NCBI GenBank assembly: GCA_913009335.1
Contig: CAJVXN010000006.1
Span: forward strand, 562-64,561
Reading direction: 5' to 3'
Length of the DNA: 64,000 bases
Source: an uncultured bacterium
GTDB taxonomy: Bacteria > Omnitrophota > Gorgyraeia > Ghiorseimicrobiales > Ghiorseimicrobiaceae
Part shown: in pieces, positions 1 through 64,000 of the stretch
How positions within the stretch are numbered: position 1 is the first letter of the stretch
Layout of the letters: each line of letters opens with the position of its first letter
Position numbers and translations under genes: made by a program
Notes under the pieces: generated by a model
What the model saw: the letters and a program-made list of their open reading frames with translations, nothing else
Database searches by the model: none
What the model was told of the DNA's origin: nothing

Positions 1-883
1 GATACAAACTATTCTTGTTGAACGTGGCGGTATTGTATTGATAGATGAGGTTGAGCAGGGGCTAGAGCCAGATAGAGTTAAGCACTTGGTTAGATCTTTA
101 AAAAAAGACAACGCCGGTCAAATCTTTATGACAACTCATTCTAGTGAGGTGATAACAGAATTAGATGCCGATGATTTGGTAATTATCAATAACAACAAGG
201 GCAACATTACTGTATCATCACCAGATCAGAATTTCCAAGATATCATCAGGGCCTGCCCTGAGGCTGGGTATGCAAAAAAAGTAGTTGTCTGCGAGGGGAA
301 AACAGAAATAGGTATTTGCAGAGCTTTAGATACCTATCGTAAAACCCAAGCCAAGGAATGTATGTCTGTTAAAGGTTGTGTTTATGTTTATGGAGGTGGG
401 CATAACTTCACTGAGCGCGCAAATAAATTGAAAGAATTAGGAGTAGAAACTTGTGTTTTTTGTGATTCGGATGATACAATGCTAAATCCAACAAAGGAAG
501 ACCTGAAAACAGCAGGCGTAACAATATTTGATTGTGATGAGGGTAACGCTATTGAACAACAGGTGTTCCAAGATTTACCTTGGGAAGGAATAAAAACTTT
601 GTTGGACTATGTCATTAAATATAAAAAAATGACTGAAACTCAACTGAAAGACTCAATAAGATCGAAATGTGATGGCGATTTCCCCGATGATTTTAAAAAT
701 GCAGACACTCCTCAAATGAGAAAGGCAATAGCCGATGCTTCACTTGTTGGGGATAAAGAATGGTTTAAAAGAATAGATCGCGGCGAATTTATAGGGGGTA
801 TTATTTTTAAATACTTTGGAGATATGACTGATAAGAAAACAAAAAATCAGTTAGAAGGTCTTTCAAGTTGGATAGATGGATAA
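1..883 (+). CDS. gajA: OLD-family ABC-ATPase/TOPRIM nuclease, GajA-like (5' truncated by window edge; frame open from nt 2)
   Basis: Reading frame continues to window start (...ILVERGGIVLIDEVEQGLEP = Walker B/D-loop of an ABC ATPase). Downstream TOPRIM signatures VVVCEGKTE (conserved Glu) and VFCDSDD (DxD). 16-nt overlap with the next gene, a UvrD-like helicase, as in Gabija/class-2 OLD loci. Confidence 0.6.
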   Translation, partial: IQTILVERGGIVLIDEVEQGLEPDRVKHLVRSLKKDNAGQIFMTTHSSEVITELDADDLVIINNNKGNITVSSPDQNFQDIIRACPEAGYAKKVVVCEGKTEIGICRALDTYRKTQAKECMSVKGCVYVYGGGHNFTERANKLKELGVETCVFCDSDDTMLNPTKEDLKTAGVTIFDCDEGNAIEQQVFQDLPWEGIKTLLDYVIKYKKMTETQLKDSIRSKCDGDFPDDFKNADTPQMRKAIADASLVGDKEWFKRIDRGEFIGGIIFKYFGDMTDKKTKNQLEGLSSWIDG

Positions 884-2313
884 TGGATTATGTAGATTTC
901 GTTTCAAAGGAAAAAAGTTTTGTTGTCGCCCCCGCAGGTTATGGTAAAACGCACGCCATAGCAATTTGTCTAAACCATACCCAAGGAAAACAACTTATAT
1001 TAACTCATACACATGCCGGAGTAGCTTCCTTAAAAGATAAGATACAAAGCCAGGAAATTTCAAATACTTTATATCGCGTTGAGACTATTACTAGTTTTGC
1101 TCAGAAATATGTTAATGCTTTTTATTGTGGTAATGATATTCCAGAACAGGATAATAGCAATGAATATTATCCGTTCATCATTGATAAGGCAAAAAGCTTG
1201 TTTAGAATAAACCCCATAAGAGATGTTGTTAGGTGTACATATGCAGGTCTATTTGTTGATGAATATCAAGATTGTAACATAGGACAACATAATCTTATAA
1301 AAGAATTAGCGTGTATATTACCTACTCGAATTTTAGGCGATCATCTGCAAGGAATATTTGATTTTAACGGTGATACATTAGTTGATTTTGAAGTTCATCT
1401 TTTCGATTTTGAAAAATTTCCTGATTTAGCTGAACCCTGGCGGTGGAAAAATAATAATCCAGAGCTAGGAGAAAGTTTGAAGTTGATACGCGAGTTACTA
1501 GAACAAAAAAAAAATATTGATTTAAGCAAACATGAGTCAAAAATTATTATTTTGGAAATAAATGAAAATGACAAATATACATATCAGTCGGAATACAATA
1601 AACAAATCTGGGCTTTGACTAATGAGGACAATGTGTTAATTATCCACCCGGATAGCACTAATTTAAACGTCAGGAAAGATTTCATAAGCAGATTTAACAA
1701 TTCTTTCATTTTAGTTGAGGCGATAGACAGCCAAGATTTTTACAAAATGTCAAAAAAATTTGATGGTATTAATACTACTAATGTTTTTAAAACTATATAC
1801 GATTTAGTTCCTAATATTTTTAATGGACGCACAAATAGAGATGTGTGGTTTAACTCAAACGGCGTCAAAAATAAACGGGCCAAAGAAGACAAGGCTCGCA
1901 TTGCCCCTATTTCTAAGGATATAGAACAACTAAAGCAAAAAATTTCTTTTGTGTTAATTTCAAATATATTAAAAAAGGTAAAAGAATTGCCTGGTGTAAA
2001 ATGCTATAGGCAAGAACTTTTATGGGATTTATGTGAGGCTCTTGAGCATGCGGGGAGTAAAGGCACATTGGTTCATGAAGAAATGAAAGAAATTAGGAAT
2101 CGTAAGCGCAGGGGAGGACGAAGGATTAGCGGACGATGCATAGGAACTACTTTATTAACTAAAGGATTAGAGTTTGATACAGTAGCCGTTTTAGATGCGC
2201 ATAATTTTAAATGCCGCAAAAATTTTTATGTTGCGATAACAAGGGCTTGTAAAAAACTAATAATATTTACAAATAATAAAATTCTTTTTCCTTATCATAA
2301 TTGTCATAATTGA
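868..2313 (+). CDS. gajB: UvrD/PcrA-like superfamily-1 helicase, GajB-like
   Basis: Walker A VVAPAGYGKTHAI, motif II LFVDEYQDCN (DExQD), C-terminal helicase motifs TLLTKGLEFDTVAVL and FYVAITRACKKL. ~480 aa, matching GajB size. Overlaps upstream OLD-like gene. Confidence 0.65.
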   Translation: MDRWIMDYVDFVSKEKSFVVAPAGYGKTHAIAICLNHTQGKQLILTHTHAGVASLKDKIQSQEISNTLYRVETITSFAQKYVNAFYCGNDIPEQDNSNEYYPFIIDKAKSLFRINPIRDVVRCTYAGLFVDEYQDCNIGQHNLIKELACILPTRILGDHLQGIFDFNGDTLVDFEVHLFDFEKFPDLAEPWRWKNNNPELGESLKLIRELLEQKKNIDLSKHESKIIILEINENDKYTYQSEYNKQIWALTNEDNVLIIHPDSTNLNVRKDFISRFNNSFILVEAIDSQDFYKMSKKFDGINTTNVFKTIYDLVPNIFNGRTNRDVWFNSNGVKNKRAKEDKARIAPISKDIEQLKQKISFVLISNILKKVKELPGVKCYRQELLWDLCEALEHAGSKGTLVHEEMKEIRNRKRRGGRRISGRCIGTTLLTKGLEFDTVAVLDAHNFKCRKNFYVAITRACKKLIIFTNNKILFPYHNCHN

Positions 2314-2828
2314 AATTGATTTTTTCCCTCGGCAATCACAGTCGTCCGGCTTCATTCGCCTTTGGCGTATTTCGCTACGGACTTTGTGCGCTTGCCTTCA
2401 CCCTCCTAAAAAAGGAGGGTAATCCTTAATATTTTCCCCGCCGGCATCAAAAAAAGATTTCCCTATTATAAAAAATTTTTTGTTTTTCCCAAAAAGCCCG
2501 ACGAAAGCGGGTGCCTGAGGAAGGGTATCATAACTACGCTATGATTGCACGATAACGCTGGTTTTGCAGGCTTGGAGTGCGGAAAGGGAAGGCACGACGA
2601 GTGCCGAAGCCCGCACGACAAGACTGCTTGTGAAAGCGAGCGGCCAAGCGAGCGAGGCAGTGAGCCTGAGCCCCAGCGAAGGCGAACGGTGAATACACCA
2701 ACCACGTAGCCCGCTGTAGCCGACGTTCAGGAGGCGCAAGCGGGCGGTGCATCATCAAGTCAATTCAGGACAGAAAACAGTAAAAAGGAATGGTTTGAAA
2801 TATTTGTAGAGAACAGACCAAGGGTCAG

Positions 2829-3003
2829 CCGAAGGTCCGGATGTAGACTTTTTGGGGCAAATTTTTGTAAATCTTTGATTTTTTTGACATTGTGATTTTC
2901 TTTCTGTTTCTGAAAACAAAAAATTAAAAGGGGGGAAAAGAGAAAAAGCAATTCTTTTTTGGGGCAAAGCACCGCCGACTGGCGGGGCGATTTTGATGTT
3001 TTT
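2829..3003 (-). repeat. Left inverted repeat of cassette (inverted copy of miaB promoter plus decayed miaB start)
   Basis: Reverse complement aligns with 7424-7598. The promoter-proximal ~125 bp is near-identical; the coding-proximal ~50 bp is diverged and would encode MSKKSKIYKNLPQKVYIRTFG-stop, a truncated MiaB N-terminus. Confidence 0.8.
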
Positions 3004-3120
3004 GCGTCTTGTCCTTCGGGCAATCCGCACGTCAATTCCCTAATTATCGTTAAAAAGCAGAAGAAAAAGAAAACCCCCGCCCGAAATATTTAGAGTAAAT
3101 ATTTCCCCCTATTAAACTTC

Positions 3121-3155
3121 TTGACAATTTGTGTAAAGTAACGTAAAGTATAGAT
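3121..3155 (+). promoter_or_regulatory. Candidate sigma70-like promoter/operator for cassette operon
   Basis: TTGACA at 3121-3126, candidate -10 TAAAGT/TATAGAT, and direct repeat GTAAAGTA x2 (possible operator) immediately upstream of the ATG at 3160. No obvious SD, so possibly a leaderless transcript. Confidence 0.35.
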
Positions 3156-3159
3156 CATT

Positions 3160-3338
3160 ATGAAAAAGAGATATAATCTTAGCGAAGCGGCAGAAATATT
3201 AGGCTTAACTCGTCAAGGGCTTTATTATTGGATAAAGAAGGGATGGGTAACTCCTAAACGTGATTATAAAGGCCACCCTGTGTTTATGGATGCTGATTTA
3301 AAAAAAATTAAAAAATGGAAAGATAAATTAGAAGAGGT

Positions 3339-3342
<4 letters not shown>
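3160..3342 (+). CDS. Excisionase/Xis-family (AlpA/MerR-like) HTH DNA-binding protein, putative recombination directionality factor
   Basis: 60 aa. LSEAAEILGLTRQGLYYWIKKG fits the excisionase-family HTH consensus. 4-nt ATGA overlap with the next gene. Co-located with a serine recombinase. Confidence 0.55.
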
Positions 3343-9423
<6,081 letters not shown>

Positions 9424-9463
9424 GTATATTTCGATTAAAATTTTAATTTAGAAAAAATATGCC

Positions 9464-10318
9464 ATGAAAAAACATTCAAAAAAAATAATCTATCTTGTCT
9501 ACATAGTGGTTGCTTTTTTGACATTATCTTTTTATCTTTTAAATAAGGACGGTATAACGCTTACTCCTTTTTTTAAAGCGATAAATAATATATCTAAGAC
9601 TGTATCCTGGTCTGCGCAAAACAAAGAAGAGCTTAAGTTAGAGAAACTCATCGCGCATGCCGCAGGCGAGATAAAAAGCATATCCAGCACTAATTCATTA
9701 GAGGCTCTGGATAAAAACTATGCTAATGGATTTCGATTTATAGAACTTGATTTTGAATGGACAAGTGATGAGCATTTGGTTTTAATCCATGATTGGAAAA
9801 AATCAATGACAAGGCTTTTTAACGAATCGCCTGGAAATTATACATTGCGTGAGTATGAAAATCTAAATATGATTAACGGATTAACACAAATGACGCTGGA
9901 TGATTTAGCCAAATGGGTAAGAAGGCATCAAGATGTGTATATCGTTACAGATATTAAACGATATAATAGTAAGGGCCTGAGGCTAATTAGTGATCGTTTC
10001 CCGGGAATAGTTGGTAATTTTATACCGCAGATTTATTATTTCCAAGAGTATTGGCTGGCGCGCAAGATGGGATATAAGCATATTATTTTAACGCTCTATC
10101 GCTCGGAATATAGCGATGAGGAAATTTTATCTTTTGTGAGCAAGAATTATTTAGCTGCGGTAACTATGCCGATTAAGCGGGCGAATACGCGCTTACCCGC
10201 AAAATTAAAGCAGATGGGAGTATCAACGTATGCTCACACTGTAAATACCGTCTCGCTGCAAAATCAATTATACACCAATGATGTCTTTGGGGTTTACACG
10301 GATAGCCTGAATCCTTAA
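9464..10318 (+). CDS. Membrane-anchored glycerophosphodiester phosphodiesterase (GDPD) family protein
   Basis: N-terminal TM helix; IAHAAGE...NSLEAL...GFRFIELDFEWTSDEHLVLIHD matches GDPD-family motifs. Confidence 0.5.
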   Translation: MKKHSKKIIYLVYIVVAFLTLSFYLLNKDGITLTPFFKAINNISKTVSWSAQNKEELKLEKLIAHAAGEIKSISSTNSLEALDKNYANGFRFIELDFEWTSDEHLVLIHDWKKSMTRLFNESPGNYTLREYENLNMINGLTQMTLDDLAKWVRRHQDVYIVTDIKRYNSKGLRLISDRFPGIVGNFIPQIYYFQEYWLARKMGYKHIILTLYRSEYSDEEILSFVSKNYLAAVTMPIKRANTRLPAKLKQMGVSTYAHTVNTVSLQNQLYTNDVFGVYTDSLNP

Positions 10319-10330
10319 GTTTTACTTTAA

Positions 10331-11239
10331 ATGAAGAAACAAATAATTTTTATAGTCGGCGCAACTGCAACAGGGAAAACTAAGTTTGCGCATCTTCTGG
10401 CTAAAAAAATTAATGGGGAAATTATATCAGCTGATTCGGTAAGTATTTATCGCGGCATGGATATAATAAGCTCTAAGCCGTCGGGACTGATGCGTAATGA
10501 AATGCTCTATTATTTGGTTGATGTTGTCAGCGTTGGGCGGGAATATAATGTTGCTAAATTTGTAAAGGCCGTTGCAAGTCAGGTTCGGCAAATTTTACGC
10601 AGGGAAAAAGTACCTATAATTGTAGGCGGGAGTGGATTGTATGTGGATAGCTTGCTTTACGGTTTATTTAAAGCGAGAGCGTCAAACCTTAAGCTGCGTA
10701 AAAAACTCAATTATGAAGCAGAGCGTTTTGGCTCAGAGAAGCTCTATCGTCGTTTAGAGGTATTGGACCCTGAGGCCGCGGCAAAAATTCATCCAAATAA
10801 CACTCGGCGTATAATTCGCGCGTTAGAGGTATGTATCGAAACAGGCGATAAGTTTTCAAAGTTAAAAGAAAAAAGGAGCGGATTGGTAGATAAGTATGAG
10901 GTTAAAATTTTCGGTCTTAATTTAAAAAGAGATATTCTTTATACGCGCATTGATCAGCGAGTAGATAAAATGTTTAAGGATGACCTGGTAGAAGAAGTAA
11001 AGTCATTATTTAAGTCTAAATTAAGCAAAACTGCAAATCAGGCATTAGGCATAAAAGAGATAAGAGGATATTTAGGCGGCGATTATGATATTGCGAGAGC
11101 GGCTTATCTTCTTAAGCGTAATACGCGGCATTTTGCCAAACGTCAGATTACCTGGTTTAAACGTAATAAGGCAATTATTTGGATTGATGCGGAAAGTACA
11201 GCTCGTAAAAAGATCAACACCGTAATTTCTCAGATATAA
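10331..11239 (+). CDS. miaA: tRNA dimethylallyltransferase
   Basis: IVGATATGKT P-loop, ISADSVSIYRGMDIISSKP. Confidence 0.85.
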   Translation: MKKQIIFIVGATATGKTKFAHLLAKKINGEIISADSVSIYRGMDIISSKPSGLMRNEMLYYLVDVVSVGREYNVAKFVKAVASQVRQILRREKVPIIVGGSGLYVDSLLYGLFKARASNLKLRKKLNYEAERFGSEKLYRRLEVLDPEAAAKIHPNNTRRIIRALEVCIETGDKFSKLKEKRSGLVDKYEVKIFGLNLKRDILYTRIDQRVDKMFKDDLVEEVKSLFKSKLSKTANQALGIKEIRGYLGGDYDIARAAYLLKRNTRHFAKRQITWFKRNKAIIWIDAESTARKKINTVISQI

Positions 11240-11264
11240 ATAATTTCACTTAACGAGGATAATA

Positions 11265-11813
11265 ATGAAAGTAGCGGTTGTTTTATTTTTTTTACTTTTT
11301 ATTATTAATTCGTATAATATCCGCGCTGAAGATGCGGCTTTTGATCATCGGCAGGATAAAAAGGAGATATGTGTTATGAAATTTAAGGTTAAGGATATTA
11401 TGCATAATCAGAGTATTCCTTCACAGTATACCTGTGATGGAAATGATGTATCGCCGGAGATTTCCTGGGGAGAGCTGCCTGAGGGTACGCTTAGCCTGGC
11501 ATTAAGCGTGATTGATCCGGATGCCCCTATGGGAGCTTTTACACATTGGCTGGTTTACGATATCGACCCTAATGCCGGTAGTATTCCTATGGGTGGGCCT
11601 CTGCCCGCGGGCACAAAGGAAGCAGAAAATGATTTTGGTGCAACTAATTATGACGGGCCTTGTCCACCTTCGGGGGAGCACCGCTATTTCTTTACTCTTT
11701 ACGCGCTTGATGTAACTTATTTAGAGGGTGCGACTAAAGCAAGCTTTCAAACTCTTGTTAAGCAACACATGATTGATTCTGCTGAGGTGGTTGGTTTATA
11801 TAAACGCAACTAA
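11265..11813 (+). CDS. YbhB/YbcL-family PEBP (Raf kinase inhibitor-like) protein, probably secreted
   Basis: PEBP motifs DPDAP, FTHWLVYDI, GPCPPSGEHRYFFTLYALD; N-terminal signal-like segment. Confidence 0.8.
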   Translation: MKVAVVLFFLLFIINSYNIRAEDAAFDHRQDKKEICVMKFKVKDIMHNQSIPSQYTCDGNDVSPEISWGELPEGTLSLALSVIDPDAPMGAFTHWLVYDIDPNAGSIPMGGPLPAGTKEAENDFGATNYDGPCPPSGEHRYFFTLYALDVTYLEGATKASFQTLVKQHMIDSAEVVGLYKRN

Positions 11814-11868
11814 ATAGATAGCTAGTGAGTAATGTCAATAGGTCGGAGGCATTTCCTTGTAGCTTTAA

Positions 11869-12933
11869 TCAGGCAAGTGTTGAAATCATATCAAGAAGTT
11901 GTTTTTTTGTTTTTAGCTCAGAAAGGATGCCGCGGACTTTTCTAGCGTGGGGTATTCCTTTTAGGTATAGCGGCAAAAAAAGACGCATACGTAACACAGC
12001 ACTTTTCTCACCGTATAGTTTTGAGGCTAATCCAAGATGCAGCTTAATAGTTTTGATTCGTTCGGCAATTGTCGATATTCTGCGCAGTTTACCCGTTTTT
12101 AAAAAATATTGACTGTGTTTAAAAATCCAGGGGTTGCCCATGGCCCCGCGTGCTACTAATACAGCATCGCACCCGGTTTGTGTAAGCATTCGCTTTACGT
12201 CTTCCGGTCCGAATACGTCGCCGCTTCCAATAACTGGAATATTAACTTCGTCTTTAACTCTGGCGATTATGTCATAATCTGCTTTTCCGCGGTAGAGTTG
12301 TTCTTTTGTCCGGGCGTGAATGAATACGGCGCTTGCGCCAGCATCTTGGAGTCGCTTTGCAATAGAGACGGCATTAATATTATCCTTGGACCAGCCGCTT
12401 CTTATTTTTACAGTAATTGGAATTGTCGCGTTAGAAGTTAATTTTTTAACAATGCTTGCGAGTAATTTCGGTTCCTTCATCAGTGCTACGCCTTCACCGC
12501 GCCGAGCTACTTTTCTTACCGGGCAGGCTGCGTTAAAGTCCAGGAGTTTGACTTTAGTTTTTTGGATAACATCTTGCGCATTTAGAAGCATATCTATGTC
12601 TCTACCTAAAACCTGTGCCCCTAAAGGACTATCTTTACGGTTTGATGAAAGCATGCTTTTAGTTTTTTTGCTTTTATATTTAATTGATGCGGCATTGAGC
12701 ATTTCGGTAAAGGCAAATTTGCAGCCAAAATCACGGCAAAGCGTACGAAAAGAAAGGTCTGATATTCCGGATAATGGAGCAAGTATGAGCTGAGTATTTA
12801 TTTTTAGATTGCCGATTTTAAACCCCGTTAGAGATAGGTCGTCTTTAGACGACCGTCTATCAGGAATAAGGTTATTAGATAAAGCTTGTTTTTCCATAAA
12901 ATGATTAAATTGGGATAAACGGTATAAGGGCAA
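11869..12933 (-). CDS. dusB: tRNA-dihydrouridine synthase (DusB-like)
   Basis: LILAPLSGISDLSFR (Dus N-terminal motif) and TIM-barrel FMN-binding motifs. The ORF track uses a TTG start; an ATG at 12894 (MEKQ...) is an alternative. Confidence 0.8.
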   Translation of the reverse strand: MPLYRLSQFNHFMEKQALSNNLIPDRRSSKDDLSLTGFKIGNLKINTQLILAPLSGISDLSFRTLCRDFGCKFAFTEMLNAASIKYKSKKTKSMLSSNRKDSPLGAQVLGRDIDMLLNAQDVIQKTKVKLLDFNAACPVRKVARRGEGVALMKEPKLLASIVKKLTSNATIPITVKIRSGWSKDNINAVSIAKRLQDAGASAVFIHARTKEQLYRGKADYDIIARVKDEVNIPVIGSGDVFGPEDVKRMLTQTGCDAVLVARGAMGNPWIFKHSQYFLKTGKLRRISTIAERIKTIKLHLGLASKLYGEKSAVLRMRLFLPLYLKGIPHARKVRGILSELKTKKQLLDMISTLA

Positions 12934-12946
12934 TCTCTAATGGGGT
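12821..12946. repeat. 126-bp element with 15-bp inverted termini AACCCCGTTAGAGAT (copy A), overlapping dus 5' end
   Basis: Terminus at 12821-12835 followed by hairpin GGTCGTC-TTTA-GACGACC; inverted terminus ATCTCTAATGGGGT at 12933-12946. Confidence 0.7.
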
Positions 12947-13090
12947 AAACATGTTGCTATTTTAAGCTAAAGTCGGGATTTAGGCAATAGAAACCTTAAA
13001 ATTTTTTACCTAGATTTTGTAAAGCAAAATCTACCCGCCTGTGCCGATAGAATTATGCATATAAATCTATTGGTATTGGCCGATTGATTA

Positions 13091-13136
13091 GACCCATCCG
13101 CTAAAGGTATCAGGATGGTCTATCCCTGTGGATTAA
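13091..13136. repeat. REP-like hairpin element (GACCCATCC...GGATGGTC TATCCCTGTGGAT)
   Basis: Same family at 17779-17826, 31578-31612 and 52681-52734. Confidence 0.6.
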
Positions 13137-13317
13137 ATCTGAAAGATTTAATCATGCTATCGGGGTACCTATTCGGTAAAAACACCAATTTTTACTTGCT
13201 TTTTTACTTATAACACGGTAAACTTAAAGCATTGTGAATTCTGCTGTTCTGTCAAGCTATAAAGCATTATAATGCTAGTGAGATAGTGATTTTCAATTAA
13301 CAAGAAATGGAGAGATT

Positions 13318-14400
13318 GTGAAGCATAAGGTTACTTTTATTCCTGGTGATGGCATAGGGCCAGAAGTTGCGAGTGCGGCAAAAGCCTGTATTGAAGCAAC
13401 GGGAGTTGATATTGAATGGGAAGAGGTAATTTGCGGTGAGGCCGCACTTAAAGATTTTTCAACACCCTTGCCTGAAGAAGCGCTCAATTCCATACGAAAG
13501 AACAAGGTGGCGATTAAAGGTCCGATTACAACTCCTGTAGGCAGCGGGTTTCGTTCGGTTAATGTAGGTATACGTCAGGCATTGGATCTTTATGCTTGTC
13601 TTCGGCCGGCAAAGTATTATGAGGGCGTACAAAGCAGGTATAAGGATATTGACCTGGTGGTTGTTCGGGAAAATACAGAAGATTTATATGCCGGTATAGA
13701 ATTTGAAGAAGGAAAGGACCAGACTCTAGGGCTCATTGAAGAAATCAATAAAATGAGTACCCGTAAGATAAAAAAAGATTCAGGTGTTAGCATTAAGCCG
13801 ATATCGCGCTCTGCTTCAGAAAAAATTGTACGCTTCGCGTTTGAGTATGCTTTAAAAAACAATAGGCGTAAGGTTACCTGTGTTCATAAAGCAAATATTA
13901 TGAAGTTTTCCGATGGATTATTTCTTTCTTGCGCGCGCAGCGTAGCGAAAGAGTACGAGGGAAAGATTGAATTTAATGATACGATAGTTGATAATTTATC
14001 TATGCAGTTAGTCAAAGTTCCGCATAATTTTGATGTTTTAGTTCTTCCGAATTTGTATGGCGATATAATTTCTGATCTTTGCGCCGGGTTAGTCGGTGGA
14101 TTAGGTATGGCTCCGGGCGCGAATATCGGCGATGGAATAGCTGTGTTTGAACCCGTTCATGGATCTGCCCCGAAATATAAAGGGAAAAATAAGGTCAATC
14201 CTACCGCTACTATTCTCTCGGGAGTATTGATGCTTAAGTATTTAAAGGAGATTGATGCGGCAGAGCGCTTGAGAATGGCAGTTGCGGAGGTTATAAAAGA
14301 AGGCATTTCTGTGACTTATGATTTTAAAGAAGATAGAGATGATCCTTCTGCTGTAGGCACACGGGAAATGTGTGAAGCCATCATTAAAAAAATGGAATAA
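13318..14400 (+). CDS. icd: Isocitrate dehydrogenase (isocitrate/isopropylmalate dehydrogenase family)
   Basis: TFIPGDGIGPEV; AIKGPITTPVG...RSVNV...LDLYACLRP; NLYGDIISDLCAGLVGGLG. Confidence 0.7.
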   Translation: MKHKVTFIPGDGIGPEVASAAKACIEATGVDIEWEEVICGEAALKDFSTPLPEEALNSIRKNKVAIKGPITTPVGSGFRSVNVGIRQALDLYACLRPAKYYEGVQSRYKDIDLVVVRENTEDLYAGIEFEEGKDQTLGLIEEINKMSTRKIKKDSGVSIKPISRSASEKIVRFAFEYALKNNRRKVTCVHKANIMKFSDGLFLSCARSVAKEYEGKIEFNDTIVDNLSMQLVKVPHNFDVLVLPNLYGDIISDLCAGLVGGLGMAPGANIGDGIAVFEPVHGSAPKYKGKNKVNPTATILSGVLMLKYLKEIDAAERLRMAVAEVIKEGISVTYDFKEDRDDPSAVGTREMCEAIIKKME

Positions 14401-14404
14401 GATT

Positions 14405-14555
14405 TACCCCGATAGTAAAACACTGTCCCTGAGAAATTCACCCTCTGGAATTTCAGAGAAATTCCGAGGACTTAGTCCCGGGAATCCGAAGGATTCCACG
14501 GGGAAAGAATTTCCAGGACTAAAATCCCTGAAATCGCAACGCGATTTCTAGGGGG
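14405..14555. repeat. Intergenic repeat block built from GAAATTC/GGAATTTC modules (related to 29826-29895 and 33040-33165)
   Basis: Shared segments GTCCCGGGAATCC and CGGGGAAAGAATTTC. Confidence 0.5.
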
Positions 14556-14650
14556 AAAATTTATTCCAAATTTTTTTGTAACTATCGGGATCAATTCAGC
14601 CAAATAACTTATACCACCTTACAGGTTCTATAAGTTACGGCTTCATTGAA
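14556..14650 (+). promoter_or_regulatory. Conserved ~95-nt leader (copy 1) upstream of histidine kinase gene
   Basis: ~85% identical to 40329-40423. Nested stems ATAACTTAT/ATAAGTTA with inner stem ACCT/AGGT (copy 2 has AGCC/GGCT). Confidence 0.5.
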
Positions 14651-16660
14651 ATGAAAGATTTTTTCCAGAATAATCTAGATATCGTATTTTTCATCTATGG
14701 GTTTTCTTTTATTGTTATGGGTCTTGCTATTATCATGCAGACCCGTCGGGGCTCTTCATTTAAAATTGCGGATATTTTATGGTTATTGGGAACATTCGGC
14801 TTGCTTCACGGTGCTAATGAATGGTTGCATATGTGGGTAATCATAAAACGCGCCCAGGAAGTTTTTATTTTATTTGATATATTGCACTGGGCCATACTTA
14901 CGGCATCTTTTTGCTTTTTATTTGAATTCGGCAGGAGATTACTTGCATTGTCGAAAGGCAATAAGAAATATTCAGCGTATTTATCGATTTGGACCTTGGT
15001 TGTTTTAGTATCAATGTCTGTGATACTCGGAATCTTTGGTAGAAATTTTTGGCAGACAAGCAGCATTTGGGTTCGTTACTTGATAGGATTCCCCGGCGGG
15101 GTGCTCGTAGCTTTAGGGTTTGTTAGTTATTTTAATAACGATATAAAACCAACTTTACCGGGGTTAAAGAGAGATTTTTATTCTGCAGCAGTATTTATTT
15201 TTGTCTATAGCTTACTTAGCGGGTTAGTTAGTTCGCCGGCTGCATTTTTCCCCGCCTCTTTGATTAACACAAAAGTATTTATGAAAGTAACTTACGGAAT
15301 ACCCGTTCAGGTGTTCCGTGCATTTTTTGCGGCAGCAGCGACAATATCTATAGGCAGGATTCTTATGATGTTTCGATGGGAAACAATCAAAAATTTATGT
15401 GCCGTCGAAACAGAGAAATTTACCGATAAGATTACTTCTTCCATTGATGAAATGATTATGGTACTCGATAGCGATTTTCGTATAAAGTGGGCTAATAAGA
15501 GATTGAAAGAAGCATATGGCCCTTATGTTAAAGGCAGGCATTGCTATGAGGTTACGCATCATCTGGATAAGCCCTGTCATCTGCCGAATGACGCCTGTCC
15601 GATTGAGGATGTAAGAAGGACCAATAAACCCAAAAGCGTAATACATACACACTTTGATAAAAATAATAAACCGATTTACGCGGAGGTGTATGCTTGTCCG
15701 TTATTAGATGAGGACGGAAAACCAACCGGTGATTTTATACATACAAGCCGTAATGTTACAGATAGAACCAAGGCTCAGAAGGAGCTTGAGGAAGCCTATA
15801 CAGAATTAAAGGCAATCCAGGAGAAATTGTTATCTGCCGAGAAAATGGCTTCTTTGGGTAAACTTTCTGCCGGAATTGCCCACGAGATAAACAACCCCAT
15901 TGGCTATGTCATTAGTAATTTATCAAGCTTGGAAAAATATATTACCAATCTGTTGCCAATGTTTAGTAAGTATTCAGAGTTAGAAGAGGTTATAGCCAAT
16001 AACGCTAAAGCAGAAGCTGAAAAATTACTCATACAGATTAAAAATACTAAAAAAGAAATTGATTTTAACTATTTACTTAAGGATTTACCCGGATTAATTA
16101 AGGAAACTCTTGACGGCGCGGAGCGTGTAGTGCGAATAATCCGCGATTTAAAGAGTTTTGCCCGTAAAGATGAAATCGAGTTAACAGAAATCGATATTAA
16201 TGAGTTAATCGAAAGCGCATTGAATATTGTCTGGAATGAGGTAAAATATAAGACAGATGTGAGTAAAGAGTATGGTGAGCTTCCAAAAATACCTTGTCAT
16301 CCACAGCAGATAACGCAGGCAGTTATGAATATTTTGGTAAATGCGGCCCAGTCAATAGAAGAAAAAGGCACTATCGCTATAAAAACTTATACAGAGAATG
16401 CTAAAGTTTATATAGAAATACAGGATAGCGGAGGCGGCATGAGCGAGGAAACACGGAAAATGATCTTTGAGCCGTTTTTTACAACTAAGCCGGTTGGTGA
16501 GGGAACAGGTTTAGGATTAGCAATTGTTTACGGTATTATCCAGAAACATAAGGGAACTATTGAGGTTAAGAGCACAGAAGGTAAAGGTTCAATTTTTATA
16601 GTCGCTCTACCTATTGCCGCGCCAAAGGGAGTAACAGTTATAAAGGATGCGCAAAAATAG
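14651..16660 (+). CDS. Membrane sensor histidine kinase (multi-TM + Cys-rich PAS-like + HisKA + HATPase_c)
   Basis: TM helices; [21 protein letters not shown]; H-box [16 protein letters not shown]; G-boxes GGGMSEE and [11 protein letters not shown]. Confidence 0.85.
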
Positions 16661-16710
16661 GGAAAACTATATTTTTAACTTAAAAGCGTTATTTATTTAA
16701 GGAGGGGGAA

Positions 16711-17424
16711 ATGGAGAAAAAGTTAAAATTACTTTTAGTTGATGATGAAGAGAATATACTTAGCGCCTTAAATCGTGTATTTAGAGATGATAATGTTTAT
16801 GAAATAATAACTGCTCATAGCGCGCAAGACGCATTACAGAAAGTATCTTCTGTATCTGTAGATGTTGTTATTTCGGATCAAAGGATGCCGGGCATGGGAG
16901 GTGCTGAACTTCTTCAAAAGATACGCGATCTTTACCCTGATTCGATACGTTTTTTATTAAGCGGCTATGCCGATGTGGAAGCAATAATCTCCGCGATTAA
17001 TGAAGGAGATATCTATAGGTTTATAAAAAAGCCCTGGAATAATGAGGATCTTAAAATGCTGGTTAAAAAAGCAATCGGACAGAGAGATATAAGCAGGCTT
17101 ATTAGTGAAGCTATTTTTCGCGCCAAACGTACAATAGACGCAGGTAAGGATCTTGAGGTCGCTACATCTGAAGATAAAAAAAGCCTTATTGTAAAATTAA
17201 AAGATTCATCAAAGGTTATATCTCCTGAAAATATTCTTCGTTTAGTTGATTTTATAATCGGCACCGTTGAATCCGAGGGGAAGATAACGGATGGCCAGTT
17301 TCGCTTTTCAAGCGGTATGATCAATAAGAAAGAGGGGCGTATTGTTTTAAGTATTGATATGGGTAAATCTATAAGCTTAAATATTGAATTACCGCCGACG
17401 GAATCATCCGCGAAGCAAGCCTAA
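16711..17424 (+). CDS. Response regulator (CheY-like receiver + C-terminal domain of unknown function)
   Basis: LLLVDDEENIL...ISDQRMPGMGGAELL...LSGYAD. Confidence 0.8.
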   Translation: MEKKLKLLLVDDEENILSALNRVFRDDNVYEIITAHSAQDALQKVSSVSVDVVISDQRMPGMGGAELLQKIRDLYPDSIRFLLSGYADVEAIISAINEGDIYRFIKKPWNNEDLKMLVKKAIGQRDISRLISEAIFRAKRTIDAGKDLEVATSEDKKSLIVKLKDSSKVISPENILRLVDFIIGTVESEGKITDGQFRFSSGMINKKEGRIVLSIDMGKSISLNIELPPTESSAKQA

Positions 17425-17441
17425 ATTTAACCGAGTAAAAA

Positions 17442-17792
17442 ATGAACCGCGCAAAAGAACGACGTAAATATCGAAGGTTTAGAGTTGCGTTGCCGATTGA
17501 TTGCAGCGGAATACAATTTTTTCAGGCACGGGATTCTCAAAATCTAAGCGAGGGTGGAATATTTATCCAAACAAAGCTAATTGAGAAACTAGGAGTGAAA
17601 GTTGAGATAGTATTTATTTTTAAGGAAGATTGGGAAACAATCAAGGTTTTCGGTGAGGTGGCGTGGACGGGAAAAATTAACGATGAGCAGGATAGCAGGA
17701 TATCTTCTTCCGGTATGGGAATAAGATTTATCGACCCACCTGATGATTTTACTAAAAGAATTAAGCGTTTATATTTAAGACCCCTCCTTTAA
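17442..17792 (+). CDS. PilZ-domain c-di-GMP-binding protein
   Basis: RRKYRRFRV (RxxxR) and NLSEGGIFI (D/NxSxxG). Confidence 0.6.
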   Translation: MNRAKERRKYRRFRVALPIDCSGIQFFQARDSQNLSEGGIFIQTKLIEKLGVKVEIVFIFKEDWETIKVFGEVAWTGKINDEQDSRISSSGMGIRFIDPPDDFTKRIKRLYLRPLL

Positions 17793-17826
17793 GGGCAACA
17801 GGAGGGTCTATCCCTGTGGATAAAAT
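17779..17826. repeat. REP-like hairpin element (GACCCCTCC...GGAGGGTC TATCCCTGTGGAT)
   Basis: Stem shows compensatory change relative to the 13091 copy (CATCC/GGATG versus CCTCC/GGAGG). Confidence 0.6.
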
Positions 17827-17828
17827 GA

Positions 17829-17954
17829 AACCCCGTTAGAGATAGGTCACCGAGGGTGACCGTTTATTAAGCTAAAGCTCGCAGATAAAATTATAGGCTC
17901 TATAATTATGAATTTATCAGATGTAAATACAAGTGATAGTATCTCTAACGGGGT
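17829..17954. repeat. 126-bp element with 15-bp inverted termini (copy B), abutting mdh start
   Basis: AACCCCGTTAGAGAT at 17829-17843 plus hairpin GGTCACC-GAGG-GTGACC; ATCTCTAACGGGGT at 17941-17954 directly followed by GTG-AAA-AAG (MKKIAIIGAG...). Confidence 0.7.
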
Positions 17955-18876
17955 GAAAAAGATTGCGATAATTGGTGCTGGCAATGTTGGCGGCATGACT
18001 GCTGTGCGTATTCTTGATGAAGGAATAGCGCAAGTTGAGCTTGTGGATGTTGCGGAAAATTTAGCGCGTGCTAAAGCTTCTGATTTAGAAGACGCAAGGC
18101 TCGCTTTATTGCGTGATTATTCAATATCTGCCGGGAGTGATTTTTCAAAAATAAAAGGTTCTGAGATCGTCATCGTAACAGCCGGTCTTGCTAGAAGGCC
18201 GGGAATGACGCGCGAAGACCTTTTGAAAAAGAATGCGGAGATTGTTAAAAACGTAGCAGGCTATGTTAAGCAATATGCAAAAGATGCAATTTGTATAATT
18301 GTCAGCAATCCTGTGGATGTGATGACTTATTTGTTTCTTGATAAGCTTTCCGGGGATCGTTTTCGTGTATTTGGTATGGGCATGAATTTAGATGCATCGC
18401 GCTTTGCGAACTTGATAAGCAAGAAGCTTAACGTCAGTGTGCAGCAAGTAAAACCTATCGTAATAGGCGCGCACGGTCAAAATATGATTCCCTTGTCTCG
18501 GTTGACTCTGGTTAACGATACGCCGCTTACATCTCTTATTTCCAAAGAAGAAGTAACCGCGCTTGAGCAGGAGACGATTAACCGCGGTGCTTCTATAGTT
18601 GGGCTGTATGGATCCGGCAGCGCCTATTTTGCGCCTTCAGCCGCCATTCTCGAGATTGTAAAGCTGATTAATAATGATGCGCATGCTCTGCTTGCGGCAT
18701 CGGTAAAGCTTTCGGGTGAATACGATATTTCTGATGTATGCATAGGAGTTTCCGTTCATTTAGGTAAAGGCGGCATTGAGGAAATCGTAAAACTTGATTT
18801 AAATGATGACGAATTATCCGCCTTACAAGATGCAGCTTCAGTAATCAAATCCAATATTAAATCTATTTTTAAATAA
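17908..18876 (+). CDS. mdh: Malate dehydrogenase (LDH/MDH family; Arg at substrate-specificity position)
   Basis: KKIAIIGAGNVGG, IVTAGLARRPGMTREDLL. The likely true start is GTG at 17953; the ORF-track N-terminal extension is encoded by the repeat element. Confidence 0.8.
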   Translation: MNLSDVNTSDSISNGVKKIAIIGAGNVGGMTAVRILDEGIAQVELVDVAENLARAKASDLEDARLALLRDYSISAGSDFSKIKGSEIVIVTAGLARRPGMTREDLLKKNAEIVKNVAGYVKQYAKDAICIIVSNPVDVMTYLFLDKLSGDRFRVFGMGMNLDASRFANLISKKLNVSVQQVKPIVIGAHGQNMIPLSRLTLVNDTPLTSLISKEEVTALEQETINRGASIVGLYGSGSAYFAPSAAILEIVKLINNDAHALLAASVKLSGEYDISDVCIGVSVHLGKGGIEEIVKLDLNDDELSALQDAASVIKSNIKSIFK

Positions 18877-18889
18877 TACGGGGGGAGCA

Positions 18890-20194
18890 ATGTATGATGT
18901 TTGTGTAATTGGTTCTGGGTGGGCAGGAATCAACGCGGCGATAACTGCTGTTAATAATAAATTATCCGTGTGTCTTATTGAGAAAAATACATTAGGAGGA
19001 ACTTGTCTTAACTACGGATGTATTCCAACTAAGAGTCTTGTAGCAAGTGCGGCTCATCTCTATGCGGCAAATCATTCCACTGAATTTGGTATAGACCTAA
19101 AGGAGATAAAATTAAATTTTACTAAGGTCCTTGAGCGTAAAAATAAAGTTGTATCGCGCCTGCATTTGGGATTGGAGGGTTTAATTAAAACAAAAAAGAT
19201 ATATTTAATAAATGGCGAGGCAAAAATTATTAATAAAAATCAAATTTCCGTGGGTAAGGATATAATTGAAGTCAAGAATATCGTTATCGCGACAGGATCT
19301 CGTCCGCGTCAATTAAGCAATTTAAAATTTGACTCAAAGCACATCCTGTCTAGTACTGATATGCTGAATTTAGATAAACTGCCTGAAAATATTTTAGTTA
19401 TTGGTGGTGGTGTAATCGGCTGTGAATTTGCCGGTGTTTTTTCACAAATGGGTTCAAAAGTTACGATTTCTGAAATACTCGAGCGGATTCTTATTACCGA
19501 AGATAGAGAAGCGTCAAAAAAAATGGAAATCGCGTTTAAGAAACAGGGTGTTAAGATTCTTACAAAAACTGATTTTGCAACTCTCAACCTGGATGAATTC
19601 GATAAAGTATTACTGTGTGTGGGCCGCGCAGTAAATAGTGAAAATCTGGGTTTAGAAGCAGCGGGCATTGCAACAGATAAGGGAAAGATCGTTGTAGATA
19701 AAAATCTTATGACTAATATTGATAGCATCTATGCCGCGGGAGATTGTATAGGCGGCTATCAATTAGCGCATGTTGCTGCTTATGAGGGTAAGATTACAGT
19801 TGAAAATATTTTAGGTAAAAATAAAGAGCCTGACTATAGCGCCGTACCAAACTGCATATTTACGCATCCTGAAATCGCCAGCGTCGGATTATCAGAGGCC
19901 GCAGCAGGTGAAAAAGGATATAATACTAAAATTGCAAAATTTAATTTTCTCGCTTTAGGTATGGCGCATGTTAAAGGTGAGCCTGAAGGTTTTGTTAAAC
20001 TCCTCGTAAACTCTGAAAATGAGCAGATTCTCGGTGCTACTATCTTTGGTATTGGCGCTACAGAATTAATCGCGATACTCGCATTGGCGATACGTAATAA
20101 TTTAGATGTCACGGCACTTTCTGAAACTATTTTTCCTCATCCCTCCTTATCTGAATCTATCGCAGAAACGGTACATAATTTTCATGCAAATTAA
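18890..20194 (+). CDS. lpd: Dihydrolipoyl dehydrogenase-like pyridine nucleotide-disulfide oxidoreductase
   Basis: GSGWAG FAD-binding site; redox disulfide GGTCLNYGCIPTK; NAD-binding GGGVIGCEFAG; C-terminal HPSLSE. Confidence 0.7.
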   Translation: MYDVCVIGSGWAGINAAITAVNNKLSVCLIEKNTLGGTCLNYGCIPTKSLVASAAHLYAANHSTEFGIDLKEIKLNFTKVLERKNKVVSRLHLGLEGLIKTKKIYLINGEAKIINKNQISVGKDIIEVKNIVIATGSRPRQLSNLKFDSKHILSSTDMLNLDKLPENILVIGGGVIGCEFAGVFSQMGSKVTISEILERILITEDREASKKMEIAFKKQGVKILTKTDFATLNLDEFDKVLLCVGRAVNSENLGLEAAGIATDKGKIVVDKNLMTNIDSIYAAGDCIGGYQLAHVAAYEGKITVENILGKNKEPDYSAVPNCIFTHPEIASVGLSEAAAGEKGYNTKIAKFNFLALGMAHVKGEPEGFVKLLVNSENEQILGATIFGIGATELIAILALAIRNNLDVTALSETIFPHPSLSESIAETVHNFHAN

Positions 20195-20319
20195 CCCCGT
20201 TAGAGATGGCGGCAAAAATTAATCATAAAAAGCAAATGCCGGTTGAAGAATATCGATTACCTGATGAAGCTTTTTCTCGAACAGACGTCCGCCGTAGGCG
20301 GACTATCTCTAACGGGGTT
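20193..20319. repeat. 127-bp element with 15-bp inverted termini (copy C), between lpd stop and lipB core
   Basis: AACCCCGTTAGAGAT at 20193-20207 (overlaps the lipB ORF ATG); hairpin GTCCGCC-TACG-GCGGAC; ATCTCTAACGGGGTT at 20305-20319. Confidence 0.7.
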
Positions 20320-20988
20320 AAACTATTAGATTTAGGCCTGATTGATTATTTAGATGCCTTAAACAAGCAAAAAGAATTGCTCTGTCGCATAAAATCCGGC
20401 AATGATACGGATACGCTTATTTTATGTGAGCATAATCATGTTTTTACATTAGGCAGGCGCGCAAAAGAAGAAAATATACTTTGTGGTATTGAGGGGGCGC
20501 GTAAAATAGGCGTTGATGTTATTCCTGTTGATAGGGGTGGAGATGTGACTTACCATGGGAAGGGGCAGTTGGTTGCCTACATGATTTTTGATTTACGTAA
20601 AGATAAAAAAGACCTAAGTCTTTTTCTGCGCCGCCTGGAGCGTGTTGTTCTGGGAGTACTTAATGATTATGGAATTAGAGGCAGTTTGATTGAAGGGCGA
20701 AGAGGTGTCTGGGTGAATAAAAAAAAGATCGCCTCTATTGGTATCGGTGTAAGCGGTTGGGTAACATATCACGGTTTAAGCTTTAATATAAATACAGATT
20801 TAAAGTTTTTTTCGATGATTAACCCGTGCGGGTATCGCGACGTGGAAATGGTCTCTTTATCTGAAATTCTTAATGCTTATGTTGATTTAGTAGCTGTAAA
20901 AGCAGCTTTTATTAATAATCTTGCGAAGGTTTTTGAAAGGAATGTAAAAACAGGAGGGATTTATGTCAAAAACGATTTGTTTACCTGA
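20206..20988 (+). CDS. lipB: Octanoyltransferase LipB
   Basis: LCEHNHVFTLGRR, RGGDVTYHGKGQLVAYMIFDL. The N-terminal ~36 aa of the ORF are encoded by repeat element C, so the start is uncertain. Confidence 0.8.
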   Translation: MAAKINHKKQMPVEEYRLPDEAFSRTDVRRRRTISNGVKLLDLGLIDYLDALNKQKELLCRIKSGNDTDTLILCEHNHVFTLGRRAKEENILCGIEGARKIGVDVIPVDRGGDVTYHGKGQLVAYMIFDLRKDKKDLSLFLRRLERVVLGVLNDYGIRGSLIEGRRGVWVNKKKIASIGIGVSGWVTYHGLSFNINTDLKFFSMINPCGYRDVEMVSLSEILNAYVDLVAVKAAFINNLAKVFERNVKTGGIYVKNDLFT

Positions 20989-21196
20989 ATTAGGTGAGGG
21001 AATAGAAAAAGCAACAGTTTCGTACTGGTTAGTGGATGAGGGGGCCGAGATTAAAGAAGGCGAAGATATTGTTGAAATGGTTACAGATAAGGCTACTTTT
21101 AATGTTCCCGCGAGTTCTGCCGGTGCGATAAAGAAGATTTTGCTGCGCGAGGGCGAAGTGGTTAAGGTAGGTGATGTATTAGCTGAACTTGAGTAA
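20963..21196 (+). CDS. Stand-alone lipoyl-attachment domain protein
   Basis: MVTDKATFNVPA (lipoyl-lysine motif) in a 77-aa E2-type lipoyl domain; overlaps the lipB 3' end. Confidence 0.55.
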   Translation: MSKTICLPELGEGIEKATVSYWLVDEGAEIKEGEDIVEMVTDKATFNVPASSAGAIKKILLREGEVVKVGDVLAELE

Positions 21197-21269
21197 AATC
21201 CGTCTCCCTTGACAAAACGCATATCATATGTTATACTTTATAGTTAACTTACGTCATTAAGGAGAATCT

Positions 21270-21833
21270 ATGGGATTTGGCGACTTAATGAGTCAGCTTA
21301 ATTGGATAGATGTTTTAATTATAACTCTATTGTTTAGAAGCACTTATATAGGTGCAAAACAAGGCGTTATAGTTGAAATATTTAAGTTATTGTCATTTAT
21401 TAGTATTTCCTTTTTTACCCTGCATTATTATGCGGTATGGGGTGATTTTCTTAATAATGCAACCCCGCTAGATAAGTCTGCAAGCTATGTTTTTTGTTAT
21501 TTATTGATAACATCTGTGCTCTTATTCATCTTTAAGTTTGCTCGGCATAGTTTCTTACGCATAGTTAAGATTGAAGTTATAGAATTTTTAAGTTTCTGGG
21601 GAGGGGTATTATTTGGTTTTATCCGCGGATTTTTGGTTTCCAGCCTTATCTGTTTATTTTTCTTTGTTTTTACTGGTGATTATTTAAAGGGTAGTGTGCG
21701 GCAGTCATTTTCAGGGGGAAGGGTGCTTAAGATTTCCCCGGTAGTATATAAATCTATCTATAACGGTTTGATTATAAAATTTAATCCGAACAGCGAATTA
21801 AATGAGGAGTTGTTTGATAGTCTGGAGGGGTAA
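21270..21833 (+). CDS. CvpA-family membrane protein
   Basis: N-terminal WIDVLIITLL...GAKQG...HYY pattern and multiple TM helices. Confidence 0.5.
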   Translation: MGFGDLMSQLNWIDVLIITLLFRSTYIGAKQGVIVEIFKLLSFISISFFTLHYYAVWGDFLNNATPLDKSASYVFCYLLITSVLLFIFKFARHSFLRIVKIEVIEFLSFWGGVLFGFIRGFLVSSLICLFFFVFTGDYLKGSVRQSFSGGRVLKISPVVYKSIYNGLIIKFNPNSELNEELFDSLEG

Positions 21834-22783
21834 TGAAATTAAGTAAGCTATATGAAGCAATAGTAAGAATCGGGATTGATAATGACCCTCGCGGTAAGAC
21901 AGAAATCAATAAACAGCTGGCAAAAGTAAATAAAGCCTGTGCTAAATTATCAAATGAGGATAAAGATTCATTTGATATGGAGACGCTGCAAAACCCATAT
22001 GCCGATACCCGTATATTAACCGGAGATTGCGAAACAAATATAAAAAATGTATTAGTGGGGATAGATGTCGAAACACCCGAGTTGTTACTTACTGATACTA
22101 TAAGGCAAAAGAAAAAAATTGATTTAGTTGTATCTCATCATCCCCAAGGAATAGCATATGCCGGGTTTTACGATGTAATGAAGATGCAGGCAGATATCCT
22201 GGGTAAGGCCGGTGTTCCTATTAGCGTAGCCGAGCAGTTAACGCAAGCTCGTATGCAGCAGGTGGAACGTCGCGTACTTCCGGCAAATCATCTGCGTACT
22301 ACAGATGCGGCTAAATTATTAAATATTAATTTTATCTGTATACATACGCCGGCGGATAATTGCGTAGCTACATATTTACAGAAGCTTATTGACTCAAAGC
22401 ATCCGGAAACAATCGGAGATATTATAGAAATGCTAAAAAAAATACCTGAATACAAATCCGCTATTTTAAATAAGGCCGGGCCTAAAGTGTTGTTAGGTAC
22501 AGAGTCATCCAAGTGCGGCAAGGTTCTTGTAGAAATGACTGGTGGTACAGAAGGTTCTAAAGATATCTTTCCAAAGTTGGCCTCAGCCGGAGTAAGTACG
22601 ATTATTGGCATGCATATCAGTGAAGAACATTTCCAAAAGGCAAAACAAGCGAACATCAACGTTATAATTGCCGGGCATATTAGTTCTGATAATTTAGGGC
22701 TCAATCTTCTTCTAGACGCAGTCCAAAAGAAAGAAAAACTGAATATTGCTGAGTTTTCAGGCTTCAGAAGAGTAAAGCGTTAA
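21833..22783 (+). CDS. Nif3-like (DUF34/YqfO-family) metal-binding protein
   Basis: DLVVSHHP, IHTPADN, GHISSDN resemble Nif3 dinuclear-metal motifs; sits next to dnaG as yqfO does in Bacillus. Confidence 0.4.
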   Translation: MKLSKLYEAIVRIGIDNDPRGKTEINKQLAKVNKACAKLSNEDKDSFDMETLQNPYADTRILTGDCETNIKNVLVGIDVETPELLLTDTIRQKKKIDLVVSHHPQGIAYAGFYDVMKMQADILGKAGVPISVAEQLTQARMQQVERRVLPANHLRTTDAAKLLNINFICIHTPADNCVATYLQKLIDSKHPETIGDIIEMLKKIPEYKSAILNKAGPKVLLGTESSKCGKVLVEMTGGTEGSKDIFPKLASAGVSTIIGMHISEEHFQKAKQANINVIIAGHISSDNLGLNLLLDAVQKKEKLNIAEFSGFRRVKR

Positions 22784-22830
22784 CATTCCATTGTGAACAC
22801 TAAAATAAAAGATAGAGAGATTTAATTTAA

Positions 22831-24636
22831 ATGGCCCATACTATACCATCTGAAACCATTGATGATATTCTGGATAAGTTAAATATCGCTGAGGTTGTTT
22901 CTTCGTATATCCCCTTGAAGCGGGCGGGGCGTAATCTAAAGGCGGTTTGTCCGTTTCACCACGAGAAAACTCCTTCGTTTGTCGTTAGTCCGGATAAACA
23001 AATTTATCATTGCTTTGGATGTGGCGTCGGCGGAAATGCCCTAAACTTTGTAATGGAGTATGAGCGGGTAGAATTTTTAGAGGCTGTGAATATTCTGGCA
23101 AAGAGGTCAGGGGTTGAAATTAAACATTTACCCGGGGCAGCCACTCAACAAACATCCGACACAAAAACAAAGCTTTATAAAATTAACGAAGTAGCGTCTT
23201 TGTTTTATCATAAAAATCTTTTTGCCCTGCCGCAGGCAAAAATTGCCCGTAGTTATTTAAGCAATCGTGCTATTTCGGAAGATATAGCCAGGCAGGCACG
23301 GCTAGGGTTTGCTACGGATCTCTGGGATGGTTTACTTGAGCATTTAAAAAGCGAAGGGGTAAATCCAACATTTACCGCTCGTGTAGGGTTAATAATTGCT
23401 AAAGACCGCGGCGGATTTTACGATCGTTTTCGTAATCGAATAATTTTTCCTATTTTCGACATAAAATCTAAAGTTATTGGTTTTGGCGGCCGGGGGCTGG
23501 ATGATACGACTATGCCGAAATATGTCAATTCTCCCGAAACACCACTTTACATTAAAGGGAAACATTTATACGGTTTAAATTTTTCAAAAGATAAAATACG
23601 GGAAAAGGACTCTTGTCTGATTGTTGAAGGATACCTTGATTTTTTGATTCCTTATTCGCAGGGGATAGATAATATCGTTGCATCTCTTGGTACGGCATTA
23701 ACTAAAGATCAAATTCGTTTGATTAAGCGCTATACGCATAATGTAGTAATGATCTATGATGGCGATATTTCCGGTCAGTTGGCGGCATTAAGAAGTCTGG
23801 ACTTATTTACTGAAGAAGGTCTCAGCGTTAAAATTGTCACTATGGAAAAAGGGTTTGATCCCGACTTGTTTGTAAGAAAATTCGGTGCTTCAAGTTTACG
23901 TGAAAAGATCGCAAGCGCAAAAAGCCTATTTGATTTTAAATTAGATTTTTTAAAACAAAAACATGATATTTTGGATATTGAGCAGAAAGCAAAAATTATC
24001 GAGGAGATGCTTATTACAATAACCAAATTTAACAATGCATTGGTTAAAGCGGGTTATATTAAACTCCTTGCGGAAGAATTAAATGTTTCTGAGTCCGCAA
24101 TCATGCAGGAAGCAAAGAAGCTAAATTCAAAGCAGGATAAGGAATACAGCAGAGAACATTCAAGAGAAAATAGAATAAAGAATACATCGGATGGATTGAA
24201 GAATCAGGAGCGCGCATTCGAGAGACTGCTTGTACAGCTTATGCTGCAAGAGGAAGAAATATTGCATAAAATGAAAGATACCGTTTCTGCATCTGATTTT
24301 CACGACAAACATTTGAGTGAAATTGTAAGTACGATGTTTGAGTTAACTCATCTTGGAAAAAGCATAACCCCGAATAAATTACTTACTTTTTTCCAGGATC
24401 GAGACGTGGCAACTACTATTTGTAGGCTTAGCACGACCGATGAGATTATAGCGGATAAGGACAAAGTTGTTACTGAGTGTGTGTTGCGTCTTAAAAAAGA
24501 GGCGATTAAAACCGCTAAGCATCGGTTATCGAAAGAGATTAAGGACGCGCAAAATATAAATGATAAAGAAAGATTGACATATCTGTTGCATGAATTTAAT
24601 GTGTTAGCAAAAAAGAAGGTATCCTATGAGGCGTAA
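22831..24636 (+). CDS. dnaG: DNA primase
   Basis: CHC2 zinc finger [11 protein letters not shown]...[10 protein letters not shown]; TOPRIM region. Confidence 0.9.
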
Positions 24637-26194
24637 GATTGCGAAAAGTAAGAATTTGGAAAAATTAATTTCTATAGGTAAGCAAAAGGGTTTTCTTACT
24701 TATGATCAGGTAAATAAAAATCTGCCTAATGATGTCACTTCTCCAAAGGATATCGAGCGAGTATTCGAATTATTAGGAAAAGCAAACATTAAAATAGTCG
24801 ATTCTGTCCAGAATTTCCAACAAGACACCCTAAAGGGAGGTTTAATGCGAACTAATGAAACACCACCGAAGGTAGTAAAGCCGCTACCGGAAAAATATAT
24901 GCCGCTTGATGATCCGGTTAAAATGTATTTAAGACAGATGGGTTCGATTTCTTTGCTTAACAGGGCAGATGAATTAGCGCTTGCGCAAAAAATCGAAACA
25001 GAAGAAAACAAGTTTAAGCGCGAAGTTATTTCTACAAAATATGCCCGCCATGAATTATTTATACTTATTGATAAGCTTCTTGCTAAGGAAAAGAACCTTG
25101 AGGAAGTAATCAAAGAGGAAGTTGATGCAAAAAAAAATGTGGCTTATCGAAAATTATCACGGCTAGCGCGAAAAATCCGCAAAACGCGTAGCACAAGTAA
25201 AGTATTAGAATTATTTACAGAGTTGAATTTTATTACTTCTGTTATTGAAAATATTTTTAAATCTTTTATTGCTACATTTAAAAAAATCGATTTAATAAAT
25301 AGGGAAATTAATAAAGCACGACGTAAGCATATCAAGGGTTTTATCAGAAAGCTTAAACTAGAGCAAGAGAAGATTATTAGAAAATTCGGCATGCCGGTTA
25401 AGGAAATAAAAGAAGAACTAAGGCACATAAAGCTAAAACAGAATAAGTTTGCTCGTGCGAAAAAGAAACTCGTTGAGGCAAATCTACGATTAGTAGTCAG
25501 TATTGCAAAGAAATACACAAATCGTGGTTTGTCATTTTTAGATCTTATACAGGAGGGTAATATCGGATTAATGCGCGCGGTAGAGAAGTTTGAGTATAAG
25601 AGAGGTTATAAATTTTCCACATACGCAACCTGGTGGATACGTCAGGCAATTACGCGTTCAATCGCAGATCAGGCCAGGACGATTAGGATTCCGGTGCATA
25701 TGACTGAAACAATAAATAAGATAATACGTATTTCTCGTATGTTCGTGCAAGAAAATGGACGTGAGCCTCGACCAGAGGAAATTTCTAAGCAGATGCGTAT
25801 GCCTATGGGTAAAGTAAAAAGTATTTTAAAGATTGCCCAGGAGCCCATATCTCTGCAGACACCAATAGGTGACGATGGAGATACTCGTTTTGGAGATTTT
25901 ATCGAAGATAAAAAAGCTATTTCTCCTGCGGATGCTACATTGCGATCGATGTTGAGAGATGAAATGAATTTAGCGCTTGAGGGGCTCACAGATCGCGAGA
26001 AGAAAATTCTTGTATTACGTTTTGGTACTGAGGATGGATGTGCTCATACACTCGAAGAGGTGGGTAAGGTTTTTCGAGTTACCCGCGAACGCGTAAGGCA
26101 GATTGAAGCAAAAGCGCTAAAGAAATTAAGGCATCCTACACGCTCAAAACGTCTGCGTACATTTTTGGATGTCACCTTAGTGCAAACAAAGTAA
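24626..26194 (+). CDS. rpoD: RNA polymerase sigma-70 factor RpoD
   Basis: [53 protein letters not shown]; region 4 at the C-terminus. Confidence 0.9.
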
Positions 26195-26235
26195 AAAATA
26201 TTAAAGTAGTTTTTATTAGATAGAGTGGTAACAAA

Positions 26236-26266
26236 AACTCCGTAAGTCATTTACGGAGTTTTTTGT
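26236..26266 (+). terminator. Rho-independent terminator after rpoD
   Basis: CTCCGTAA-GTCAT-TTACGGAG followed by TTTTTTG. Confidence 0.7.
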
Positions 26267-26366
26267 TGATGATATCTATCTCTAATGGTACAATATTTGA
26301 AATAATTGATTTAAAAGATTAACGCATAGATACCTTAAAATCTTTTAAGAGAACAACCGAAAATAC

Positions 26367-27659
26367 ATGCTAGGCACATTAATCCTTGTTGATATAATAA
26401 TTTTAGCTATTGGCATAGTTGCGGGTTTTAAAATATCCCAGCTTTTGTTTCAGAAAAAGATAAAACTTTCATTTGTAAACGATCGTAATCCCCCTGAGAC
26501 ACTTAAGGATCCTCCAAAAGATACCAAGGTTATAAAAATCCAAGCTGATACACAGCAATATAGTATTGAAGATAAAATCTGGCATGAAGAAGAGACAGCG
26601 TTTGTGTTTGATTTACATGAAGATCTTTCCTTTAAGCGAGATAAGAGTGAAATCATAAGATCGATTACTGATAGCGTACATAAGTTTCTATCTGTTAAAA
26701 ATACCGTATTTATTTCCACGGATAAGAATAGCGATAAGCTAAAACTTGAATACGCCGTAGGTTTGAATAATAAATTGGTTAAAGATTTATCGTTAAATAA
26801 AGATGAAAGCATATCGGGCTTTGTGATTGCGCAAGCAAAGCCGCTATGGATGAAAAATTTATTTGAGAATGATTATTTGAACCGCATGAATCAAGAATAT
26901 TATCTCGGAAAGTCTTTTATAAGTATTCCGATTATGTTTCATAATGAAGTAATGGGTGTGCTGCACGTCTGTAATAAGGTCCCCGAAAGAGAGTTTACGC
27001 AGCGCGACTTTTCATTTTTGGTTAATATCGGCCGGGTAAGTGCTATCGCGCTAAAGAATGCAAGACTTCAGGAGCAAATAGAAAATGATTATTTAAAAAC
27101 CATGACTACACTTGCCGCAACTATTGATGCTAGAGACCATTATACCAAGTGGCATTCAGAAAATGTCGCTCGTTACTCACTAGCAATTGCCGAAAAAATG
27201 GATTGTAATCATCAATTTAATATAGTTTTAGAGCGCGCAGCACTACTTCATGATATCGGAAAAATCGGAATACGCGATAATGTCCTGCTTAAACCTGATA
27301 AGCTTACTTCTGATGAATTTAAACAAATTAAGCGTCATTCCGCAATAGGCGATCAAATGATAAGCTCTTTATCTTTTCTTGAAGAGGCGGCTATTTTAAT
27401 AAGGCAACATCATGAACGTTGTGATGGTTCAGGTTATCCGGATGGGATTAAGGCTGATGAGATCAAATTGGGGGCAAAAATCTTAGCCGTAGCAGATACT
27501 TTTGACGCGATGTTTTCAGATAGGCCATATCGAAAAGGTATGTCGATAACGGCAAGCATGCGCGAACTTTTAGAGGCGAAAAACTCAAAATTAGATCCCA
27601 AAGTTGTCGATTGTTTTTTACGAATTATAAAAGATGATTCTGAAATTCTCAGAAAATGA
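26367..27659 (+). CDS. TM + GAF + HD-GYP c-di-GMP phosphodiesterase
   Basis: HD motif LLHDIGKIG, HHERCDGSGYPDG (GYP), GAF-like region. Confidence 0.8.
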   Translation: MLGTLILVDIIILAIGIVAGFKISQLLFQKKIKLSFVNDRNPPETLKDPPKDTKVIKIQADTQQYSIEDKIWHEEETAFVFDLHEDLSFKRDKSEIIRSITDSVHKFLSVKNTVFISTDKNSDKLKLEYAVGLNNKLVKDLSLNKDESISGFVIAQAKPLWMKNLFENDYLNRMNQEYYLGKSFISIPIMFHNEVMGVLHVCNKVPEREFTQRDFSFLVNIGRVSAIALKNARLQEQIENDYLKTMTTLAATIDARDHYTKWHSENVARYSLAIAEKMDCNHQFNIVLERAALLHDIGKIGIRDNVLLKPDKLTSDEFKQIKRHSAIGDQMISSLSFLEEAAILIRQHHERCDGSGYPDGIKADEIKLGAKILAVADTFDAMFSDRPYRKGMSITASMRELLEAKNSKLDPKVVDCFLRIIKDDSEILRK

Positions 27660-27673
27660 TAAGGAGGAGTTAA

Positions 27674-28495
27674 GTGAATAGATATAGAAGTTTTATTATT
27701 GCATCTGTATTATGTTTTTACGCTTCGTTATCTTATGCTGCCAGTATCGGTAATCCAATTAAGCCGGTAGGTCATTTAAAATTTGCCGTAGGTACTGAGG
27801 CGAATTTTGTTTTAGATCGCGAGCTGGAATTAACCGGTGAAACTACATCGGGAGCTAGCTTTAATGAATTTGAGCTCTCTAAGGTTACCGAGGGATATAC
27901 CAAGTTAATACTAGGCATTACTGATTATGTTAATGTTTTTATGCGTCTTGGCGCTACCAAGATAAACGGTTTAGAAATTAAATTATCATCCGGGGAAGAT
28001 ATTTCTATAGAGACAGATAGCACCTTTTCATATGCCTTTGGCGCAAATGCGGTTTATCAGATTCATAGTGATGAGTTGCATTTTATAGATTTAGACAACA
28101 ATTTTATATATTTTATTGGTTTAGGGGGCGAATTTTCTTTCTTTGATGCTGATGCGACTGAGCTTTATGTATCAGGCCTAAACGTGACAAATACATCTGG
28201 CCAGATAGAAAGCACACAATATCAAATCAATATATTTAGCGGTATCGAATTTATTTTAGATGAAAATTGTTCCCTTATTCCGTATATCGGCGGATTCTGG
28301 GATGGGTTAAATCTTAAAACCGGAAAAATCACTTATTCGTCTAATGATCACATTAGTTTTGATGCGAAAGCAGACGATCAATTTGGATTTGCCGTAGGCT
28401 TGGATGTGAAGCTTTCAGATAATGTAGGCGTAAATATTGAAGCGAAGTTTTTAGGCGCGCAAGTAATGAGTGCCGGCGGAATAATAAAGTTTTAA
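27674..28495 (+). CDS. Secreted outer-membrane beta-barrel protein (porin-like)
   Basis: Signal peptide ending in AAS; alternating amphipathic pattern; C-terminal Phe. Confidence 0.4.
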   Translation: MNRYRSFIIASVLCFYASLSYAASIGNPIKPVGHLKFAVGTEANFVLDRELELTGETTSGASFNEFELSKVTEGYTKLILGITDYVNVFMRLGATKINGLEIKLSSGEDISIETDSTFSYAFGANAVYQIHSDELHFIDLDNNFIYFIGLGGEFSFFDADATELYVSGLNVTNTSGQIESTQYQINIFSGIEFILDENCSLIPYIGGFWDGLNLKTGKITYSSNDHISFDAKADDQFGFAVGLDVKLSDNVGVNIEAKFLGAQVMSAGGIIKF

Positions 28496-28533
28496 CGGGT
28501 TAGTTAAAGCTAATTGGACAACCGGGGGACATA

Positions 28534-28791
28534 ATGAAAAAAAACTCAATGCATATATTTAAAGTATATCTAATGTGCATGCTTAAGATAACCTTGGTAT
28601 TATTTTTCTGTTTTTTCTTTATTGCTGAATGCTTTAAACCCAAAGAAGGATTTTTCGCTATCGTAACTATAGGAATTGCGTGTGTTTCAGCTATTGCATT
28701 TATGATGGCAGCTGATGTTTTTATTAAAGAGGCCCAGGCGCGTATTAGTAAAAATGATACCGATTCGAAAAATAAAAATCATGACAGATAA
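28534..28791 (+). CDS. Small membrane protein (hypothetical)
   Basis: Two predicted TM helices; no recognisable domain. Confidence 0.25.
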   Translation: MKKNSMHIFKVYLMCMLKITLVLFFCFFFIAECFKPKEGFFAIVTIGIACVSAIAFMMAADVFIKEAQARISKNDTDSKNKNHDR

Positions 28792-29119
28792 CCGTAAGTA
28801 TATTCGAATTAATAAATCTTCTGAAGTAAGCTATAAAATTTTACGAAAATTCATGAAGAGCGGGACTCGAAGTTCTAATATCTCGATAGGGGGTATATGT
28901 CTGCCCACTGTCCAGAGATTAAACCCGGGTACTTTTTTAGAGCTTGAAATATCTTTTGTAGAGATTGAGAGTATTGTAAAGGCTGTAGGGGAAATAATCT
29001 GGATAAATGAAAAAAAGCAAGGTGAATCCCCTTTTGAAATCGGTATAAAATTTATCGATATTTCTCTTTCCGATGTAGAGCTTATTAATAAAATGATCCT
29101 GAATTTTAAGGAAAACTAA
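28715..29119 (+). CDS. PilZ-domain protein (likely start at M of MTDNRKYIRI, about 28781)
   Basis: RKYIRI and NISIGGICL PilZ motifs. Confidence 0.55.
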   Translation: MFLLKRPRRVLVKMIPIRKIKIMTDNRKYIRINKSSEVSYKILRKFMKSGTRSSNISIGGICLPTVQRLNPGTFLELEISFVEIESIVKAVGEIIWINEKKQGESPFEIGIKFIDISLSDVELINKMILNFKEN

Positions 29120-29128
29120 AAAGACGAA

Positions 29129-29599
29129 ATGGCACAAAAAGAAAAAAGAAAATATGGCCGTTATAATACTGAGGTTGAAATTTATTTTCGTGTTAATTTT
29201 GATATACGTACTAAAGTAAAATATCGGTTATTAGGTAAAAAATCTCACAAACCTTTAGATGGGAATCATCTTGCATTAAGCCGTAATATAAGCGCGGAAG
29301 GCCTCTGTTTTAGTTCCAATGAGAAATTAAAAAAAGGCAGCGACCTTTATCTGGAAATTTATATACCTAAACGAAAGCATCCTATTTGCATGACAGGGGA
29401 AGTACGATGGTCTAAATGTGTCAGCGATCCTAAAAAATCCAAGTATAAATTCGATACGGGCGTCCGATTGCTGAGTGTTTCCGGAAAAGGAATTGAGCCT
29501 ACGATTTATTTTGATGATAAGCATCAAGTTATCTGGAGCGTGGTTTTAGAGTCTATTCTAGGAAGCTTCCGAAAGATTATGCAGGGGAAAGATAAATAA
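29129..29599 (+). CDS. PilZ-domain protein
   Basis: RKYGRY and NISAEGLCF PilZ motifs. Confidence 0.55.
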   Translation: MAQKEKRKYGRYNTEVEIYFRVNFDIRTKVKYRLLGKKSHKPLDGNHLALSRNISAEGLCFSSNEKLKKGSDLYLEIYIPKRKHPICMTGEVRWSKCVSDPKKSKYKFDTGVRLLSVSGKGIEPTIYFDDKHQVIWSVVLESILGSFRKIMQGKDK

Positions 29600-29641
29600 A
29601 CGGCATCAGCACTATTTAATAAAAATCCTCTAAATTCCCCC

Positions 29642-29670
29642 TTTACACGCTTTGATAAATCTGCTATTAT
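29642..29670 (+). promoter_or_regulatory. Candidate sigma70 promoter for tRNA-Met
   Basis: TTTACA, 17-bp spacer, TATTAT. Confidence 0.45.
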
Positions 29671-29700
29671 TATTTTCTGTTAAAATTAATTATAGCTTTA

Positions 29701-29774
29701 GGGCCCATAGCTCAGTCGGTTAGAGCAGTTGACTCATAATCAATTGGTCCGGGGTTCGAGTCCCTGTGGGCCCA
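29701..29774 (+). tRNA. tRNA-Met (anticodon CAT; elongator type or tRNA-Ile2)
   Basis: Cloverleaf: acceptor GGGCCCA/TGGGCCC, anticodon loop CTCATAA, T-loop TTCGAGT; G1-C72 paired, so not an initiator. Confidence 0.85.
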
Positions 29775-29825
29775 ATTTACTTTCTACAAGTTTCTAATAA
29801 ACTCTCGGGTTTAATGATAGTTAAG

Positions 29826-29895
29826 GACCAAAAAGGGGTGTGGGGAAAGAATTTCCCCATGCTTTTAGGGTGACAGCGACAAACCTAAGTGAGTC
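29826..29895. repeat. Repeat AAAGGGGTGTGGGG...GAAAGAATTTCCCCATGCTTTTAGGGTGACAGCGACAAAC (also at 33044-33165)
   Basis: Direct sequence match between the two tRNA-downstream regions. Confidence 0.6.
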
Positions 29896-29946
29896 GCGCC
29901 AGAGGGCAAAGCCATATGGAGAGCGATGAGCGAAGCGAAGAAGTGA

Positions 29947-30002
29947 CTGGTCCGGGGTTTCCGCCACAAAGCGTTGGCGGACAGGCGAGTCCCTGTGGGC
30001 CC
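29947..30002 (+). repeat. Duplicate of tRNA-Met 3' half with a 27-nt insertion in the T-arm
   Basis: TGGTCCGGGGTT[TCCGCCACAAAGCGTTGGCGGACAGGCG]AGTCCCTGTGGGCCCA versus the tRNA 3' half TGGTCCGGGGTTCGAGTCCCTGTGGGCCCA. Confidence 0.6.
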
Positions 30003-30046
30003 AATTTTGTAAAAAATAACACCTTCCGAAACCCCCTTCCGTATAT

Positions 30047-30865
30047 ATGAATAAATATATTAAACGAATTCCCATTATAATTGTTTTATTTCTTGTAGGA
30101 TTTATCGCCTTTTTCTTGTTTTTAATGCCGAAAAATCGGATCCGTTTAGCGACTACGACATCTCTCGATAACTCCGGGCTCCTTAATGAATTACTTCCGC
30201 AGTTTGAGCAAAAAACCGGGATCAAAGTAGATGTAATCGCGGTAGGTACGGGCAAGGCCTTGAAATTAGCTGAAGGTGGGGATGTTGATATTATTTTTGT
30301 TCATGCCCCATTTGCCGAAGAAGAATTTATGCGTAAAGGGTTTGGTGTGGATAGATACGAAATTATGCATAATTTTTTCTTAATCGCAGGGCCGCCTGAT
30401 GATCCGGCAGGTATTCAACATAAAGATGCTGTATCCGCATTTAAAGCAATAGCCGAAAAAAAATATAATTTTATTTCTAGGGCAGATGAGTCAGGTACAC
30501 ATAAAAAAGAAATGCAATTATGGAAAGCGGCAAATATTACTCCTGAGGGGAGCTGGTATTTAGAAAGCGGCCAGGGCATGGGGCAGACATTGATGATTGC
30601 TGATGAAAAGCGTGCCTATTGCCTGACCGATCAAGCGACATTTAGCGCTTATAAGAAAAAGATTGCTCTTAGTATACTCGTTAGGAAGGATGAGGATCTC
30701 TTGAATCCGTATCATCTAATTGCAGTTAATCCAAAACGCCATCATAACGTAAATTATCAAGCAGCTATAAAATTAATTACCTGGTTTATTTCAGGAGAAA
30801 CGCAAGGACTTATTAAAAATTTTGCCCCTAATAATGAGATAATTTTTTATGCCAAAGATTCTTAA
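30047..30865 (+). CDS. tupA: Tungstate/molybdate ABC transporter substrate-binding protein (TupA/WtpA-like)
   Basis: LATTTSLDNSGLL...AVGTGKALKLAEGGDVDIIFVHAP...AGPPDDPAGI. Confidence 0.65.
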   Translation: MNKYIKRIPIIIVLFLVGFIAFFLFLMPKNRIRLATTTSLDNSGLLNELLPQFEQKTGIKVDVIAVGTGKALKLAEGGDVDIIFVHAPFAEEEFMRKGFGVDRYEIMHNFFLIAGPPDDPAGIQHKDAVSAFKAIAEKKYNFISRADESGTHKKEMQLWKAANITPEGSWYLESGQGMGQTLMIADEKRAYCLTDQATFSAYKKKIALSILVRKDEDLLNPYHLIAVNPKRHHNVNYQAAIKLITWFISGETQGLIKNFAPNNEIIFYAKDS

Positions 30866-30877
30866 AGAAGAATAATT

Positions 30878-31573
30878 ATGGAATATATTTTAAACGGTAT
30901 AAATGATGCTTTTAGGATGATATTTTCCTTAAATGCTGAAGTGCTTTCGGCAGTTTCGGTGTCATTAATGGTCTCAACTGTTGCCATTTTTTTAGCAATA
31001 CTTTTGGGCCTTCCTTTAGGCTTTATCATCGGTACAAATAGTTTTTTCGGCAAAAAAACGATCATAACAATAATGAATACACTATTGGCAGTTCCTACGG
31101 TATTTATAGGTCTTATGGTTTATTCGTTTATTTGTAGGCGGGGATTATTGGGGAATTTTGGTCTATTGTATACTCCTTGGGCAATGATAATCGGGCAGAC
31201 GATTTTAGCGTTTCCCATTGTATCCGCACTTACGCTTTCTGCCGTGTCTTCCATAGATAGACGTATTGAGAAAACAGCATTATCGTTAGGAGCAAATAAA
31301 AGACAAGTAGCGGTTTGCATATTGACTGAGGCGAGGTTTGCTATATTTTCAGCAATTATTGTAGCCTTTGGCCGCGTATTTTCCGAAGTAGGTATATCTA
31401 TGCTGCTAGGAGGAAATATTAGGTATCTTACGCGTAATATTACAACAACCATAGTGCTTGAGACCGGTAAAGGTGAATTTGCCTTAGGCATAGCCTTGGG
31501 GATTGTATTATTAACTGTTGCGTTACTGATAAACATAGTATTTAGTTATTTGCAAAGTAAAAAATCTTCTTAA
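30878..31573 (+). CDS. tupB: ABC transporter permease (TupB-like)
   Basis: BPD-transporter permease topology; LGANKRQVAVCILTEA. Confidence 0.7.
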   Translation: MEYILNGINDAFRMIFSLNAEVLSAVSVSLMVSTVAIFLAILLGLPLGFIIGTNSFFGKKTIITIMNTLLAVPTVFIGLMVYSFICRRGLLGNFGLLYTPWAMIIGQTILAFPIVSALTLSAVSSIDRRIEKTALSLGANKRQVAVCILTEARFAIFSAIIVAFGRVFSEVGISMLLGGNIRYLTRNITTTIVLETGKGEFALGIALGIVLLTVALLINIVFSYLQSKKSS

Positions 31574-31611
31574 TAAAGACCCATCCCTTTAAAGGTAGAG
31601 GATGGTCTATC

Positions 31612-32637
31612 TTGCAGATTAATATGAATAATATTATTTTAAAAGCTGAAAAATTACGAAAACGTCTGGATAGCGGTTTTTCTCTTGAGATTAGCAATTT
31701 ATGTTTTAAAAAAGGACAGATTTATGGATTGGTTGGTCCCAACGGAGCAGGAAAAACAACACTATTAAATATTTTAAGTCTTTTGGATAGGCCCTCTAAT
31801 GGAGAGATTTTCTTTAAAAACGAGCGTATTAGTAAGCCAAATTTATTAACAACGCGTCGAAAGATACATATGATTACGGAAAATCCCTTTCTATTTTCCG
31901 GGACAGTTTTTGATAATATCGTCTCCGGCCTCAGGTTTCGTCGTATAAGCCCAAAAAAGTGGCAGGGTTTAGTAGATAAGGCGTTAGAGGTAGTAGGGCT
32001 TGAAAACTTTAATCACAGGAACATAAGGAAGTTATCTGTAGGGGAATCTCAGCGCGTAGCACTTGCTAGAGCAATAGTTTTAAATCCGGAAATTCTTTTT
32101 CTGGATGAGCCGTTTGTAAATCTCGACCGACAGAGTATTTGTTTAATCGAAGAGTATATTCGTACCATACAAAAGAGCAATCAAACAACGATAATTTTTA
32201 CGACTCATGATTTTTATCAGGCATGGCACCTATCGAATCAAGTCATTTCATTGGTTAATGGTAGAATTGTCGAGGCACCGCTTGATAATTTTTTTGCTGG
32301 TTCTCCGGAAGAAGAGAATGGGTCATGCTTTGTGCGAATCTCAAAAAATATCCGTATTGCAATATCACAAAAAATTGATAATAGATGTAATATTTGCGTC
32401 CATCCTGAAGGTATAGTTATTTCGAAGCAAGAGTTTGATTCAAGTGCGCGTAATTCATTCAAAGGTGTGATTAAGTCTATCCATGCTGAAGATGGAATTG
32501 TCAGGGTAACTATAAGAATAGACCCATCTATTGAGCTGACAACTTTAATCACAGTCAGATCATATCGAGCTTTAAAGCTAGCTATTGATTCAGAGGTATT
32601 TGCGGTTTTTAAGGCCACCTCGGTAATAATATTTTAG
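31612..32637 (+). CDS. tupC: ABC transporter ATP-binding protein with C-terminal TOBE domain (TupC-like); likely ATG start at 31624
   Basis: Walker A GPNGAGKTT, signature LSVGESQR, Walker B ILFLDEP, C-terminal TOBE-like domain. Confidence 0.75.
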   Translation: MQINMNNIILKAEKLRKRLDSGFSLEISNLCFKKGQIYGLVGPNGAGKTTLLNILSLLDRPSNGEIFFKNERISKPNLLTTRRKIHMITENPFLFSGTVFDNIVSGLRFRRISPKKWQGLVDKALEVVGLENFNHRNIRKLSVGESQRVALARAIVLNPEILFLDEPFVNLDRQSICLIEEYIRTIQKSNQTTIIFTTHDFYQAWHLSNQVISLVNGRIVEAPLDNFFAGSPEEENGSCFVRISKNIRIAISQKIDNRCNICVHPEGIVISKQEFDSSARNSFKGVIKSIHAEDGIVRVTIRIDPSIELTTLITVRSYRALKLAIDSEVFAVFKATSVIIF

Positions 32638-32649
32638 CTTTATATTCTA

Positions 32650-32678
32650 TTGATTATTTCGTATCTCTTTGGTATAAT
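32650..32678 (+). promoter_or_regulatory. Strong sigma70-like promoter (TTGATT, 17 bp, extended -10 TGGTATAAT) upstream of the tRNA-Val region
   Basis: Motif match in sequence. Confidence 0.5.
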
Positions 32679-32773
32679 AAGACCTTTGAAATATCTAATC
32701 ATACGGATTACTAAAGCATATTCTTCTAGGTTCAATTTGGCTGCTATGCGTTAATTGATATGCTGTTTATCTT

Positions 32774-32904
32774 GGGCGCATAGCTCAGTCCCGAATGTAG
32801 AAACTTCGTAAGTCTTTCTTCGGGATGCCGAAGTATACACTTCTTGATTTACTGCATTCGGCATTGGTTAGACAGGCTTTGCTATGCATGCAAGTTAAAT
32901 ATTC
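32774..32904 (+). pseudogene. Degenerate tRNA-Val-like copy (first 16 nt identical to tRNA-Val, then a ~70-nt insertion in the D-loop and a decayed remainder)
   Basis: GGGCGCATAGCTCAGT identical to the 5' end of the downstream tRNA; TGGTTAGAC resumes after the insertion. Confidence 0.5.
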
Positions 32905-32978
32905 GGGCGCATAGCTCAGTTGGTTAGAGCATTTGCATCACACGCAAAGGGTCGAGGGTTCAAGTCCTTCTGCGCCCA
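32905..32978 (+). tRNA. tRNA-Val (anticodon CAC)
   Basis: Acceptor GGGCGCA/TGCGCCC, anticodon stem TTTGC/GCAAA with loop ATCACAC, T-loop TTCAAGT. Confidence 0.85.
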
Positions 32979-33043
32979 CTTAATTATAGCAAGTTGTTAT
33001 TTTATATAAAGTGCCGTGTTTCTAAAAAAATCCTCGACCCAAA

Positions 33044-33165
33044 GGGGTGTGGGGCACCCAGAAATTTCAAAGAAATTTCGGGTACTGTAGTCCCGGAAAT
33101 CCTTTAGGATTTCTCGGGGAAAGAATTTCTCCATGCTTTTAGGGTGACAGTGACGAACATAAACG
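33044..33165. repeat. Repeat AAAGGGGTGTGGGG...GAAATTTC modules...CCATGCTTTTAGGGTGACAGTGACGAAC
   Basis: Matches 29826-29895 and shares GAAATTC modules with 14405-14555. Confidence 0.6.
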
Positions 33166-33175
33166 ATAATTACTA

Positions 33176-33898
33176 ATGCCACAGGCTGCAATTAAAAAAC
33201 AAACCGCTTTCTTAAAAGAGCTTCAAACTATAGATACTCAAATTTATAATTTCAAGGGGCGTCTGGACGAAATCCCGCTTGTAATCGTTGCTAGAAATAA
33301 AGAATTCCAAGAGCAAAAAACAGGTTTAAATGAATTAGAGGAAAAGCAAAAAAGACTCTTGCTTGCGCGAAAAGATAAAGAGATTGAACTTGGCGGCAAG
33401 GAAGAGAACATGAAGAAGCTTCAGGGACAACTTTATCAGCTTAAGACCAATAAAGAATACACAGCCATGATGAAGGAAATGGATGGCCTAAAAGCGGATA
33501 ATTCGCGTATTGAAGATGCGATCCTGGATATCATGCTTCAGTTAGATGTACTGAAAAATGATGTTAATAAGGAAAAAACAGCACTTGACGAAAAAGAGAA
33601 AGTACTAAACGCAGAAAAAATAAAATTATCCGATGAACAAAAAGGCATTGATCAGAAAATGGCCGTATTAAATGGTAAGCACAAGCAGATAGCAGAAAAT
33701 ATCGATAGAAAAATCTTGAAAATTTACGAGCGTATACTGAAAGGTAAGGATGGGCTCGCCTTGGTTAAAGTTATTGATGGCTCATGCCAAGGATGTTTTA
33801 TGAATGTTCGCCCGCAAACGGTTAATGAAATACGCATGTACGAACGTATAATTACTTGCGAGATGTGTTCCCGGATACTCTACGAAGATGATGATTGA
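33176..33898 (+). CDS. Coiled-coil protein with C-terminal C4 zinc ribbon (COG1579/DUF164-like)
   Basis: Long coiled coil; CQGCFMNV...CEMCSRIL zinc ribbon. Confidence 0.55.
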   Translation: MPQAAIKKQTAFLKELQTIDTQIYNFKGRLDEIPLVIVARNKEFQEQKTGLNELEEKQKRLLLARKDKEIELGGKEENMKKLQGQLYQLKTNKEYTAMMKEMDGLKADNSRIEDAILDIMLQLDVLKNDVNKEKTALDEKEKVLNAEKIKLSDEQKGIDQKMAVLNGKHKQIAENIDRKILKIYERILKGKDGLALVKVIDGSCQGCFMNVRPQTVNEIRMYERIITCEMCSRILYEDDD

Positions 33899-33922
33899 TA
33901 CAACTTTTGCATCTATAGATAT

Positions 33923-34345
33923 ATGAAACAAGCTGAAATATTTATCGATGGCGCATCAAAAGGTAATCCCGGGCCTAGCGGAATCGGCGTTACCATTAAA
34001 ACCACTGGTGGGCTAACTAAAGAATATTCAAAATACATCGGGGAGACTACAAATAACGTTGCTGAGTATTCCGCGCTTATATTTGCACTTGAAGAAGCGC
34101 TGATTCTGCATCTTAACAAAATAAAAGTAAATACTGATAGCGAGCTGCTCTATCGACAGATAAAGGGTGTATATCGAGTACGCAGTAGCTCTCTTTTACC
34201 TTATTACAAACAGGCTATACGCTTGATTGAAGGTTTAAGTTCTTTTGATATAACGCATATTAATCGAGAATATAATAAATGTGCGGATAAATTGGCTACA
34301 AGTGCTGTAAAAAATAAAACTAATGCCTTAGGCAATTCCTGTTAA
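33923..34345 (+). CDS. rnhA: Ribonuclease HI
   Basis: IFIDGASKGNPGPSGIG; DSELL. Confidence 0.85.
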   Translation: MKQAEIFIDGASKGNPGPSGIGVTIKTTGGLTKEYSKYIGETTNNVAEYSALIFALEEALILHLNKIKVNTDSELLYRQIKGVYRVRSSSLLPYYKQAIRLIEGLSSFDITHINREYNKCADKLATSAVKNKTNALGNSC

Positions 34346-34359
34346 TCCTTGTGATTATC

Positions 34360-34716
34360 AGATAAAAGGCAAGATGGCTACTCTTAGCGTAATTACGCTA
34401 AGAGAGGAAAGTCCGGGCTCCGGCAAGGCAACGTATCTCGATAATTTCGAGACATCCGCCTTAGGGTGGATAGGATAAGAGCCACAGAGACGAGTCTCCG
34501 TGTTTTTACGCGGAGGGTGAAACGCGGCAATCTCTACGTGGAGCAAGGTCATAAAGGAGGCGAGTCCGCCACAAACATTGGCGAGACAGGAACCAGCCTG
34601 GTTCGTTTGAGTCTCGGGTCGACTGCTTAAGATCCTGTAGCAATACGGGGTTAAAGATGAATGGTCATCATACCTGCCTGGCGACAGACAGGAACAAAAC
34701 CCGGCTTACCTTAAAT
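34360..34716 (+). ncRNA. rnpB: RNase P RNA (bacterial type A)
   Basis: GAGGAAAGTCCGGGCTCC (P4 5' strand) and ACAGGAACAAAACCCGGCTTAC (P4 3' strand); GGTGAAAC-type loops; 5' and 3' ends can pair (P1). Confidence 0.8.
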
Positions 34717-34800
34717 ATCTAAGGCATTAGTTCTATAAAATTTTTATGTTTACAATAAATATTACAATAGTTAATATGTGGAATAGAGGAGGATAAAAAT

Positions 34801-35550
34801 ATGTCAGGTCATTCAAAATGGGCAAGTATTAAACACAAAAAAGCTGCTACCGATGCTAAGCGCGGAGCATTATTTACAAAATTAATCAAGGAAATAAGTA
34901 TTGCAGCAAGGCAGGGTGGAGGAAGCATGGAAACCAACGCTGCGCTGCGTACAGCGGTTCAAAAGGCAAAAGGCAGTAATATGCCTTCCGATAATATAGA
35001 TCGCGCAATAAAAAAAGGCACGGGAGAGCTTCCCGGGGTTGTATACGAGTCGATAGTCTATGAAGGCTATGGCCCTGGAGGGGTAGCAATACTGGTTGAA
35101 GCCGTAACTGATAATAAAAACCGCGCATCAGCTGAAATACGCAATATTTTTTCTAAAAAAGGCGGTAATATGGCGGGGGCCGGATCAGTCAACTGGATGT
35201 TTACAAAAAAAGGATACATCCTAATAGCAAAAGATGCTTCAAGTGAAGAAGCACTTATGGATATCGTAATTAATGCTGGTGCTGAAGATATGAAGGTAGA
35301 GGGTGATTCCTACGAAATCATAAGTGGCCCTTCAGATTTTGAAGCAGTTAAACAGGCCTTAAGTGATAATAATATACCGACACAGACAGCTGAGCTTACA
35401 ATGATACCCAATTCTACCGTTAAGGTTACCGGACAAAGCGCAGGCACTCTTATTTCTCTGGTCGAAACGCTGGAGGAGCATGAAGATGTGCAAAAAGTCC
35501 ATGCGAATTTTGATATTCCGGATGAAGAATTAGAAAAAGCAAGCGAGTAG
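34801..35550 (+). CDS. yebC: YebC/PmpR-family transcriptional regulator
   Basis: MSGHSKWASIKHKKA... Confidence 0.85.
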   Translation: MSGHSKWASIKHKKAATDAKRGALFTKLIKEISIAARQGGGSMETNAALRTAVQKAKGSNMPSDNIDRAIKKGTGELPGVVYESIVYEGYGPGGVAILVEAVTDNKNRASAEIRNIFSKKGGNMAGAGSVNWMFTKKGYILIAKDASSEEALMDIVINAGAEDMKVEGDSYEIISGPSDFEAVKQALSDNNIPTQTAELTMIPNSTVKVTGQSAGTLISLVETLEEHEDVQKVHANFDIPDEELEKASE

Positions 35551-35675
35551 ATTGCTTAAGCCCGAATTTACATTTGTAAATTCGGGTGCCCCGACTGACA
35601 CAAAAAAATCTTCTTGAGATTTTTTTGGTCGGCCCTACGGGTAAATTTTCTAACAAAGCATGAAAATTTAGGCAT

Positions 35676-36152
35676 ATGCGTATTTTAGGCGTTGATCCGG
35701 GTCTTAGGATTTGTGGATATGGTGTAATCGACAGCTGTCATTCAAGTTTGAAGCTTGTAGAGGCAGGCATTGTTACTACAGATTCGAGCCAAAAGATAGA
35801 GCAACGACTAAATAAAATTCAGCGATCATTTAAAGAATTAATTCTCCAAACAAAGCCTAAGGTGCTAGTTTTGGAAAAGCTTTATTCTCACTATCGCCAT
35901 CCTACAACTGCCTGTATTCTTGGTCACGCGCGAGGGGTAATTTGTTCATTGTGCGGTGAATATAATATTGAATTAATTGAATATTCCGCGACCCGGATTA
36001 AAAAAGCGATTGTAGGCAGAGGACACGCCGGTAAGCTACAGATCAAAGGGATGATCCGCCGTATGTTCAATATTGATACGGCTTCATTTGCGACTGACGT
36101 TACCGATGCACTTGCGTTAGCTGTCGCGCATACAAGAATCGGTAAAACTTAA
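35676..36152 (+). CDS. ruvC: Holliday junction resolvase RuvC
   Basis: MRILGVDPGLRICGYGV. Confidence 0.85.
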   Translation: MRILGVDPGLRICGYGVIDSCHSSLKLVEAGIVTTDSSQKIEQRLNKIQRSFKELILQTKPKVLVLEKLYSHYRHPTTACILGHARGVICSLCGEYNIELIEYSATRIKKAIVGRGHAGKLQIKGMIRRMFNIDTASFATDVTDALALAVAHTRIGKT

Positions 36153-36160
36153 GGTTAGAT

Positions 36161-36784
36161 ATGATTGTTGAGATTGAAGGCAAGCTAATCCGTAGGAGTA
36201 GTGATTATTTAGTCATTGATATTGGTGGTATTTGTTACCAGATATTAGTTGCTCCCATGTTACTTGAAAGACTTGCCAATATTGTTGATGATGCCGGAAA
36301 AATAAAGCTGACCACTTATCACTACATGCAACAGGATCATTCTAAGACCGTTCCGGTTCTAATAGGTTTTTTAAGCGAAATAGAGAAAGATTTTTTCGAA
36401 AAATTCATTACTGTTTCCGGTATAGGCCCGAAAGCAGCCTTACGCGCGATAAATAAACCCTTTTCAACAATCGCGCGCGCAATAGATGAAGCAAACATGA
36501 GTTTTCTATGTAAATTGCCGGGGATAGGACAACAGAGAGCAAAACAGATAGTGGCAAAGCTGCAGGGTAAGGTGGGTAAATACGGTCTTATTAGAGATGC
36601 TGATACAAGCCTAGCTAAGGAAAAGAGCGATGAAACGTTTAAAGATGAAGCATTAGAAATACTGCTTCAGTTACAATACCGCCAGAGTGAGGCAAAAGCT
36701 ATGATTAATAAAGCTATGGTGAGGTCAAACAGTATCAATACAGCCGAAGACCTGCTTAACGAAGTTTATAAACAGCGGAAATAA
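36161..36784 (+). CDS. ruvA: Holliday junction branch-migration protein RuvA
   Basis: MIVEIEGKL...; HhH motifs GIGPKAALRAI and LPGIGQQRAKQIV. Confidence 0.8.
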   Translation: MIVEIEGKLIRRSSDYLVIDIGGICYQILVAPMLLERLANIVDDAGKIKLTTYHYMQQDHSKTVPVLIGFLSEIEKDFFEKFITVSGIGPKAALRAINKPFSTIARAIDEANMSFLCKLPGIGQQRAKQIVAKLQGKVGKYGLIRDADTSLAKEKSDETFKDEALEILLQLQYRQSEAKAMINKAMVRSNSINTAEDLLNEVYKQRK

Positions 36785-36786
36785 AT

Positions 36787-37428
36787 ATGAAAAACGAAAA
36801 ATATGTAATAGAGTCTTTTTTGTTTGTTTCCGGAGGACCATTGCTAATTGATCAGGTAAAAGGCGTATTGGATCATTTAGATCCACATGCCATACGGAAC
36901 TTATTTAATGAATTAAAAACTGAGTACGAAGATAATGGTCGCGGCATAAAGATAGTTGAAATAGCCGGTGGGTTTCAAATGGTGACTAATCCTGATTTTT
37001 CAGATTATCTTAAAAAATACTATAAACGCAAACATGTTGAAAGACTCAGTCGTCCTGCTTTAGAGACGCTGGCTATAATTGCCTATAAGCAGCCGATAAC
37101 ACGCTTGGATATTGAATCAATCCGGGGCGTAAATACTGATGGGGTAACCAGAAATCTATCCGATAAAGGTTTAATTCGTATAGTTGGTAGAAAGGATATT
37201 AGCGGCAGACCGTTTGTTTACGGGACAACAAAACAATTCCTGGAGTATTTCGGCCTAAGTTCTTTGGGTGAATTACCCAAGATGGAAGAATTTAGTAATT
37301 TGCTCACCCGTAACGATAAAAAGAAAAACTCTTCAAATAATGAAAAAACCAATGATTCCAGCGAGGTAAAAGATACAGATACTTCATCGCCCCAAAACAA
37401 GGCGACTAGCGATGCATTAGGAGGATAG
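36787..37428 (+). CDS. scpB: Segregation and condensation protein B
   Basis: IESFLFVSGGPL; winged-helix regions; acidic/low-complexity tail. Confidence 0.7.
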   Translation: MKNEKYVIESFLFVSGGPLLIDQVKGVLDHLDPHAIRNLFNELKTEYEDNGRGIKIVEIAGGFQMVTNPDFSDYLKKYYKRKHVERLSRPALETLAIIAYKQPITRLDIESIRGVNTDGVTRNLSDKGLIRIVGRKDISGRPFVYGTTKQFLEYFGLSSLGELPKMEEFSNLLTRNDKKKNSSNNEKTNDSSEVKDTDTSSPQNKATSDALGG

Positions 37429-37429
37429 C

Positions 37430-38491
37430 ATGAATTTAGAAGAATTCCGTAAGAAAATAGACTGTTTAGATACAAGAATAATAAAATTTCTTAACCAGCG
37501 CGCGAAAATGAGTTTAAAAATCGGTAAAGTAAAATCTAAGTCTAAATATCCGGTATACTCTCCGGACCGTGAAAGCAAAGTTTTGTCACGACTTACTAAG
37601 ATCAATAAGGGGCCGGTAACTACAGATGCGCTAATTGCTATTTATCGTGAAATTATGTCATCCAGCCTTTCACTTGAGAAAAACCTGAAAATTTCTTATC
37701 TTGGGCCCAAGGCAACATTCACTCATTTAGCAGCGTTAAAAAAATTCGGCGCATCCGTTGATTATTTGCCTGCCCATTCAATTAGCGATGTATTTATTAA
37801 TGTTGAACAAGATATAGCTGATTATGGCGTAATACCCGTTGAGAATTCTATCGAAGGAGCGATAACGCACACCTTAGATATGCTGGCAGATTCATCCTTA
37901 AATATATGCGCTCAACTTAAATTGTCTGTATCGCACAATCTGCTTTCACGTTATAAAAAAGAACAGATTACAAAGATTTATTCAAATCCACAGGTATTCG
38001 GCCAATGTCGTCTGTGGCTTAAGATGAATATGCCTCATGTTGAACTGATTGAAGTTTCCAGTACGAGCCGTGCCGCTGAAATTTGCAAGAAAGAAAAAAA
38101 ATCCGGCTGTATTGCTTCACAGCTTGCCGCAAAACTATACAAGTTAAAGATAATCGCGAAGGCGATAGAAGATACAAGACACAATGTTACGCGTTTCTTG
38201 GTCCTAGGAAAAAACGATGTCGGCCCAACAGGTAAAGATAAAACATCTATTGTTTTTTCCGTAAAAGATAAGGTGGGCGCGCTTCATGCGATGCTTTTAC
38301 CTTTTAAAAAGCACGGAATAAACCTTACTAAGATCGAATCACGGCCTTCAAAAAGAAAAGCCTGGGATTATTTTTTCTTTGTCGATCTTGAGGGACACAT
38401 CCAGGATGAAAAAATTAAAAAAGCAACTCTGGAATTAAATAAACAGGCAAGGTTTTTTAGAATTCTTGGTTCGTATCCGGCAATCGATTAA
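37430..38491 (+). CDS. pheA: Bifunctional chorismate mutase/prephenate dehydratase
   Basis: N-terminal chorismate-mutase helix; LGPKATFTH, ESRPSK and ACT domain. Confidence 0.85.
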   Translation: MNLEEFRKKIDCLDTRIIKFLNQRAKMSLKIGKVKSKSKYPVYSPDRESKVLSRLTKINKGPVTTDALIAIYREIMSSSLSLEKNLKISYLGPKATFTHLAALKKFGASVDYLPAHSISDVFINVEQDIADYGVIPVENSIEGAITHTLDMLADSSLNICAQLKLSVSHNLLSRYKKEQITKIYSNPQVFGQCRLWLKMNMPHVELIEVSSTSRAAEICKKEKKSGCIASQLAAKLYKLKIIAKAIEDTRHNVTRFLVLGKNDVGPTGKDKTSIVFSVKDKVGALHAMLLPFKKHGINLTKIESRPSKRKAWDYFFFVDLEGHIQDEKIKKATLELNKQARFFRILGSYPAID

Positions 38492-38523
38492 ATATCGCTG
38501 TAATTTAATCAAAGGAGGGATAA

Positions 38524-39069
38524 TTGCTAACACGCCATAATTTACGATCCGCTTTCACCCTGCTGGAATTAATGATTGTTGTTATAATTATCGGGCTTAT
38601 CGCAGGTATGGCGATGCCTCAATTCCATAAAATGATCGAAGAGGCTAAAATACGAGAAGCAAAAAGCATCTTAAGAGCAATTCGGGGTGCTGAGAAGATA
38701 TTTAAAGCTGAGACTACTATTAACGGGACTTATGTGGGGGTGGATATCGATCCATCCGGTTATCCACAGGGAAATTGCGATGGCGCCGCTTGTGTCGATA
38801 AAAGGGCTAATTGGGCATTGTTGAATATCGATGTTTCCGATAGCGCGGATTGGCGGTACGGAGCAGCCATTGAGCCCCCGAACGGATGCAATGCCCCGCC
38901 GGGAGACTGGGGTACCAATAATAACAACCTGATGGTTGTGCCCTGGGCCCAGCGTCAGCGCGGAGTCAACATTGGAGAGGTACTTCATATACAAATGGCT
39001 AGCGGAGATTTTATACCCGCTACAGGATTAGATACCAGTATTACTGTCGACTGTACTCAGCAGAGATAA
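38524..39069 (+). CDS. Type IV pilin/pseudopilin-like protein (prepilin N-terminal methylation motif)
   Basis: AFTLLELMIVVIIIGLIAGMAMP class-III signal. Confidence 0.6.
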   Translation: MLTRHNLRSAFTLLELMIVVIIIGLIAGMAMPQFHKMIEEAKIREAKSILRAIRGAEKIFKAETTINGTYVGVDIDPSGYPQGNCDGAACVDKRANWALLNIDVSDSADWRYGAAIEPPNGCNAPPGDWGTNNNNLMVVPWAQRQRGVNIGEVLHIQMASGDFIPATGLDTSITVDCTQQR

Positions 39070-39201
39070 TTTATACATTCGCGGCCAAAAAAACAGACGT
39101 TCAGTATTTCGCTTCAATAAACCGCGGGCTTTCTTTCAACAGGCTCAGGATGGTGAGCAAAGTCGAACTACAGTCCGCAGAACTTCATTTTATAGTGATT
39201 T

Positions 39202-40278
39202 ATGATTACGAATAATATAGTAAAACTTACTCCTTATAAAACCGGAAAACCCATAGAAGAGGTACAAAGAGAGCTGGGTCTTGCACGTATAATAAAACTT
39301 GCTTCTAATGAAAGTCCGTTTACCTCGAAAAAGGCAAAAGATGCTATACTTAATAGTCTTAATCAGATTAATCGTTATCCTGACGGAAACTGTTTTTATC
39401 TAAAACAAAAACTGGCGGAGAATTTAAAAGTAAAGCCGAATAATCTGCTTATTGGCAACGGCTCTGATGAAGTTATCGATATAATCATAAAAACTTTTGT
39501 CTGTGCCAGTGAAGAAATAATTACCGCCAAAACAACATTTCTAGAATATGAAATCGTCGGAAAGATAAACAACCGAAAAGTCAAAACCATACCACTTAAA
39601 AATTTTAAATACGACCTTCCAGGGATAAAAAGAGCAATAACTAAAAAAACAAAGGTTATTTTTATCGCGAATCCAAATAACCCCACAGGTACCTATCTTA
39701 ATAAGAAAGAATTAAAAAGTTTTCTTAAGAATCTGCCTTCACGGATAATTGTTGTACTTGATGAGGCCTACAATGAATTTGTTAATCTAGCGGATTCTAC
39801 TTACGCTGGTAAGTATCTGCGTAATAAAAATGTAATAATTCTACGAACATTTTCCAAGATTTACGGCCTGGCAGGACTACGAATTGGTTACGCGGTAGCA
39901 TCCGCTAGATTTGTTAGCTTTATGGATAAAGTTCGTCCGCCGTTTAACGTAAATAGTCTAGCTCAAGCTGCGGCATTAGCAGTAATAGGTCAAAAACAAT
40001 TTATTAGCAAAGTTCGTAAGCTAACACTCAAAGAGAAAAAATATCTGTATCTATCATTAGACCGCATGAAAATTTCTTATGTGCCGTCTGAAACAAATTT
40101 CATCCTCATAGATACAAAAAAAGATTCGGTTAAAGTTTTTAATGACTTCTTGCGCCTTGGAATAATCGTGCGTGATATGACGCAATACGGATTGAAAAAT
40201 TTTATCCGTGTCACAATAGGAACATCCAGTGAAAACAAGGCGTTTATTAAAGCATTAAAATCGGTCCTGGGAGCATGA
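39202..40278 (+). CDS. hisC: Histidinol-phosphate/aromatic aminotransferase (class II)
   Basis: LASNESPF, IANPNNPTGT, FSKIYGLAGLRIGY (PLP lysine). Confidence 0.8.
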   Translation: MITNNIVKLTPYKTGKPIEEVQRELGLARIIKLASNESPFTSKKAKDAILNSLNQINRYPDGNCFYLKQKLAENLKVKPNNLLIGNGSDEVIDIIIKTFVCASEEIITAKTTFLEYEIVGKINNRKVKTIPLKNFKYDLPGIKRAITKKTKVIFIANPNNPTGTYLNKKELKSFLKNLPSRIIVVLDEAYNEFVNLADSTYAGKYLRNKNVIILRTFSKIYGLAGLRIGYAVASARFVSFMDKVRPPFNVNSLAQAAALAVIGQKQFISKVRKLTLKEKKYLYLSLDRMKISYVPSETNFILIDTKKDSVKVFNDFLRLGIIVRDMTQYGLKNFIRVTIGTSSENKAFIKALKSVLGA

Positions 40279-40328
40279 ACATGAATATAAATGTAGTCTA
40301 ACGAAGTACTCCAATAGTAAAGCGCTGG

Positions 40329-40423
40329 AAAATTTATTCTAAATTTTCTTGCAACTATCGGAGTCAATTCGACCAAATAACTTATTTCAGCCTTCGGCTT
40401 CCATAAGTTATGGTCTCATTGAA
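40329..40423 (+). promoter_or_regulatory. Conserved ~95-nt leader (copy 2) upstream of the DAHP synthase gene
   Basis: ~85% identical to 14556-14650, with compensatory changes in the inner stem. Confidence 0.5.
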
Positions 40424-41440
40424 ATGATTATTGTTTTAAAATCTACTGCGACAAAAGCACAAATTGACCACATTAAAGAGCGAGTAACAAAATTAGGCCT
40501 AACGCCTCTTGTCTCAAAAGGAACCGAACGTACGATTATCGGCGTAATCGGCCCTGAGGATGTATTGCGCATTACCCCTCTGGAAGTTTTCCCTGGTGTT
40601 GAAAAAGTAATGTCTGTTTTACCGCCGTATAAATTAGCTTCTCGTGAATTTAAAAAAGAAGGTTCTGTTATAAAGATCTCGGATAAGCTTTCAATTGGCG
40701 CAAAACAAATTGTTGTTATGGCGGGCCCGTGCTCAATAGAAAATTTTGATACGGTTTATGAAATAGCAAAATCCGTGCATGGCTCAGGTGCAGCAGTTTT
40801 ACGCGGCGGAGCCTTTAAGCCTCGAACATCCCCGTATAGTTTTCAGGGTTTGGGGGAAGAAGGGTTAAAGCATTTAAGCCGCGCTGCGGGCGATTTTGGG
40901 CTGGCAACAGTAACAGAAGTTATGGATACGCGCGATGTTGCGTTAGTTGCCAAATATGCCGATATTTTACAAATCGGTGCCCGTAATATGCAGAATTTTA
41001 ATTTACTAAAAGAAGTAGGCTTAACAAAAAAACCGGTGATGCTAAAACGCGGCTTATCTTCCACGATAAAAGATTTACTAATGAGCGCGGAATATATTTT
41101 ATCTCAGGGGAATCTTAATGTAATCTTATGCGAGAGAGGCATAAGAACGTTTGAAGACTATTCACGTAATACACTGGATATTACAGCAGTTCCGGCGGTT
41201 AAAGAATTATCTCATCTACCCATAGTCATTGATCCTTCGCATGCAGCCGGAAAATGGGGCTTGGTTTCTTCTTTATCTAAGGCGGGTATTGCTGCCGGAT
41301 GTGACGGGCTTATAATTGAGGTACATTCTCACCCGGAAGACGCATTTTCTGATGGCGCGCAATCGCTTCTTCCTGAAAAATTTTCAAAATTAATGAAAGA
41401 ACTAAAGCCTCTGGCGAAGGTATTAGGAAAAGAAATATAA
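40349..41440 (+). CDS. aroF: 3-deoxy-7-phosphoheptulonate (DAHP) synthase with N-terminal regulatory domain; likely true start is the ATG at 40424
   Basis: MIIVLKSTATKAQIDHIKE (ACT/ferredoxin-like N-domain); VMAGPCSIEN; LRGGAFKPRTSPYSFQG. Confidence 0.8.
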   Translation: MQLSESIRPNNLFQPSASISYGLIEMIIVLKSTATKAQIDHIKERVTKLGLTPLVSKGTERTIIGVIGPEDVLRITPLEVFPGVEKVMSVLPPYKLASREFKKEGSVIKISDKLSIGAKQIVVMAGPCSIENFDTVYEIAKSVHGSGAAVLRGGAFKPRTSPYSFQGLGEEGLKHLSRAAGDFGLATVTEVMDTRDVALVAKYADILQIGARNMQNFNLLKEVGLTKKPVMLKRGLSSTIKDLLMSAEYILSQGNLNVILCERGIRTFEDYSRNTLDITAVPAVKELSHLPIVIDPSHAAGKWGLVSSLSKAGIAAGCDGLIIEVHSHPEDAFSDGAQSLLPEKFSKLMKELKPLAKVLGKEI

Positions 41441-41450
41441 CTAAGTAATC

Positions 41451-42296
41451 ATGAGCAAGATTTTTAATAAGGTAGCAATTATAGGTTTGGGTTTAATCGG
41501 AGGATCTTTAGGTATTAGTATAAGGAAAAATCATATTGCCTCTAAAGTTATCGGTTTCTCACGAAAGAGCTCCACGCTAAAACACGCAAAAAAAATCGGC
41601 GCGATTGATGAAGGGAGTAAGAATTTTAAATTACTCAAAGATTGTGATCTGGTAATTCTTTCTGCTCCCGTTAAAACAATAATTGATCAAATCAAAATAA
41701 TTTCTCCCCTTCTTTCCAAGGATTGTTTAATAATTGATGTGGGCAGTACAAAATTTGAGATTATTCAGACGGCAGAAAAATTCTTGGATAGAAAAGTTGA
41801 TTTTATCGGTATGCACCCTTTAGCAGGGTCTGAAAAAAGAGGGATTAAGAATGCCGGAAGAATGCTTTTTACTGGTTCTCTATGCATATTAACACCGACA
41901 AAAAGAAATAAACCAAAAAATGTCTTAAAAGTGAAGCAACTATGGAAAAAATTAGGCGCGCGGACTGTCGCGCTTACTCCGTTAGAGCACGATAAGGTTA
42001 TTGCTTTTACCAGTCATCTGCCGCATTTAACTGCGTTTAGCCTGATAAGCTCACCCCCTAATAATTACCTAAAATACGCCTCAGGAGGCCTAAAGGATAT
42101 TACGCGTGTTGCCGGGTCTGATGCTATGCTTTGGGCAGACATTTTTTTTACTAACAAGGAACAGATATTAAATTCGATTTCCTCGCTAGAGAATCAATTA
42201 TCTGAATTTAAAGATATAATCCGGCATGATAGGCAAGATAAACTTATTAAAAAACTAGAGGCGGCAAAGTTAAAGCGAAATAAACTTTCGTACTGA
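41451..42296 (+). CDS. tyrA: Prephenate dehydrogenase
   Basis: VAIIGLGLIGGSLG Rossmann; HPLAGSE. Confidence 0.75.
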   Translation: MSKIFNKVAIIGLGLIGGSLGISIRKNHIASKVIGFSRKSSTLKHAKKIGAIDEGSKNFKLLKDCDLVILSAPVKTIIDQIKIISPLLSKDCLIIDVGSTKFEIIQTAEKFLDRKVDFIGMHPLAGSEKRGIKNAGRMLFTGSLCILTPTKRNKPKNVLKVKQLWKKLGARTVALTPLEHDKVIAFTSHLPHLTAFSLISSPPNNYLKYASGGLKDITRVAGSDAMLWADIFFTNKEQILNSISSLENQLSEFKDIIRHDRQDKLIKKLEAAKLKRNKLSY

Positions 42297-42302
42297 TAAT
42301 AG

Positions 42303-42968
42303 ATGGATAAAAGCGTCATCGTGGCTATTGATGGTCCGGCTGGTTCAGGAAAGAGTACTATTACCAAAATCGTAGCCGAAAAATTAAAGTTATTATATAT
42401 TGATACTGGCGCTATGTATCGGGCTATTACCCTTGCGGTGATACAGCATAACCTTAAAACAAGCGATACTGTTTCCGTAATTAAACTTGCCAAAAACTCC
42501 ACTATTGGGCTCAAACGCATTAAAGGTGGATCCCTTCAGGTAATTCTGAATAATAAAGACGTAACTGAAGATATACGCACGCAGGATGTTAATGCTCGCG
42601 TATCTGACATTGCCAAGATTGGAGAAATCAGGAAAATCATGGTCTCGCAACAGCGCCAACTAGGGAAGAACGGCGGTGTTGTGCTTGAAGGAAGAGATAT
42701 CGGAACAGTTGTTTTTCCGGATGCGAAGTTTAAGTTTTTTTTAGATGCAACAGTTTCAGAGCGCGCAAAAAGACGTTTTCTGGAGGTTAAGGATAAATAT
42801 AATGTAACTTATGAGGAAATTGAGCAAAGCGTAAAAAATCGGGATAAAATTGATTCCGAAAGAGATATAGGTCCGCTTAAAAAAGCAGATGATGCAATAT
42901 CCATCGATACAACAAATATGAAGATTGAAGAAGTAGTAAACACTATCTTAAATTACATCTCTAAATAA
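42303..42968 (+). CDS. cmk: Cytidylate kinase
   Basis: IVAIDGPAGSGKSTI, YIDTGAMYRA. Confidence 0.85.
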   Translation: MDKSVIVAIDGPAGSGKSTITKIVAEKLKLLYIDTGAMYRAITLAVIQHNLKTSDTVSVIKLAKNSTIGLKRIKGGSLQVILNNKDVTEDIRTQDVNARVSDIAKIGEIRKIMVSQQRQLGKNGGVVLEGRDIGTVVFPDAKFKFFLDATVSERAKRRFLEVKDKYNVTYEEIEQSVKNRDKIDSERDIGPLKKADDAISIDTTNMKIEEVVNTILNYISK

Positions 42969-42972
42969 ACTT

Positions 42973-44769
42973 ATGGATAAATCATTAATACGTAATTTTT
43001 CGATTATTGCGCATATTGATCATGGGAAATCTACGCTTGCTGACAGAATTTTGGATAAAACGGCTACGCTTGATAAGCGTCAGATACGTGAGCAAATATT
43101 AGATGATATGGAATTAGAACGTGAGCGAGGTATTACCATTAAAGCTTCTGCTGTGCGCATCAAATATAAAGCTCATGACTCGCGAACATACATATTTAAT
43201 TTAATTGATACTCCCGGGCATGTTGATTTTACTTACGAGGTATCAAAATCCATTGCTGCCTGTGAAGGAGCACTGCTGATAGTTGACGCATCTCAAGGCA
43301 TAGAAGCTCAAACAGTGGCAAATTTTTATCTTGCGCGCGAACATAATTTAACCGTCATACCCATAATAAACAAGATAGACTTACCCAGTATAGATCTTGT
43401 GGAAGTTAAAAAACAATTGGTAGACATATTAAGGTTTGAAGAAGATGAAATTATTTTAGCTTCCGCAAAGACTGGCACGGGAATTGATGAGATACTCGAG
43501 CGAATAGTTAAGGTTATTTCTCCTCCCCACGGAGATCCGGATGCAAATTTACAGGCATTGATATTTGATTCGGTATTTGATGTTTACCGAGGAGTCATTG
43601 TTTATGTCAAGGTTGTTAACGGGAAAATACGTAAGGGGGACAAAATTACAATAATGCAGGCAAAGTTAGATTATAAAATCGAAGAATTAGGAGTGATAGA
43701 AGATTTAAAGCCTTCTCCAGTCGATGAGCTTATTGCGGGAGAAGTAGGTTATTTTATCGCGAATATAAAAAGTGCAAACAATATAACAGTGGGAGACACA
43801 ATTACAACTGTTGAGAACCCTGCTAAATTAACCTTATCCGGATACAAGGAAATAAAACCTTTGGTTTTCTGCGGCATATACCCTGTTAACTCCGCTGATT
43901 TTTCTAACTTGCGTGTGGCAATGGAGAAACTAAAACTTTCTGATGCTTCATTTGTTTACGAACCGGAAGGATCAATATCTTTTGGGCATGGTTTTAGATG
44001 CGGATTTTTAGGACTCCTGCATATGGAAATAGTCCAGGAAAGACTTGAACGTGAACACAAGCTAAACCTCATTATTACAACCCCTAATGTTGCCTATAGC
44101 GTAAAAAAGAAAAACGGTAAAATTATCAAGGTAGATAATCCGGCAAAACTTCCAGAGCCTCCGGAAATTGAAGAAGTTGAGGAGCCGTATGTTAAAACAT
44201 TCATGCTTATCCCTACGGAATCCTTAAATTCGGTCTGCGAGATGGCAAAAGATAGACGGGGAATTTATGATACCAGTGAATATTTAAGCGATAGCAAGGT
44301 AAGGGTAACATTTGATATGCCTCTTTCGGAGATAATCGTTGATTTCTATGATAAAATAAAATCCGCGACGCGCGGATACGGATCTTTGGATTATGAGTTT
44401 GAAGGATATTTCCCGGCTAAAATTGTAAAATTAGATATTTTAATTAACAAGAAAATTTGTGATGCCTTCTCGTTATTGGTCCATAAAGATAAGGCTCAAC
44501 TTAAGGCAAGAGCCTTAGTTGCAAAACTTAGAGAACTTATCCCTCGGCAATTATTTGAAGTAAGCATTCAGGCATCAATCGGAAGTCAGATCATTGCTTC
44601 AGAAAAAATCCGTTCTGTGGGGAAGTCCGTTACTTCGAAATGTTACGGAGGGGACATTACAAGAAAAAATAAATTGCGTGAAAAACAACGCGCAGGTAAA
44701 AAACGCATGAAACAATTCGGAAGTGTTGAGATTCCTCAGGAGGCTTTCCTGGCGGTGTTAAAAATCTAG
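42973..44769 (+). CDS. lepA: Elongation factor 4
   Basis: IRNFSIIAHIDHGKSTLADRIL, DTPGHVDF. Confidence 0.9.
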   Translation: MDKSLIRNFSIIAHIDHGKSTLADRILDKTATLDKRQIREQILDDMELERERGITIKASAVRIKYKAHDSRTYIFNLIDTPGHVDFTYEVSKSIAACEGALLIVDASQGIEAQTVANFYLAREHNLTVIPIINKIDLPSIDLVEVKKQLVDILRFEEDEIILASAKTGTGIDEILERIVKVISPPHGDPDANLQALIFDSVFDVYRGVIVYVKVVNGKIRKGDKITIMQAKLDYKIEELGVIEDLKPSPVDELIAGEVGYFIANIKSANNITVGDTITTVENPAKLTLSGYKEIKPLVFCGIYPVNSADFSNLRVAMEKLKLSDASFVYEPEGSISFGHGFRCGFLGLLHMEIVQERLEREHKLNLIITTPNVAYSVKKKNGKIIKVDNPAKLPEPPEIEEVEEPYVKTFMLIPTESLNSVCEMAKDRRGIYDTSEYLSDSKVRVTFDMPLSEIIVDFYDKIKSATRGYGSLDYEFEGYFPAKIVKLDILINKKICDAFSLLVHKDKAQLKARALVAKLRELIPRQLFEVSIQASIGSQIIASEKIRSVGKSVTSKCYGGDITRKNKLREKQRAGKKRMKQFGSVEIPQEAFLAVLKI

Positions 44770-44778
44770 AAAAGGGGT

Positions 44779-45372
44779 ATGATGATTCAAAAAATCAAAC
44801 AATTTATCAAGAGTCCGGGATTTCGGGAATGGCTAGATGCGGCAAAAGTCGCCCTAATTTTATTTTTGATTATTCGCACATTTGTGGTACAGGCGTTTAA
44901 AATCCCTACCGGTTCAATGATTCCTACTTTAAAAGTAGGAGACATGCTCTTAGTTAGCAAGTTTTGGTATGGGGCAAAAATTCCTTTTACGGATATGCGC
45001 CTTCCCGGATTATCCAAACCTAAGCGAGGGGATGTAATGGTATTTTTATATCCGGTAGATAAAAAGCGTGACTTCATAAAACGCATTGTCGGTTTAGGCG
45101 GAGAGACTATCGAGATAAAAGACGGTAAAATCTATGCTGATGATAAAGTAATTGATGATATCAAAATAAGTCAAAGATTTTATTATAATAGAGGTCAATA
45201 CGCAAGTAACGGGCGTAAAATTCAGGTTCCGGAGAATAGTTATTTTGTTTTGGGTGATAATAGCGCTTCAAGCCATGATAGCCGATATTGGGGTTTCGTA
45301 TCCAAGGATTACTTGATTGGTAAGGCATTTGTAATTTACTGGCCCCCAAATAGAATTCGGTTAATTAAGTAG
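44779..45372 (+). CDS. lepB: Signal peptidase I
   Basis: GSMIPTL (Ser box), RIVGLGGETIE, GDNSASSHDSRYWG. Confidence 0.85.
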   Translation: MMIQKIKQFIKSPGFREWLDAAKVALILFLIIRTFVVQAFKIPTGSMIPTLKVGDMLLVSKFWYGAKIPFTDMRLPGLSKPKRGDVMVFLYPVDKKRDFIKRIVGLGGETIEIKDGKIYADDKVIDDIKISQRFYYNRGQYASNGRKIQVPENSYFVLGDNSASSHDSRYWGFVSKDYLIGKAFVIYWPPNRIRLIK

Positions 45373-45401
45373 TTGACAGGAAAATAATAATATAATACTA
45401 T
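45373..45401 (+). promoter_or_regulatory. Candidate sigma70 promoter (TTGACA, 17 bp, TACTAT)
   Basis: Motif match upstream of the lipoprotein gene. Confidence 0.4.
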
Positions 45402-45446
45402 TAACTGATAAGTTAGATTAGCGAATAAAATAAAAAGGAGGTAATT

Positions 45447-45752
45447 ATGCGAAAACCGATAGTTTTTTTGTTTCTATTCTTTCTCGCTGTAGCAATTATA
45501 GGATGTAGTACAACTCAAAAAGGCGCTGGCATAGGGGCTGTGGCCGGTGCAGGATTAGGCGCAATCATCGGACACCAATCCGGTCATGCTGGTGAAGGTG
45601 CGTTAATCGGCGGATTAGGCGGTGCGGCGGCAGGAGCATTGATAGGAGAACAAGCCGATTCAAAATTTTGTCCGGTAGACGGAAAGCGATACACAGCCGG
45701 CAAACAATATTGCCCTGAGCACGGAGTAGAATTAAAGAATTTAGAGAAATAA
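45447..45752 (+). CDS. Glycine-zipper lipoprotein with C-terminal zinc-ribbon-like CxxD...CPEH
   Basis: Lipobox AIIGC; GAGIGAVAGAGLGAIIG glycine zipper. Confidence 0.5.
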   Translation: MRKPIVFLFLFFLAVAIIGCSTTQKGAGIGAVAGAGLGAIIGHQSGHAGEGALIGGLGGAAAGALIGEQADSKFCPVDGKRYTAGKQYCPEHGVELKNLEK

Positions 45753-45812
45753 TTTAACTTATGAACCCTGCCCTTCCTAAAGGGCGGGGTAGACCTGGGA
45801 AGGAAGGGCGGG

Positions 45813-46391
45813 GTGAATTTTGCGAACAAAGTTTCGATTTTTCGTATTATAACTATTCCTTTTTTTCTGTCGATAGTTCTATATTATAGCCCTCAAAGAG
45901 ACTTTTTACGCTTTGTAGCTTTGGGGGTTTTCCTTTTAGCTGCCCTCTCTGATTTTATTGATGGATATATTGCCAGAGTAAAGGGTCAAAAAACTAAATT
46001 TGGCTCAATCATTGACCCCTTAGCTGATAAGCTGCTACTAATAACTTCATTTATTTGTTTATACACAAAAAATAATATTCACCCGGAGGCATTGCTTCCT
46101 TTGTGGGTAATATTAACTATTATAAGCCGTGATGTTATTATCTTGCTGGGAGCTATAATAATATATTTGTTGAAACAAGATCTAAATATTAATCCTTCGG
46201 CTTTTGGAAAATTCACTACTTTCTCGCAGATGGGCACCATAATTGCCTTTTTACTCAGGCTGGATTTCGTAAATATTATCTGGAACATCGCGGTCGTTTT
46301 TACGATTATTTCCGGCATTGATTACTTACGCAAAGGTGTATTAATTTTAAATACGATTGATGTTAAAGCTAATCCTAGGAATAATCAGTAG
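45813..46391 (+). CDS. pgsA: CDP-alcohol phosphatidyltransferase (phosphatidylglycerophosphate synthase-like)
   Basis: DFIDGYIARVKGQKTKFGSIIDPLADK. Confidence 0.75.
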   Translation: MNFANKVSIFRIITIPFFLSIVLYYSPQRDFLRFVALGVFLLAALSDFIDGYIARVKGQKTKFGSIIDPLADKLLLITSFICLYTKNNIHPEALLPLWVILTIISRDVIILLGAIIIYLLKQDLNINPSAFGKFTTFSQMGTIIAFLLRLDFVNIIWNIAVVFTIISGIDYLRKGVLILNTIDVKANPRNNQ

Positions 46392-47040
46392 TTATCTTAT
46401 TGGCGCTATTCCTTTTGCTTATTTATTTGGTAGAATCTGTAAAGGAATCGATATTCGTAAATATGGTTCCGGAAATGTGGGTGCGACAAATGCCTTCCGT
46501 GTCCTAGGCCCTATCTTGGGTATTGCCGCCTTATTGTGCGATATTAGTAAAGGTTTCATCTGTCCTACTTTAATCGCCAATTACGCCGTAAACACCATAG
46601 ATTCCTCTTGGGTCTTAAGTTTTCGTATTTTATTAGGTGTATCTGCGGTGTGTGGTCATAATTGGACCCTCTTTTTACGCTTTAAAGGAGGCAAGGGGGT
46701 TGCCACAAGTCTGGGAGTCATTATTGGCCTGGCAATTATCATAGCACCCTTAAGAATAATTATACTCTTAACTCTTGTTTCCTGGGTACTTATCTTTCTA
46801 GGCACGGGTTTTGTTTCTCTTGCTTCGATTAGTGCTGCATGTTTATTCCCCATCCTTAACATAACTTTCAACACCCCAAAAGAATTACTTGCTTTGAGTC
46901 TGGGATTATGTCTATTTATAATCTTAAGGCATAAGTCTAATATTTACAGATTGTTACACAAGCAAGAGAGTCGATTTTACCCCTTAAAATCCCTTAAAAC
47001 CCGCTTATTAGCCGGATGGCGATGGTTTGGCAACCTATAG
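46357..47040 (+). CDS. plsY: Glycerol-3-phosphate acyltransferase PlsY
   Basis: IGAIPFAYLFG...YGSGNVGATNAFRVLG. Confidence 0.85.
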   Translation: MMLKLILGIISSYLIGAIPFAYLFGRICKGIDIRKYGSGNVGATNAFRVLGPILGIAALLCDISKGFICPTLIANYAVNTIDSSWVLSFRILLGVSAVCGHNWTLFLRFKGGKGVATSLGVIIGLAIIIAPLRIIILLTLVSWVLIFLGTGFVSLASISAACLFPILNITFNTPKELLALSLGLCLFIILRHKSNIYRLLHKQESRFYPLKSLKTRLLAGWRWFGNL

Positions 47041-47042
47041 CC

Positions 47043-47140
47043 AAAGCCATTAAGTTAGCGGACAATGGTTTGGCTTCCGATAGACAAAGCTATTAAGTCA
47101 GCGGACAATGGTTTGGCTTCCGATAGACAAAGCCATTTAA
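47043..47140. repeat. ~43-bp tandem repeat, ~2.3 copies (AAAGCYATTAAGTYAGCGGACAATGGTTTGGCTTCCGATAGAC), beginning in the plsY 3' end
   Basis: Direct tandem copies visible at 47043-47085 and 47086-47128, with a partial third copy. Confidence 0.7.
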
Positions 47141-47372
47141 AGGTTAATTTACCTTTTTAATCATTATCTTATCTATCCCCTTAAGGCATGTCTACTAGGA
47201 AGAGTAAGCTGAAAGCGCTTTCATAATACTCCTTAATACGGTTGAATACTCATTCTCACATGTTATACTTCTAAAGGAAACAAAAATAATACCCCACCAG
47301 CCATGGAGGTATATGGTCGGGCCGGTCACGTGTTTATAGGCACAGCCCGGCCTTACATTTACGGAGAAAACA

Positions 47373-47699
47373 ATGCGAGATTTAGTATTTAAAAATTTAA
47401 CTTCTAATCAAAAGGGTAGAAAGATCATGTCTACTTCCGAGGTGATAGAACGTGACGGGATTATCACGAAAGTTAGAAGAAATTTTGTCTACATTGTAAA
47501 AAATGCAAAAGATGCAAAAAAGGAAAATGTACAGCCTCACTTATACGTATTAAAACGTAAAGATTCGCTAACGCAAAATGAAAAATTCCTTTGTCGCATC
47601 AAAGGAAGCCTTTATACAGTGAATAATGATAAGTTGTTCTTTGTGGTGTTTTCTCATTCGCTCTCAATAAATCTTACACCCGCTGTACATAAAAAATAA
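47373..47699 (+). CDS. Hypothetical protein
   Basis: ORF only; no recognisable motif. Confidence 0.25.
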   Translation: MRDLVFKNLTSNQKGRKIMSTSEVIERDGIITKVRRNFVYIVKNAKDAKKENVQPHLYVLKRKDSLTQNEKFLCRIKGSLYTVNNDKLFFVVFSHSLSINLTPAVHKK

Positions 47700-47828
47700 A
47701 TAGTGGATTATTTTTTACACCAGCTGAAAGTAAAGATGAACTTTTGGCTGTTTTTTATCAAACCCACCTCTAAGTTAATCCCCTAATTCTAGTTGCCCAC
47801 GAAATTTAATTATGCTATTATATGACTT

Positions 47829-48938
47829 ATGTCAAAAAGAGTATTGCTTGCTTATATTTCAGATATTTCCGGACATAGAAGCGCTGCCTTAGCGGTGGAG
47901 CATGCTCTTCATATCCTTAGTCCGTCTACAGAGATTCTTAGTATTAATCTTTTCAATTACACTAACCCTTATTCAGAAAAAGTCATAAATCATCTTTATA
48001 CGAACGTTATCAAAACTATGCCTAAGATTTGGGAATATCTGTATGACAACCCAAAGGTTATAAAAAAAACGAATTCCGTTAAAAATATTATCCATAAATT
48101 TAATTCGAAAAAGATCGCAAAGCTTTTTAATAAATTTAATCCTAGCATCATTGCTTGCACACAAGCATTTCCTTGCGGCATGTTCGCCGACTTTAAAAAA
48201 ATTTACCATCTTACTACTCCATTAGTAGGAATTGTTACGGATTTTTTTCCTCATACCTACTGGGCATACGAAACTGTCAATTATTATACGGTTGCAAGTC
48301 AAGAAGCGCAGAAAAGGCTTAAAGAGCAAGGCGTAACCGATAGCAGGATAAAATTAACCGGCATTCCGGTTGAACCTAAATTTGCTCAAAGGCTCAACCG
48401 GCAAGACATAGCTAAAAAACTAAATCTCGATAAGTCAATTCCTACTGTTTTAGTTATGGGGGGAGGGCAGGGGCTGGGACCTATTAAAACCATACTTCGA
48501 TCGCTAAATCGACTAAGAATCAATTTGCAGTTAATTGTGGTTTGCGGAACAAATAAAAAACTATATAAGAGTCTGCTGCGAAAGCGTTTTTCAAAAAAAA
48601 CGGTCATATTAAAATACGTTGGCAATATTGATGAATTAATGGAAATATCTTCTATAGTTGTAACAAAACCGGGGGGACTTACTATTTCTGAAGCTTTAAT
48701 AAAAGAACTTATTCCTGTCATTGTAAAGCCAATACCGGGACAAGAGGAAAACAATACTAAATACCTAACGAACCAAAACGCTGCTTTTAGAATTAAAAAA
48801 ACAAAGGAAGTTTCCTTGATCATCGAGCGCCTAATCTTAAATCCGCGAAAATTTATCACCATACAAAACAACGTAAAAACAATTGCTAAGCCAAACGCAG
48901 CAATGGACATCGCCAAGCTCATCTTAAATAATGCTTAA
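47829..48938 (+). CDS. Monogalactosyl/glucosyl-diacylglycerol synthase-like glycosyltransferase (GT28)
   Basis: N-terminal MGDG-synthase-like GHRSAA; C-terminal VMGGGQGLGP...KPGGLTISE. Confidence 0.7.
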   Translation: MSKRVLLAYISDISGHRSAALAVEHALHILSPSTEILSINLFNYTNPYSEKVINHLYTNVIKTMPKIWEYLYDNPKVIKKTNSVKNIIHKFNSKKIAKLFNKFNPSIIACTQAFPCGMFADFKKIYHLTTPLVGIVTDFFPHTYWAYETVNYYTVASQEAQKRLKEQGVTDSRIKLTGIPVEPKFAQRLNRQDIAKKLNLDKSIPTVLVMGGGQGLGPIKTILRSLNRLRINLQLIVVCGTNKKLYKSLLRKRFSKKTVILKYVGNIDELMEISSIVVTKPGGLTISEALIKELIPVIVKPIPGQEENNTKYLTNQNAAFRIKKTKEVSLIIERLILNPRKFITIQNNVKTIAKPNAAMDIAKLILNNA

Positions 48939-49809
48939 GTTTCTACTTTATAAACTGGGACATTTTATATCGGTTAAACTATCAAAGAAAAATGCGTATC
49001 GCCTTGCGATTTTCCTGGCTGATATACACTGCTTGATTTCGAAAAGAGATAGAGACGCCATCACAGCTAACCTTAAAATTATTACGCCTGTTGCTGATAG
49101 AAAAATGATTGCGGTATATAGAAAAAATATATTTCGAAATTTCGCTAAATACATGGTTGATTTTTTTAGGTTTTCTATTATCCAAAAGGCTGATATCGAA
49201 AATGATATTGAATTTTCAGGTCTTGACATTGTTGATTCCGCGCTTAAAAAATCAAAAGGTGTAATTGTGCTCACTGCTCATATCGCTAATTGGGAACTTG
49301 GCGGAATTGCCATGGCCTTACTGGGCTATCCTATTGTTTGTGTCGCGCTAACGCACCGCAATAAAAAAATAAATGATTTTTTTATTAAACAACGGGAAAA
49401 TAAAGGATTTAGTGTTATTCCTTTAGGCAATGCCGCATTTAGATCTTTGCAGGCATTAAAAAAAAATAAAGTTCTCGCTCTTGCCGGAGATCGTGACTTT
49501 ACTCAGTCAGGCATTGTAATAGATTTTTTTGGCAAGCCCACAATTATTCCAAAGGGGCCGGCAGCATTCTCGCTTAAAACAGGATCACCGCTTTTAATCG
49601 GTATATTATCGCGTAAGCCTAACGATAAATTTAGTTTTGTATACGAGGGTCCTATTACTATTGATGCTAGTGGTGACGAAGAAAAAGACATTATCGCGCT
49701 AAGTAAAAAATTTGTTGCGGTTTTTGAGCGCTATATTAGAAAAAATCCGGACCAGTGGCTGATGTTTAGAAGATTCTGGGAGCCCGTGGAAAAAGATGCC
49801 TGCGAATAA
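48931..49809 (+). CDS. Lysophospholipid/lipid A acyltransferase family (HtrB/LpxL-like)
   Basis: LTAHIANWELGG, LAGDRDF. Confidence 0.65.
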   Translation: MLKFLLYKLGHFISVKLSKKNAYRLAIFLADIHCLISKRDRDAITANLKIITPVADRKMIAVYRKNIFRNFAKYMVDFFRFSIIQKADIENDIEFSGLDIVDSALKKSKGVIVLTAHIANWELGGIAMALLGYPIVCVALTHRNKKINDFFIKQRENKGFSVIPLGNAAFRSLQALKKNKVLALAGDRDFTQSGIVIDFFGKPTIIPKGPAAFSLKTGSPLLIGILSRKPNDKFSFVYEGPITIDASGDEEKDIIALSKKFVAVFERYIRKNPDQWLMFRRFWEPVEKDACE

Positions 49810-49835
49810 GGTAAAAGTAGATTAAAATATCAATA

Positions 49836-50504
49836 ATGGATAATAATAAGATTTGTATAATTATACCTGCGTATAACGAAGAAAAAATTATCGCTTCCGT
49901 GCTTAAAAAAGTAAAAGCCTTAAATATGGATGTGTTAGTGGTTGATGATGGATCAACTGATTCCACTGTAGAGCTTGCCAGGAAAAATGGCGCGATGGTA
50001 TTAGAAAATAAACAAAATCAAGGTAAAGGCGCAGCATTAAAAAAAGGGTTTGATCATGTTTTGAGATCCGATTATCATGCCGTCATTACCATGGATGGTG
50101 ATGGGCAGCATGATCCTGTATCCATTAAAGAATTTATCAACAAGCAACAAAAAACCAATGCCGATATTGTAATCGGCAACCGTATGCGTAATACCGAAAA
50201 TATGCCTTTAATTAGAATAATAACTAACCGGTTTATGTCCTGGATAATTTCCCGCGCATCTAAGCAGCGTATTCCTGACACCCAATGTGGCTTTAGATTA
50301 ATTAAACGAAAAATATTGGAAAATATAACTCTCATAGCTTCTAGGTATGACATGGAATCGGAAATTTTAATTAAATCAGCAAAAAAAGGCTATAAGATTG
50401 AATCTGTTCCAATTGAGGCGATATATAGAGGGGAGCGAAGTAAAATACACCCCGTGTTAGATACGTTGCGTTTTATCAAAACTTATCTTAGGTTGCTTTT
50501 ATAG
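49836..50504 (+). CDS. Family 2 glycosyltransferase (polyprenyl-phosphate glycosyltransferase-like)
   Basis: IIIPAYNEE, VVDDGSTDST, TMDGDGQHDP. Confidence 0.75.
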   Translation: MDNNKICIIIPAYNEEKIIASVLKKVKALNMDVLVVDDGSTDSTVELARKNGAMVLENKQNQGKGAALKKGFDHVLRSDYHAVITMDGDGQHDPVSIKEFINKQQKTNADIVIGNRMRNTENMPLIRIITNRFMSWIISRASKQRIPDTQCGFRLIKRKILENITLIASRYDMESEILIKSAKKGYKIESVPIEAIYRGERSKIHPVLDTLRFIKTYLRLLL

Positions 50505-50507
50505 AAA

Positions 50508-51158
50508 ATGAATTTTGCTAAAATGCGTCAATTAATGATAAACCGGCAAATTATCTCACGCAATATACGTGATCAGAGAGTAATTTCTGTAATGGGTTAT
50601 ATGCCACGGCATAAATTTGTTCCGGATAAACTTCAAAAAGATAGTTACGCTGATTACCCATTGCCGATTGATAATAATCAAACTATATCCCAGCCTTATA
50701 TCGTCGCGTTAATGACAGAAAATTTGAGCCTAAGCTCACAAGATAGGGTTTTAGAAGTCGGCACCGGCTCTGGATACCAGACGGCAATTTTATCTAAATT
50801 ATGCGCGCATGTATACACTATCGAACGCATAGAGACACTACTTAAAAAATCTAAAGATATATTTAGGGAGCTAAATATTACGAATATTTCCACTAAGCTT
50901 TCTGACGGTTCCTTGGGATGGGAAGAATTTGCGCCCTTTGATGCGATAATAGTTACTGCTGCCGCAGTCAATATTCCACCTCTCCTAATCGAGCAATTAC
51001 AAATTAACGGCAGACTTATTATTCCCTTAGGCTCAGGATTCGGACAAATCTTAACCTTATCAATAAAGAAGAGTGATGGGTTAGACGAGCATCACATTTG
51101 TGGATGTTCTTTTGTGCCGTTAATTGAAAAGGAAGGAATAGAAAGGACTAAACCTTAA
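50508..51158 (+). CDS. pcm: Protein-L-isoaspartate O-methyltransferase
   Basis: QTISQPYIVALM, LEVGTGSGYQTA. Confidence 0.85.
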   Translation: MNFAKMRQLMINRQIISRNIRDQRVISVMGYMPRHKFVPDKLQKDSYADYPLPIDNNQTISQPYIVALMTENLSLSSQDRVLEVGTGSGYQTAILSKLCAHVYTIERIETLLKKSKDIFRELNITNISTKLSDGSLGWEEFAPFDAIIVTAAAVNIPPLLIEQLQINGRLIIPLGSGFGQILTLSIKKSDGLDEHHICGCSFVPLIEKEGIERTKP

Positions 51159-51162
51159 AAAG

Positions 51163-51750
51163 ATGTTTAAAAACTTCATTAGTTGGATATTACCTTACGG
51201 TATGCCCGGATTATTTATTATGAGCTTTGCGGAAAGTTCTTTTTTCCCTATACCCCCTGATATTTTATTAATTGCGTTGGCGGTAATTAATCCAAAAGCT
51301 GCGTTATTTTTAGCGATGATTACAACAATCGGTTCTGTTCTTGGAGCAATATTCGGCTATTTTTTAGGTTTAAAGGGCGGACGTCCGATATTACGAAAAT
51401 TTGTATCATCAGAAAAAATTGCTTTAGTTGAAGATTATTACAAAAAATATGATGTCTGGGCTGTAGGAATTGCCGGTTTTACACCTATACCATATAAAAT
51501 ATTTACCATATCGGCAGGGGCCTTTTCGTTGGATTTTACGCGCTTTCTAGTTGTCTCAATTATTTCCCGGGGCGCTAGGTTTTTTCTTGTGGGAGGGGTA
51601 ATATATATATATGGAGAAAACATTAGCCGGCTAATCGAAAAATACGCCAACATTATCTCAATAGGCTTTGTTGTATTACTCATTGGTGGATTCTATCTAG
51701 TCAAAAAATTAGCAGATCATCATAAGCAAAAAGCAAAAAATACATCTTGA
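51163..51750 (+). CDS. DedA/YqaA-family membrane protein
   Basis: GYFLGLKGGRPILRKF and TM topology. Confidence 0.65.
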   Translation: MFKNFISWILPYGMPGLFIMSFAESSFFPIPPDILLIALAVINPKAALFLAMITTIGSVLGAIFGYFLGLKGGRPILRKFVSSEKIALVEDYYKKYDVWAVGIAGFTPIPYKIFTISAGAFSLDFTRFLVVSIISRGARFFLVGGVIYIYGENISRLIEKYANIISIGFVVLLIGGFYLVKKLADHHKQKAKNTS

Positions 51751-51794
51751 CCTTTTTTGTTTAAGATAATACAATATGGTTATTACAGGTTCTA

Positions 51795-52043
51795 AGAATA
51801 AGATTAAAACGGGAAGCGCCTGAAATTGGCGTACGGTCCCGCCGCTGTAACCGGTAGCGAAAATCTATATAGACGCCACTGCCTGATCAAATCAGGCGGG
51901 AAGGCAAGATGAGTAGAGAGCCGGAAGTCAGAAGACCTGCCTGTAAAATTGCGTAGAGAAGCAAAGATAAATCTACGCCCTCGTGGATAGGGATTAAAAA
52001 AAGCTGGGTGCAATCCCTTTGATGTTTATCAAAGGGATTTTTT
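51795..52043 (+). promoter_or_regulatory. Cobalamin (AdoCbl) riboswitch with terminator expression platform
   Basis: GGGAAGCGCCTGAAATTGGCG...GCTGTAACC...B12-box GCCACTG at 51874-51880. Terminator ATCCCTTTGAT-GTTT-ATCAAAGGGAT plus T7 at 52011-52043, immediately before cobC. Confidence 0.75.
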
Positions 52044-52044
52044 T

Positions 52045-52638
52045 ATGACAACAAAAATATTTTTAATCAGGCACGCTCAAACACTTCTTACTAACGAACA
52101 TAAGTATTGCGGGAGATTAAATCCATCATTGGCAGAAGATGGCCGTCTTCTTGCGCGATCATTATCCGGATATTTTGCAAAGCAAGCGATAGACTGCATA
52201 TATTCCTCTCCTGCTAAGCGAGCCGCAGAGACTGTCAAAATAATATTTAGACATAGCAGTGCTATTAAAACTAGAGACGAACTAAATGAAATAAACTTTG
52301 GAGAATGGGAGGGCCTGAAATATAAGCAGGTAATGACGAAATACGCGCGCCTATATTCGGATTGGATCAAGGATCCTTACCGCGTAAACATTCCCGGCGG
52401 TGAATCTCTCATAGTGGTAAAAAAACGAGCAGTGTCATTTCTTAATTACATATTAAGCAACCATGGGGGTAAAAATATTGCGATTGTTACACATTTTGGA
52501 CCAATCAGGTTAATCTTAAGTCATGTTTTAGGCGATAAAAAAATTGATTTCTGGAGTAGAAAAATTAATCCCTGCAGCGTTAACATAATAGAATATAAAG
52601 AGAATAATTTTTTAACCCATCAAGTTGTCATTAATTAG
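52045..52638 (+). CDS. cobC: Alpha-ribazole phosphatase (histidine phosphatase family)
   Basis: IFLIRHAQT...; RHG-type phosphatase fold; B12 operon context. Confidence 0.7.
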   Translation: MTTKIFLIRHAQTLLTNEHKYCGRLNPSLAEDGRLLARSLSGYFAKQAIDCIYSSPAKRAAETVKIIFRHSSAIKTRDELNEINFGEWEGLKYKQVMTKYARLYSDWIKDPYRVNIPGGESLIVVKKRAVSFLNYILSNHGGKNIAIVTHFGPIRLILSHVLGDKKIDFWSRKINPCSVNIIEYKENNFLTHQVVIN

Positions 52639-52680
52639 CTTTTAATGGTGTAAAAAATATACCCTTACGGGTAAAGGTAA

Positions 52681-52734
52681 GATCTCACCTTTAAAGGCAT
52701 CAGGAAGGTCTATCCTTTTTGGATAAAACATTTT
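52681..52734. repeat. REP-like hairpin element (…CACCTTTAAAGGCATCAGGAAGGTCTATCCTTTTGGATAAAAC)
   Basis: Family match to 13091, 17779 and 31578. Confidence 0.5.
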
Positions 52735-52769
52735 CCTAACCACTGAAACCTCACGAAGTTTATTGAAAC

Positions 52770-53300
52770 ATGAAAAATAAAAAACAGACAATATTTATTA
52801 CCGGATCTGCGCGAAGCGGAAAAAGTAACTTTGCTCTAGAATTAGCAAGTTCCCTAGGCCGCGATATTATTTTTATTGCTACCTGCGGCATACGTAATGA
52901 TCCTGAAATGCGCGCGCGTATAGAAAAACACAAGTCCGCGCGCCCTATGCATTGGAAGACTGTTGAAGAAGAAGTAGATTTAATAAATGCAATAAAAACG
53001 GCAGATAATACAACAGATGCTATAATCGTTGATTGCCTTACTTTATGGGCATCTAATCTACTGGAGCTTTCTAAAACTGAGGACGAAATTATACAGATTG
53101 CCGAAGACACTATTCGCGCAGCGAATAAAATTAATTCCTCGGTAATTTTTATATCTAACGAGGTTGGTTGGGGCATTGTTCCGGAGAATAAAATGGCACG
53201 CGATTTTCGTGATATTATCGGACGTACCAATCAGGTTTTCGCAAAATTTGCCAGTGTCGCATACCTGGTTACATCGGGGATACCCTTAAAACTAAAATAA
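52770..53300 (+). CDS. cobU: Adenosylcobinamide kinase/adenosylcobinamide-phosphate guanylyltransferase
   Basis: IFITGSARSGKSNFA. Confidence 0.85.
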   Translation: MKNKKQTIFITGSARSGKSNFALELASSLGRDIIFIATCGIRNDPEMRARIEKHKSARPMHWKTVEEEVDLINAIKTADNTTDAIIVDCLTLWASNLLELSKTEDEIIQIAEDTIRAANKINSSVIFISNEVGWGIVPENKMARDFRDIIGRTNQVFAKFASVAYLVTSGIPLKLK

Positions 53301-53350
53301 CTATTTCTTTCTTTATATTAAGAATTTAAATTGAGAACGGGAAGGTAAAG

Positions 53351-54412
53351 ATGGATAAAATGCAAATTACAATAGATAGAATTGCTGATATTGATAAAGA
53401 TATCATGCGGAAAACACAAGAAAGACTTGATTTATTAACTAAACCCCAGGGCTCATTAGGCAGGTTAGAGGAATTAGCCAAGACTGTTACTGGAATAACC
53501 GCGAATGAAAACCCTTCACTTAAAAATAAGGTTATATTCACACTTGCCGCAGATCACGGCGTTGCTGAAGAAGGAGTAAGCGCATTCCCTCAAGAGGTAA
53601 CTCTACAGATGGTTTATAATTTTCTAAACGGTGGAGCCGGTATTAATGTATTAGCTAAACATATAGGAGCAAAAGTAGTGGTTGTAGATATGGGTGTCGC
53701 CGAGGAAATCAAAATTGATGAGTCGGATAATTTTAAAAATAAGAAGGTCGCCCTAGGGACGAAAAACATGACAAAGGGCCCGGCGATGTCAAGGGATGAG
53801 GCAATAAAATCAATAGAATGCGGTATTGAATTAGTTGAGGAGGAGTTAAAAGTTGGTTTGGATATTGTAGGTATTGGTGAGATGGGTATTGGAAATACAA
53901 CGGCAGCATCAGCTATTAGCTGTACTATAACTAAAAAAAACATCGTTTCACTAACCGGAAGAGGCACTGGCATCAATGATGCAGCACTTAGAACCAAGCA
54001 AGAAGTTATCCAAAAAGCTCTCTTGATTAATAAGCCTAATAATAGAGACGGTCTTGATATTCTATCAAAAGTAGGTGGTTTTGAAATTGGCGGATTATGC
54101 GGCATAATACTTGGGGCGAGTGCCAATAAAATTCCGGTAGTAATTGACGGATTTATTTCAACCTCAGCTGCATTGATTGCATCTATTATGGAGCCAAAAA
54201 CTCTTTCCTACATGATTGCCGCCCATTCATCAGTTGAACCGGGACACCAAATCATATTAAATCATTTAGGCTTAAAACCATTACTAGATCTTGATTTACG
54301 CTTAGGGGAAGGAACCGGAGCAGCATTGGGCATCGGTCTTATTGAATCTGGAATAAAAATCCTTAAAGAAATGGCTACATTTAAAGAATCCGGGGTAACA
54401 GAAGAAAAATAA
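53351..54412 (+). CDS. cobT: Nicotinate-nucleotide--dimethylbenzimidazole phosphoribosyltransferase
   Basis: LTKPQGSLGRLEELA; GIGEMGIGNTT. Confidence 0.85.
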   Translation: MDKMQITIDRIADIDKDIMRKTQERLDLLTKPQGSLGRLEELAKTVTGITANENPSLKNKVIFTLAADHGVAEEGVSAFPQEVTLQMVYNFLNGGAGINVLAKHIGAKVVVVDMGVAEEIKIDESDNFKNKKVALGTKNMTKGPAMSRDEAIKSIECGIELVEEELKVGLDIVGIGEMGIGNTTAASAISCTITKKNIVSLTGRGTGINDAALRTKQEVIQKALLINKPNNRDGLDILSKVGGFEIGGLCGIILGASANKIPVVIDGFISTSAALIASIMEPKTLSYMIAAHSSVEPGHQIILNHLGLKPLLDLDLRLGEGTGAALGIGLIESGIKILKEMATFKESGVTEEK

Positions 54413-55155
54413 TGATTAAACGTTTTTTACTCGCTATTCAGTTTTTAACTATTTTTCCTATAAAGGTTAAAAACGTCAGTGATGAGCAGATTGGTTCATC
54501 TTCGATGTTTTTTCCTGCCATCGGAGTATTGATAAGTCTTGTTTTATTCTTTCTGTATGCATTGATTCTAAATTTGCATTTTGATCCTTATCTTAATAGC
54601 GCAATTATTACCATAACCCTTATTGTAATTACCGGCGGCCTGCATCTAGATGGCGTTGCTGATACTTTCGATGCCATAGCCAGCAATAAAGACAGAGAAG
54701 CCTCTCTTGCAGTAATGCGGGATTCATCGACCGGCGCAATAGGAGTATTAGCATTAATAAGTATTATTATTTTAAAGATATTGCTGCTTGCTGAAGTTTC
54801 ACCATCTAATATGCTCGCAGCACTTTTATTTATGTTGGTATTTAGTCGTTTCTCGCAGGTATTATCGCTCAAGATGTTTAAATATATTCGCGAGGAAGGA
54901 AAAGCAAAACTACTTTTTACAGGAACAACTTACCCAGTCTTTATTATTGCGGCAATATCAGCATTACTATTTACAACTTTCTTTAATTGGCCCAATGCGC
55001 TTTATATTTTTATAATTATTTTATCTTTAACACTTATTTTTAATAAGCTGATAAGTGTTAAATTTGGCGCCTTAACAGGCGATACAATAGGCGCGGTAAG
55101 CGAAATAAACGAAGTGATTGTTTTATTTATTTTTATTTTAATCCAAAGGTTTTAA
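54412..55155 (+). CDS. cobS: Adenosylcobinamide-GDP ribazoletransferase (cobalamin synthase)
   Basis: GGLHLDGVADTFDA and multiple TM helices. Confidence 0.85.
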   Translation: MIKRFLLAIQFLTIFPIKVKNVSDEQIGSSSMFFPAIGVLISLVLFFLYALILNLHFDPYLNSAIITITLIVITGGLHLDGVADTFDAIASNKDREASLAVMRDSSTGAIGVLALISIIILKILLLAEVSPSNMLAALLFMLVFSRFSQVLSLKMFKYIREEGKAKLLFTGTTYPVFIIAAISALLFTTFFNWPNALYIFIIILSLTLIFNKLISVKFGALTGDTIGAVSEINEVIVLFIFILIQRF

Positions 55156-55158
55156 CTA

Positions 55159-56235
55159 ATGTTTACCCACGGTGGAAACATAGAAGAGCTAAAGGAAAAG
55201 TTTTCTCCTAAAATAAACAACGTTTTAGATTTTAGCAGCAATCTAAACCCTTTAAATACCCCGCTTAAAATACGCGAAACAATAAAAAATAATCTGAAGA
55301 GCATCGGGGGGTATCCGGATATTTATTCCCGCAGGACGAGGAATTTTATCGCGCGTTTCCATAAAGTTTCAGAGGAGAATATCCTGATTACCAACGGCTC
55401 CATTGAGGCGATTTATTTTACCGCCCGCCTTTTGAGCACAAAAACAAGCCTGATTGCTTTACCGACATTTAGCGAATATGAAAGAGCAATAAAAGCCAAT
55501 AGAGGGATGTGTCGATATGTAAAAACGAACCCGGAAAACGATTTTAATCTTAATGTAGAGAAAATAGCTAAATTAATCAAAAAAGTGCATGCTCTGTGGA
55601 TATGTAATCCCAATAATCCCACATCTAAAGTTTGCTCCTATGATGAATTATTGTTTTTGGCTAAGAGAGCGAACGTAAATAACGCCCTTTTTATTATAGA
55701 CGAGGCCTTTATCGATTTCCTGCCAAACCCGGACAAAGCTTCCCTCGTAAAGGCATTAAGTGATACTAGAAATATTTTAATAATACGTTCTCTTACAAAA
55801 TTTTTTACTATTGCTGGATTAAGAGTGGGTTATCTAATAGCAGATAAACGCCTGATCAAGCGATTATCTAACTTTTCTTATCCCTGGGCAGTAAATTACT
55901 TTGCGCAAGAATGCGCAAAATGCGCCTTTTTAGATAATAGATACATAAATAAAAGTCGGGGCCTAATAAGTAAAGAAAAGGATTTTTTATACGATAAGCT
56001 TTGTGAATTTAAAGAATTAAAGGTGTATTATCCTTATGTAAATTTTATTCTCTGCCGGATATTAACACAAAGGATTAATTCACATCAATTATTTACAAAA
56101 TTGGCAAAAAAGGGAATATTTATACGTGATTGTAGTAATTTTCGCGGTTTAAATAATCAATATTTTCGCCTGGCAATTAAAACAAGAAAAGATAATGCCT
56201 GTATTTTAGGCGAGCTAAAAAAGATACTGAAATGA
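55159..56235 (+). CDS. cobD: Threonine-phosphate decarboxylase (CobD/CobC aminotransferase-class)
   Basis: N-terminal HGGN; NPNNPT; PLP-Lys LTKFFTIAGLRVGY. Confidence 0.8.
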   Translation: MFTHGGNIEELKEKFSPKINNVLDFSSNLNPLNTPLKIRETIKNNLKSIGGYPDIYSRRTRNFIARFHKVSEENILITNGSIEAIYFTARLLSTKTSLIALPTFSEYERAIKANRGMCRYVKTNPENDFNLNVEKIAKLIKKVHALWICNPNNPTSKVCSYDELLFLAKRANVNNALFIIDEAFIDFLPNPDKASLVKALSDTRNILIIRSLTKFFTIAGLRVGYLIADKRLIKRLSNFSYPWAVNYFAQECAKCAFLDNRYINKSRGLISKEKDFLYDKLCEFKELKVYYPYVNFILCRILTQRINSHQLFTKLAKKGIFIRDCSNFRGLNNQYFRLAIKTRKDNACILGELKKILK

Positions 56236-57788
56236 CTTTGCGTCCAATACAAATATGGGGTACAGGATCAGATGTTGGAAAAAGCATAATCGTCTCTGGC
56301 TTATGCCGTATATTTAAACAAGATGGCCTATCTGTTGCGCCGTTTAAGGCGCAAAATATGGCTCTTAATTCATTCGTCACAGAAGACGGGGGTGAAATAG
56401 GGCGCGCCCAGGCAGAGCAAGCAAAGGCATCATGTATCCCAGCCACTACAGACATGAATCCGATACTACTAAAGCCTACCTCTGACAGAAAAGCTCAAGT
56501 CATCCTGCAAGGTAAGCCCTTGGGCAATATGGATGCGCTTAAATATATAAAATCCAAGCTTAGTTTATTTAAAAAGGTCAAAGAATCTTACGGTCGGCTA
56601 GTGAAAAAGCATGATCTTATTATTATTGAAGGTGCCGGTAGTCCGGCTGAGATAAATTTAAAGAAACACGATATTGTAAATCTAAAAATGGCAGAATATT
56701 CCGATGCGGCAGTCTTATTAGTAGGTGATATAGACAAGGGGGGGGTATTTGCGAGTTTGTGCGGCACACTTGCATTACTTACGAAAGACGAACGTAAACG
56801 AATAAAAGGTTTTATTATAAATAAATTCCGGGGTGATAAACGCCTGCTTACTAGTGGGTTAAAATTCCTGGAGAAAAAAACCGGGAAAAAAGTTCTAGGG
56901 GTAATTCCTTATATAAAGGACTTAAAAATCCACCAGGAGGATTCTGTCTGTTTAGATAAGTACTACGGTTTAAAAAAACCCGATAAGAAAAAATTGATAA
57001 ATATTGCGGTTATAGGGCTTCCGCATATGTCGAATTTTACGGATTTTGATGCTTTAGAAAACGAACCTTGCCTGGATTTAAGATATGTGCGTGAGAAACA
57101 TGAACTTGAAAACGTGGATGTAATAATTATCCCGGGCACAAAAAACACAATTGGCGATCTGCGTTATTTAAAAACTTCCGGTATTGCTAAAACTATACTA
57201 TCTAAAGTAAGCAACAATAGTAAAATTATTTTAATCGGTATCTGCGGCGGATTTCAAATGTTGGGAGAAGTTATAAAAGATCCCTACAGTATCGAATCAT
57301 CACAAAAAGAAATAACGGGATTGGGATTATTCAACATAAAAACAACTCTTACAAAGCATAAAAAAACCTACCAGGTAAGGGCCATTGATACACTATGGGG
57401 TAAAAATATATCAGGCTATGAAATCCATCACGGCAAAACTCTAAAATCTGATAATCTAGAACCGCGATTTAAAATTACTAAGCGTCAAGACGCATCTGGT
57501 AAATTTTACGACGGCGCAATAAGCAGGGACCGGCGTATTTGGGGAACTTATATCCATGGTTTATTTGATAGCAATGATTTTAGAGAAGATTTCCTAAAAA
57601 AAATAATGAAAGTAAAAGGTGTAAAATATCCAGGCTTTAAATCTGCATCATTTAGACCGGACGATGAATTTAACAGGATTGCTCGCGCGTTAAGAGAAAA
57701 TATCGATATGAATTATCTAGATAAAATCATAAATAGAACATTAACCGTCATAAAAAGGGAGGTGAGGGATGAAAAAAAAGGTAGTTAA
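56232..57788 (+). CDS. cobQ: Cobyric acid synthase
   Basis: IQIWGTGSDVGKS; C-terminal glutamine amidotransferase GICGGFQMLG. Confidence 0.85.
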   Translation: MTLRPIQIWGTGSDVGKSIIVSGLCRIFKQDGLSVAPFKAQNMALNSFVTEDGGEIGRAQAEQAKASCIPATTDMNPILLKPTSDRKAQVILQGKPLGNMDALKYIKSKLSLFKKVKESYGRLVKKHDLIIIEGAGSPAEINLKKHDIVNLKMAEYSDAAVLLVGDIDKGGVFASLCGTLALLTKDERKRIKGFIINKFRGDKRLLTSGLKFLEKKTGKKVLGVIPYIKDLKIHQEDSVCLDKYYGLKKPDKKKLINIAVIGLPHMSNFTDFDALENEPCLDLRYVREKHELENVDVIIIPGTKNTIGDLRYLKTSGIAKTILSKVSNNSKIILIGICGGFQMLGEVIKDPYSIESSQKEITGLGLFNIKTTLTKHKKTYQVRAIDTLWGKNISGYEIHHGKTLKSDNLEPRFKITKRQDASGKFYDGAISRDRRIWGTYIHGLFDSNDFREDFLKKIMKVKGVKYPGFKSASFRPDDEFNRIARALRENIDMNYLDKIINRTLTVIKREVRDEKKGS

Positions 57789-58026
57789 GAATAAAAAACA
57801 GAACCGTCAAAAGTTTGATAACGCAACAGTAGCATATCGTCTAAAATGCGCAAAAACTGGTAACGGGCTTTCGCATTTCGTGATGTATGGCGATGCGCCA
57901 AAAGATCAATCACCAGTATAATACTATCATCTTGAGTAGATAGCATGTATCGTTTTCCTCCGGGAGGAGTTTTTCCCTGGGGGGGGCAAGGCATTATATG
58001 CTATCTACTAACATTGGAGATAATAC

Positions 58027-59340
58027 ATGAAACAGGGGCTAGATATTTTTAACATAACTGATACGCGCCGCCGGGCGATTACGGACGCAGATAATCTTTT
58101 CTGGGCAATATTACCTAAGGGTAGTGATGAATCAAGCAAATTATCAAGAGATGTATTAAGAGTATATGATAAATTTAAGGATTCACTGGATAAAAATATG
58201 CATGATTTTAGGTTCAGCAAGAAACTTTCAGCTGTTTATATCAATCCAACGGATAAGTGTAACGCAAGCTGTCCTTATTGTTATGTGCCGCCTGCAATCA
58301 GGAAAAACGGACGCTCAATGAACAAAGAAGAACTTGAGTTTATATTGAACAAAATTTATAAGCATACGAAGAGCGCTTCAAAAAAAATGGTGATTGTTTT
58401 TCATGCCAGCGAGCCTTTATTAGTAAAAGATGTTGTATTTTCGGCAATCAATAAATTTAAGAATAAGTTCCTTTTTGGCCTGCAGACAAATGCTTTGCTA
58501 CTTACAAAAAAAGATGTCGATTTTCTTATTAAGCACCGTGTAGGAGTAGGGATATCTCTTGATTCGCAAAATTCTAAAATCAATAACAGACTCAGATCCG
58601 GAAATTTTAATCAGGTAAATAAAGCTCTTAAATGGTTCAACGGTTATGCCGGACTAAATGTAATTACTACGGTTACAAAATATAATGTTCGGGGCTTAGA
58701 AAAACTAGTAAGATTCCTACATAAAAAGAAGGTATCTTGTATTCTTTTAAATCCTGTGCGTCTTACTCAGAAATATTCCAGAAAACTAAAACCGGACCAG
58801 GAACTATTGGCAAGAGAATTCTTAAAAGCTGTTGATACTGCCATTGATTTAACAATTAATTCAAAACGTCCCATAATTATCGCGAATTTTGCTAATATTA
58901 TCTTAGGTATTGTCTCGCCCTTTGCCAGACGCCTTATGTGTGATATCTCGCCATGCGGGGGAGGAAGATGCTTCTTTACGATAACCGCGCGGGGTGAGAT
59001 GATTCCCTGCGGTGAATTTATCGGTATTCGTGATTCATCCGGAGGTAATATATTTCGCGACAGCATCACAAAGGCTATTGAATCAAAGCCATTTAAAAGT
59101 GTACGGGGACGATTTGTGGAGAAAATAGAGGAGTGCGATATATGCACTTTTAGGAATATCTGCGGCTCTCCCTGTCCGGCTGAGCTTCACGCGATGGACA
59201 GATTTAATAAGAAAGCGGTATTCTGTGAATTCTATAAGAAAATAATACAGCATGCTTTTAAGCTTATTGCTCAAGGCAAGGAAAAACATGCTTTACGCAA
59301 AGATATTCTAGGTAATCTTAAATACGAATATCAACTATAA
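58027..59340 (+). CDS. Radical SAM protein with C-terminal SPASM/twitch Cys-rich domain
   Basis: CNASCPYCYV (CxxxCxxC); C-terminal CDISPCGGGRCFF...CGEF...CDICTFRNICGSPCPAE; good SD GGAG 8 nt upstream. Confidence 0.8.
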   Translation: MKQGLDIFNITDTRRRAITDADNLFWAILPKGSDESSKLSRDVLRVYDKFKDSLDKNMHDFRFSKKLSAVYINPTDKCNASCPYCYVPPAIRKNGRSMNKEELEFILNKIYKHTKSASKKMVIVFHASEPLLVKDVVFSAINKFKNKFLFGLQTNALLLTKKDVDFLIKHRVGVGISLDSQNSKINNRLRSGNFNQVNKALKWFNGYAGLNVITTVTKYNVRGLEKLVRFLHKKKVSCILLNPVRLTQKYSRKLKPDQELLAREFLKAVDTAIDLTINSKRPIIIANFANIILGIVSPFARRLMCDISPCGGGRCFFTITARGEMIPCGEFIGIRDSSGGNIFRDSITKAIESKPFKSVRGRFVEKIEECDICTFRNICGSPCPAELHAMDRFNKKAVFCEFYKKIIQHAFKLIAQGKEKHALRKDILGNLKYEYQL

Positions 59341-59392
59341 TTCTTAAAACCACCCATGTACACCTCGTAGGTGTACATGGGTAAATAGATAG

Positions 59393-60337
59393 ATGGAAAT
59401 AATTATTATTATAGCTGCGGCATTTTTCATGGATTTGCTTTTTGGGGATCCCAGGTGGAGATATCATCCTGTGCGTATCATGGGCAAATTAATCGCGGCT
59501 TTCGAGAAGATTTTATACCGCCTAAATTTTAAGAAAATTGCGGGGTTTATTCTTGTACTACTTGTTATAATACACGGCTATGTGGCTGTAAAAATTATCG
59601 AAAGCGCCGCAAACCATTTTCATCCGCTGGCAGGCTCATTTATATCGGTCTTTCTAATTTATAGTTGTTTATCAATTAAAGATCTAAAAGATGAAAGTAT
59701 GCCGGTATATCAGGCACTCGCTGCTAAAAACATAAGCCTTGCCCGTCAAAAAGTCTCACGTATTGTCGGTAGGGATACTAAAAACATGAACGATAATGAA
59801 ATCACCCGCGCGACAGTTGAGACAATAGCCGAAAGCACTTTAGACGGCATAATAGCGCCCCTATTTTACGCGTTTTTGGGAGGAATCCACCTTATTGTTG
59901 TCTATAAAATAGTCAACACAATGGATTCGATGATCGGGCATCAGAATCAGCGATACAAAGACTTTGGCTGGGCAGCAGCAAAAACAGATGAAATATTTAA
60001 TTTCGTACCATCCAGGATATGCGCATTTTTGTTCTTTCTTTGCGGTGTAATGCAAAAAAGGAAATCAGCGCTAAAAATTATAAATTTAATCAAGACTAAA
60101 GTATTTATTTTTGCCTCACCTTCTAAAATTCCTCAGATTTCAATGGCGGAGTTACTCGGTATTAAATTAGGAGGCACAAATTACTACAATAACGAAAAAC
60201 GAATAACCCCAATAATGGGAAGCGGAAATAATCAATTATTGTATGAAGATATAAAAAAAGCAAATTCTATCATGACGGCAGTATCAGTCTTGGGATTAAT
60301 TTGCGGGAGTTTCCTGTTATGGCTAGTGATAAGGTAA
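59393..60337 (+). CDS. cbiB: Adenosylcobinamide-phosphate synthase
   Basis: DLLFGDPRWRYHPVRIMGKLI and TM topology. Confidence 0.85.
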   Translation: MEIIIIIAAAFFMDLLFGDPRWRYHPVRIMGKLIAAFEKILYRLNFKKIAGFILVLLVIIHGYVAVKIIESAANHFHPLAGSFISVFLIYSCLSIKDLKDESMPVYQALAAKNISLARQKVSRIVGRDTKNMNDNEITRATVETIAESTLDGIIAPLFYAFLGGIHLIVVYKIVNTMDSMIGHQNQRYKDFGWAAAKTDEIFNFVPSRICAFLFFLCGVMQKRKSALKIINLIKTKVFIFASPSKIPQISMAELLGIKLGGTNYYNNEKRITPIMGSGNNQLLYEDIKKANSIMTAVSVLGLICGSFLLWLVIR

Positions 60338-61002
60338 TTTGCCTTTGGAGTGGGGGGAAAGACAGTTGTTTTTCCTACTACAAAGCATTAGAAAAAGGTT
60401 ATTCGATAGGATACCTACTTAATTTCATCAGCGATGATAATAAACATTCCTTATCGCATAATTTAAGCGCTCAAACCCTAAATACCCAGATGCAGGCAAT
60501 AAATATTCCTTTTATTCAGAAAGAGGTCAAAGATAAAAGTTATGCGGATTCTTTTTCTGAAGTGGTTTCTCTTGTTAAAAAAGAGGGTGTTAAAGGAATC
60601 GTATTTGGTGATATTTATTTACGCCCGCATCGCGAATGGATAGAAAAATTCTGCCGCGATAATGATATAAACCCTATTTTTCCATTATGGGAAATACCTA
60701 CTGATAAGATTGTTCGTGAATTTGTATCGCATGGATTTAAAACAACTATTGTAGATGTAAGGAAAAATATAATGGATAAAACATGGCTGGGAAGGATTAT
60801 TGATCATACCTTTATTGATGCACTTAAAGAAATAGATCCATCAATCGATCCATGCGGAGAAAAAGGAGAATTTCATACATTTGTAACTGATGGGCCGATA
60901 TTTAAGCGCAAGATAAATATTATAGAAACTGCTATATCCGAAAATAATACTTATCATACGCTGGATATACTTAAAATTGAAGATGTCAAAAAAGATACTT
61001 AG
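60301..61002 (+). CDS. PP-loop ATP pyrophosphatase (Dph6/MJ0570-like, COG2102); likely start ATG at 60319
   Basis: VICLWSGGKDS PP-loop; overlaps the cbiB 3' end and the btuF 5' end. Confidence 0.55.
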   Translation: MREFPVMASDKVICLWSGGKDSCFSYYKALEKGYSIGYLLNFISDDNKHSLSHNLSAQTLNTQMQAINIPFIQKEVKDKSYADSFSEVVSLVKKEGVKGIVFGDIYLRPHREWIEKFCRDNDINPIFPLWEIPTDKIVREFVSHGFKTTIVDVRKNIMDKTWLGRIIDHTFIDALKEIDPSIDPCGEKGEFHTFVTDGPIFKRKINIIETAISENNTYHTLDILKIEDVKKDT

Positions 61003-61822
61003 CTTATTAATAATTCTATTGTTTTTTGCGGCTGGTATAGCTTGCGCGGAAGGTTACAGCCGTATTATATCAATCGCGCCGTCTGCCACAGAAAGCCTCT
61101 ATGCATTGGGCCTTGGCGATAAACTTATTGCCCTAACCATATATTGTCCTAATCCGTATGCGCTAGATAGCATTGGAACAACTCTTGAGCCTAATATCGA
61201 ACAGATTGTATATCTTGAGCCGGATTTAGTTATTGGCTGTGAAGAAGCTAATAGTACCAGAACCATCGATAAATTAAAAAGTCTCGGCTTAAATGTATTC
61301 TTTATCGAGAAAAGTAAGGATTTCACAGATATCTGCCGTAATTTTATCCTTCTAGGTGCAACTGTAGATAAAAAAGAGTTCGCCCTTACGATTATTAAGA
61401 AAGCAAAAGATGAATTGGATTTAATTAGGCAGAGAACAGAAAAATACCCGGTAAAAAAGGTATTTTGGGAAGTAGGGGCACGCCCATTAATTACTATAAA
61501 TCGCGAAAGTTTTGTTGATGAAATGATTAAGTTTTCGGGCGGGATAAACATATTCTCCAAACTTAAGTCTAAATATCCCCGCATAAACCATGAAGAAGTA
61601 TTAAAAATTAATCCTGACATCATAATACTTACCACTATGGGAGATGTATCCAGCGAAGAAATCCTGCGCTGGAAAAAATATAAAACAATTTCTGCGGTTA
61701 AAGATAATCAAATACATATAATCGATTCCTCATTGGTCTGCTGGCCCATACCTGCTAATTTTGTTAAAGGGGTTAGATACGTATCCAATATCATCCATCC
61801 GGATATAAAAAATGAAAAATAA
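60977..61822 (+). CDS. btuF: Periplasmic cobalamin/siderophore-type ABC substrate-binding protein
   Basis: Signal peptide; RIISIAPSATESLYALGLGDKLIALT. Confidence 0.7.
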   Translation: MKMSKKILSLLIILLFFAAGIACAEGYSRIISIAPSATESLYALGLGDKLIALTIYCPNPYALDSIGTTLEPNIEQIVYLEPDLVIGCEEANSTRTIDKLKSLGLNVFFIEKSKDFTDICRNFILLGATVDKKEFALTIIKKAKDELDLIRQRTEKYPVKKVFWEVGARPLITINRESFVDEMIKFSGGINIFSKLKSKYPRINHEEVLKINPDIIILTTMGDVSSEEILRWKKYKTISAVKDNQIHIIDSSLVCWPIPANFVKGVRYVSNIIHPDIKNEK

Positions 61823-62807
61823 AAATAATATTTTCCCTTTTTTTATTCTTATTGCCTTGTTTCTGGCAACTATTGTTTTTTCTTTGATATTCGGTTCAAG
61901 CGATATAGAGCAAAGTAGAATAATCTCTGCATTATTTAGTAAGGGTGGTGATAATGTAACGCGAACGATCCTCTGGCAAATCAGATTGCCGCGTCTGATT
62001 TTGGGTATATTTGTGGGAGCCGGACTTGCAGTGTGTGGAGCGGTTTTTCAAAGCATGCTGCGTAATCCTCTGGCAAGCCCGTATACTTTAGGTATTTCCG
62101 GTGGGTCGGCGTTTGGAGCAACGGTAGGGATTATTTTTGGTTTTGCAGGTTTTTTGCTTCCTATCTTTGCATTCTTAGGCGGGATTATTTCAGTAGGAGT
62201 AATTTATCTTATAGCGCTTAGAAAACGCTTCTCCAATTCTGCTCTGATTCTAAGCGGCGTAATCCTTAGTTTTACATTTTCATCACTTGTACTGCTTTTA
62301 TTTTCAATATCACGCTCAGAAAGGGTTCATAGCGCACTTCTCTGGCTAATCGGGGATTTATCATCAGCTCCTGAGGCCACTATCAAAAGTATTCCTGCTA
62401 TAATTACCTGCGGAATATTAATATTGATATTTTACGGCCGTGACATTAATATCTTAACCCTGGGAGATGAAAAAGCATTATATCTCGGTGTTCGCGTTGA
62501 TATTATTAAAAAAATTATTTTTATAGTTGCTTCTTTTATTACTGCTGCTTGTGTATCTGCTGCGGGCATAATCAGCTTTGTAGGATTGATTATTCCGCAT
62601 TTTATGCGTTATTTTTTTGGTTTAAATCATCGCAGGTTGCTTGTTAGCTGCGCGTTAAGTGGCGCAATATTTTTGGTTTTATGCGACTTACTTGCGCGTA
62701 TAATTATCAAACCGCTTGAGCTTCCCGTTGGAGTAATTACAGGGTTCTTCGGAGGAATATTTTTTCTTATCTTCCTCCTGAAGTCAAAAGATTGGGAAAT
62801 AATCTAA
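61812..62807 (+). CDS. btuC: FecCD-family ABC permease
   Basis: IRLPRLILGIFVGAGLAVCGAVFQSMLRNPLASPYTLGISGG. Confidence 0.85.
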   Translation: MKNKNNIFPFFILIALFLATIVFSLIFGSSDIEQSRIISALFSKGGDNVTRTILWQIRLPRLILGIFVGAGLAVCGAVFQSMLRNPLASPYTLGISGGSAFGATVGIIFGFAGFLLPIFAFLGGIISVGVIYLIALRKRFSNSALILSGVILSFTFSSLVLLLFSISRSERVHSALLWLIGDLSSAPEATIKSIPAIITCGILILIFYGRDINILTLGDEKALYLGVRVDIIKKIIFIVASFITAACVSAAGIISFVGLIIPHFMRYFFGLNHRRLLVSCALSGAIFLVLCDLLARIIIKPLELPVGVITGFFGGIFFLIFLLKSKDWEII

Positions 62808-62810
62808 ATT

Positions 62811-63611
62811 ATGGCGATATTAAATGTAAATAACATATCCTGCGGGTACGGCGTTAAAAAAGTAATCAAAGACGTCTCTTTTGAAGTTGAAGCTGGAGAA
62901 TTTGTCGGCATCATCGGACCCAACGGAACAGGCAAAACTACTTTATTTCGAGCTTTAAATAAACTCCTGCCGCTTTCAAAAGGAAAAATCTACTACAAGC
63001 AAAAGGATATTGCGCATATATCCGCCTATACCCTAGCCCAGGAAACAGCAACATTGCCGCAGTTCTTGCAGATGCCCTTTTCGCTACCTGTGGAAGAATT
63101 TGTCGCAATGGGAAGATTTCCGCATCTGGGACGATTTAGAGGTTTTAAAAAACACGATATTGAATGTATTGAACGCGCCCTTACACTAACCGATACAACA
63201 AAACTAAAAGGCAGAAACATATCTGAACTTTCCGCGGGCGAGCGTCAATGCGTATTTTTGGCTCAGGCCTTTGCTCAAGAGCCAAAACTTATCCTTTTAG
63301 ATGAGCCAACAGCACATCTTGATATTACGCATCAGGTAACGATTATGGATATAATCTCAAGGCTCAATAGAGAACAAGGTTTAACCGTACTCATCGTACT
63401 CCACGACTTAAATCTTGCAAGTGAATATTGCAATAAGTTAATCTTACTTAAAGACGGGGGAGTCTATAAACAAGGAGAAAGTGCTCAAGTACTAAACTAT
63501 CAAAATATCGAAGCAGTATATAATACAGTAGTTGTTGTTGAGGAAAACCCTATGAGTAAAAAGCCGTATGTTTTACTCGTTTCTGAACAGCAAAGGAGCA
63601 GGCGATGCTAA
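62811..63611 (+). CDS. btuD: ABC transporter ATP-binding protein (BtuD/FecE-like)
   Basis: GPNGTGKTT, LSAGERQ, LILLDEPTAHLD. Confidence 0.85.
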   Translation: MAILNVNNISCGYGVKKVIKDVSFEVEAGEFVGIIGPNGTGKTTLFRALNKLLPLSKGKIYYKQKDIAHISAYTLAQETATLPQFLQMPFSLPVEEFVAMGRFPHLGRFRGFKKHDIECIERALTLTDTTKLKGRNISELSAGERQCVFLAQAFAQEPKLILLDEPTAHLDITHQVTIMDIISRLNREQGLTVLIVLHDLNLASEYCNKLILLKDGGVYKQGESAQVLNYQNIEAVYNTVVVVEENPMSKKPYVLLVSEQQRSRRC

Positions 63612-64000
63612 AAAAAGGAATAATTCAAATCTATACAGGCTGCGGTAAAGGCAAAACAACAGCAGCCGTAGGCCAAACAGTTAGAGCGAGAGGTCAAGGA
63701 CTCAAAGTCTCTTTTGTTTATTTCCACAAAGATTCCGATAATCAAAAAAGTGGAGAGATGAGAATTCTTAAAAAAATCGGTGTAGATATATTCTGTTTTG
63801 CAAAAAAACATCCATATCTAAATAAAAAATCACCCCTCAATTGCTTAAAGTTTGAATGCGCAGAAGCTCTTGATTTTATAAGAGATGTATTATTTAAGAA
63901 AAAATACGATATTATTGTTTTGGATGAAGTAAATATTGCGATACGAGACTGTTTCATAAATGAAAATGACCTCATAAAGCTGCTTAGGAACAAACCTAAG
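63605..64000 (+). CDS. cobO: Cob(I)yrinic acid a,c-diamide/corrinoid adenosyltransferase (CobO/BtuR), 3' truncated by window edge
   Basis: My own translation from the ATG at 63605: MLKKGIIQIYTGCGKGKTTAAVGQ... (P-loop); open to window end; overlaps the btuD stop. Confidence 0.75.
   Translation, partial: MLKKGIIQIYTGCGKGKTTAAVGQTVRARGQGLKVSFVYFHKDSDNQKSGEMRILKKIGVDIFCFAKKHPYLNKKSPLNCLKFECAEALDFIRDVLFKKKYDIIVLDEVNIAIRDCFINENDLIKLLRNKPK

What the first reader, a model, noticed from the sequence alone, without database searches (positions are those of the whole stretch)
1..2313. Gabija-like defence pair (OLD-family ATPase/TOPRIM + UvrD-like helicase) at the window edge
The truncated first ORF carries an ABC-ATPase Walker B followed by TOPRIM motifs (VVVCEGKTE, CDSDD). 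It overlaps by 16 nt a 481-aa superfamily-1 helicase with Walker A, DEYQD and C-terminal UvrD motifs. That pairing is the Gabija (GajA/GajB; class-2 OLD) architecture. It marks the left ~7.6 kb of the window as a defence island, and it sits next to a second candidate defence cassette.
Basis: partly seen in the sequence, partly recalled or inferred. Interest (0 to 1): 0.55.

Follow-up and report, generated by a model that had tools for sequence, protein, structure and literature searches.

The report
Gabija anti-phage gene pair, edge-truncated
The left edge of the window carries an ordinary two-gene Gabija anti-phage defence system (an OLD-family nuclease cut off by the window edge, plus its short UvrD-like helicase partner); standard defence-system profiles already recognise it, so it is a routine annotation and not a discovery.

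Summary
Window 2-883 (+) is the last 293 codons of an ABC-ATPase/TOPRIM protein. Window 883-2313 (+) is a 476-aa SF1 helicase whose ATG shares one base with the upstream TAA stop. PADLOC names them GajA (PDLC04168, E=5.6e-84) and GajB (PDLC04173, E=1.9e-137, full length). Two overlapping metagenome contigs extend the gene leftward. The rebuilt 559-aa GajA has a Walker A ATPase head and matches PDLC04168 end to end (E=4.4e-180). In 78 of 78 genomes from many phyla with readable upstream DNA, a GajA homologue abuts the GajB homologue, with no third conserved gene. Housekeeping UvrD/PcrA/Rep models score about 20-30 bits against cut-offs above 900. Fold searches put B. cereus GajA first for the nuclease. 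The GajB profile's best solved-structure match is B. cereus GajB. The clade is divergent: about 15% and 19-20% identity to the B. cereus proteins over the Foldseek structure alignments. Its TOPRIM profile finds no solved OLD protein by sequence alone. Function is inferred from family membership. Caveats: a near-identical population variant and the closest relative carry nonsense codons in gajA. The neighbouring "second cassette" is a separate 5.1-kb insertion carrying a serine recombinase. Verdict: a new member of a known kind, low interest.

The parts
2..883 (+). gajA, 3' part (codons 267-559 of a 559-codon gene, plus the TAA stop): C-terminal lobe of the ABC ATPase, the TOPRIM nuclease domain and the C-terminal helical region. 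The 5' 266 codons lie outside the window.
   Evidence: Open frame. PADLOC GajA PDLC04168 at 5.6e-84. Pfam AAA_21 and OLD-like_TOPRIM. The full gene was rebuilt from L001 and L083. AF2 model pLDDT 86.4; the top Foldseek PDB hits are B. cereus GajA.
32..61 (+). GajA Walker B region IVLIDEVEQG (D281, E282 in full-length numbering).
   Evidence: Motif positions. D281, E282, E284, G286, L287 and E288 are invariant in the 20-sequence alignment A3.
131..145 (+). GajA TTHSS segment (H312), the position of the ABC-ATPase H-loop.
   Evidence: H312 and S313 are invariant in A3. The assignment as H-loop is inferred from motif order.
281..307 (+). TOPRIM glutamate motif VVVCEGKTE (E364 at nt 293-295, E368 at nt 305-307).
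   Evidence: C363, E364, G365, T367 and E368 are invariant. They correspond by motif and spacing to BpOLD E400/E404 and BcGajA E379 (PMC6755086, PMC10781630).
392..400 (+). Conserved glycines G397 and G399 between the TOPRIM glutamate and DxD motifs.
   Evidence: G399 is invariant and G397 nearly invariant. They are the likely counterpart of BcGajA G409. This is an inference.
461..475 (+). TOPRIM DxD motif CDSDD (D421 at nt 464-466, D423 at nt 470-472).
   Evidence: D421, S422 and D423 are invariant. Counterparts are BcGajA D432/D434 and BpOLD D455/D457.
554..556 (+). E451 (in AIEQQ), candidate second-metal glutamate of the helical domain.
   Evidence: Invariant in A1, A3 and A6. Equivalence to BpOLD E508 is inferred from order and spacing only, not from a superposition.
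767..769 (+). K522 (in WFKRID), candidate catalytic lysine of the helical domain.
   Evidence: W520 and K522 are invariant. It lies 101 residues after the first DxD aspartate, against 107 in BpOLD (D455 to K562). This is an inference.
883..2313 (+). gajB: 476-aa short SF1A UvrD-like helicase/NTPase. Its ATG shares one base with the gajA stop (TAATG).
   Evidence: PADLOC GajB PDLC04173 at 1.9e-137, covering 5-467 of 471. Pfam UvrD-helicase, AAA_19 and Viral_helicase1 above their gathering cut-offs; UvrD_C_2 at 22.3 bits, below its 27.4-bit cut-off. 100% identical to the 476-aa protein P0065. AF2 pLDDT 91.4. Foldseek finds UvrD and GajB.
928..954 (+). GajB motif I / Walker A, APAGYGKTH (K22 at nt 946-948).
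   Evidence: A18, G19, G21, K22 and T23 are invariant in A2.
1258..1272 (+). GajB motif II, the DEYQD (DExQD) box.
   Evidence: D126, E127, Y128, Q129 and D130 are invariant. The DEXQD box is named as a GajB feature in PMC10781630.
2227..2247 (+). GajB motif VI region, YVAITRA (R454).
   Evidence: Y449, V450, A451, T453 and R454 are invariant.
2401..2419 (+). Hairpin CCCTCC-TAAAAAA-GGAGGG, 88 nt after the gajB stop. It is a possible operon terminator and sits at the point where homology to the relative L082 ends (window 2404).
   Evidence: Sequence read. Homology end. The terminator scan did not call it because the T-tail is weak, so this is a weak inference.

Best explanation
Window 2-2313 is the 3' 52% of gajA plus a complete gajB. 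Together they form a two-gene Gabija (class 2 OLD nuclease + UvrD-like helicase) anti-phage operon of the clade modelled by PADLOC PDLC04168/PDLC04173. It sits on the chromosome of an uncultured marine bacterium.

Shown here:
- the domain content: ABC ATPase with Walker A and B, a TOPRIM domain with E...E, G and DxD motifs, and an SF1A helicase with Walker A, a DExQD box and motif VI;
- the overlapping, co-oriented gene junction;
- the strict conservation of the pair across phyla with no third partner;
- the fold-level resemblance to B. cereus GajA and GajB.

Inferred from the characterised B. cereus VD045 system (PMC8136825; PMC10781630; bioRxiv 10.1101/2023.05.02.539174; PMC10822852):
- GajA tetramerises and docks GajB into a 4:4 complex;
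- nucleotide binding to the GajA ATPase domain keeps the TOPRIM nuclease off at normal NTP levels;
- during phage replication the nuclease nicks or cleaves DNA by two-metal catalysis;
- GajB senses the DNA ends produced and hydrolyses (d)ATP/(d)GTP, which deepens nucleotide depletion and aborts the infection.

The stop/start overlap of the two genes is consistent with co-translation. That it sets equal stoichiometry is an inference.
For: PADLOC gives GajA 5.6e-84 and GajB 1.9e-137 on the window ORFs. The rebuilt full-length GajA gives 4.4e-180 end to end. Pfam finds AAA_21 and OLD-like_TOPRIM in ORF1 and UvrD-helicase, AAA_19, Viral_helicase1 and UvrD_C_2 in ORF2.

The N-terminal ATPase head with Walker A was recovered from contigs that are 99.9% identical to the window.

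In 78 of 78 GTDB genome loci with upstream DNA, a GajA-family ORF abuts the GajB homologue on the same strand. The junctions lie within about -11 to +11 nt. No other gene family recurs in more than 7 of the 80 loci within 3 kb. The same pair occurs in 15 of 16 IMG/VR loci down to about 28% identity.

The GajB profile's best PDB match is B. cereus GajB at 5.9e-12. The top three Foldseek hits of the GajA model are B. cereus GajA entries 8x5i, 8u7i and 8sm3 at about 2e-6.

Catalytic-type residues E364, E368, D421, D423, E451 and K522 are invariant in the clade, as are GajB K22 and the DEYQD box. Purifying selection acts on both genes: dN/dS is 0.14 for gajA and 0.09 for gajB.
Against: No experiment exists for this clade as far as I could find, so function rests on homology.

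Sequence similarity to the characterised proteins is low. Identity to BcGajA is about 15% and to BcGajB 19-20%, both measured over the Foldseek structure alignments. Single-sequence phmmer finds no solved GajA. The full-length GajA profile ranks PtuA/retron ATPases and the class 1 TsOLD ahead of BcGajA. The TOPRIM-region profile finds no solved OLD protein at E<1. Foldseek ranks UvrD slightly ahead of GajB for the helicase.

The first 266 codons of gajA are not in the window. A near-identical variant (L001) has TGA at codon 148. The closest relative (L082) has two TAA codons in gajA. The copy in this genome could therefore be inactive.
Confidence: 0.88

Rival explanations
1. The pair is a decaying remnant. 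gajA in this genome is a pseudogene and only gajB, if anything, is functional, so no active defence system is present.
For: L001 is 99.9% identical to window 1-1154 and has an in-frame TGA at gajA codon 148, where homologues have Leu or Phe. The closest syntenic relative, L082, has TAA at codons 105 and 338 while its gajB is intact. In GTDB loci, gajA is split in L009 and L039, and gajB is split in L024 and L077.
Against: The 293 codons visible in the window are intact. L083 is closer to the window (1 mismatch in 3008 nt) and reads through codons 105-559 with Leu148. dN/dS of 0.14 shows that constraint has persisted for most of the divergence. The large majority of the 78 loci have an uninterrupted gajA of about 555-579 codons.
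Confidence: 0.12
2. ORF2 is a housekeeping UvrD/Rep/PcrA-type repair helicase that merely lies next to an unrelated ABC-type ATPase. The pairing is coincidental.
For: Foldseek's best hits for the helicase model are UvrD structures, at 1.8e-12 with query TM-score 0.59. JGI annotations call relatives 'DNA helicase-2/PcrA'.
Against: NCBIfam PcrA, UvrD and Rep equivalogs score 15-28 bits against cut-offs of 911-1168. The protein is 476 aa, against about 650-720 aa for those enzymes. The pair is invariant in 78 of 78 loci with overlapping junctions. Its distribution across phyla is patchy, at 40-69% identity, typical of horizontally moved defence genes. The sequence profile prefers GajB.
Confidence: 0.02
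3. It belongs to a different OLD/ABC-ATPase defence system (PARIS AriA/AriB, Septu PtuA/PtuB, a retron-associated class 3 OLD, or a stand-alone class 1 OLD), not to Gabija.
For: The GajA-family profile's best solved-structure sequence hits are retron Ec83/Ec78 PtuA-type ATPases, PtuA and the class 1 TsOLD. PADLOC also reports weaker Old, AriA, PtuA, AbiLi and mad3 matches.
Against: Those matches cover only the shared ABC-ATPase head, at E of 1e-8 to 1e-28 against 1e-180 for GajA. The TOPRIM is fused to the ATPase, unlike PARIS. The partner is an SF1 helicase, not an HNH protein (Septu) or a reverse transcriptase. No recurrent third gene appears near the pair in the 80 loci. No Rfam family reaches its gathering score in the left part of the window. 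By the published definition, an OLD next to a UvrD-like helicase is class 2 and therefore Gabija (PMC10568477).
Confidence: 0.03

Closest known systems
Gabija system of Bacillus cereus VD045 (GajA J8H9C1 / GajB; PDB 8SM3, 8U7I, 8J4T, 8X5I)
   Same: Two co-oriented genes, nuclease first. GajA is an ABC ATPase plus a TOPRIM domain with a Glu, a Gly and a DxD motif. GajB is a short (about 480-490 aa) SF1A helicase with Walker A and a DExQD box. These entries are the best Foldseek matches for the nuclease model. GajB is the best sequence-profile match for the helicase family.
   Different: Identity is only about 15% (GajA) and 19-20% (GajB) over the Foldseek structure alignments. Single-sequence searches do not connect the GajA proteins, and the TOPRIM profile does not reach BcGajA. 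GajA here is 559 aa, and the spacing from DxD to the candidate metal-B glutamate is 30 residues, against 53 in the class 2 BpOLD. The sequence-specific nicking site, NTP inhibition and 4:4 assembly are untested for this clade.
PADLOC-DB Gabija sub-models PDLC04168 (GajA) and PDLC04173 (GajB)
   Same: End-to-end matches with very high scores: 598 bits for the rebuilt GajA and 457 bits for GajB. This clade is already modelled and labelled Gabija in a public defence-system database.
   Different: None at the level tested. The models are computational family definitions. I found no experimental test of a member.
Class 2 OLD nucleases of Burkholderia pseudomallei and Xanthomonas campestris (PDB 6NK8, 6NJX)
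   Same: [quoted passage not shown] A TOPRIM domain followed by a helical domain. The candidate two-metal set (E, E, DxD, E) and a lysine are invariant in this clade. Foldseek hits 6nk8_B at 2.7e-4 and 6njx at 5e-3.
   Different: There is no significant sequence match. The threonine of the T-x-E motif is Ala in the window protein and Ser in the clade consensus. Residue equivalences are inferred from order, not from a superposition.
Class 1 OLD (Thermus scotoductus OLD, PDB 6P74; phage P2 Old)
   Same: The same ATPase + TOPRIM architecture. Profile E=1.6e-10 on the ATPase head, Foldseek 3.6e-6 and PADLOC Old 3.8e-28.
   Different: Class 1 proteins are stand-alone genes (PMC10568477). Here a helicase partner is always present.

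Membership tests
Gabija / class 2 OLD system | An OLD-family protein: an N-terminal ABC ATPase (Walker A/B) fused to a C-terminal TOPRIM domain. | tested here: met
   In the window: Walker B, the AAA_21 C-terminal end and OLD-like_TOPRIM at 28.5 bits against a cut-off of 23.2. The ATPase head with GRGDSGKT was recovered from L001 and L083. The rebuilt protein hits AAA_15, AAA_21, SMC_N, AAA_23 and TOPRIM.
Gabija / class 2 OLD system | The adjacent, co-oriented partner gene encodes a UvrD/PcrA/Rep-like SF1 helicase (GajB). | tested here: met
   ORF 883-2313 overlaps the gajA stop by 1 nt. Pfam finds UvrD-helicase, AAA_19 and UvrD_C_2. PADLOC GajB at 1.9e-137. The pair is conserved in 78 of 78 loci.
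Gabija / class 2 OLD system | A complete TOPRIM active site: an invariant Glu, an invariant Gly and a DxD motif (BcGajA E379, G409, D432/D434). | tested here: met
   E364 (and E368), G399 and D421-S-D423 are present in the window and invariant across 20 clade members.
Gabija / class 2 OLD system | A class 2 helical domain that supplies the metal-B ligands (T-x-E) and a catalytic Lys (BpOLD T506, E508, K562). | tested here: inconclusive
Gabija / class 2 OLD system | GajB carries Walker A and a DExQD-box Walker B. | tested here: met
   AGYGKT and DEYQD are invariant in 25 sequences.
Gabija / class 2 OLD system | Recognition by curated or dedicated Gabija profiles for both proteins. | tested here: met
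   PADLOC PDLC04168 and PDLC04173 match end to end. The older GajA and GajB models also match, at 1e-22 and 1e-18. DefenseFinder was not available.
Gabija / class 2 OLD system | A 4:4 GajA-GajB supramolecular complex, an NTP-inhibited nuclease and protection against phage. | not testable with these tools
   This needs biochemistry, cryo-EM and plaque assays. It is known only for the B. cereus system (PMC10781630, PMC8136825, PMC10822852).
Housekeeping UvrD/Rep/PcrA | Passing the NCBIfam equivalog cut-offs, a length of about 650-720 aa, and full 2B and C-terminal domains. | tested here: not met
   PcrA 27.5 bits against 911, UvrD 21.3 against 1144, Rep 16.4 against 951. Length 476 aa.
PARIS / Septu / retron class 3 OLD | The partner is a separate TOPRIM protein (AriB), an HNH protein (PtuB), or a reverse transcriptase with its ncRNA. 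| tested here: not met
   The partner is an SF1 helicase. No recurrent third gene lies within 3 kb in 80 loci. No Rfam family reaches its gathering score in the left part of the window. Matches to AriA and PtuA are confined to the ATPase head.

The most novel reading that the evidence does not exclude
The PDLC04168/PDLC04173 clade may be a mechanistically distinct branch of class 2 OLD systems. Its TOPRIM/helical region has no detectable sequence similarity to any solved OLD nuclease. The spacing of its candidate metal-B site differs from BpOLD. Its helicase is unusually conserved across phyla (65-69% identity between Omnitrophota, Planctomycetota, Aminicenantes and this genome). It might therefore recognise a different trigger or cut DNA differently from B. 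cereus Gabija, for example non-specifically or only at ends. The recurrent nonsense alleles of gajA next to an intact gajB could then reflect a fitness cost or autoimmunity of the nuclease in natural populations.
Probability: 0.15. Interest if true: 0.4.

Novelty: new member of a known kind. Interest (0 to 1): 0.15.

Why it matters
Mostly as an annotation. It fixes the identity of the first 2.3 kb of the window and gives the correct start of gajB. It also shows that the gene cut by the window edge is a complete 559-codon gajA in sister contigs.

It adds a member of a divergent, experimentally untested Gabija clade that is widespread in uncultured aquatic phyla.

Natural nonsense alleles of gajA in the same population and in the nearest relative give a small, concrete example of gain and loss of defence genes.

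Nothing here challenges current understanding of Gabija.

Tried and rejected
- Single-sequence PDB searches: none for GajA and only weak UvrD hits for GajB. Profiles were needed.
- The TOPRIM-only profile against the PDB gave nothing significant.
- Exact look-up of the window's own GajB protein in the contig index failed. The parent contig's extra 889 nt could therefore not be read, and sister contigs L001 and L083 were used instead.
- Recoding of TGA as an explanation for the in-frame stop in L001 was rejected. TGA ends 11 of 52 long ORFs in the window. The three nonsense codons in L001 and L082 replace three different amino acids (Leu, Glu, Ser) and are single-base changes.
- A GTDB scan did not contain the source genome. 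The cluster look-up gave no names.
- Two literature searches for 'TrlF' found nothing relevant.
- An Rfam search of the gajB-HTH spacer gave only a sub-threshold Gut-1 match at E=0.14, taken as chance.
- Promoter and terminator scans were no better than shuffled sequence.
Full report
**Observation**

Frame 2 of the + strand is open from base 2 to a TAA ending at 883. The 293 residues contain IVLIDEVEQG (nt 32-61), TTHSS (nt 131-145), VVVCEGKTE (nt 281-307) and CDSDD (nt 461-475).

A second ORF runs to 2313. The ATG at 883 is the supported start. The consensus of 25 homologues begins MDYxxFVSK, and the identical database protein P0065 is 476 aa. The junction is therefore TAATG, a 1-nt overlap.

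The helicase carries APAGYGKTH (nt 928-954), DEYQD (nt 1258-1272) and YVAITRA (nt 2227-2247).

**Family assignment**

PADLOC-DB matches ORF1 to GajA model PDLC04168 (E=5.6e-84, profile positions 269-568 of 570). It matches ORF2 to GajB model PDLC04173 (E=1.9e-137, positions 5-467 of 471).

Pfam gives AAA_21 and OLD-like_TOPRIM for ORF1, both above gathering. For ORF2 it gives UvrD-helicase, AAA_19 and Viral_helicase1 above gathering, and UvrD_C_2 below it.

NCBIfam equivalogs for PcrA, UvrD and Rep score 15-28 bits against cut-offs of 911-1168. ORF2 is therefore not a housekeeping helicase.

**Recovering the missing 5' part of gajA**

The homologue search returned P0001, a 408-aa protein 100% identical to the window fragment. 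Its contig is L001 (ENA marine metagenome DRR093003, 2,059 nt). L001 overlaps window 1-1154 with one mismatch and extends 905 nt to the left.

A second contig, L083 (DRR093005, 3,494 nt), equals window 1-3008 with one mismatch and extends 486 nt to the left.

Together they define a 559-codon gajA. Its N-terminus, MARIHEIKIENFRGV...GRGDSGKTT, is a Walker A ABC-ATPase head. The rebuilt protein hits Pfam AAA_15, AAA_21, SMC_N, AAA_23 and OLD-like_TOPRIM. It matches PDLC04168 over 1-558 against profile positions 1-568 of 570, at E=4.4e-180.

**A caveat on integrity**

L001 has an in-frame TGA at codon 148, where homologues have Leu or Phe. L083 reads TTA (Leu) at that codon and is uninterrupted from codon 105 to the stop.

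The closest syntenic relative is L082 (JGI 3300022665; gajA 88% nt identity, GajB 78% aa identity). It has TAA at gajA codons 105 and 338, with gajB intact.

These are single-base nonsense changes of three different amino acids. TGA is also an ordinary stop in the window. Recoding is therefore excluded and these are loss-of-function alleles.

dN/dS between L001 and L082 is 0.14 for gajA. For gajB (window against L082) it is 0.09. Both genes were under constraint for most of their divergence.

Whether the window's own copy carries the codon-148 stop cannot be seen. L083 is the closer match over more sequence and is intact.

**Is the pairing real?**

A scan of one genome per GTDB species with the GajB alignment found at least 527 relatives, and the best 80 loci were kept. 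They come from Planctomycetota, Omnitrophota, Aminicenantes, Cyanobacteria, Bacteroidota, Leptospira, Gammaproteobacteria, Patescibacteria, a nanoarchaeon and others.

In all 78 loci with readable upstream DNA, a GajA-family ORF lies directly upstream on the same strand. The junctions lie within about -11 to +11 nt.

No other gene family recurs within 3 kb in more than 7 loci. The recurrent neighbours include a type I R-M methylase-like family and serine- and tyrosine-recombinase-like families.

The pair is also present in 15 of 16 IMG/VR loci, down to about 28% identity.

This is a self-contained two-gene cassette that moves horizontally.

**Distance from the characterised system**

Single-sequence searches of the PDB find no GajA and only weak UvrD matches for the helicase.

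The GajB family profile's best PDB match is B. cereus GajB at 5.9e-12, with both helicase lobes aligned. UvrD scores 2.5e-8.

The GajA family profile matches mainly through the ABC head. Its best hits are retron/PtuA ATPases and the class 1 TsOLD at 1.6e-10, and BcGajA is not among the top 60. A profile of the TOPRIM/C-terminal region alone finds no solved OLD protein at E<1.

Structure prediction closes the gap. The GajA model (P0001, pLDDT 86.4) has B. cereus GajA entries 8x5i, 8u7i and 8sm3 as its three best Foldseek hits (about 2e-6, about 430 aligned columns, 15% identity). TsOLD follows, and the class 2 BpOLD and XccOLD C-terminal regions also appear.

The GajB model (pLDDT 91.4) hits UvrD at 1.8e-12 and GajB at 8.7e-11. 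The highest identity, 19-20%, is to GajB.

**Active sites**

Antine et al. (PMC10781630) define the GajA TOPRIM site as E379, G409 and D432/D434. They define the GajB site as Walker A plus a DEXQD box.

Schiltz et al. (PMC6755086) define the class 2 two-metal set as E400, E404, D455, D457, T506, E508 and K562.

In this clade E364, E368, G399, D421, D423, E451 and K522 are invariant. So are GajB G19, G21, K22, T23 and the DEYQD box.

The equivalence of E451 and K522 to E508 and K562 is inferred from order and spacing. The Thr position is Ala in the window and Ser in the consensus, and the DxD-to-Glu distance is 30 residues instead of 53. That membership row therefore stays inconclusive.

**Mechanism**

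[quoted passage not shown] I therefore assign the B. cereus mechanism by homology:

- an NTP-gated GajA nuclease (PMC8136825);
- a 4:4 GajAB complex (PMC10781630, PMC10822852);
- hydrolysis of (d)ATP/(d)GTP by GajB, stimulated by DNA ends, leading to abortive infection (bioRxiv 10.1101/2023.05.02.539174).

Shown here are the domains, motifs, pairing, fold and purifying selection. The oligomeric state, the trigger, the cleavage specificity and the anti-phage phenotype are inferred.

**Surroundings**

Homology between the window and L082 runs from window 1 to 2404 and resumes at 7528, at the start of miaB. In L082, gajB is followed directly by miaB.

Window 2405-7527 is therefore an insertion relative to that relative. 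It contains:

- a GC-rich, RNA-like stretch at 2490-2760;
- a 178-nt inverted repeat, with arms at 2826-3003 and 7424-7601;
- a MerR/mad1-like HTH gene at 3160-3342;
- a TrlF-family PHP + ABC ATPase at 3339-5951 (NF045780, 527 bits; Ppl matches only the N-terminus);
- a large serine recombinase at 5948-7609.

Contigs L083 and L084 confirm the arrangement independently.

The 'second cassette' is thus a separately acquired element, probably mobile, and its defence role is only a candidate. 'Defence island' is a fair loose description, but the two modules have different histories.

**Verdict**

This is a new member of a known, already-modelled kind and of low interest. The divergence of the clade from the characterised proteins leaves a modest possibility that its mechanistic details differ.

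Noticed in passing
window 2405-7527 (compare L082 5078-5367): This 5.1-kb block is absent from the closest syntenic relative, where gajB is followed directly by miaB. It carries a small HTH gene (3160-3342, mad1/MerR-like), a TrlF-family PHP + ABC ATPase (3339-5951) and a large serine recombinase (5948-7609) in one overlapping operon. It looks like a separately acquired, possibly mobile, candidate defence cassette.
   Followed up: partly
window 2826-3003 and 7424-7601: A 178-nt inverted repeat (94% complementary) brackets the HTH/TrlF/recombinase genes. Each arm is a copy of the miaB upstream region plus about the first 21 miaB codons. Homology between the arms ends inside the codons for the FGCQMN motif. 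The last ~60 codons of the recombinase ORF are read from the right arm. Contigs L083 and L084 from another sample support the structure. No explanation was found; inversion switch, insertion by-product and other origins remain open.
   Followed up: partly
window 2490-2760 (+): This stretch has 50-55% GC in a 37% GC genome. It folds into multiple hairpins with GNRA-like loops (MFE -113.8 kcal/mol, z=-3.2, 0 of 200 shuffles as stable). It has no Rfam match even at E<=1, no second copy in the window and no copy in any fetched locus. It could be an unclassified structured RNA belonging to the inserted block.
   Followed up: partly
L001 550-552; L082 2202-2204 and 2901-2903: There are independent single-base nonsense mutations in gajA. 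A near-identical population variant has L148 changed to TGA. The nearest relative has E105 and S338 changed to TAA. gajB stays intact in both, which suggests recurrent loss of the nuclease gene in nature.
   Followed up: yes
window 1-2404 vs L082 2687-5078: Divergence within the operon is uneven. Between the two lineages dS is about 0.39 for gajA and about 1.58 for gajB, and the synonymous-site distance in the flanking miaB was too high to estimate (saturated). This hints at recombination or replacement of part of the cassette at a fixed chromosomal site.
   Followed up: partly
window 7537-9423: The miaB-like ORF is 628 aa. UPF0004 and Radical_SAM domains (residues 14-324) are fused in frame to a hydrophobic segment, TPR repeats and a SPOR domain (residues 414-618). 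It has no TRAM domain. The L082 orthologue is a normal 454-aa protein. This may be a gene fusion or a lost stop codon.
   Followed up: partly
window 34366-34716, 51770-51958, 29701-29774, 32905-32979: RNase P RNA (bacterial class A), a cobalamin riboswitch, tRNA-Met and tRNA-Val are present. This fits a chromosomal bacterial context, not a phage or plasmid.
   Followed up: no
L085-L099 (IMG/VR contigs): The same gajA-gajB pair, at 28-42% identity to the window proteins, occurs on contigs classified as viral. Members of this Gabija clade therefore also travel on phages or prophages.
   Followed up: partly

Follow-up and report, generated by a model that had tools for sequence, protein, structure and literature searches.

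The window analysed here, the whole 64-kb stretch of DNA, carries three copies of a short repeat at the starts of dusB, mdh and lipB, which are the places named in the original prediction. Each copy is 123 bp long and is bounded by the termini CCCCRTTAGAGAT and ATCTCTAAYGGGG, with a GC hairpin adjoining one of them. The conserved unit of these copies is CCCC...GGGG, and the TIR of the family comprises 13-15 bp, CCCCRTTAGAGAT(A). The predicted near-constant length therefore stands, while the lengths of 126/126/127 bp do not, because the AA/TT termini included in them are part of 4-bp target-site duplications (TSDs). The interiors, which had been described as unrelated except for the hairpin, also share the motif CGTCTRT, located after the hairpin in all three copies. 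Copy 3 is inverted with respect to copies 1 and 2 and has its hairpin inside the right terminus. In a search of the window, with up to three mismatches, the 15-mer gave 10 matches against 1.4 expected, a number reached in 0 of 100 shuffles, and only the three pairs had a partner at the fixed distance.

Table 1. Features of the three repeat copies and the adjoining gene starts (positions in the window; the ancestral starts are read from the sequence)
Feature	Position	Strand	Remark
MITE copy 1	12823..12945	+	hairpin-first on +; inserted after 'ATGTTTA' of dusB (dusB on -)
TSD TAAA, left, copy 1	12819..12822	.	L091 has a single TAAA at the orthologous site
TSD TAAA, right, copy 1	12946..12949	.	
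Subterminal hairpin, copy 1	12837..12854	+	GGTCGTC-TTTA-GACGACC
Ancestral dusB ATG	12950..12952	-	separated from gene body by copy 1
MITE copy 2	17831..17953	+	hairpin-first on +; inserted into mdh start codon (A|TGAA)
TSD TGAA, copy 2	left 17826-17829, right 17954-17957		left copy followed by one extra A
Subterminal hairpin, copy 2	17845..17861	+	GGTCACC-GAG-GGTGACC
Ancestral mdh start ATGAAA	17825..17830	+	holds left TGAA and one extra A
New mdh GTG start (17953-17955)	17953..17957	+	last G of element and TG of right TGAA (17954-17957)
MITE copy 3	20195..20317	-	hairpin-first on -; in overlap of lpdA stop and lipB start
TSD TTAA, left, copy 3	20191..20194	.	includes lpdA stop TAA 20192-20194
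TSD TTAA, right, copy 3	20318..20321	.	
Subterminal hairpin, copy 3	20287..20303	+	GTCCGCC-GTA-GGCGGAC
Ancestral lipB ATG	20184..20186	+	

The L091 locus, from an Omnitrophota genome syntenic to the window, has an empty dus site that reads ATGTTTAAAATT; because this orthologous site is empty, the dus element of the window represents an insertion. In a set of 119 short copies collected outside the window (116-130 bp), 53 are surrounded by an exact 4-bp duplication, compared with 0-4 in off-register controls, and the duplicated target fits Y-N-N-R, in most cases T-N-A-A. In about half of the copies the two flanks differ, as in (TTTA,TGAA) or (CTTG,TGAA), and a search beyond the 4-nt flank for longer inverted repeats or duplications found none. 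Nested and tandem copies occur in the family. The insertions are biased towards gene boundaries: an ORF start is close by in 57% of the copies and a stop in 44%, compared with 12% and 8% for control TNNA sites, and 23 copies are placed inside start codons.

Comparison of individual sites shows both shared and independent events. The mdh insertion of copy 2 is also present in L013 with a compensatory change in the hairpin, and L091 has an independent mdh copy 5 nt away from the insertion point in the window. Two cases, each involving different genomes or contigs, show opposite orientations at the same or a similar site: at lipB the copies of the window and of L091 are at most 1 nt apart and oppositely oriented, and in L019 and L111, which belong to one MAG, the interior is inverted between common flanks of 14-20 nt. 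Both cases would be expected if the inverted repeats were recombination sites that flip the 96-bp interior. We find such an inverton very improbable, since the interior contains no promoter, no invertase is associated with it, and the duplications and dispersed copy number point to transposition; separate insertion events at a hot spot, as at mdh, can also give rise to opposite orientations.

For the three genes in the window, removal of the element yields a sensible N-terminus in every case. Without copy 1 and one TAAA, dusB begins ATG TTT AAA ATC GGC (MFKIGNLK), and the sequence in its L091 orthologue is ATGTTTAAAATTGCT; without copy 3 and one TTAA, lipB begins ATG CAA ATT AAA CTA TTA GAT (MQIKLLDLG). 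The ancestral mdh ATG now opens a 4-codon ORF with a TAG stop inside the element terminus. The insertions cut the original ATGs off dusB, mdh and lipB, whose translation must now begin at a rebuilt GTG or at ATGs internal to the element. This is in line with the proposal that the element supplies the start context: the mdh GTG is composed of the terminal G of the element and the TG of the TSD, and in-frame ORFs extend from all three copies into the adjoining genes. The same holds beyond the window, where the terminal G (A in a sister subfamily) together with TG rebuilds GTG or ATG in 13 of 116 short and 10 of 60 long copies. Matches to the NCBIfam models set in late, from ORF residue 40 in DusB, 17 in Mdh (in the ORF beginning at 17908) and 32-37 in LipB. 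Gene callers working on Omnitrophota, CPR and allied phyla will report false N-terminal extensions (..LSLTG.., ..ISNG..) or false fusion proteins, and the element accounts for a repeat that breaks annotated housekeeping gene starts in these groups. An intron-like exact excision restoring ORFs was considered separately and rejected, as the long “restored” frames proved to join two neighbouring genes.

The covarying hairpin reported at first from three copies is real and general. In 59 short copies, 92.4% of the cells pair, compared with 65.1% in shuffles; their covariation score of 0.693 stands against 0.229, and 0 of 500 shuffles attain the former. Compensatory changes occur in 6 of the 7 hairpin pairs. 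Variants of the terminus change at both ends together, and single-strand folds predict a long-range pairing of the termini (z -4.8 to -6.6). The long-range stem of the original prediction is thereby retained, whereas its role in host control is not: going by the predicted folds, the pairing of the termini more plausibly serves mobility than control of host genes.

A host cis-regulatory device, either a structured 5'-leader RNA stem at the start codon or paired operators of a dus/mdh/lipB regulon, would agree with the position of the copies at start codons, with the stability of the predicted stem and with the occurrence of the mdh insertion, including its compensatory hairpin change, in two species. 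It appears very improbable to us, because the duplications and the empty orthologous site mark the copies as insertions, their interior is unconserved, and they adjoin unrelated genes in many phyla, at 3' ends equally and in both orientations. The suggested regulon operator fails on the same grounds, with unrelated genes in at least five phyla, both orientations and duplications, and the suggested promoter donor on the finding that none of the three copies contains a sigma-70-like site, the region having fewer such sites than shuffles. Rfam gave no match at gathering thresholds in the whole window, nor at E<=1 in 12700-20450; a dedicated regulatory RNA or a known RNA family was rejected for this reason and for the mixed orientation relative to the genes.

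The origin of the repeats is indicated by longer copies of 274-286 bp, which have the same termini and contain one gene for an 86-aa single-domain GIY-YIG nuclease. In L036 and L109 the termini stand 280 and 314 bp apart around an ORF matching PF01541 (E 1e-16 to 1e-18), which covers residues 1-69 of the protein and leaves no further domain. Among 80 metagenomic loci with homologues, 75 have the terminus pair at 274-286 bp. The 4587 homologues of the nuclease are mostly exactly 86 aa long, and the C-terminus ..RFL(S/L/A/F)LTG is present in 14 of the 14 examined; its closest solved structure is UPF0213 BH0048 (1zg2, E 6e-9). The gene is closely fitted to the element: the ORF fills it and overlaps its terminus, the C-terminal residues ..KRFLSLTG are encoded by the hairpin arm and the terminus, and the stop codon is provided by the flanking target, T(G/A)A. 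Differences at the three codon positions (0.23/0.15/0.51) demonstrate that the gene is under purifying selection. The two 12-nt arms of the hairpin are ~160 nt apart in the long copies and still covary: in 70 full-length copies the arms are complementary at 10-12 of 12 positions, compared with 7-10 in controls, and the covariation passes through synonymous codons.

Since the long copies share the termini and the covarying arms, the 123-bp elements would be internal-deletion derivatives (dead copies, MITEs) of the ~280-bp element. Several MITEs are colinear with positions 1-~105 and ~250-279 of the full-length profile, with L048 reaching E 1e-11. In the window, an nhmmer search with this profile found the termini only, the interiors of the three copies being too diverged, and because they do not align, the descent of these copies is argued from the shared architecture; tblastn of the nuclease detected no full-length copy in the 64 kb. 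A conserved ORF is absent both from the 123-bp window copies and from the 119 others. The term “MITE-like” used in the original prediction has proved apt, given the non-coding body below ~300 bp, the TIRs, the TSDs with an empty orthologous site, the many copies per genome and the longer protein-coding relative with the same ends. In public genomes the family was found at more than 112 loci in at least five phyla, including Omnitrophota, Planctomycetota, Elusimicrobiota, Ratteibacteria and many CPR lineages. Neither short nor long copies were present among 2.9 million viral contigs, and a literature search for the 13-mer returned chance primer matches only. Taken as a whole, we consider it probable that the repeats are non-autonomous MITEs which arose by internal deletion from a ~280-bp, TIR-bounded GIY-YIG nuclease element.

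What moves these elements can be stated with less assurance. The MITEs may be mobilised by an unrelated transposase such as a DDE enzyme making 4-bp duplications, with the GIY-YIG gene as a passenger or addiction module. The combination of TIRs with a fixed-length duplication biased to palindromic Y-N-N-R is classically a mark of DDE transposition, and to our knowledge GIY-YIG nucleases do not catalyse strand transfer. We nevertheless regard this explanation as unlikely. No longer, transposase-bearing element with these termini was found in 192 loci; the 274-286-bp GIY-YIG form is the sole coding version, and pairing the lone termini of 112 loci at other distances gave only variants of 41-314 bp, none of them bearing a transposase. 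Moreover, the ORF fills the element up to the overlapped terminus under purifying selection, and the long-range pairing of the arms covaries within this ORF, a pairing for which a DDE enzyme would have no need.

By analogy, we infer that the GIY-YIG nuclease itself drives the transposition. In the proposed scheme, the parent element would consist of 13-15-bp TIRs around a single gene, for the 86-residue nuclease, and the two 12-nt arms ~160 nt apart would pair right beside the paired termini. The nuclease may recognise this folded single-stranded form, that is, paired termini with the adjoining hairpin, as Ssn does with its hairpin repeats, and cut at the element boundaries, host repair or ligation finishing the transposition. 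We know of no covalent DNA intermediate formed by GIY-YIG enzymes, and therefore strand transfer would need other factors. Insertion duplicates a Y-N-N-R target of 4 bp, in most cases T-N-A-A, and leaves copies at gene boundaries; often they lie exactly in a start codon (A|TGAA), where the last base of the element restores GTG or ATG, so that the host gene stays translatable. Loss of the DNA between the arms would produce a MITE of 116-130 bp, in which the arms become the local covarying hairpin and which would be mobilised in trans. It is quite possible, if somewhat short of an even case, that the 274-286-bp TIR-bounded gene is in this sense an autonomous transposon, whose nuclease recognises the folded ends, excises the element and targets Y-N-N-R, host ligation or repair completing the process.

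If this proposal is correct, the family would represent a mechanistically new class of prokaryotic transposons that rely on a GIY-YIG nuclease. The element would be much smaller than any other protein-coding transposable element known, and it would parasitise host start codons for its expression and rebuild the host ATG or GTG. The start-codon insertions that restore ATG or GTG show how a parasite lacking a promoter can gain expression while costing its host little. Mobilisation by the nuclease would imply a new transposition chemistry in a minimal transposon, and would offer thousands of natural pairs of protein and DNA site for structure-specific DNA tools.

The family resembles several known systems without coinciding with any of them. 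The bacterial MITEs (Correia/CREE of Neisseria, ERIC, RUP, Rickettsia palindromic elements) are also non-coding, 100-150 bp long and present in many copies with TIRs and target duplication, and they too lie at gene boundaries, where they are sometimes read through in ORFs. The parent in our case, however, is ~280 bp long and encodes only a GIY-YIG nuclease, rather than being an IS of at least 700 bp with a DDE transposase; furthermore, the family crosses phyla with near-identical termini, and its subterminal hairpin covaries. IS200/IS605 and REP/RAYT are likewise small elements, with ends recognised as folded single-stranded hairpins and with abundant short derivatives (REP/BIME), but they have HUH Y1 transposases and neither TIRs nor target duplication. 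Membership in IS200/IS605 was rejected, as TIRs and duplications are present here and the protein is a GIY-YIG nuclease. Integron attC sites have cores of the form RYYYAAC...GTTRRRY and stand in same-orientation arrays near intI. This assignment was also rejected: the core order here, GTTAGAG...CTCTAAC, is the reverse, the orientations are mixed and the flanks are housekeeping genes. Free-standing GIY-YIG homing endonuclease genes are comparable as selfish genes for a GIY-YIG nuclease, but these enzymes possess a distinct DNA-binding domain, their genes invade a single allelic site through break repair, and TIRs, duplications and MITE derivatives are lacking.

We found no description of the family as a transposon in the literature, and a search combining GIY-YIG with TIR, TSD, MITE and CPR returned only one relevant paper, on the Ssn nucleases. 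In the part of that paper available to us, these consist of a GIY-YIG domain only, act on ssDNA and lie between their own hairpin repeats; the authors note the IS-like architecture and raise mobility as a hypothesis only (Chenal et al. 2025, Nat Commun, PMC11893778). Ssn with its NTS repeats is the closest known system. In both cases a single-domain GIY-YIG gene of ~90 aa (86 aa here, near the ~90-100 aa of the Ssn type) is bracketed by inverted-repeat DNA, which is also dispersed in many copies over gene boundaries, and an oriented hairpin between conserved flanks is likewise part of the NTS/SRM repeat. The organisation is nonetheless different: one 13-15-bp TIR pair with long-range pairing of arms in the ORF stands here against local hairpins of 20-50 nt on each side in Ssn, and the host phyla are different ones, here Omnitrophota, CPR and others. 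The SRM pattern as published, HGTCWYN(0-2)YYVSBRHN(0-5)WNVSBRGN(0-2)RNCYNB, recognises the NTS positive control but no short copy (0 of 99) and no long one (0 of 70) on either strand. TSDs, an empty site and deletion-derived MITEs were found here, while the available part of PMC11893778 makes no mention of them for Ssn. Together with the nested copies, these features provide sequence-level evidence that small Ssn-like GIY-YIG genes with their repeats are mobile.

The conserved unit of the three repeats at the 5' ends of dusB, mdh and lipB is CCCC...GGGG, and rereading of the sequence bore out the original description of the three sites. The terminal 13- to 15-mer occurs well above chance frequency, with 10 matches (at most 3 mismatches) versus 1.4 expected, a number reached in 0 of 100 shuffles, and across the 64 kb the fixed spacing is shown by just three pairs. 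The terminal "AA" and "TT" of the original prediction proved to be part of 4-bp target-site duplications and not of the terminus. The position of its hairpin shows copy 3 to be inverted relative to copies 1 and 2. As single strands, all three are predicted to fold into paired termini plus the hairpin (z-scores -4.8 to -6.6), the hairpin types of these short non-coding copies (MITEs) including GGTCGTC, GGAAGCGC and GTCCGCC. The copies are confined to a 7.5-kb stretch; the gene order in window 12371-20070 is dusB(-), icd, ..., mdh, lpdA, lipB.

Coordinates of the MITEs and of Rfam matches in the window, and of pilin-site copies in scanned loci (L numbers)
Feature	Position	Length	Remark
MITE copy 1	window 12823-12945	123 bp	GC hairpin just inside left terminus
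MITE copy 2	window 17831-17953	123 bp	GC hairpin just inside left terminus
MITE copy 3	window 20195-20317	123 bp	GC hairpin just inside right terminus
RNase P RNA (class A)	window 34366-34716		Rfam
Cobalamin riboswitch	window 51770-51958		Rfam
Two tRNAs	window 29701-29774, 32905-32978		Rfam
Pilin-site copies	L036:1870-1996, 2564-2843, 3311-3438; L051:6606-6733; L053:7505-7629; L059:1031-1156, 2192-2317; L105:3129-3252

The repeats are insertions of a widespread element. In representative genomes, the terminus-pair pattern CCCCRTTAGAGAT-N(90-104)-ATCTCTAAYGGGG matched at least 112 stretches, the hosts among the matches listed being Omnitrophota, Planctomycetota, Elusimicrobiota, Ratteibacteria and many CPR/Patescibacteria lineages. 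Identical 4 bp occur on both sides of CCCC...GGGG in 53 of 119 copies (0-4 in other registers); these duplications are mostly T-N-A-A or T-T-N-A (TGAA, TAAA, TTTA, TCAA, TTCA), with complementary outer bases in ~90% of cases and an almost never complementary central dinucleotide. Window 12371-20070 shares its synteny, at 65-72% nucleotide identity, with the locus L091 (Omnitrophica bacterium GWA2_41_15), which makes an Omnitrophota origin of the window most likely. The dus site of L091 is empty, reading ...GCAATTTTAAACAT... with a single TAAA, or ATGTTTAAAATTGCT (MFKIANLK) on the gene strand. Removal of each window copy with one duplication brings back plausible starts, namely ATG TTT AAA ATC GGC (MFKIGNLK) for dusB, ATG AAA AAG ATT (MKKIA) for mdh and ATG CAA ATT AAA CTA TTA GAT (MQIKLLDLG) for lipB, the last overlapping the lpdA stop. 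NCBIfam models confirm all three gene identities and begin only at ORF residue 40 (dusB), 17 (mdh) and 32-37 (lipB), which upholds the proposal that the N-terminal extensions are element-encoded.

When lone termini in the scanned loci were paired at other distances, longer copies were found, namely a 280-bp copy (L036:2564-2843) and a 314-bp copy (L109:5540-5853) with the same termini and a TAAA duplication. Both are filled by an 84-86-aa ORF consisting of a single GIY-YIG domain (PF01541, E 1e-16 to 1e-18). Its 4587 database relatives, mostly exactly 86 aa and 74-85% identical, occur in the same phyla as the MITE hosts and in WOR-3 and Flavobacteriales, and the C-terminus ..GMGKRYLKNRLKRFL(S/L/A/F)LTG was present in 14 of 14 relatives examined. 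In a metagenome scan with the nuclease protein, a terminus pair 274-286 bp apart brackets the ORF in 75 of 80 loci. In these full-length copies, the start codon follows the left terminus after only 3-15 nt, the right terminus forms the last five codons, (F)LSLTG, and the flanking TGA or TAA supplies the stop codon in 42 of 62 cases. Terminus variants alter both ends jointly (TCCC../..GGGA, ..GAGAC/GTCTC.., ..GAGAA/TTCTC.., ..GAGCC/GGCTC..). The nuclease is under purifying selection, since differences by codon position are 0.23/0.15/0.51. We infer that the nuclease is the mobilising enzyme. More distant GIY-YIG genes (36-56% identical) of like architecture have other termini, CCCGCACCCAGAAAAT with ATTAAA-like flanks in L093 (~4290-4550) and TCCCGTTAGAAGCC in L032 (~280-560), so that the TIR-bounded mini-gene represents a broader superfamily.

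The "hairpin" of full-length copies is split into two 12-nt arms ~160 nt apart, which encode ..LRKRF.. and ..LKRFL... Their complementarity is 10-12 of 12 in 70 copies, compared with 7-10 for shuffled arms, and the covariation runs through synonymous codons. The MITE in L048 is colinear with the full-length profile at positions 1-~105 and then ~250-279 (E 1e-11), as are those in L050, L038, L109, L107 and L090; therefore, MITEs are full-length copies minus the DNA between the arms. The interiors of the three window copies are too diverged for this profile, which detected only their termini, although the shared termini, hairpin position and length suggest that they too derive from the full-length element. 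Across 59 MITEs, the hairpin is paired in 92.4% of cells (65.1% in shuffles), with a covariation score of 0.693 versus 0.229 (matched in 0 of 500 shuffles) and compensatory changes in 6 of 7 pairs. The mdh copies of the window (17831-17953) and L013 (4959-5081) have interiors only ~70% identical, and their hairpins differ by a double compensatory change (GGTCACC/GGTGACC versus GGTTGCC/GGCAACC), which suggests that the structure is still selected or was homogenised after insertion. Derivatives of 41-79 bp (L039:3838-3878, L019:2629-2686, L082:4853-4923, L028:1969-2047) retain only CCCCGTTAGA...TCTAACGGGG, some with one or two hairpins.

The mdh insertion is orthologous in two species, being common to the window and L013. 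At mdh of L091, a different copy, 142 bp long, is placed 5 nt further upstream, at TAAA, and the oppositely oriented copy L091:579-700 is at most 1 nt away from the insertion point of the window's lipB copy. Such shared and near-coincident insertions indicate that these gene starts are hot spots. After computational excision of the copies, 57% fell within -30 to +18 nt of the start of an ORF with 100 or more codons (12% of control sites, which were random TNNA positions drawn from those loci), 44% adjoined a stop (8%) and 31% lay inside a long frame (80%). Exactly in the start codon (xTG|A..) are 13 of 116 short and 10 of 60 long copies; here TG opens the duplication and is completed in frame to GTG or ATG by the final base of the element, which is G or, in the TCCC../..GGGA subfamily, A. 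Full-length insertions of this type give ..ACG GGR TGA with an overlapping RTG, and a stop overlapping an RTG start is a classic arrangement for translational coupling, so the nuclease gene is probably coupled to the host gene. The mdh copy of the window is the MITE counterpart: at 17825, the former ATG now starts an ORF of only 4 codons, ended by TAG in the terminus, and either GTG 17953 or ATG 17908 could serve as the start of mdh. For lipB and dusB, the candidate starts are the element-internal ATGs at 20206 and ~12890 (-), respectively.

The copies face either way with respect to the adjoining gene, and their neighbours are unrelated from genome to genome, which makes the regulon operator of the original prediction unlikely. 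The promoter donor it also considered is unlikely because no sigma-70-like promoter was found inside any of the three copies. A dedicated regulatory RNA is improbable as well, since no Rfam family matched the element even at E<=1, orientation is mixed and the neighbours are unrelated; the Rfam matches elsewhere in the window are unrelated to the elements. Integron attC sites were excluded by the reversed core order of the element. A search of 2.9 million viral contigs turned up no copy.

In about half of all copies, the 4-nt flanks differ, yet follow Y-N-N-R read outward. Long copies show the pair (TTTA,TGAA) 9 times and (TTCA,TAAA) 5 times, whereas MITEs show (CTTG,TGAA), often between the Shine-Dalgarno sequence and the start codon; at one locus present in two metagenomes (L160:657-935 and L163:686-964), CAAA and TGAA, respectively, adjoin the element. 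Possibly, an excised element with 4-nt donor overhangs is ligated to a staggered target cut, in which case mismatched centres would be resolved by replication. Members of one gene family (C-terminal ..FDAIRQLM..KKRIGF..; L160, L163, L152:1225-1503, L127, L132, L138, L140) repeatedly carry full-length copies close to their 3' ends; the sequence to the left of the element does not vary, and the gene resumes at varying points to the right, a pattern resembling adjacent deletions; the L152 junction is TGGA-[element]-CAGG-TGGA.

Eight copies interrupt the prepilin cleavage motif of pilin or pseudopilin genes precisely at its G|FT codons, with the duplication TTTA within GGN-TTT-ACN. The end of the element, ..ACG GGG, regenerates G-F-T together with TTTAC. 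Across the left junction the reading is GFTPLEI, so that the terminus itself imitates the sequence encoding the pilin N-terminus, and the full-length copy in L036 has its nuclease ORF joined in frame to the mature pilin (..LSLTG|FTFLEI..). Flanking sequences that match the terminus at 8 or more of 13 positions are over-represented (15/414 versus 4/1242). Tandem copies separated only by the duplication (TGAA, TAAA, TCAA) occur in L034:3369-3617, L109:5410-5853 and L095:2690-2960, and L109 has a full-length copy at TTTA inside another GIY-YIG element with different termini (TCCCGTTAGACC). Like the window and L091 at lipB, two contigs of one MAG (L019:2822-2946 and L111:213-331) carry opposite orientations at the same or nearly the same site; in both cases, the cause is either in-place inversion between TIRs or repeated independent insertion.

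The nearest described system is the Ssn family of ~94-aa single-domain GIY-YIG nucleases, which cut single-stranded DNA beside an oriented hairpin repeat (NTS/SRM) that flanks the ssn gene and is also scattered at gene boundaries; its authors remarked on the IS-like architecture (PMC11893778). On paper only, the present family would work like the Ssn/repeat pair. However, the published SRM pattern matches 0 of 169 copies, the bracket is a true TIR pair with an intragenic long-range helix, and the best solved relative of the nuclease is UPF0213 BH0048. The present family also shows target-site duplications, an empty site, nested copies and MITEs that arose by deletion, and none of these was found described in the sections consulted of the Ssn publication. 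Therefore, we regard the family as both a MITE and an Ssn-like repeat/nuclease pair that stands outside SRM.

Follow-up and report, generated by a model that had tools for sequence, protein, structure and literature searches.

What links a sensor-kinase gene and a DAHP synthase gene that carry the same structured sequence directly in front of their start codons? Both lie in a 64,000-nt stretch of Omnitrophota DNA (hereafter the window), for which a first-pass annotation had described a shared leader of ~95 nt, read as a cis-acting RNA element such as an attenuator or as a promoter-carrying repeat. The two genes are:

14651..16660, + strand: PAS-HisKA-HATPase sensor kinase gene (Pfam), downstream neighbor of one insertion
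40424..41440, + strand: DAHP synthase gene, aroF-type (FXD + DAHP_synth_1)

The kinase gene follows a leuB-like gene (Iso_dh) and precedes genes for a response regulator and a PilZ protein; an exact-sequence look-up of the kinase protein from this start gave no record. The aroF gene follows a class I/II aminotransferase gene and precedes genes for prephenate dehydrogenase, cmk and lepA. As had been suspected, aroF starts at ATG 40424 and not at TTG 40349, since the product read from ATG 40424 has the Pfam FXD domain from its first residue on. Among the matches listed, 118 of 120 homologues of this DAHP synthase are 338 aa long (the others are 339 and 334 aa), and homologue P0001 is 100% identical to it over 338 aa.

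The two window copies share a two-domain fold

A gapless alignment of 14554-14654 with 40327-40427 gave 82% identity over 101 nt (within-window blastn, E = 4.8e-24). Over the ~95 nt described earlier, the similarity is real and the identity is 77/95 (81%), slightly under the ~85% claimed. We found no third copy in the 64-kb window by word search, repeat finder or covariance model. The similarity is longer than first described, with an extra 24-nt 5' arm (14401-14424 vs 40303-40326) that is split from the remainder in the kinase copy by a block of ~129 nt (~14425-14553). Both window copies are "singlets" of ~120 nt, made of a domain A and a domain B, with the following parts:

14401..14424, + strand: kinase copy, 5' arm of domain A (GATTTACCCCGATAGTAAAACACT), aligning with 40303-40326
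14425..14553 (boundaries +/- ~3 nt), no strand assigned: nested block, second repeat family, missing from the aroF copy
14554..14590, + strand: kinase copy, AT-rich inner hairpin (GGAAAATTT/AAATTTTT) and 3' arm of domain A
14591..14650, + strand: kinase copy, four-helix hairpin of domain B (cmsearch 77 bits, E = 3.6e-19)
40279..40302, + strand: spacer from the aminotransferase stop to the element
40303..40363, + strand: aroF copy, domain A (from the fold)
40364..40423, + strand: aroF copy, hairpin of domain B (cmsearch 79 bits, E = 9e-20)

In the aroF copy, domain A runs from an outer helix ACTCC...GGAGT through TAG/CTA to the inner hairpin GGAAAATTT/AAATTTTC. In the kinase copy, the 5' arm sits directly 3' of the TAA stop (14398-14400) of the Iso_dh gene and pairs with CTATCGGGA at 14582-14590 in a fold computed without the nested insert. 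The nested stem-loop with compensatory changes that had been seen in domain B is present in both copies, and the pairing reaches further out, to four helices in total. P1 (TCAAT/ATTGA) and P3 (ATAACTTAT/ATAAGTTA) are the same in both copies; P2 is AGCC/GGCT in the kinase copy and GACC/GGTC in the aroF copy, P4 is ACCT/AGGT and AGCC/GGCT, respectively, and both sides have changed at four pairs. The predicted folding energies are -20 to -21 kcal/mol (z = -3.9 to -4.9 against dinucleotide shuffles). Both copies end with CATTGAA|ATG, and the foot of the hairpin lies 1 nt 5' of the start codon.

Both copies are insertions at gene-gene junctions

The aroF junction is empty in five relatives (L004, L005, L072, L073 and L074; DAHP synthase 78-80% identical), whose aminotransferase-aroF spacers measure 8-94 nt; the element at this site is common only to the sister locus L002/L003 (aroF 90% identical). 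The spacer at 40279-40302 holds GTCTAAC, the context of the aminotransferase stop codon in L004, and is the same in L002 except for a 6-nt indel. The kinase junction is empty in L006, a sister from the same metagenome, and in the more distant L007 and L008; in these three loci the Iso_dh stop and the kinase start abut or overlap, with the orthologue starting 0-2 nt past the upstream stop. Since relatives have empty junctions, both window copies are insertions, from two separate events, and the comparison shows that each fills what was once a stop-start junction within a co-directional gene run. Placed at gene-gene junctions, the copies are intercistronic rather than leaders behind a promoter.

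The identical CATTGAA before the ATG at both sites, despite differing ancestral spacers, indicates that the 3' strand of P1 belongs to the element; for the same reason we rejected, for the window copies, an origin of this strand from the target. Comparing filled and empty sites revealed neither terminal inverted repeats (TIRs) nor target-site duplications (TSDs) at either window site. The kinase copy appears younger than the aroF copy, as the sister lacks it, and it is just 82% identical to the aroF copy though seemingly later, so its source copy must lie outside the sample.

A Shine-Dalgarno (SD) sequence is found in four of the five element-free aroF spacers (e.g. GCGAGGAAAAGATG, GCGGAGGAGATTAATG; the 8-nt spacer of L004 has none), and ahead of aroF the element has displaced a spacer that bore an SD. 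However, only 16-22 of 60 crude window genes have an SD-like 4-mer upstream (9% background), making starts without SD ordinary in this genome and the displaced ancestral SD not special in itself. On these counts we rejected the loss of SD as a mark of special translation control. A leader peptide was rejected too, because the mini-ORF ATGGTCTCATTGAAATGA is present in the aroF copy alone and the kinase copy reads ACG. Across the window, 59 of the 60 crude genes lie on the + strand with very short spacers.

Domain B defines a family with four covarying helices

By scanning one genome per species with the pattern CCAAATAACTTAT-N12-20-ATAAGTT, we retrieved 58 loci, 29 of which (from 23 assemblies, labeled Omnitrophota for 19 and Planctomycetales/Planctomycetia for 4) display the full flanking signature AATTCRG-CCAAATAACTTATG-(variable stem-loop)-CCATAAGTTATGG-YYTCAYT, with a second hairpin 5' of it. 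Pattern loci without the signature look like chance. In three gammaproteobacterial MAGs (L037, L061 and L063; Oleispira/Thalassolituus), the pattern matched a hairpin CCAAATAACTTATC...GATAAGTT directly 3' of a tRNA gene; lacking the family signature, it is probably an unrelated conserved terminator-like hairpin.

A covariance model and an Rfam scan had both been proposed with the first-pass annotation. Our model (R1) gave 54 non-redundant copies of the 58-nt domain B in 336 kb from 23 other assemblies, tandem and inverted partners included, and bears out the claim that the similarity is not due to chance. No Rfam family was recovered: Rfam 15 gave no match at gathering score in the window, and just noise at E <= 5 for both copies. 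Copies number 1-3 per MAG by exact pattern (just one in contigs of 1.2 and 1.6 Mb) and at most 6 per assembly by covariance model, and the window has 2 in 64 kb. Viral contigs gave no match to the element, and a metagenome scan with the window-type pattern of domain A gave five chance matches, none of them followed by domain B.

Across 31 sequences, the four-helix structure is 94% paired, and 10 pairs show double-sided changes (71 cells), which was reached by 0 of 500 shuffles. Pair 2-59 of P1 occurs as AU (17), UA (7), CG (5) and GC (1), and pair 8-53 of P2 as GC (18) and AU (12). P3 covaries in copies that the search pattern did not constrain (ATAACTTATG/CATAAGTTAT, ATAATTTATG/CATAAATTAT, ATAACTTACG/CGTAAGTTAT and ATAAGTTATG/CATAACTTAT), and all four helices covary across the family. 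Unpaired bases are also kept at fixed positions, namely the internal loops TC/TC, an AA bulge and GTY/TCC.

Selected RNA helices usually contain many G·U pairs. However, among 1163 paired cells we counted 1072 Watson-Crick, 12 G·U and 15 A·C, that is ~1% of G·U, no commoner than A·C. Since an A·C on one strand is a G·U on the other, these counts show no strand asymmetry, and together with the rarity of G·U this weakens the step from covariation to a cis-acting RNA. Such figures would fit complementarity kept at the DNA level, or a hairpin needed whichever strand is transcribed, and neither case is that of a classical one-strand RNA element.

Copies build mosaics with other modules

The domain A architecture of the window copies, which has 5 bp in its outer helix, 3 bp in the next and an AT-rich stem innermost, was found in six other assemblies (L047, L065, L060, L021, L014 and L023), with compensation at 10 of 17 pairs; the inner hairpin of L047, GAAAATTTATTCTAAATTTTC, is near-identical to the window type. 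With the covariance model we detected tandem copies of domain B in L060, L064, L065 and L027. In seven loci (L012, L045, L047, L048, L051, L053 and L059) an inverted partner lies 24-127 nt upstream, forming a B'-A-B doublet, of which the window copies lack the left half. The module orders seen are A-B, B'-A-B, B'-A1-A2-B (L047), tandem A-B (L027, L060) and, in the window kinase copy, an A with a foreign module inside it. Copies may also cluster. In L065, three of them (8-65, 382-441 and 2329-2388) lie within 2.4 kb, each ~10 nt before the start codon of a NIL-domain gene, thi4 or a nifU-like gene, and in L064 copies occupy both sides of greA (7195-7254 and 7796-7853).

At positions 5514-5922 of L027, three copies of domain B adjoin a tRNA-Arg(tcg) gene. 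Two A-B units stand in tandem there, and an identical 17-nt remnant, TTTGCGCGCCCGTAGCT, which combines the old leader with nt 1-12 of the tRNA, comes after each of them. This arrangement suggests an insertion at the 5' end of the tRNA with a 12-17 nt duplication that would have restored the gene, and it is the sole hint of target duplication in the family.

The foreign module of the kinase copy (14425-14553) contains three or four short perfect hairpins with triloops (fold -58 kcal/mol). Its 84% identity to a second site makes it a member of a second repeat family:

33063..33129, + strand: second copy of the hairpin-cluster repeat (blastn 84%, 67 nt, E = 3e-13)

This second copy lies 3' of the tRNA gene at 32905-32978 (fold z = -3.1). 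Units of this family, at 14425-14553, 33063-33129 and 29842-29888, consist of perfect 7-8 bp hairpins with triloops (GGAATTTC-AGA-GAAATTCC, GGGAATCC-GAA-GGATTCC and GGGGAAA-GAA-TTTCCCC), and the latter two sites are just 3' of the two tRNA genes of the window (29701-29774 and 32905-32978). The window also contains a four-copy repeat (13090-13138, 17778-17826, 31577-31625 and 52680-52728), always at gene ends or intergenic, with a hairpin AGACCCATCC...GGATGGTCT followed by ATCCCTGTGGAT and weak fold z values (-0.3 to -1.6). Other features are three tandem units of 43 nt at 47022-47150, close to where ORF 46357-47040 ends (the other units are 86% and 63% identical to the first), and a cobalamin riboswitch at 51770-51958.

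Copies adjoin unrelated genes in both orientations and interrupt RNase P RNA

The copies adjoin unrelated housekeeping genes, including rpsG, rplJ, rplK, rimP, hisI, ilvN, argB, aroQ, gltD, dnaJ, lptB, lptF/G, a ddl-like gene, thi4, greA and a nifU-like gene. By crude gene calls, 17 are oriented forward and 17 in reverse relative to their neighbors, while 3 are convergent and 1 is divergent. All copies are intergenic or within an RNA gene, and we saw no in-frame insertion into a protein-coding gene among them. Whichever way a copy points, its domain B meets the gene boundary with the TCAYTNA end: in the forward case a start codon follows 0-15 nt past this end, and in the reverse case the stop of the reverse-strand gene lies within TCAYTTA (TAARTGA on the other strand).

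In two loci an A+B element lies, in sense orientation, inside the RNase P RNA (L011, 2542-3042; L055, 1344-1911), which spans 501 and 568 nt, respectively, over positions 1-367 of the Rfam RNase P class A model. The A+B insert, of 115 nt, occupies the P18 position and directly precedes the 3' strand of P4, ACAGAACUCGGCUUA. The rnpB gene of the window (34366-34716) is uninterrupted, with 351 nt and a simple GCGA-capped hairpin at the P18 position. L011 and L055 come from divergent species, with flanks 50-65% identical, domain B ~93% identical and a different domain A.

Many copies in unrelated contexts is the outcome that the first-pass annotation had set against its own regulatory reading, and it is what we found, with 54 copies of domain B and copies inside rnpB. 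A cis-regulatory leader or attenuator dedicated to the kinase and aroF is not supported, as copies lie beside unrelated genes, half of them point the opposite way and the window copies are intercistronic. The element is not an aroF- or kinase-specific regulator.

Inserted copies are conserved above neighboring synonymous sites

Between the window and L002, the aroF intergenic region is identical at 136 of 139 positions, with 98% conservation of domain B, whereas the flanking genes are 81-85% identical at the DNA level and 59-64% at four-fold sites. Three differences at most would arise with a probability of 3e-7 under the coding rate and of 9e-23 under the four-fold rate. An independent pair, L017 and L022, shares a copy at hisI; here the element aligns over 123 columns with 3 mismatches, and hisI itself is 83% identical in DNA and 41% at four-fold sites. 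Since orthologous copies are 97-98% identical vs 41-64% at four-fold sites, the inserted copies are under purifying selection. At greater divergence (L012 vs L054, same site), domain B was kept, P4 had changed by compensation and domain A was replaced. From a purely selfish, decaying repeat one would not expect 97-98% identity across entire intergenic regions; inserted copies are constrained, and the element may thus have a primary function for the host.

Searches for promoters, terminators and mobilizing genes

We scanned five regions (both window copies, L012, L048 and L065) for promoters. No sigma-70-like promoter was found inside either window copy, with the reservation that the sigma-70 consensus used may not be that of Omnitrophota. 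Promoter-like matches were no more frequent than in shuffles, and none in these regions pointed at the gene downstream of the element. A TTGACA-N17/18-TATAGA motif spotted by eye in domain A of L012 and L048 failed the same scan. Of the promoter-carrying repeat that had been proposed, the repeat holds and the promoter finds no support in these scans. Intrinsic terminators combine a GC-rich hairpin with a following U tract. No terminator-like site was found within the element on either strand; the window hairpin is followed by CATTGAAATG, with no U tract, and two terminator-like matches on the - strand fall in the nested block 14425-14553. No SD is available to be sequestered at the window copies.

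A T-box and the known self-cleaving ribozymes were rejected for want of core motifs and of Rfam matches. Integron attC sites carry R''/L''...L'/R' boxes (RYYYAAC...GTTRRRY) and follow cassette ORFs in a single orientation, with an integron integrase nearby; we rejected them since the core motifs are missing from the consensus, both orientations occur and the flanks are syntenic housekeeping genes. For an IS200-type Y1 transposase, phmmer gave no match in 276 kb of family loci, a weak test because its seed was an approximate one. The genes flanked by copies are greA, thi4 and the NIL-domain gene.

The family resembles several known repeats and equals none

REPs, REPIN doublets with RAYT transposases and BIMEs are described in Enterobacteria and Pseudomonas (PMC3116915, PMC3337134). 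REPs are single stems of 20-40 nt with a 5' GTAG or GTGG, in tens to hundreds of copies per genome; in a REPIN the inverted doublet is the replicating unit, and the RAYT is a single-copy Y1 (HUH) gene, typically flanked by repeats (PMC3116915, PMC3337134). Like REPs, the copies described here are extragenic imperfect palindromes that form hairpins between genes in either orientation, persist at orthologous sites and encode no transposase within the element. Singlets coexist with inverted doublets around a spacer (the seven B'-A-B loci), as for REPINs, and mosaic combinations with other modules, variable in order, number and orientation, recall BIMEs. Unlike in REPs, the hairpin is 58 nt long with four helices and conserved internal loops, the consensus reads (T/C)AAATTCRGCCAAATAACTTATG... 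without a 5' GTAG, no RAYT was found (276 kb, approximate seed) and the copies seem to number units to tens, not hundreds. Also unlike in REPs, many species of a phylum-level group have the sequence in conserved form, and one site is inside an RNA gene.

BOX of Streptococcus pneumoniae and ERIC/IRU of enterobacteria are either modular (boxA-B-C) or long imperfect palindromes, of ~100-130 nt. The family shares with them this build, its place in transcribed intergenic regions of operons, both orientations, stable predicted folds and the lack of a known transposase, but it has no known sequence similarity to them and joins a conserved four-helix hairpin to a second hairpin of variable sequence. 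To our knowledge, the flush placement between stop and start and the strong conservation between orthologs go beyond what is described for BOX/ERIC. Rickettsia palindromic elements (RPEs) and the intervening sequences (IVSs) of rRNA are palindromic inserts tolerated in functional genes, the latter being excised from the mature RNA. The P18 insertions in RNase P RNA (L011, L055) resemble both in affecting a structural RNA gene, while the in-frame insertion into protein genes known from RPEs was not seen here. MITEs, with the Correia elements of Neisseria as an example, have TIRs and TSDs. The family is comparable to Correia elements in length (~100-150 nt), in insertion polymorphism between close relatives and in its position near gene starts with possible effects on expression; unlike in MITEs, the window copies lack TIR and TSD, and no parent IS with matching ends was found. 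Finally, cis-regulatory leaders hold a fixed sense orientation 5' of functionally coherent genes and have an expression platform. In contrast to riboswitches, attenuators and T-box leaders, the copies are split 17 forward vs 17 reverse among unrelated neighbors, with neither terminator nor SD. A literature search returned no description of REPs, MITEs or other small dispersed repeats in Omnitrophota.

Origin and possible use of the element

We consider it likely that the element is a mosaic mobile repeat of an Omnitrophota clade, of the kind of REP, BIME, BOX and RPE, and that it has probably been co-opted locally. This reading draws together what the genome comparisons show: insertion polymorphism, a multi-helix hairpin, dispersal across species in both orientations, modularity, tolerance inside an RNA gene and, as judged from substitution patterns, purifying selection. 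Against it stand the failure of phmmer to find a mobilizing gene in 276 kb, the lack of TSD and TIR at the window sites, the low-looking copy number, the 97-98% identity of entire intergenic regions, the unsampled source that the kinase copy calls for and the metagenome scan, in which the window subtype was missing. A putative trans-acting enzyme, encoded elsewhere in the genome, would recognize the hairpin and copy it at the DNA level, which would explain the strict Watson-Crick pairing, the independence of orientation and the conserved unpaired bases. Copies would then survive just where a hairpin is tolerated, that is in a stop-start gap or in a helix at the periphery of a structural RNA. 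After its insertion, an element would be co-transcribed with its operon and could become locally useful, most plausibly as an intercistronic structure, for instance one that sets where mRNAs end or what surrounds the neighboring start codon. Such local co-option would account for the purifying selection.

The strength of that selection over whole intergenic regions, in two independent species pairs, also speaks for a domesticated RNA module, in which domain B would be an RNA-level signal for recognition or processing, by an RNase or an RNA-binding protein for example, that insulates or processes cistrons in long co-directional operons, with mobile spread being secondary. The unpaired bases conserved at fixed positions, the sense-strand copies inside RNase P RNA kept between two divergent species and the many copies 0-15 nt from a start codon point in the same direction. 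However, both orientations relative to transcription are equally common, and a G·U share of ~1% among paired cells, on a par with A·C, is atypical of selected RNA helices. We therefore see the RNA module as a possible but tentative alternative, which overlaps with the last step of the mobile-repeat reading. That the element carries a promoter transcribing aroF and the kinase independently of the upstream genes is unlikely. The forward copies directly upstream of genes and the conservation of the whole intergenic region would suit such a role, and with 59 of 60 crude genes on one strand and tiny spacers, internal promoters must exist somewhere; but the scans gave no sigma-70-like match inside the window copies (on a consensus that may not be that of Omnitrophota) and nothing above shuffles, half of the copies do not point at a downstream gene and the element also occurs inside rnpB.

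The remaining alternative, a leader specific to the kinase and aroF that would regulate them together (as an attenuator, a riboswitch or a binding site for a protein or an sRNA), could claim a covarying structured element immediately 5' of both start codons and its high conservation at aroF in the sister species. We regard it as very improbable, since the element is missing before the kinase gene of the sister and from one of the two junctions in eight relatives, neighbors elsewhere are functionally unrelated with half of the copies reversed, no terminator or SD-sequestering platform is present and Rfam gave no match even at E <= 5.

Returning to the mobile repeat with local co-option, a more specific proposal, which we think doubtful, is that domain B is a phylum-specific module that is recognized by a dedicated trans-acting factor, copied as DNA and domesticated as a general intercistronic mark or processor of cistron boundaries in the long single-strand gene arrays of these small genomes, and that is tolerated or used in RNase P RNA. 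If this is true, domain B would be a mobile and selectable unit of RNA/DNA structure rather than junk.

For annotators, shared upstream sequences of this kind should not be read as regulons, and the repeat family leads to misplaced starts, as with TTG 40349 for aroF. Much is known about small dispersed repeats of Proteobacteria and Firmicutes, and Omnitrophota is a large uncultured phylum of very small cells. The family is unusual in that a large multi-helix hairpin is conserved across many species, is wedged exactly between stop and start codons and also into the gene of an essential ribozyme, has taken the place of an SD-bearing spacer before aroF and, once inserted, is conserved far above neighboring synonymous sites. 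It thus offers a case in which to ask by what route selfish hairpin repeats come to serve their host, and which enzyme moves them.
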